Shown piece by piece: positions 1 to 64,000 of a DNA stretch of 64,000 nucleotides; position 1 is the stretch's first letter, and each line of letters begins with the position of its first letter. The DNA lies in NCBI GenBank assembly GCA_951406725.2, contig OX597842.1, positions 25,110,001 through 25,174,000 of the forward strand. Direction: 5' to 3'. Source of the stretch: Octopus vulgaris (Eukaryota). The notes below the pieces were generated by a model. The model was not told where the DNA came from. It did not search any database and saw only the letters and a list, made by a program, of their open reading frames with translations. A program made the position numbers and the translations under genes.

Positions 1-29480: not shown

Positions 29481-32400
29481 TCATATGTTGTGGTGTGCGC
29501 TATTGCTCCATTCTAGTTTTCTATTCAGGCTAGGTTTATTTTCTATTATATGTGTAGCTTCTGTAATTTGTCTAATTGTTGCATCTGTTCTATGTGTGGA
29601 CAATATCTTAATCTCTATGTTATTGATTGATCCCCCGTGTTCTTGTTCGGCGTGTTGGTACAGAATCGATGAGCTTTTACCTTCCTTGAGTTGTCTCCAA
29701 TGTTCATTCACCCGCTCACCAATGCTTCTTGCAGTTTCCCCTACGTATGTTACTGTCTTGTTACTGCATCGTCCCTCTATACATCTTATACTATAGACCA
29801 CATTTCTGGCTTTACAGTTCGTTTGTGGGCTAAATCTACATACAGTGCAATAGTTATCCGTACAGAGAGTTCTACTAAAAGGATAGGTTCTACCAATTAT
29901 AGATCTGATAGGGTTGCCTGGCTTTTCAACAACCTTAATTCTTAGTTTAAGTTTATCTAGGGTCCTTCTAAAGCGGTACGCTAGTTCACCTCCAGGGGTG
30001 GTGTCAACGAACATGACACTCTGGTATTTATGGCTATCATACCAAGAGTTGGCCTTCCTTATTTTCTTTTTTGTCCTTTCTATAGTGTTCCATGACTTGT
30101 TCCTATAGAGTGGGCAAATCCCATTCCTATCATTACATAATATATTATCAAATTTCTTCATGGCTCCTTTGTATACTCTGATCCTTTCTTTATGGCTGTA
30201 ACCTGAGAACTGCATGCGGTGAATGAAATACTGTATGTGTCTCTTTAATTCTGTAGGCTCGCACATGCGTGACACATTTCTCATTATTCTGACGAGGTCT
30301 GCCATCAAAATATTGAATTTGGCATTGCCCGCAATGGCTGAGTTCCGGTGGATCAGGTATTTTGAGGCCATAGGTTTTGCATAGTATGAATGAAGGATTT
30401 GGGTTTTATTTTTCACAATTTCTAGCCAGAGTTCAGTGTCTAGTACTGGTAGTCTATGGTTGGGGTGTTTAGTGGGGTAGTCTATTGTGACCTTAATACT
30501 CTGGTGGATGGAGTTAGCTATTTGCTGGATGCTCTCCATAGTATTAGTTTCTATTACTATATCAACCGTACTCTCTTGTGGGGGTGCCTTTACTACTATA
30601 TTGATATCATCAACATAGCGAGAGTACATGTTTACGAGTATGGATTTCTGCAGTAGGCATTCTTTAAGCCTTCTGTCCCACCATACCATGAAGAGGTTGG
30701 CCACATCACCAGCGATACTAACACCGATGGCTGCCCCCTCGTCCTGGGCATATATTTTATTATTAAATTTAAATGTGTGGCCTTTTAGGGTAACTCTTAT
30801 ACTAGCTCCTAGTGCATGTGCGATCATTTTCTTTACCTGATGGACATTTGCGGGGCTCCGTATGGCTCTGGTCCATCCGCGCCATCTTTCTATATGTGTC
30901 TTCCTAGCCATAGAAGTAATTGTAGGCGGTCTACCTCTTAAACATCTACTGGGGCAGAAACTACTAAGATTATGTTTATCTAAGTATTCACTATTATATG
31001 TCAGTCTAAGTAGGAGGCCCAGTTCTTCTGTGTCGACATTACAGAACTCCACCTGGCTCTCGTTGATCATCTCCACGCACTTCTCCACTGCAAAATCTAC
31101 GTCAATCGATGGGTATAGGGATACCACATCCATGCTACCTACTATACATCCTGTCAAGTCACAAGTTTTGTTACAGTCACTGATCCTGCTTAGGAGATCT
31201 TCTGTGCTGTCACATACATCAGGTGACATCCTGATTATAGGGCGTATGATCATTGAGAGGAAGTAGGAGATTCTGTAATTGCTAGCGATATTCGCTCCAC
31301 AGACTGGTCTTGTTGGTGGTCCTGCTATAGGGTCAGTAAAACCTTTATGGTCCTTGCGAAGTCCATACAGTGCCGGGATATCATTGTTCCAGGCTTGGAA
31401 ATTCTTTGCAGTACGTTTCTGAGGTCCCAGAACAATTGTCCACATCATCATGTGGGCATTGAGGACCTTTTCTCTCTCCTCATGCGCCTGTACAGTTGTT
31501 ACTTTTGTATTGGCGATATGAGGTTGCATTGCCTGGATGTAGTTCGGTAAGCTGTCTATTGACATCCTGCCTGACTTATCCGTGGGAAGGCATATCACCT
31601 CTCCGTTCCTCGTGCGCTGAATGAGCTTCTGTAGGCCACATGCAGGTTTAATCCCTAGTTGTTGGGCATCTGTCTTATTCTGTCTCTGTCTCTTAATGTA
31701 TAAACCTAAAATCTGTCTAAGTTTGGTCCTAGCTATAGTGAACTGTGCTTCCATGTGGTCATTAGTACGTCTTGGGATGTATACCCTTTTGTTGAAGGGT
31801 AATGTTGTTGGATAAATTCGGTTCATGCAGTAAGTTTTGTCGCATACGTTGAAGAATTGAGTGTCAAAGGGATGGGTATACATGTCAATGGTCTCTCTAG
31901 GGTTATCTTCATTATCGTTACTGTTTCCAACATCAGCCTTCCTATTATTATTATCACCATTACCACTACTACTACTACTACTAGTATTCCTATTACCACC
32001 ACAACTATCACTACTATCCTCATTACTACTTCTACTGTTACCATCACCACTACTACTACCACTATTATTGTTATTACCTTTATTCCTACCATTGCCATTA
32101 TTACTATCATCGCTAGTGATATATTCATTGTTCCTGTTTCTGGTGTATGTGTTGTTTATATTAGTGTTGGGTTTTATGTCTGTCTGTTGGTCCCTGTCAA
32201 TCCCCTTGTTGCGGTCGTTATTTTTGTTCCTATGAATATTGTTATCTGTTTCAAGTCCGCTGACTCCCTGTCCAAGGATCCTGTTGCATTCAACTTTATT
32301 CTCCATCGTGACCCCTATGACACAACTTTTATTCGTGTCTTTGTGACTATGGCTATCTGTGTGTGTGTTTGTGTGTCGGTTCTCCCTATAATTGTTGTTG

Positions 32401-33128
32401 TTGTTGCTGTTGTATACGATTTTTCTCTCTCTGTTTGTGTTTTTGTTTTTGTATCTATTGTTTGTGTCTATGCATACATTTTTTCTATTGTTATTGTTGT
32501 TGTCGCTGTTAGGGTTCGTGTTGTTGTTGTTGTTGCCGCTGTTAGGGTTCGTGTTGCTTTTGTTGCTACGGTTGTTATTGTTGCGGTCATTATTGTTTGT
32601 GTTGTTGTTGCTGCGGTTAGTGTTTTTCGCGTTGTTGTTGTTGTCGCAAGTGTTGTTGTCATAGTATCTATTTAAATTCCAACGTATTTTTGTGAACGAC
32701 TTTTCAATCTCGGACAGGCATTTGATGGTATTCACTTTACTATACACTGCATACTTTGGTGGTAGTTGAAGTATCGATATTTCATCTGGGTCCGTTGTTA
32801 CTCCCCCATAGATGTTCGCTTCATTGTCTTTATTGAACTCTTCTGGTAGTAGCACATCTTCCATAATAATTCCATTTATTGTATCTGGATACTTCTGCTT
32901 TTCTTCCTTTGCGAGCTCATATTGACGTTTCTGTTTCAACCACGATAACTTCCTCTTAAAATGGATATTGCATTGGTGTATTACATGTCTGTTTTCTTCA
33001 TATATTATATCCATTATTAAGGTTTTCTCCTTTCGTGTGGTGATACTTTTAATTTCTTTTAAAAATATACGTTTACGCTTCTCTTGTTCGCTCAGCTCTC
33101 TGTATATTCTATTTCTAATATTTACCAT
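29481..33128 (-). CDS. PLE polyprotein: N-terminal domain with Asn/Ser-rich insert, reverse transcriptase, Cys-rich linker, GIY-YIG endonuclease (1215 aa)
   Basis: [51 protein letters not shown], CxxxxCxxC, VVYSIRC...YVGET, R..EH, H...EH, E, LN. Confidence 0.95.
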
Positions 33129-33304
33129 TAGCGTCCTTTTTAGTCTTTCCGCTTGTCCGTTAGTGAGGTCAAGCCGTTTAACGTTGGCTGTGACCTTGTT
33201 GATACATATCCTGGACGAGACACATTGTTTTATAAACGAAGCTTTGCGTTGTCACAGTTTTCTTAGTATATAGTGTTCTCAGCATCTGCAGGGCTGCTCA
33301 TTGA

Positions 33305-33776
33305 AAACTTAAACTAAGAATTAAGGTTGTTGAAAAGCCAGGCAACCCTATCAGATCTATAATTGGTAGAACCTATCCTTTTAGTAGAACTCTGTACGGA
33401 TAACTATTGCACTGTATGTAGATTTAGCCCACAAACGAACTGTAAAGCCAGAAATGTGGTCTATAGTATAAGATGTATAGAGGGACGATGCAGTAACAAG
33501 ACAGTAACATACGTAGGGGAAACTGCAAGAAGCATTGGTGAGCGGGTGAATGAACATTGGAGACAACTCAAGGAAGGTAAAAGCTCATCGATTCTGTACC
33601 AACACGCCGAACAAGAACACGGGGGATCAATCAATAACATAGAGATTAAGATATTGTCCACACATAGAACAGATGCAACAATTAGACAAATTACAGAAGC
33701 TACACATATAATAGAAAATAAACCTAGCCTGAATAGAAAACTAGAATGGAGCAATAGCGCACACCACAACATATGA
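33305..33776 (+). pseudogene. Inverted duplicate of the PLE GIY-YIG coding end (2-bp deletion near 33390)
   Basis: Peptide identical to the C-terminus of 29481-33128. Confidence 0.9.
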
Positions 33777-34295
33777 CAATAGTGGATCCTGCAAACATAA
33801 TAAATACACAGGTAATTAAAGAAATAGAAATGAATATCTATGTGTATGTATATGTGTATATATATGTATATGTATATGTGTATATATGTGTGTATATATG
33901 TATATATATATATGTATATGTATATGTATGTATATATATATATATATGTATATGTATATTCTTTTTTTTTTTTTTTTTTTTTTCTCGATTAGATTTATTA
34001 TTATTATTACTAATATTGTTGTTATACATACATACAAGCATATGTAATGATAATAATGGGTGGATGTAAACACATGAACAAAATTAGAACAAAAGCAACA
34101 ACAACAAAAACAAAATACAAATTACAAGAATGTATATAACCAGAAGATACAAATATTACAGACATCCCCCCCACACACTAAATAAACATAGACGCACATA
34201 GAGATATAAGCATGCGCAAATGAAGACATACAATAGAAATACAAAATGGCTGACGGTTAGTAAGGAGAGACACAAGTAAGTGAGAAGAAAACAAA

Positions 34296-34340
34296 GGACC
34301 ACTGATGCGGTCACAGGAGTGTGACGAAAGAACTTTGGCC
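34296..34340 (+). ncRNA. Hammerhead-like motif in the inverted pLTR
   Basis: Exact reverse complement of 28921-28965. Confidence 0.6.
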
Positions 34341-34454
34341 GAAATAAGATTAAGATTAATGTAAAAAATAAATATCACTGAAGCAAAATAACACCAAATA
34401 TATAGTGCGTGTGTTTTTATTGGCTAAACTGGCAATATGACCATTCCGAAATAT

Positions 34455-34490
<36 letters not shown>

Positions 34491-35201
34491 TGTGTATAAC
34501 TATGTCTACTGTGTGTGTGTATGTATATGTTTGTGTGTGTGTCTATATGATGGGCTTCCTTTAGTTTCCACCTACCAAATCCACTCACAAGGCTTTGGTT
34601 GACCCAAGACTATAGTACAGACACTTACCCAAGGTGCCATGGAGTGCGACTGAACCTGGAACCATGTGATTGGAAAGCAAGCTTCTTACCACACAGTCAC
34701 ACAGTAGGACTGAACCTGGAACCTTTTGTTTGGAATACAAGCTTCTTGTTTCTTTACTGCTCACAAGGGGCTAAACATAGAGGGAAAAAACAAGGACAGA
34801 CAGAGGGATCAAGTCGATTACATTGACCCCAGCGTGTAACTGGTACTTAATTTATCAACCCCGAAAGGATGAAAGGCAAAGTCGACCTCAGCAAAATTTG
34901 AACTCAGAACGTAGTGGCAGACGAAATACTGCTGAGCATTTCGCCAGGCATGCTTACATTTCTGCCAGCTCGCCGTTTCTTACCACAAAGTCACACAGTG
35001 GGATAGAACCTGGAACCACGTGGTTGGAATGCAAGCTTCTTACCACACAGCCAAGCTTAAAAACAATGTTTAAGTACACATGCACGCACACACACACACA
35101 CACACACAAACACAAACACATACAAACACACACAAAAACACACACACAAACATACACACACAAACACACACACACATACACACACACAAACACACACACA
35201 C

Positions 35202-35238
<37 letters not shown>

Positions 35239-35282
35239 ACACAAACACACACACACACAAATACACACACACACACAAACAC

Positions 35283-35389
<107 letters not shown>

Positions 35390-35452
35390 AACACACACAA
35401 ACAAACACAACACACACACAAACACACACACAAACACACACACAAACACACA

Positions 35453-35498
<46 letters not shown>

Positions 35499-35529
35499 AA
35501 CACACACACACAAACACACATACACAGAA

Positions 35530-35578
<49 letters not shown>

Positions 35579-35833
35579 CACAATAGGCAAAATCTACTTC
35601 CACACACGCATGTGTGTGCGGGTGACTGTATGTGTGCTTGTGCACCTCTGGGTGTTTATGTTAAGGCCTCCCTGTTTGCCAGGGTATGTTGGTTTGTTTA
35701 TGTCCTGATACATATCCAGTGATGTGGCAGAAAGAAGCAGATAGAATCTGTGCCAGACTATAAAACCTAAATGTTTATTGGTAAACTTCAAACACAAGCA
35801 AAACACACTTAAGCACTTCAAATGCAGTGAATA

Positions 35834-35933
<100 letters not shown>

Positions 35934-35941
35934 TATGTGTG

Positions 35942-35979
<38 letters not shown>

Positions 35980-36201
35980 TATGTGTGTATGTATATATAT
36001 GTATCTCTCTCTCTCTATCTATCTATATATATATATATGTCAATGGGTCTGTGCGTGTGTTCGTATGCAGATCAAATGTAAAGAAATTGTAAGCATACAT
36101 TCCAAATACAATGAATACTTATGTATATGTGAGTGTGTGTATATATAAATATATATATAGATACAGATATGTGTGTGTATATGTATATATATGTATGTAT
36201 A

Positions 36202-36244
<43 letters not shown>

Positions 36245-36246
36245 AT

Positions 36247-36303
<57 letters not shown>

Positions 36304-36375
36304 AATATATATATCAATATATATATATACATCTCTATATATATTTGTGTGTGTGTGTGTGTGTGTGTGTATAAT

Positions 36376-36581
36376 GTAACCATTGGTTATGGCCATTCAG
36401 GAAGTTTTATGTTCAGATCAGCCAGATCTGGTCTATCATACTTACCCTACAATGTCAGTCTCAAAATAAGCGATCACATTTAAAAAATCCCAAAGCTGTG
36501 AGATAATCCATGATTAATTCAAAGCGATGTGGATAAATCTGCATAACATTTCACAGAATAATCTGAAGCCTGAAGGGTTAA
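36376..36581. mobile_element. Degenerate piggyBac-type MITE
   Basis: Same family as 8499-8719; ends aagggttaa. Confidence 0.6.
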
Positions 36582-36845
36582 TCCCCATCTAATATACAGA
36601 TGCAGCACCCAGCCCTGCCCCGCCCTGCCCTGCTGGCTTTGTTGACTTGTGAGCCCCATGGTGGCCTCAGTTGTGTCGGTGGAATGGAAAAAGCACCCAG
36701 TGCACAGTGTAAGGTGTTGGCATTATGAAGGGCATCCAATTGTAGAAACCATACTAATGTAGATACTTCAATATGATGCAGTCCTTGACTCAATGGATCC
36801 TTGTCAAACCATCAAACCCTTAAAAGCATGGAACATGAGCTTTTA

Positions 36846-36876
<31 letters not shown>

Positions 36877-36941
36877 CGACGACGATGGATAGATTGTTAC
36901 CCACTATACACATTTTTTTCTCTCCTTGTTTTTTCTGTGTC

Positions 36942-36979
36942 CCTATCTGTAGAAGAGCGTAGGCTCGAAACGTAAAAGA
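36942..36979 (+). ncRNA. Minimal hammerhead-like motif, CUGUAGA core
   Basis: CTGTAGA-A-GAGCGTAGGCTC-GAAA-CG-TA-AAAGA. Confidence 0.6.
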
Positions 36980-37150
36980 CTTTTTCTATTCCTGTGCATT
37001 ATACTAATACATCTGTTTGTTTTGTACACCACCTGTCTTTGTCTTTTGTTTTTTTCGTAAACTCTCCCTATATATATATATATATATATGAATAAATGAA
37101 AGAATGGAGTCGAACTTTTGTTTGTCTTGTTGTCGAGAGGGGCTCCCTTT

Positions 37151-37232
37151 CTTTCCTGATGAGAAAATTGCATAATGCACCCTTTATTCCTTTGGAATGA
37201 GAGCATGTTGTCTTCGAAACATGTGTCGAGAG
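37151..37232 (+). ncRNA. Canonical-core type-I hammerhead ribozyme motif
   Basis: CTTTC-CTGATGA-GAA...TTC-GAAA-CATGTG-TC-GAGAG; GUC triplet; enclosed by 30-bp inverted repeats 37086-37115 / 37257-37286. Confidence 0.8.
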
Positions 37233-37436
37233 TAAAGGAATTTTGTTAACATCTTCGTTCGACTCCATTCTTTCATTCATTCATATACAACACACAAATT
37301 TCTACACATGAACCCGGAGTTTCTACCCTTAACAGGTCGCTTCAACAGTGTTTTCTGACGTGAATTTGCTACCCAGGTTTCGGTTAAACGAATTTTCCAT
37401 GCTGACGATAAACATAGGATAATTCATTCACCTACT

Positions 37437-37479
<43 letters not shown>

Positions 37480-37560
37480 GTATGTATGTAAACACACATA
37501 GTTGGAATATATGCATATACTTATAATATTTCATTTGCATATATTTAAATACATACACAT

Positions 37561-37724
37561 TGGCTGTGTGTTAAGTAGCTTGCTTACCAAACACATGGTT
37601 CTGGGTTCAGTCCCACTGCATGGCACCTTGGGCAAGTATCTTCTACTATAGCCTTGTGCTGACCTTGTGAGTGGATTTGGTAGATGGAAACTGAAAGAAG
37701 CCTGACATATATATACGTACATAT

Positions 37725-37787
<63 letters not shown>

Positions 37788-37990
37788 TATATGTATGTAT
37801 GTTTGTGTATATGTTTGTGTGTCTGTGTTTGTACCCCCAACATCACTTGACAACACATGTTGGTGTGTTTACATCCCTGTAACTTAGCAGTTCAGCAAAA
37901 AAGCCTGATAGAATAAGTACTAGGCTTACAAAGAATAGTCCTTGGATTGATTTGCTCGACTAAAGACAGTGCCCCCGCATGGCCACAGTC
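37561..37990 (+). mobile_element. tRNA-derived SINE family A
   Basis: Multi-copy consensus match. Confidence 0.8.
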
Positions 37991-37998
37991 ACATATAT

Positions 37999-38530
37999 AT
38001 ATTCACAAAGAAGATTCACAAAGAAGATTGCCTCTTTGCAACAGCTCAGCTACTGGGAAAGGCTGAAACAGCTGAGACTCTACTCCCTGGAGAGAAGACG
38101 GGAGAGGTATGCATTAATATATGTCTGGAAGATCCTGGAAGGAATTGTGCCAAATTTTGGCATTGTAAGCTACACCAATGCTAGAACGGGACGACACTGC
38201 ATAGTGCCAAAGATCCCGGCAATGACATCACGCTTCAGGACCAGCTTCTGCAACAGCCTGGGTTTCAAGGGCCCACAGCTTTTTAATATCCTCCCAAAGA
38301 GCCTGAGGAACCTGCACAAAGTAGATGTAGGTGTTTTTAAATCAAAGCTGAACCTCTTCCTCTCGAGAGTCCCAGATGAACCTACATTATTGCAAGAGGT
38401 ACAAATGAGGGTAGCTATGTCAAACTCCATTCTTCACCAAGAGCCACATATTGGAGGAAGCTCTCAGTAATAACAGTGTAGCACAAAATGGCGGTGCATC
38501 AGCATGGCTGCAGCTCTGAGCTGAAAGTGG
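37999..38530 (+). mobile_element. CR1-type LINE 3' fragment
   Basis: QRRFTKKI..LSYWERLKQLRLYSLERRRERY..IYVWK; the 3' tail resembles the SINE A tail. Confidence 0.85.
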
Positions 38531-38553
38531 AGAATATATATATATATATATAT

Positions 38554-38621
38554 ATACTTTATTATTAGAGCTGTAAAAATATCACAAAAATATCACAAAA
38601 AACTGACAGTAATTTTTTGTA

Positions 38622-38696
<75 letters not shown>

Positions 38697-38757
38697 TACA
38701 TATTACAAAAAATTACTGTCAGTTTTTTGTGATATTTTTACAGCTCTAATAATAAAG

Positions 38758-38760
<3 letters not shown>
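38554..38760. repeat. Inverted repeat (~70-bp arms) around a (TA)n core
   Basis: atactttattattagagctgtaaaaatatcac... / ...gtgatatttttacagctctaataataaagtat. Confidence 0.85.
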
Positions 38761-38788
<28 letters not shown>

Positions 38789-38938
38789 CAATTATCAATT
38801 TAATTGTTTTTTTTTTCTCTTTCCATTGTCTTCTGGTGGTCAAATAAATTTTCATCCATCAAACGAAATTCGGTATCAGTAGAATCATTGTACTGACCAA
38901 CCACTATCCTAAGTCCAGATAAAGTGATTTATATATAT

Positions 38939-39040
<102 letters not shown>

Positions 39041-39228
39041 TTTAAAAATATAATGTCCTTCATAGACAATCAAATTTATATTTAGACGTTTCAAATATAT
39101 ACAGTATAAACAAACACACACACGCACACACACACAAACATACACACACACACACACACGGATACATGGCTGGTAGTGAACAGCCAAATTGGTACTGATA
39201 CAGACTGGGGGAATCTGACTGTTTTTAT

Positions 39229-39314
<86 letters not shown>

Positions 39315-39538
39315 TCTTTACTCTTTACTCCTTTACTTGTTTCGTTCATTTGACTGTGGCCATGCTGGAGCACCGCCTTTAGTCGAGCAAATCGACCCCA
39401 GGACTTATTCTTTTTGTAAGCCCAGTACTTATTCTATCGGTCACTTTTGCCGAACCGCTAAGTGACGGGAACGTAAACACACCAGCATCGGTTGTCAAGC
39501 AATGCTAGAGGGACAAACACAGACACACACAAACACAT

Positions 39539-39581
<43 letters not shown>

Positions 39582-39748
39582 TACGACAGGCTTCTTTCAG
39601 TTTCCGTCTACCAAATCCACTCACAAGGCATTGGTCGGCCCGAGGCTATAGCAGAAGACACTTGCCCAAGGTGCCACGCAGTGGGACTGAACCCGGAACC
39701 ATGTGGTTGGTAAACAAGCTACTCACCACACAGCAACTCCTGTGCCTA
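39315..39748 (-). mobile_element. tRNA-derived SINE family A, full length
   Basis: Multi-copy consensus match with (tttactc)n tail. Confidence 0.85.
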
Positions 39749-39971
39749 TAACATATATATATATATATACATTAAATGTAAGCAATAAAAATGTGTGTGT
39801 GTGTATGTGTGTGTCTATCTGTTTACTATCTATCTAACAATACATCAGTTTGCTCAATTTCTCTCCCCCTCTCGCTCTCTCATTATCTATTTATTTATCT
39901 GTCTGTGTCTCTATTTATCTCTCCCTCTCTCTCTTTCTATCTGTCTATCTATCTCTATCTGTCTATATCTA

Positions 39972-40093
<122 letters not shown>

Positions 40094-40297
40094 TATACAT
40101 ATACACACACAAACACATATATATATATATACATATATACGACAGGCTTCTTTCAGTTTCTGTCTGCCAAATTCATTCACAAGGATTTGGTTGGCCCGAG
40201 GCTATAGTAGAAGACACTTGACCAAGGTGCCATGCAGTGGGACTGAACCCAGAACCATCAGGTTCGTTAGCAAGCTTCTTACCACACAGCCACTCCT

Positions 40298-40341
<44 letters not shown>

Positions 40342-40502
40342 AGATATGAGTGAGGAATCTAAAGTGGGTCTTGTATGAGCATTAGACCCGCATTAGACTC
40401 CTCATTTGTATCAATATCGAACCAGGAGTTTCCTATGGTCTTTCTATAGCTCTTACACAGTGTTACCAGCCGCCTTTGGTTTCCTGGATACCAATACCTC
40501 TC

Positions 40503-40547
<45 letters not shown>

Positions 40548-40548
<1 letters not shown>

Positions 40549-41165
40549 CATCATCATCATCATTTAACGTCCGCTTTCCATGCTAGCATGGGTTGGACGG
40601 TTCAACTGGGGTCTGTGAAGCTGGAAGGCTTCGTCAGGCCCAGTCTTATCAGGCAGTGTTTCTACAGCTGGATGCCCTTCCTAACGCCAACCACTCCGTG
40701 AGTGTAGTGGGTGCTTTTTACATGCCACCGTCGCAGGTGCCAGGCGAGGCTGGTGACAGCCACGAATGGATGGTGCTTTTACGTGCCACCGGCATGGAGG
40801 CCAGTCGGGGCGGCGTTGGCAACGGCCACGAATGGATGGTGCTTCTTACGTGCCACCGGCATGGGGGCCAGGCGAGGCTGGCAACGGCCACGAACGGATT
40901 GTGCTTTTTACGTGTCATTGGCATGGAGGCCAGTCGGGGCGGCGCTGGCAACGGCCATGAACGGATGGTGCTTCTTACGTGCCGCCGGCACGGGGGCCAG
41001 GCGAGGCTGGCAACGGCCACGAACGGATTGTGCTCTTTACGTGTCATCGGCACAGAGGCCAGTCGGGGCGGCGCTGGCAATGGCCACAATCGGATGGTTC
41101 GCTTACTTGTCACCGGCACTGGTATCACAGCCACAATTTCCATTGATGTTGATCGACTTTGATTT
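40548..41165 (-). mobile_element. SINE family C with ~60-bp internal tandem repeats and (GAT)n tail
   Basis: Multi-copy in the window. Confidence 0.8.
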
Positions 41166-41199
41166 TGGTTCTGCTTTCTGATATCTGATTTGATTTTGA

Positions 41200-41254
<55 letters not shown>

Positions 41255-41262
<8 letters not shown>

Positions 41263-41468
41263 GTTGTATACTGTCAATCTAACACGAACGTGACAGTAGG
41301 GGGTTACACCACCGCTGTTTAGCCCTAGGAAGCATCGACGCCACCTGATGGCTTTGACACATTTTTCAAAGCCATCAGGAGGCGTCGATGCTTCCTAGGG
41401 CTAAACAGCGGTGTTGTAACCCCCTACCGTCCCATTCACGTTAGATTGACAGTATACAACCATTCTAT
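41255..41468. repeat. Near-perfect 214-bp hairpin (8-nt loop)
   Basis: atagaatggttgtatactgtcaatctaac...gatggctttga cacatttt tcaaagccatc...gttagattgacagtatacaaccattctat. Confidence 0.9.
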
Positions 41469-41506
41469 CACCCCACCACCGTACATATCTCTATGAGAAA
41501 TTTAGA

Positions 41507-41538
<32 letters not shown>

Positions 41539-41597
41539 TTGATCTCTTGAGCACCACCAGCGAATATATTTTTTTCCTCTGTCTTCCCTTCTCCTTT

Positions 41598-41632
41598 GTT
41601 TCCGACGAAGAGCTCCGCTCGAAATGTTAAAC
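41598..41632 (+). ncRNA. Minimal hammerhead-like motif, CCGACGA core
   Basis: GTTT-CCGACGA-A-GAGC(TCC)GCTC-GAAA-TG-TT-AAAC. Confidence 0.6.
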
Positions 41633-41772
41633 CCTCCTTCCCTTCTTTCCTGAGCGTCAAATAATACTTTTATTATTCCACGTCCTCGCGTTGCTGTGTT
41701 TTTTTTCTGTGTTTTCTTGTTTGGATTAACTATATATATATATACATACTTTATTTAAAAGCAGCAGAAATT

Positions 41773-41826
41773 CAACAAAACCTTTTACTCGGAGTTTCAC
41801 GCTCCCGTTCGTCGGACAGTTTTGTT
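41773..41826 (-). ncRNA. Minimal hammerhead-like motif, CCGACGA core, different family
   Basis: AACAAAACTGT-CCGACGA-ACG(GGAG)CGT-GAAA-CTCCGAG-TA-AAAGGTTTTGTT. Confidence 0.65.
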
Positions 41827-41977
41827 AAAATATATATATTTTATATATATATATATATATATACCATCATCATCATCGTTTAACGTTCGTTTTCCATGCT
41901 AGCATGGGTTATATATATATATTTTAAGTTTCCGCTCAGAGCTGCCGTCATGCTGATGCACCGCCGTTTATACATAC

Positions 41978-42019
<42 letters not shown>

Positions 42020-42194
42020 ATAAAAATGATAAGACAACAAAAAAATGAAAGAGATCTCGATATTATGTAAATAGAGGAATTTATCTGTAAATGTAATATG
42101 TGGCAATTATTCAGTAGCCATCAGAGTTTTTTTAATGGCTACCGAATAATTATTACGTCTTATATTTACAGATATATATACATATATATATATG

Positions 42195-42314
<120 letters not shown>

Positions 42315-42443
42315 AAGAAGTAAATATATGGCACAACGAAGTACCGATATTTACTGGAAATAGCGAACGTAATATGACGCTAATGTATAATTTTCCCTCA
42401 CGGGCTATTCTTTACTGGAAAGCAATACTCTTGTATTGCATTA

Positions 42444-42747
<304 letters not shown>

Positions 42748-42911
42748 AAAACAAATTCAGAAAATATCACTAATATGTCACTAAAACCACCTATAACCCC
42801 CTGGCCCAGGGTTATAACAATATTAGCAATATTAGCAACAAAATGATATTCAGTCTGTTGAGATGATTTGGAGACACAAAAACTTAATAATCTAATGGTC
42901 TGTCTTTTCTA

Positions 42912-42995
42912 CTCCTCTGATGAGATTCTGCCTGATACAATGATTTAATTATTGTAATTTAATCTTTGGACAAAACTGAAACAGATGTTAAGAGA
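42912..42995 (+). ncRNA. Decayed type-I hammerhead motif
   Basis: CTCCT-CTGATGA-GATTCTGCC...GGACAAAACT-GAAA-CAGATG-TT-AAGAG with inner hairpin TACAATGAT/ATTATTGTA. Confidence 0.55.
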
Positions 42996-43134
42996 AAATG
43001 TTGGATTTTTTCAGTTAATAAATTATGTTAATGCAACATCTCCATTTTCTAAATTTTCTTTTGAATATTTATAAACAAAGGTTTTTGCTTGGATCTATTA
43101 TTTTATAAATATCATTATTCACAAAAAATACTTG

Positions 43135-43880
43135 TGAACGACCTGAGCATTAATGTCAACAGCGATTTGCGTTGCTCAAAACACATTGCTAAAATTGTCA
43201 AGAAAGCTGAGGGTGTCTTGGCATCACTTACCAAGTCCTTTGTGAGCCGCTCTCTGACTATTTATCTGCGGCTTTATATATATATGGTGTGGCCTCACCG
43301 AGAATTTACATTACCAGTTTGAAACCCCTATCTTGCCCAGAATATTAATCGTCTGGAAGCCGTTCACCGATGTGCAACTAGGAGAATACCCTCCATCAGG
43401 CATTTGCCATATTCTGAACGCCTTACTTCCCTGGGCATGGACACATTGAAACTCCGATGTCTGGCAGCTGACTTGGCAGACACCCATAAAATTATTAACC
43501 ATCTTACAAACAATAACTCTGAGCACCTTTTCAAACTCCCCATCTAACACCCGTCACCTTTTCAAACCCCCTCTAACACCCGTGGACATGTTTACAAAGT
43601 CAGAAAACAGCACAGCTCCCATGACTTTCGGAAACATTTTTTCACGCTGAGAGTTACTGAAGCATGGAACAAACTGTCGGCATCAGTTGTTAGTTGTCGG
43701 AGCACTGCATCCTTCAAAACCTCCATGCTTCCTGAGATTCGCCAACACTACACCTGATTTTCTCCCCTCCATACACACGCAAGCATGTATCTGACTCATA
43801 CATTGTTCGCTTTCCAGACATTTGTACGTTACTGCATATACTTTATATGCACTTTTGACAGGTTGTGGTGCACCTGAGCA
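43135..43880 (+). mobile_element. CR1-type LINE 3' fragment (decayed RT C-terminus and 3'UTR)
   Basis: DL.I.VNSDL..SKHI..IVKKA...; NPYL.QNINRLEAVHRCATRRI...YSERL..LGM.TL. Confidence 0.85.
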
Positions 43881-44083
43881 CTCTCTTTACTCTTTTACTC
43901 TTTTACTTGTTTCAGTCATGTGACTGTGGCCATGCTGGAGCACTGCCTTTAGTCTTTGTAAGCCTAGTACTTATTCTATCGGTCTCTTTTACCGAACCGC
44001 TAAGTTACGGAGACATAAACACACCAGCATCGGTTGTCAAGCGATGTTGGGGGAACAAACACAGACATACAAACATACACACA

Positions 44084-44145
<62 letters not shown>

Positions 44146-44449
44146 TTGGCCTGCTCGCTTAGCCAGCAGGGTGGCATCATTCGAAGGCTAAAGCAATGCG
44201 AACGCATTGTGACCAGCGATGTGTAACAACGTCTGATTGTCTGGTCGGTCATGTGATCACGTGATATACATATATATGACGGGCTTCTTTCAGTTTCCGT
44301 CTACCAAATCCACTGACAAGGCTTTGGTCGGCCCGAGGCTTTAGTAGAAGACACTAGCCCAAGGTGCCACGCAGTGGGACTGAATCCAGAACCATGTGGT
44401 TGGTAAGCAAGCTACTTACCACACAGCCTCTCTTATGCCTTTCATTATA

Positions 44450-44496
<47 letters not shown>

Positions 44497-44507
44497 CGTT
44501 ATTATTA

Positions 44508-44556
<49 letters not shown>

Positions 44557-44557
<1 letters not shown>

Positions 44558-45020
44558 GAGTGAGAGAGCAGTACATGCCATCAAAGTGACACTGGGGTAA
44601 AATATACGAAGCCCAATATACCCATCATGACTACCTGTCTGATAAGGGTACACCAGGCACATGCATCACAACCATATGTGCGCGACATGGTGATCTCATA
44701 TCAAGATAAACAGCACATGACCTTGCAGGTGGGGCCCAGTTAGAATTTTCTTCAGGTTGAGTAGCCCTTCCTGCTCAAAAGGTCCCTGAATAAGGGTTGT
44801 TTAAGGATGTTGAAAGAACCACCCATGTTTCCAGAGGTGAATTATCCAAACCCCAAAGAATCCCTCTCAACACATGGCTATGCTGCTCCCCCACTATTTC
44901 TGCTCGTGATCAGAGATGCACATATCGTCAGCCACTAAGGGACATGCTCAATTGGTTAAGGTCAAACAACTGACAAGCAAATCTGTGGTATTGAGCAGAA
45001 TATTTGCTGTAGCCCATCTT
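44557..45020 (-). mobile_element. ~460-bp interspersed element embedded in (TTA)n
   Basis: Unique-looking island with (TTA)n on both sides, no ORF; strand uncertain. Confidence 0.4.
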
Positions 45021-45038
45021 TTATTATTATTATTGTTG

Positions 45039-45081
<43 letters not shown>

Positions 45082-45903
45082 TCAGCAATGAACCAGTAAT
45101 TAATTGGATATTTTTATCTCTCAATTAGGCTATTTTAACCTCTGCTGCATACTATAAGATGTAGATTCAAAGAATCACATGCCTACCACATCATGCTCCT
45201 CTTACAGAATTGGCTATCAGTCTACATAGTAATGTAGTCCACCAAGAAATTTGTGCCTGTCCCTCTATCATACTCTTGTCTCTTAGCACCTAGCAGAAAG
45301 CTACCTTCCTAAATCGAAGGGTCTTGTCTTGCAAACTTCTTGGCGGCTGTTTCTGGTGCTGGTGAGATGGAAAAGTGGCTGCGGCATTCTGTTAATTGGT
45401 CTGTGTCAGGAAGGGCACCGAGCTGTAGAGACCAGGTCAAAACAGACATTGGACCATGATGCAGACCTCTGGAAAACTGTCCAGCTTGTGCCAAAGTGAT
45501 TTACAGACACTAAATGATGATGATGATACATATATACACACAGACACAGACACAGACAAAGATATACACACATAGATACATACATATACATACACGGACA
45601 CGGACATGCACATGCACACACATAAACACATAGATACATAGACAGATATATATAGATATGTATGTATATTTGTATATACACATATACACAACCATGGACA
45701 TATATAAATATATACATATATATATATACACACATACACTCATATATATATATACACATACACACATATATATACATATACATACATACATACATATATA
45801 TATATACATATATATATATATAATATACATATATATAATATATAATATATATATACACATATACACAGGCACATTGATATACATAGATATGTATGAATAT
45901 TAT

Positions 45904-45939
<36 letters not shown>

Positions 45940-46433
45940 ATGTATAAATATATGTATATGCACATATACGCATATATACATATATATATTAGATATATAT
46001 TATATATACATATATATATACACACATTATTATTATTATTATTATATATCTTTATATATAAATATATATATACATATATATATATGTATGCATATGTATA
46101 TATATACATGCACACACACACACATATGCATACATATATACATTTAATATTTGTGTTTGTGTGCTCATATGTGTGTGTCCGTGTGTCCATGTGTGTCAAT
46201 AAATACTTAGATAACTGACTGGCTGTCTGCTTTATTGCAGCAATAATATTTCATTTCCTTCTGCTGTCGAAAAACAACAATCAGCATCCTCATCATCATC
46301 ATCATCATCGGCAGCAGCAGCATCCACTAAGGCCAGCTGCAATTCACTGCTGCTGATATCGAATGCTTCTGAAATCATTACTTGCTAGATGCTGCCAGAT
46401 GTGGAGAGATGTGAGCATGCGAGGGTGTGTGTG

Positions 46434-46496
<63 letters not shown>

Positions 46497-46503
46497 ATGT
46501 ATG

Positions 46504-46588
<85 letters not shown>

Positions 46589-46710
46589 TCACATGTACAC
46601 ACACATAGGCCTATAGATATATATATGAATATATAAATATATGTATATGTATATATATATATACATATATATGTGTGTGTGTGTGTATGTGTATATTCGT
46701 ACAGACACAC

Positions 46711-46759
<49 letters not shown>

Positions 46760-46819
46760 CATATATGTACAGACATACACATACACATATACATACATAT
46801 ATATATATATGCACATATA

Positions 46820-46850
<31 letters not shown>

Positions 46851-46861
46851 GTACACATATA

Positions 46862-46903
<42 letters not shown>

Positions 46904-46919
46904 CATACACACACACACA

Positions 46920-46997
<78 letters not shown>

Positions 46998-47239
46998 TAG
47001 ACGTATATATATACATACATATGCATACACATTATGTATATATGTATGTATAGACACACACACACATATACTTTTGCTATGTCCTTCAATGTTCATCCTG
47101 ATGCCTCATTTGCACGATTGTCTTCTCTACTCTCCCAGCTGTATGTTGTGCTCTTGAGCAAGACACTTTGTTTAACATTGCTCCACGGGTGCCAAGCTGT
47201 ATCAGCCTTTGCCTTTCCCTTGGCTAAAAACGTTGGCAT

Positions 47240-47832
47240 AGAGAGGCGAGGCTGGTATGCATGGGTGACTGCTGGTTTTCCATAAACAACCTTGTCCAGG
47301 CTTGTGCCTCGGAGGGGAACTTTCTAGGTGCAATCCCATGGTAATTCTTGATCAAAGGGGCTCTTTACCCTTTACCCTATGTACATATTATAGTGTAAAG
47401 AGGGGAGGCTGGTATGCGTGGGCAACTGTTGGTCTTCCATAAACAACCTTGCCCGGACTTGTGCCTCGGAGGGTATCTTTCTAGGTGCAATCCCATGGCA
47501 ATTCTTGACCAAAGGGGCTCTTTACCCTTTACCCTATGTACATATTATAGTGTAAAGAGGGGAGGCTGGTATGCGTGGGCAACTGTTGGTCTTCCATAAA
47601 CAACCTTGTCCAGGCTTGTGCCTCGGAGGGGAACTTTCTAGGTGCAATCCCATGGTAATTCTTGACCAAAGGGGCTCTTTACCCTTTACCCTATGTACAT
47701 ATTATAGTGTAAAGAGGGGAGGCTGGTATGCGTGGGCAACTGTTGGTCTTCCATAAACAACCTTGCCCGGACTTGTGCCTCGGAGGGGAACATTCTAGGT
47801 GCAATCCCATGGAGATTCATGACCAAAGGTGA
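47240..47832. repeat. Four tandem 157-bp units of a SINE-like 3' end
   Basis: Period 47414 to 47571; tail aactttctaggtgcaatcccatgg also at 9710. Confidence 0.85.
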
Positions 47833-47908
47833 TCTTTGCAAACACACCTGTGTGTGTGTATATATATATGCAGATATGTATATATGTGGGTATATATACA
47901 AGTGTGTT

Positions 47909-47945
<37 letters not shown>

Positions 47946-48319
47946 ATAAGTGTGTATATGTATATATATAAATATACATACATATCTAGATATCTCTGTC
48001 TGTGTATCTATGTGTGTGTGTGTGTATGTATGTGTGAATATGTGTCAGTGTGTGTGTGTGTGTGTGTTGTGTGTCCATGTCTATGTCTGTGTCTGTGTGT
48101 GTATGTATGTATCATCATCATCATATATATATATATATATATGCATATATAGGAGTGGCTGTGTGGTAAGTAGCTTGCTTACCAACCACATGGTTCCGGG
48201 TTCAGTCTCACTGCATGGCACCTTGGGCAAGTGTCTTCTACTATAGCCTTGGGTTGACCAAAGCCTTGTGAGTGGATTTGGTAGACGGAAACTGAAAGAA
48301 GCCTATCGTATATATGTGT

Positions 48320-48350
<31 letters not shown>

Positions 48351-48448
48351 ACGGGAAGCTTTATGAAAATAGACAAAAGACAAAGGCAGGTGGAAAACAA
48401 ACAAACAATTGTATTAGTATGGCGCTCAGGAAATATAAATAAAACAAG

Positions 48449-48486
48449 TCTTTAACGTTTCGAGCCTACGCTCTTCAACAGAAAGA
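48449..48486 (-). ncRNA. Minimal hammerhead-like motif, CUGUUGA core
   Basis: TCTTT-CTGTTGA-A-GAGCGTAGGCTC-GAAA-CG-TT-AAAGA. Confidence 0.65.
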
Positions 48487-48556
48487 TACACAGAGAGAAA
48501 AAAAAAACACAGAAAGAAGGAGAGAAAAAAAAATGCGTGCAGTAACTAACGAATCA

Positions 48557-48587
<31 letters not shown>

Positions 48588-48603
48588 CATATATATATAT
48601 GTA

Positions 48604-48658
<55 letters not shown>

Positions 48659-48767
48659 CATACATATATATATATGTATTACATGTATGTATATATATAT
48701 ATATATATGTAAATATATACATATATATATATGTGTATGTATATGTATGTGTGTGTGTATATGTTTC

Positions 48768-49277
48768 TGTGTGAAATCCAGCTGTGTGCAGCTCCCGGCA
48801 AACAGTTTCTGTGGAAACTGGGTTCTCGAGATGGTCCTTAAGCTCTGCAGTAATATTGGGAGCTGTACTTTTGTGATCCTTTCTGAGTCTGACGGTCCCT
48901 ATCTGAAAGTCTTGGTTTTCTTCCATAGTTTTGTTTCGATGAGGAGGTTCTTCCCTCTTTCTCAAAGGCTGTCATTACTTTCAAGACAGTACTTCTTGAT
49001 ACACCAAACATTTCGGTTGTTTTCATTATGCTAGCACCTGCCATACGAGCACCAACAATTTGACATCTTTGGAAGTCCGATAGATGTGTCATTTTAATGA
49101 ATTTTAATTACCTTTTTTCTGATGATATCTGAAAAGAAACAGCAATTTTAGCAAAACATATTTTAGCAACACTAATGATAAATCAAAAAACATAAAAATA
49201 AACAAGCTTTTGAAGGTTTTATAGATATTTCTAAAAATATGATGCTATGTTACTAGATGTTTCCATTATTTTATCGT
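48768..49277 (-). mobile_element. Tc1-like transposon 5' fragment, same family as 8385-9695
   Basis: [39 protein letters not shown]; shared 5' sequence. Confidence 0.88.
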
Positions 49278-49497
49278 TACCTTCTGAGTTCAAATTCCGC
49301 CGAGGTCGACTTTGCCTTTCATCCTTTCAAGGTCGATAAATAAAGTACCAGTTTCCCACTGGGGTTGATGTAATCGACTTAATCCCTTTGTCTGTCCTTG
49401 TTTGTCCCCTCTACGTTTAGCCCCTTGTGGGCAGTAAAGAAATATATTATTTTATCCAAGATAGAAAGATAGATACACAGACAGACAGATAGATAGG

Positions 49498-49563
<66 letters not shown>

Positions 49564-49566
49564 CAC

Positions 49567-49619
<53 letters not shown>

Positions 49620-49652
49620 CACAGACAGACAGATAGATAGATAGATGCACAG

Positions 49653-49683
<31 letters not shown>

Positions 49684-49768
49684 GAGAGAGAGAGAAAGAG
49701 AGAGAGAGAAAGAGATAGATAGATAGATAGATGGATGGATGGTTGGATGGATGGATGGATAGACAGAC

Positions 49769-49829
<61 letters not shown>

Positions 49830-50651
49830 GATAGATAGATATAGAAAGATAGATAGATAGATAGATAGATGGATGGACGGATAGATGGATAGACAGACAG
49901 ACAGACAGATAGATAGATAGATAGATAGGTAGATAGATAGATATATAGATAGATAGATATATAGATAGATAGATAGAAATAGATAGATAGATAGATAGAT
50001 AGGTAGATAGGTAGGTAGATAAGATAGATAAAATAGATAGATGCCCCTCATTTCAAACAGTTTTAAATACACACAATACTAGCTTAGTCCATCCTTTACA
50101 AGTTTCGCCTTTCCATTTTGTGCTAATTTCTAATTCTTTGGATGTTTTAATATTGATCACTGTGTCTTTAGACCTGCTTTATCATAATGATTTCTGCTTG
50201 AATATGCAACGTTTGTTATTGGCTGTTGAACTGTTTGACCTATTTATTAATTCTTCTGCAGAGTCTGAGTGATTAGGATGTTTGCGTTGCTGTTGTCTGG
50301 TTTGCTTCTGTTTATGTTGGTGCCGTGTAAAAAGCAGTCGTGCCAGGGCTATGCAAGAGTGCTCGTGCCGGTGCCACATTAAAAGCATCCAGGACACACT
50401 GTAAAGTGGTTGGGTTTAGGAAGGGCATCCGGCTGTAGAAACCATGGCAAAGCAGACTATGGAACCTGGTGGAGGTAGACAGACAGACAGATAGATAGAT
50501 AGATAAGTTTCTTTATTGGCCACACAGGGCTGCACACAGATGGGACAAGTTACAAGGTAGAGCTTTTCTTTTGGGGGATGAAGAAAAAAAAAAAGGTGGC
50601 GTAGGTTTTCAATCAAAAGGGATCGTAAAGGGAAAAAAGAACAAAAAAAGA

Positions 50652-50692
<41 letters not shown>

Positions 50693-51769
50693 AAGACAGA
50701 TAGACACATAGATAGCTAAATAGATAGATAGATACACAGATATATATATATATATCTATATATATATTATGTAAGTATGTATCTATCTATCTGTGTATCT
50801 CTCTCTCTCTCTCTCTCCATATGTATATATATATATATATATATATACATACACACACACACACACACACACAATATATATATATATATATAGAAAGAGA
50901 GAGAGAGAGATACGCAGATAGATAGATAGATAGATTCCGACTTAGTATATTGAAAACATGACTATGTTTTAATTTGATCATATATACAGATAAATAGATA
51001 GATGCACAGATAGATTGATGGATAGATATACAGATAGATAGACAGGCAAGCAAGTAGACAGATAGATAGGTAGATTGTTAGACAGATACACACATACATA
51101 CATACATACATACATACATACATACATACATACTCACATACAAGCACATGCTTAAATACATATGATCCTGCGATAGCCTGGGAGCATTTGCTTTGGGAAT
51201 TTTATTGTTCTAAATAAACTATAGCTGTCTGTCTGATTTGCAGATACGGACATATGTTTTTAAGAAATTAGATTTTGCAACAATATAATTTCTAGTTCAA
51301 CCCCACTGCAGAGCACCATAGGCAAAAGCCTTCTACTATAGCCCCAGATCAATTAATACTTTGTGAACAAATCCAGTTGATGGACACCTTTCAGAATTCC
51401 TGTAAAATCTGCATGAAAAAATAAACCAGCCATTAGCAAGAGAGGCAGTACAGGATCTAACGTCACTTCATATCCTGAAGATGAACCTGAGATAGCCTGG
51501 GAGAATTTGCTTTGGGAATTTTATTGTTCTAAATAAACTATAGCGGTCTGTCTGATTTGCAGATATGCACAACCCCCAAAATTAGAGTATAGTCATGTTT
51601 GTAATGCATTATGTCAGCTTTCCTGTAAAATAATGTCAGAAATTACCTACTGGATGCAAAACTATAGATTTTTTTTCTTATTTACATATTTGAAGAGTTG
51701 TGGATTGCAATTCATGAGAAGAAAGCTAATAAAGATAATAGGCCTGTTGAGGCAAGTGAAATTAGAATC

Positions 51770-52632
51770 GAAATCGAAATCAAATTTGATGACTGGCATC
51801 CGTGCTAGTGGAGCGCTAAGAGCACCATCTAAGTGTGATCGTTGGCAGAGCAGCAAACTGGCTTCTGTGCTGGTGGCATGTAAAAAGCACTATTCATGCA
51901 TGATCGTTACCAGCGTCGCCTTTCTGGCACTTGTGCCGGTGGCACGTGAAAGAACATTCGAGCAAGGTTGTTGCCAGTGCCGCTTGACTGGCTCCTGTGC
52001 AGGTGGCACGTGAAAAGCACCATAAGAGCGTGATCGTTACCAGCGTCGCCTTACTGGCACGTGAAAGAACATTCGAGCAAGGTTGTTGCCAGTGCCGCTT
52101 GACTGGCTCCTGTGCAGGTGGCACGTAAAAAGCACCATAAGAGCGTGATCGTTACCAGCGTCGCCTTACTGGCACTTGTGCCGGTGGCACGTGAAAGAAC
52201 ATTCGCGTTAGGTTGCTGCAAGTGCCGCTTGATTGGCCCCTGTGCAGGTGGCATGTAAAAAGCACCATACGAGCATGATTGTTACCAGCGTCGCCTTACT
52301 GGAACTTGTGCCGGTGGTATGGGAAAAAACATTCGAGCAAGGTTGTTGCCAGTGCTGCTGGACTGGCTCTTGTGCAGGTGGCACATAAACAAAAAGATCT
52401 GAGCGTGGCCGTTGCCAGTACCGTCTGATTGGCCCTCGTGCTGGTGGCACGTAAAAGCACCCACTACACTCTTGGAGTGGTTGGCGTTAGGAAGGGCATC
52501 CAGCTGTAGAAACTCTGCCAGATCAGATTGGAGCCTGGTGCAGCCATCTGGTTCGCCAGACCTCAGTCAAATCGTCCAACCCATGCCAGCAGGGAAAGCA
52601 GACGTTAAACAATGATGATGATGATGATGATG
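51770..52632 (+). mobile_element. SINE family C with amplified internal repeats
   Basis: Multi-copy; (GAT)n tail at 52612. Confidence 0.8.
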
Positions 52633-52971
52633 AAATTAGAACAGTCGTGTTTTCAATATATTGTAAGTTGGTATATAATATAAGTTGGTATTCTTGTGGA
52701 ATAGCGTCGGAAATTACTTTGTAGATTGTAAATTCTTTTCTATTTGTATATTTGAACAGTTATCGATTGCGATTCTGAAAAAGGCAAAACCAAAAACTAA
52801 TAAAATGCTCAAATTAAAACATAGTCATGTTTTCAATATATGAAGTCGGAATCCTTGTAGAACAGAGCCAGAAATTACATAGTTCTCCCAAAACTCTAAA
52901 TTCTGTTATGTTTGTACATTTGAAGTTATGTTGCTTGTGATTTTGGAAAAAAAAAAAAAAACGAAATTAGA

Positions 52972-53360
52972 AGGCGCAGGAGTGGCTGTGTGGTAAGTAG
53001 CTTGCTTAGCAACCACATGGTTCCGGGTTCAGTCCCACTGCGTGGTACCTTGGACAAGTACTATAGCCTTGGGCCGACCAAAGCCTTGTGAGTGGATTTG
53101 GTAGACAGAAACTGAAAGAAGCCTGTCGTATATATGCATATGTATGTGTGTGTGTATGTATGTGTCTGTGTTTGTCCCCCCAACATTGCTTGACAACTGA
53201 TGCTGGTGTGTTTACGTCCCCCATAACTTTGCGGTTCGGCAAAAGAGAACGATAGAATAAATACTAGGCTTACAAAGAATATGTCCTGGGGTCGATTTGC
53301 TCGACTAAAGGTGGTGCTCCAGCATGGCCGCAGTCCAATGACTGAAACAAGTGAAAAAAT
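52972..53360 (+). mobile_element. tRNA-derived SINE family A, full length
   Basis: ggcgcaggagtggctgtgtggtaag head with B-box ggttcagtccc. Confidence 0.85.
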
Positions 53361-53872
53361 AAAACAGTATACAATTGTGTTTTCGATATATTAAGTCAGC
53401 ATTCATGTACAATAGCGTCAGAAATTACCTAGTTAACCCCAAACTGTAATTTCTTCAGATTATGATTTTGTATTTAAAAAAAAAAACCCCAGAAAACTTG
53501 CTTTACCCCTGAGATTTTCCGTATTCAGTTTTTTACTTCAATTTTTTTTTTCAAAGACTTATATATTAAATAAAGCTGCGATTAAGATTCTTTGAAAATA
53601 TGCGTAACTTTTTAAAATAGAAATCTGAAAAATAAAAAAAAGTTGAAAGAAAGTCGAAAGGGAAAAACTACAAGAAGGAAGGGGGCAGGGAGATACCCTC
53701 CATTTTCTTAATTTTCTTCTTTTTTATTTGGCAGAATCATAATATACGATGCTTAAAACATGTATGTATGTATGTATGTATGTATGTATGTATGTATGTA
53801 TGTATGTATGTATGTATGTATGTGTGAGTATGTGTGTGTGTGGGTGCATATATATATATGTATATATATATA

Positions 53873-54255
53873 CTAGCAGTATCGCCCGGCGTTGCTCGGG
53901 TTTGTAAGGGAAATAACTATAAAGCATTTTTAGAGAGTTATAGCCAAAAAAGAGCAAAAAAATGGAAATAAAATTATGGTAAATTTTTTTTTGAGAGTTA
54001 AAAAGGTCGAGTTGCGTCCCCTAGACAGTCTGTGGTTTGTGTTTCTGATTCTCGACCCCATGTCGAATTTATCAATTTTTTTCAGAACTGGGGGAACTTT
54101 TCAAAATTTTCGCTGCGTTAGTTTTGAATTATGACATTGGGCTATGTGTGTGTCAAGTTTCATCAGAATCGGTTGAAAGCCGTGGTCAGGGTGAGGGTAC
54201 AACCAAACAGACACACAGACACACACACAGACAAACTGCCGTTTATATATAGAGA
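53873..54255 (-). mobile_element. Non-autonomous Helitron
   Basis: Minus strand A|TC...cccgagcaacgccggg hairpin...CTAG|T, no TSD. Confidence 0.8.
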
Positions 54256-54257
54256 TA

Positions 54258-54309
<52 letters not shown>

Positions 54310-54635
54310 AGAAATCAGAATCAAAATCGAAATCGATCAACATCAATGGAAATTATAGCTGTGATACCAGTGCCGGTGGCACGTAAGCGAACCCCGACGG
54401 GCCTCCGTGCCGGTGGCACGTAAAAAGCACTATCCGATCGTGGCCGTTGCCAACCCCGTCTGGCACGTAAAAAGCACCCACTACACTCACGGAGTGGTTG
54501 GCGTTAGGAAGGGCATCCAGCTGTAGAAACATTGCCAGATTAGACTGGAGCCTGGTGCAGCCTCCTGGCTTCCCAGACCCCAGTTGAGCCGTCCAATCCA
54601 TGCTAGCATGGAAAGCCGACGCTAAATGATGATGA

Positions 54636-54640
<5 letters not shown>
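54310..54640 (+). mobile_element. SINE family C
   Basis: Multi-copy. Confidence 0.75.
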
Positions 54641-54712
<72 letters not shown>

Positions 54713-55153
54713 TATGTATATATGTACATATATGCGCAAGCATCACTGTGTGGTAAGAAGCTTGCTTCCCAACCACATGGTTCTGGGTTCAGTCCCACTG
54801 CATGGCGCCTCTAGCAAGTGTCTTCTAGGCCATTCAAAGCGAGATGGCAGAAACGTTAGCCAGGTTTAATGAAATCATAATGGATCGCCCCTGCACCAGA
54901 CCACCAAACACACACCATCAGCTTCTTCCTTTGATGAATTTTGCTTCTTGGACTGTGTTTTGGTGGTTCGTGTTTGTCCAACCATTACGCTGTATGTTTC
55001 ATCATCATCATCATCGTCGTTTAACGTCCGTTCTCCATGCTAGCATGGGTTGGACGGTTCGACCGGGGTTCTGGGAAGCCAGAAGGCTGCACCAGGCTTC
55101 CCAGAACCCCGGTTTACGGTTGTTATTTATATTGGATCCATTTTTCCTCAAAT

Positions 55154-55373
55154 ACTCTTTTACTCTTTTACTTGTTTCAGTCATTTGACTGCGGCCATGC
55201 TGGAGCACCGCCTTTAGTCGAGCAAATCGACCCCAGGACTTATTCTTTGTAAGCCCAGTACTTATTCTATCGGTCTCTTTTTGCCAAACCTCTAAGTGAC
55301 GGGGACGTAAACACACCAGCATCGGTTGTCAAGCAATGCTAAGGGGACAAACAGAGACACACAAACACATACA

Positions 55374-55437
<64 letters not shown>

Positions 55438-55515
55438 CAGGCTTCTTTCAGTTTCCGTCTACCAAATCCACTCACAAGGCATTGGTCGGCCCGGGGCTAT
55501 AGCAGAAGACACACG
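55154..55515 (-). mobile_element. SINE family A (5' truncated)
   Basis: Multi-copy. Confidence 0.8.
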
Positions 55516-56151
55516 TTACGATTCGATTAAAAAATGATTCATTTTTGTGACGAGAAAATAGCATAATACAGGCTTCCAAACATTCCTGTTTCTGATTTTC
55601 ATTGAATTCATTTGGAACCCATTTATCCAACTGTTTCACTCTACCGATTTGAACTAGCTGAGTCAATATTGTTTGCTTGCTAACACCAAACAACAACGAT
55701 AATTCACGGACCCTTGAGATGGATCTGATTCGTCGGTGGCTTTCATTTCGTCATTATCCATTTTTGTTTCTGGTCAACCACGTTGCTCATTTATGAGGTC
55801 AAAGTCACCAGAACGAAATTTTGCAAACCAATTTGATACTGTCTGCTGTGTAATAGCATTAGAATGAAATACTTTATTAATATTCCGAGCTGTCTGTGAT
55901 GCAGTATTTCCAAGAAAGAACTCATATTTCAAAACTGTAAGAATTTCCGACTTATCCATCTCTAAACAAAAATAGCAAAAAATAATTTATAAATACTTTA
56001 TAAGGCGCAAAATGAGTTACAATAAAGAAAAAGATGTGTCAGCTTTCTAACAAAAGAAAAAGATTGTCAAAATATAATAATGGCGCAAAATGAGAAGCTG
56101 TCAAAGTTTACCATATACCTTACTACAGATTTCATACTTGACGACCTAGTA
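55515..56151 (-). mobile_element. mariner (DD34D-type) transposase 5' relic
   Basis: MDKSEI...KYEF..G..ASQTARNI...TVSNWFAKFRSGDFDL; KWVPNE (WVPHEL motif); FFNRIVT. Confidence 0.88.
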
Positions 56152-56361
56152 ATAAATTAAATCATTTGTTTAAAATCTGCTTCATGATATTCCATTACTT
56201 ATGTTTCTCAAAAGCTCATTTACTCAGCTGGCAAAAATGAGTAACGCTGCGATGGACTAGCGTCCCGTCCAGCTGGGGAATACATACGCCATAGAAACCG
56301 GGAAACCGGGCCCATAAGCGTGGCTAGGCTTTAAAAGGGCGCATTTATCTATTTTATTATA

Positions 56362-56500
56362 ATACCAAGAACTCGTTGATGTCTGCTATTGACGACATTA
56401 TGACCAGCATGAATAAAAAAATCACCTGATCAACGAAGATAGTAATTTCAGAAGCTTTATCGATGAAGTAATCGAAGCTGATGGAAATTTTATTGAACAA
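56362..56500 (+). mobile_element. Tc1/mariner transposase C-terminal relic
   Basis: TKNSLMSAI...FRSFIDEVIEADGNFIE, similar to the end of 62829-63146. Confidence 0.6.
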
Positions 56501-56722
56501 TCTTTTGCAACGTGTATGTAAAAATATGTGTACCAGATTCTATAGAAATTATTGGTTTTTCTAATAAATATTCTTACTTTCCTTAAATTAAAATTTTGTT
56601 TTCAAATAGCTGACGCATTCTGTATGCATGTGTGTGTGTGTGTGTGTATGGGTGTGCGTGCGTGTATATGAAGTATATACGAATGCATGATGGACTTAGG
56701 TCTCTTAACAACTCAGGCAACG

Positions 56723-56756
<34 letters not shown>

Positions 56757-57252
56757 ACATATATATATATATATACTTATATATATATATATACATACTT
56801 TATATATTAAATATAAAATTTTGTTCTCAATATAGCTGACGCATTCTGTATGAGGGACATGCGGTGTGTGTGTGTCATTTTAAAAAGTGTTACATATCAC
56901 ATGTGTGTGTATGTGTGTGTGTGTGCGCGTGGGTGTGTACGAATGTTTATGCGTGCGTGTATATGAGTGTGTGGGTGTATGTATATACGAATGCATCTTT
57001 TCCTTGACTTAGGTCTCTTAGACAACTCAGGCGCGTATATATATATATATATATATATATTTGTATATATATGTAGGTCCCGGGTCCCTCTTCGTGTTGG
57101 TTATCTACAGTTAATAAGGTACTCAATACATAGCAGAGTATAAATGAATTTATTATATAGAAGAGGATTAGAACTGTTTCGAAGATTTCTCTTGAATGAA
57201 ACAGTTCTAGTCCTGTAGAAGCTCCTTCTATATAATAAATATATGACTACTG

Positions 57253-57423
<171 letters not shown>

Positions 57424-57908
57424 TGTATGTATGTTACGCACTGGGGTCGATGTAATCGACTTAATCCGTTTATCTGTCCTTGTTTGTCTCCTCTGAGTTT
57501 AGCCCCTTGTGGGTAGTAAAGAAATAGGTATTTCGTCTGTCGCTACGTTCTGAGTTCAAATTCCGGCGAGGCCGACTTAGCCTTTCGGGGTCGATCAAAT
57601 AAGTACCACTTACGCACTGGGGGCGTTGTAATCGACTCAATCCCTTTGTCTGTGCTTGTTTATCCCCTCTGTGGTTCACCCCTTGTGGGCAAATGAAGAA
57701 ATATTAACCTTATCGTTCATAATCAAGCCCTGACTTTTGGCATGAAAAATTCCGATTTGTCCCGAAGCGGAAAAGATATTATAATTGCCGCGCGAGCCAC
57801 TCTACTAGATTTTGATGGTAGATTATGAAGTAGATTAGATAGGGAGAACGCATTTGCAATAGCAATGGGCTCATACGATTCTGCTCAGGTCACTGACTTA
57901 ATCGGAAT

Positions 57909-58320
57909 ACTCTTTTGCTCTTTACTCTTTTACTCGTTTCAGTCATTTGACTGCGGCCATGCTAGAGCACCGCCTTTAATCGAGTAACTCGACCCCAGGA
58001 CTTATTCTTTCGTAAGCCCAGTACTTATTCTATCGGTCTCTTTTGCTGAACCGCTAAGTGACGGGGACGTAAACACACCAGCATCGGTTGTCAAGCAATG
58101 CTAGGGGGACAAGCACAGACACACAAACACACACACATACATATATATATATACATATATACGACAGGCTTCTTTCAGTTTCCGTCTACCAAATCCACTC
58201 ACAAGGCTTTGGTCGGCCCGAGGCTATAGTAGAAGACACTTGCCCAAGGTGCCATGCAGTGGGACTGAACCCGGAACCATGTGGTTGGTAAGCAAGCTAC
58301 TTACCACACCGCCACTCCTA
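57909..58320 (-). mobile_element. tRNA-derived SINE family A, full length
   Basis: Multi-copy. Confidence 0.85.
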
Positions 58321-58678
58321 TCCTTTTAATAATGAAAGGCAAGGTTTACGATATCGGAAGAATATCGTCTCCTTCCATCATCCTTTTGTTCTTCAAGTAG
58401 TTCAGGCTTCCGGCAGGCCAAGGGAGACTTCAAGCACAAATGCTATTTACAACTGGTTTATTGACAAGATTTACAGGATCGGTGTCGTGTGCTGCTCTCA
58501 GCTACCATCTTTAGCTGTGTGTGTTGTGTACGTAGATCCGTTAGTGTGGACGCATTGCCTCTGGAGATAATTTAGCGCAGCTTATGCATCGCATAAACAA
58601 TATCATAATACAACGGTTCAATAACCCACCTACTGGATCTAGCGAACATTTGCATCTAGATACTAACCAAAGATATGT

Positions 58679-59071
58679 CTCTTCTCTTTAGCACTCCGTC
58701 GGTTACGACGACGAGGGTTCCGGTTGATCCGAATCAACGGAACAGCCTGCTCGTGAAATTAACGAGTAAGTGGCTGAGCACTCCACAGACACGTGTACCC
58801 TTAACGTAGTTCTCGGGGATATTCAGCGTGACGCAGAGAGTGACAAGGCCGGCCCTTTGAAATACAGGTACAACAAAAACAGGAAGTAAGAGTGAGAGAA
58901 AGTTGTGGTGAAAGAGTACAGCAGGGATCACCACCATCCTCTGCCTCGTGGAGCTTTTAGGTGTTTAGGTGTTTTCGCTCAATAAACACTCACAACGCCC
59001 GGTCTGGGAATCGAAACCGCGATCCTATGACCGCGAGTCCGCTGCCCTAACCACTGGGCCATTGCGCCTCC
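58679..59071 (-). mobile_element. tRNA-derived SINE with 13-bp target-site duplication
   Basis: Head ggaggcgcaatggcccagtggttagg...ggtttcgattccc; TSD accaaagatatgt at 58666-58678 and 59072-59084. Confidence 0.85.
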
Positions 59072-59700
59072 ACCAAAGATATGTAAACCGCAATGATAAA
59101 CACCAATTACGACCAAATTATATAAGTAGAAATTCTTATGATACAGCTAACACTGTAACAACGTCGGTAAATGGAGTCAGTAAATGCTCATGCAGAGAAA
59201 AATCAAAATGTCCTTTGATGAATCTTTGTATGAGTACAAATATTGTATATAAATGTACCGTACACACAAGGGGAGGGCCGTATGTTTACATTGGACAGAC
59301 GGCTGATTCATTTAAGAATCGTTATCGTAACCACGTCACCAGCTTTAAGACATCAATAAGAGACATTCAACATCTTTGGCAGATTTTGTATGGCGACTGA
59401 AGGAGGATAAAATGAAGTACAGCATAACTTGGTCCATACTAAGGTACGCGAAACCATACAATATAATTTCCAGGAGATGCCGTCTCTGCTCCGAGGAACC
59501 CCTGTCTATTCTGTGGACTAACGAGAAGATCATTGATAGAATTCCTGAAAGATTCACGAGATGTCTATACGCATATAAATGTACTTTCGCACAATGCAGT
59601 GAGAATAAATTTTGAGTAACCGTTAACATAATTTAATTTACTTTAAGGTATGGATGACTTAAGCTTAAGATAGATAGATAGATAGATAGATAGATGGATG

Positions 59701-59755
<55 letters not shown>

Positions 59756-60318
59756 TGATAGATAAATAGATAGATAGATAGATAATTTAATTTACTTTAA
59801 GGTATGGATGACTTAAGTTTACTTTTAACCTCCCCATTCTTATAAACACCAAGTAAATAGCTAACTCCCTTTGTGTTCGTGAGTGCACCAAACCTCACGT
59901 GTGCGTATGCTCACATTTTCGCGGATGCTTGTATGAGCGAGCGTACTTGCGCCATGCAACTTGCCCGAGGGCGTTAATACATCCATATTTGTTAACGGTT
60001 ATTTTTAATACTTTTCTCGCTGGATTGCGTGTTCGTTTCTCTTTCTGCCATCTGTGATTTTATTTTTGATCATCTCTATAAATGAAGATATTTCCTCCAT
60101 CTGGCTGCTTTTCTTTCTACAAAACGAGAAGTTACATTACGGAAGTGTTATTTTAACGAGTTGTATCTATTTATCACCCGACAGGACACATCTGCACCGC
60201 CGGATGCTCCTGAACCAGTTGTTGAGTATCCAAACCATGAGGAATTGATGCTACAGTGTCGAATCAATTGTCGTGATTAATAATAAATTCTTGTATATCC
60301 CATCTTCCGTCTTTCATT

Positions 60319-60363
<45 letters not shown>

Positions 60364-60766
60364 AAAGTACAAAATATATACAAACTGGGACAAGAACGTG
60401 AAACACCTAGAAGATGACACAAGAACCACGGGACGGGACATTCGAAGCCCTCAGTCATCAGTCAAGAACCGGATCATCTTCGCAATTTCGGCTGATTAAT
60501 CTTGAGATTGCTCCGACCTGGGCAGCCCCCAAGGGAAATCTAAGCCAAGCACATTAGATCCCTTGGAAGAAAGCCTCGAATGTATACAACACAAGGACGG
60601 AAAACGGACGATATACACGAATAAAAATACAAAAATACGTGAAAACAATAAGGAAAGCACGAATAAGAATACAAAAACGTAAAAACAATAATGGTAAGGA
60701 TAAAAACAAAACCAGGACGTCAGGACAAGGGTCTTTCGACAGGATGAGTTGAGTTTGGGGCTGGCT

Positions 60767-60831
<65 letters not shown>

Positions 60832-61034
60832 CAGAGATGTACTCGCATAGCAAGTAATTTGATCTGAGATCGTGTGCTGAAACGAAAACAATTGCATCGT
60901 GGAAGGTGTTTATAAGCAATTTAAGAAACACACAAAAGCCGTTCGATTCACTTCAACATTTAAGTTTAATTTGTCAAAATATTTTCGTCGCTAAAATCCG
61001 CGACCTGTTCACTGACAAAGTCCGTGCTGCATCT

Positions 61035-61076
<42 letters not shown>

Positions 61077-61127
61077 TGAATGGAAGAAATGGAGTTGAAC
61101 GAAGATTGTACAGAATTCCTTTTATTA

Positions 61128-61212
61128 CATTCTACACATGTTTCAAAGGCCACAAATTTCCAAATTCTGATTAAATAAGGGTACCATATTGTGGCTTTCT
61201 CTTCAGGAAAAA
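61128..61212 (-). ncRNA. Canonical-core type-I hammerhead motif, homologue of 37151-37232
   Basis: TTC-CTGAAGA-GAAAGCCACAA...TTGTGGCCTTT-GAAA-CATGTG-TA-GAA. Confidence 0.72.
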
Positions 61213-61340
61213 ACAGGAATTCCGTTGACAGAACAAAACAAAACAGAGGCGCAGCAACGCAATTCGAACGAGGACGCTCCTTAAGAGCCCATGGCTGAAC
61301 TTTTGAATAATCTGTAACAAGAAAATTCATCTTTCTATTT

Positions 61341-61400
<60 letters not shown>

Positions 61401-61896
61401 CATACTACATACATACATACATACATACATACATACATACATACATACATACATACATGGTGGCTGACCCCTCGTTATCAAGTATGGCCACTGCACGAAG
61501 CTTAATCAATGTTGTTATCATGCAATGCCTGTGCAAGAAGATTTCTTTTTAAAATGAGGGAAGGCTGTGCACTGAGTCAATCCCACTCACTAAGCAACAG
61601 CAGCCATAATCCGAAAAGAAGAACAAATCAACATCATCGGTAACCACTGGGCCGCAGATTTTATATCGGAGTTATCCCAGTTACTTGAGTTACCTTCTCC
61701 TAGAAGGATGCCCTAACAAAGGCTAGGAGTCCTTCACTCCCAATGTTTTAACCGCGCGATTGAGTATTCAGTCCGATTATTTCTATGTCCCCGCGCATGA
61801 TACAGCCTTAAGACATTTATTGGATGGCCGTTGTCTCTCAAGAGTTTCTCCATACATACATGCATACATACATACATACATACATACATACATACA

Positions 61897-61995
<99 letters not shown>

Positions 61996-62003
61996 TATAT
62001 ATA

Positions 62004-62034
<31 letters not shown>

Positions 62035-62037
62035 GTA

Positions 62038-62095
<58 letters not shown>

Positions 62096-62208
62096 TATAT
62101 GTATATATATATTTAGGGAGAACTCACAGAAAAGAAAAACAAAACACGAAGACACGTGATGTAAACAACAAACAGATGTATTACTTTAACGCTCGGGAAG
62201 TGAAAATG

Positions 62209-62245
62209 TCTTTAACGCTTCGAGCCTATGCTCTTCGACAGAATG
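62209..62245 (-). ncRNA. Minimal hammerhead-like motif, CUGUCGA core (GAAG variant)
   Basis: CTGTCGA-A-GAGCATAGGCTC-GAAG-CG-TT-AAAGA. Confidence 0.5.
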
Positions 62246-62316
62246 GAACACAGAAAGAAACAAGGAGAGAAAATAAAGAACGTGTAGTGGCTAGCGATCT
62301 ATCATGCCGAATATAT

Positions 62317-62407
<91 letters not shown>

Positions 62408-62419
62408 CACACACACGCG

Positions 62420-63195
62420 CAGTGTGTGATGGGTAAATTGTTGCCATTTTATATTTTTTTATTTCCCGCATGCGCATTGTTTGTTTTTGTCGATTACACA
62501 GTATAGTAAGATCAGTTGGGCATCGTCTGTGAGAAAAACATCACCATGACGCAATTCACTCTGCCAAAAATTTGGAAACGACATGCTGTACTGCTTGGCA
62601 TTCGCGCCGAGAGCTCAAATACGAACATTTCAGAGTGTTTGAGTGTCAGTCTGAGGACAGTGCAATCTGAGAACACGTACCGAGTGTTTGGGGTGATCAC
62701 TAGTGATGACAACGTTATGCCTCCATTCATCTTCCAGCACGGTCTCAGACTCAACACGGAGGCCTACATCAAGAGCCTGGAGGTGGTAGTGCTGCCCTGG
62801 GTCAAGAGGGTGGCTGCTGGAAGACCCTATGTCTGGCAACAGGACTCTGCACCATGCCACACAAGCAAGAGAACCCAGTCATGGCTGTCAGATAATTTCT
62901 GCGACCATATCACCCCTAACGTCTGGCCACCTAACTCCCCAAACTGCAACCCCCCTTGATTATTATGTGTGGGGCGCAGTTGAGCGAGAGACCAACAAAA
63001 CTCCTTGTAACACCAAAGATGAGCTGAAGGCAAGGATTATGGAAGCATTCACCAACTTAAACAAGGAGACCGTTCAAAAAAATTGCCGGAGATTCCGACG
63101 TCGTCTGAAGGCCGTCGTTGAGGGCAATGGCGATTTTATTGAATAAATTTAGTCTTTAGAATTTCAAGATATTTCTATGTAATTTTGGTAAATAG
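62420..63195 (+). mobile_element. Internally deleted Tc1/mariner (maT/DD37D-like) transposon
   Basis: CAGTG terminus; VFGVITSD, WQQDSAPCH, WPPNSPNCNP/LDYYVW, C-terminal GDFIE. Confidence 0.85.
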
Positions 63196-64000
63196 CAACA
63201 TATGGATGCGAGACCTGGACACTAAAGAAAGCTGACCAGAAGAGAATTAATGCATTCGAGCTTTGGTGTTGGAGAAGACTTTTACGGATTCCATGGACAG
63301 CGAGGCTCATCAATGGAGAAGTTCTTAAGCAGATAAGGCCGAAAATGTCGTTAGAAGCTAGGATCACCAAGCATAGATTGGCATATTTCGGTCATATTAT
63401 GCGGAGAAAATCCCTGGAGAAGGACATCATGCTCGGAATGGTCAGTGGCAAGAGAGGAAGAGGCCGACCAAGAACCCGCTGGCTTGACACCATGAAAAGT
63501 GATACCGGACTGACATGGCCAATCTGAAAGAAACGGCCCAGGATAGAACTGACTGGAGGACACTGATCCAACGAGTGACCGAGAGTCGACGACCAAGAAC
63601 CCGCTGGCTTGACACCATGAAAAGTGATACCGGACTGGACATGGCCAATCTGAAAGAAACGGCCCAGGATAGAACTGACTGGAGGACACTGATCCAACGA
63701 GTGACCGAGAGTCGATTTCGACTGAGCGGGTAGATAGATAGATATATATTATATATACGGAATGGTCAGTGGCAAGAGAGGAAGAGGCCGACCAAGAACC
63801 CGCTGGCTTGACACAATCAAGAGTGATACCGGACCGGACATAGCCAATCTGAAGGAAGCGGCCCAGGATAGAACTGACTGGAGGACACTGATCCAACGAA
63901 TGACCGAGAGTCGATTTCGACTGAGCGGATAGATAGATAGATATATATTATATATACGGAATGGTCAGTGGCAAGAGAGGAAGAGGCCGACCAAGAACCC
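63196..64000 (+). mobile_element. RTE/BovB-type LINE 3' end with tandemly reiterated 3' termini
   Basis: YGCETWTL..INAFELWCWRRLLRIPWTAR; RLAYFGHIMRR..LEKDIMLG.VSGKRGRGRPRTRWLD; 3' end repeated at 63585, 63758, 63958 with (TAGA)n tails. Confidence 0.9.

Follow-up and report, generated by a model that had tools for sequence, protein, structure and literature searches.

Hammerhead ribozymes in the repeats of Penelope-like elements (PLEs) are already known. In canonical PLEs they are near-universal, but their cutting is poor, and insertion could do without them in the only in vitro assay. Type I hammerheads of metazoan PLEs were described by Cervera and de la Pena (2014, PMC4209133), according to whom those with a short helix III cut weakly, as dimers formed through a palindromic helix III. 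Counting by hand the 56 PLE motifs in the supplement alignment of that study, we found A at position 9 in all 56 and a G inserted after it in one. This universality of A9 is partly built in, as the descriptor used there largely required it. Cleavage and insertion were studied in the Anolis Poseidon PLE PAc (Frangieh et al. 2024, PMC11167929). There, catalytic mutants of the hammerhead left insertion in vitro unchanged, uncut RNA was the main template, no RNA-seq reads ending at the hammerhead site were reported, and two internal start sites of reverse transcription give a one-sided tail. Naiad PLEs are reported to amplify without canonical hammerheads (PMC8557442). Against this background, the variant described here appears to be C9 as the majority allele of a repeat family.

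A type I hammerhead motif in a Penelope-like element

The window, a stretch of 64,000 nt of Octopus vulgaris DNA analysed as a whole, contains two copies of one motif:

34296–34340, + strand: type I hammerhead, flagged copy, in the inverted arm and antisense to the element ORF
28921–28965, − strand: its counterpart in sense orientation, lying behind the ORF; cleavage predicted between 28926 and 28925
34308–34309, + strand: C at core position 9, then an inserted G before G10.1 (28953–28952 in the sense copy; paralogues have A9)
34310–34325, + strand: helix II, six pairs, GGAG loop
34329–34334, + strand: helix III, two pairs, non-palindromic AA loop
34335, + strand: U17, predicted cut 3' of U17 (28926 in the sense copy)

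The letters of 34296–34340 are those quoted by the first-pass annotation, and they are the reverse complement of 28921–28965. On the + strand, C3 lies at 34302, G8 at 34307, C9 at 34308, the inserted G at 34309, G12–A14 at 34326–34328, A15.1 to U16.1 at 34329–34334 and U17 at 34335. The three-helix topology is present, with an open helix I (three pairs, a bulge and two pairs) and the G10.1–C11.1 pair, and the strands of helix II (34310–34315 and 34320–34325) form six Watson–Crick pairs. The core residues C3 U4 G5 A6 N7 (here U7) G8, G12 A13 A14, A15.1–U16.1 and H17 are all in place; A9 is absent.

A descriptor that left position 9 free matched only the two arm sites on both strands of the 64 kb. 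Dinucleotide shuffling gave no match in 1500 versions of the 5665-nt element or in 10,000 versions of the 683-nt 3' region. The folding energy of the motif alone was unremarkable (z −0.85). Rfam returned no hammerhead match for the window or for the seven related loci described below; since it also misses relatives with canonical cores, its silence here is uninformative. An alternative helix of five pairs using a second GAAA at 34341 was rejected, as it would leave the motif without helix I. We conclude that 34296–34340 is a real type I hammerhead motif of a PLE. The first-pass annotation had placed such a ribozyme in the pLTR of a PLE, and fold, descriptor, shuffles and element layout bear it out.

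The insertion and its open reading frame

The hammerhead occupies the pLTR; the sense copy reads 28965–28921, and the flagged one mirrors it. The insertion is made up as follows:

28798–29954, − strand: 3' arm, with ORF end, UTR with microsatellites, hammerhead and start codon
33305–34462, + strand: inverted 5'-truncated copy (inverted pLTR arm), no substitution relative to the 3' arm
29481–33251, − strand: frame with RT, C-X4-C-X2-C linker and GIY-YIG, 1256 codons from stop to stop, first ATG at 33128
28744–28823, − strand: likely true ORF start (ATG 28823), running into a one-sided tail of 54 nt (28744–28797)
28697–28743: left (TA)n flank
34460–34487: right (TA)n flank

Framing the element are thus an inverted 5'-truncated arm, a tail of 54 nt present on one side only, and (TA)n at either flank. 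Inverted arm, one-sided tail and microsatellite flanks are the usual PLE layout (PMC8557442). Aligned with each other, the arms show no substitutions over 1153 columns and five small indels. Because of this, we regard them as products of one insertion event, and their identity, which had been offered as support for the motif, is therefore silent on selection. No other copy of the element was found inside the 64-kb window.

The RT, linker and C-terminal GIY-YIG motifs were recognised in the translation of the minus-strand frame. Pfam gave no domain match for the window protein; among 29 aligned relatives it gave weak RVT_1 matches in six and GIY-YIG matches in two. A PDB sequence search returned only two weak RT matches. 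The best protein database match, labelled Octopus vulgaris, was about 100% identical across the 531 residues searched, and there were 86 further matches.

The ORF had been described as intact. This does not hold, as its N-terminus is missing, cut at the inversion junction 33305, and the frame is interrupted upstream of the first ATG. Similarity to relatives extends to 33236–33239, upstream of that ATG, and in-frame TGA codons lie further upstream at 33254–33252 and 33281–33279. These two TGA, in the region 33305–33236 (− strand), lie within ten codons of each other in an otherwise open young ORF and may reflect a small lesion that shifts the frame, stops that were inherited, or selenocysteine; a SECIS search bearing on a selenocysteine reading of both codons gave no match. 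A profile built from the N-termini of five relatives matched the frame of ATG 28823 (E 2e-4 among six frames). Pairwise alignment of the tail peptide with relatives was not significant; only the profile was. Three family variants are listed in 28798–28823, all of them synonymous third-position changes. The true start is likely to be ATG 28823 in the terminal repeat, 102 nt past the predicted cut, and in a tandem array this start would place the hammerhead roughly 100 nt ahead of the start codon. The likely start and the first 27 codons lie within the terminal repeat and tail (28823–28744, − strand) and are mirrored at 34437–34462 (+ strand).

An Asn/Ser-rich low-complexity insert of about 250 codons (31900–32660, − strand) separates the N-terminal region from the RT; it is kept in frame and is missing in short relatives. 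The first 150 or so residues of an Octopus gene model (P0051, an F-box/leucine-rich-repeat protein) are 98% identical to the RT region of the element, which may reflect exonisation or a mis-joined model. Elsewhere in the window, a dispersed SINE-like repeat of 150–250 nt (76–86% identity) occurs at 34520–34700, where it adjoins the right end of the element, and in about ten other places. The window also holds a perfect inverted repeat of 560 nt (4209–4768 and 5422–5981, with a 653-nt spacer), a 99-nt tandem array at 17996–19482 with alternating unit types (a 198-nt higher-order repeat), and a 268-codon ORF (8791–9597, + strand) resembling a Tc1/mariner transposase.

C9 is the majority allele of the octopus family

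Contigs from four of 24 listed runs were aligned to 461 nt around the sense copy, and the small-share runs X15–X20 were excluded. Three deep runs gave 8015–11,548 contigs and a shallow run gave 28. From these counts, the family likely comprises thousands of copies, depth sums not being copy numbers.

Across the four runs, A at position 9 made up 31, 18, 29 and 60% of summed contig depth (57, 75, 87 and 3 contigs), the remainder being C, and C at position 17 made up 77, 65, 79 and 26%; these shares are rough, as they come from short unitigs on a C9 reference, perhaps undercount A9, and leave positions 9 and 17 unphased. The three deep runs, which come from different studies, thus put C9 at 69–82% and U17 at 21–35% of summed depth, U17 being the minority allele in three of the four runs. 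The shallow run has the opposite allele shares. It includes one 124-nt contig that spans the motif and differs from it by one letter. Rough as the shares are, C9 is the majority allele of the family in the three deep runs and is not private to the window copy. A9 is presumably ancestral in the family.

One base of loop II and two outer bases of helix I also vary. At a threshold of at least 3%, no variants were listed for the paired part of helix II, the ten remaining core positions, helix III or the AA loop. The motif as a whole has 5 variable sites out of 45, against 25 of 295 in the flanks (p 0.57, a weak test in a young family), and its constrained sites have 1 of 25 against the same 25 of 295 (p 0.71, not significant). 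Among the entries listed, no pile-up of contig ends and no joint was seen at the predicted cut, which is a weak indication in DNA contigs. Loose contig ends at 28811–28823 suggest a sister family with a common start and a different A-rich leader.

The paralogue alignment proposed by the first-pass annotation points both ways. C9 is in the majority, but canonical A9 members exist, and these it had named as evidence against its reading. Its judgement that decay of this copy after insertion is unlikely stands, on the ground that C9 is the majority allele.

Hammerheads of related PLE loci

A metagenome scan gave 26 related loci. The 13 with at least 274 nt behind the ORF match were scanned for hammerheads; the other 13 had no usable 3' flank, and three of these were scanned with less than 70 nt. 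Seven of the 13 scanned loci carry a hammerhead, six by the standard scan and one (L008) by a looser scan only, and six do not (two of the six, L014 and L016, look like one element). A control of 115 kb of shuffled flank gave no motif match. None of 25 candidates among viral contigs was a relative, and two short matches in bacterial genomes were dropped as being at chance level.

The inserted G after position 9 is found in all seven relatives, hence in 8/8 motifs of the clade when the window is counted. Helix III is palindromic in every relative, and the window motif alone is non-palindromic among the eight. Position 9 is A in six relatives and C in one, L003; position 17 is U in four, A in two and C in one. 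The two features singled out earlier as departures from the consensus, C9 and the non-palindromic helix III, are therefore confirmed as such, with A9 in 56/56 published motifs and a palindrome in 7/7 relatives. The CUU site had been listed with them as non-canonical, which the counts do not sustain: U17 occurs in 24 of the 56 published motifs (PMC4209133 alignment) and in 4/7 relatives, and CUU itself in three of the 56. Judged by these sequence comparisons, the CUU site and the two-pair helix III are ordinary, and the real deviations are C9 and the AA loop.

L003 is a single metagenome contig with 46% protein identity, a 753-codon open frame and a (TA)n end. Its hammerhead (2497–2530) has C9 before the inserted G, a U3–A8 pair and U17. 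A tree of 12 rows, with one very long branch and low support in this part, did not group L003 with the window element. Given this separation of the two C9 carriers, weakly supported as it is, and the presence of A9 in the octopus family, two origins of C9 are likely. The hammerhead of L002 (4973–5020) contains a compensated U15.1–A16.1 swap inside its palindromic helix III.

Further likenesses were noted among these loci. The U3–A8 covariation in the core is seen in L003 (2497–2530) and L008 (2764–2800). Behind the hammerhead, L003 and the window element have in common a short stretch like GCGTG..TTTT.(A/C)A(T/A)TGG. L005 has an inverted layout of two hammerheads like that of the window element, near base 28 (−) and base 3159 (+).

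Predicted cutting and competing explanations

In the hammerhead, A9 forms a sheared pair with G12, the general base (PMC11300833). In the same pair family of the hairpin ribozyme, adenine is reported to be best, cytosine not tolerated and all other bases tolerated (PMC6961537). By analogy, C9 should break the sheared A9–G12 pair that holds the general base. The isolated helix III homoduplex was calculated at +2.4 kcal/mol in the window, against −0.8 to −5.0 kcal/mol for four palindromic ones, and the AA loop is accordingly modelled to destabilise the intermolecular helix III needed for dimer cutting. Both changes predict much slower cutting, and the modelled structure argues against the C9 variant being functional.

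The explanation we think probable, with real room for others, is that a weakened hammerhead became fixed in an amplifying master lineage and was copied onward, efficient self-cleavage probably being unnecessary for insertion. C9 and the AA loop, both likely to lower activity, would have arisen in that lineage, whose C9 copies kept multiplying. In line with biochemical work on PLEs, the RT-endonuclease would nick (TA)n, and reverse transcription would begin at two internal sites near the ORF start on uncut RNA. Two such start sites could give the observed ends at 28798/34462 and 28744, with the inverted arm derived from that RNA too. We favour this explanation because C9 and the AA loop predict slow cutting, yet C9 copies multiplied, and because insertion in vitro needed no cleavage. 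Conservation of the motif within the family does not exceed that of the flanks, which also counts for it, as a weak test. The recurrence of C9 before the inserted G in L003 and the compensated swap in L002 would rather fit a tolerated function, and the lack of variants at 3% in helix II and in the ten remaining core positions likewise counts against erosion, without reaching significance.

These last observations lead to the possibility that the core is an active variant, which we consider doubtful. C9 would flip out and the inserted G would anchor G12 by a sheared G–G pair, the ribozyme cutting as a dimer or with protein help. CUGANG-C-G would then be a working core, one with two or more origins that any descriptor requiring A9 overlooks, a proposition we hold equally doubtful. 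The inserted G is found throughout the clade and in only one published motif, C9 occurs twice and each time before that G, probably by two origins, and a sheared G–G pair would be allowed by analogy with the tolerance of all bases except C in the hairpin ribozyme (PMC6961537). Naturally occurring core variants that retain genuine, if low, activity are also described (PMC3088659, PMC7151607). However, the cases number only two, one of them known from just one metagenome contig; A9 is retained in six relatives that have the inserted G; a shift of register does not repair the non-palindromic loop III of the family; and no signal of conservation was seen inside the family.

Less probable still is that C9 RNAs, which keep helix I, U16.1 and H17, act as substrates only and are cut in trans by the intact cores of supposedly co-expressed A9 paralogues in mixed dimers. 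This would draw on the dimer topology of double hammerheads, in which two motifs pair with each other. One core of a double hammerhead is reported to cut the partner strand (PMC4209133), each of the four runs contains A9 paralogues, and the substrate side is retained. Such cutting would nevertheless require rare RNAs to meet through the helix III predicted above to be unstable. Private decay of the window copy, or an assembly error, we regard as excluded in practice. Its two odd letters do differ from many paralogues and the copy has 5'-end lesions, but both C9 and U17 account for substantial shares of summed depth in the deep runs, which stem from separate studies, and the 124-nt contig of the fourth run carries the motif with one other letter.

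The explanation by a weakened hammerhead in a master lineage and that by an active core have different consequences. If C9 is dead and C9 copies expanded, the element amplified in an animal germline without cleavage. If C9 does cut, the consensus for hammerheads has to be widened, and whole families escape searches that require A9. The octopus family, with A9/C9 and C17/U17 in likely thousands of young copies, is a natural allelic series on which the need for cutting can be tested.

Comparison with known systems

In the passages of the literature that were searched, we found neither a natural C9 hammerhead nor a measured rate for the A9C change; Lunse et al. (2017) deal with variants of PLE hammerheads and may include such cases. 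The nearest comparison is with rare natural changes at fixed core positions, mostly of low activity (Perreault et al. 2011, PMC3088659; the A6C study, PMC7151607). U3–A8 and U15.1–A16.1 are among those variants and occur also in the PLE clade of the window element. The octopus variant differs from them in holding the majority within a repeat family.

As in the metazoan PLE type I hammerheads of PMC4209133, the window motif lies in the pLTR and has an extra base between positions 9 and 10.1, a long helix II and a short helix I, and a second copy on the opposite strand is also known there. Its two-pair helix III with a 2-nt loop recalls the Drosophila, Marsupenaeus and Oikopleura motifs of that set. 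Its AA loop and inserted G set it apart from their consensus, in which helix III is palindromic and the inserted base is H.

With PAc (PMC11167929) the element shares a hammerhead near the ORF start, a one-sided tail and an AT-rich target. PAc has a working core shown to cut, whereas the core in the window deviates, its likely ATG lies 102 nt past the predicted cut and its linker is C-X4-C-X2-C. The element has the single ORF, with RT followed by C-terminal GIY-YIG, and the inverted arm with tail that characterise EN+ PLEs, and the C-X4-C-X2-C between RT and EN and the (TA)n on both sides that characterise Neptune and Nematis. It thus resembles the Neptune/Nematis-type EN+ PLEs (PMC8557442) in its C-terminal GIY-YIG, CX2-5CxxC linker, inverted 5'-truncated arm, tail and microsatellite target, a likeness in features; its tail is 54 nt, against 30–40 in those elements.
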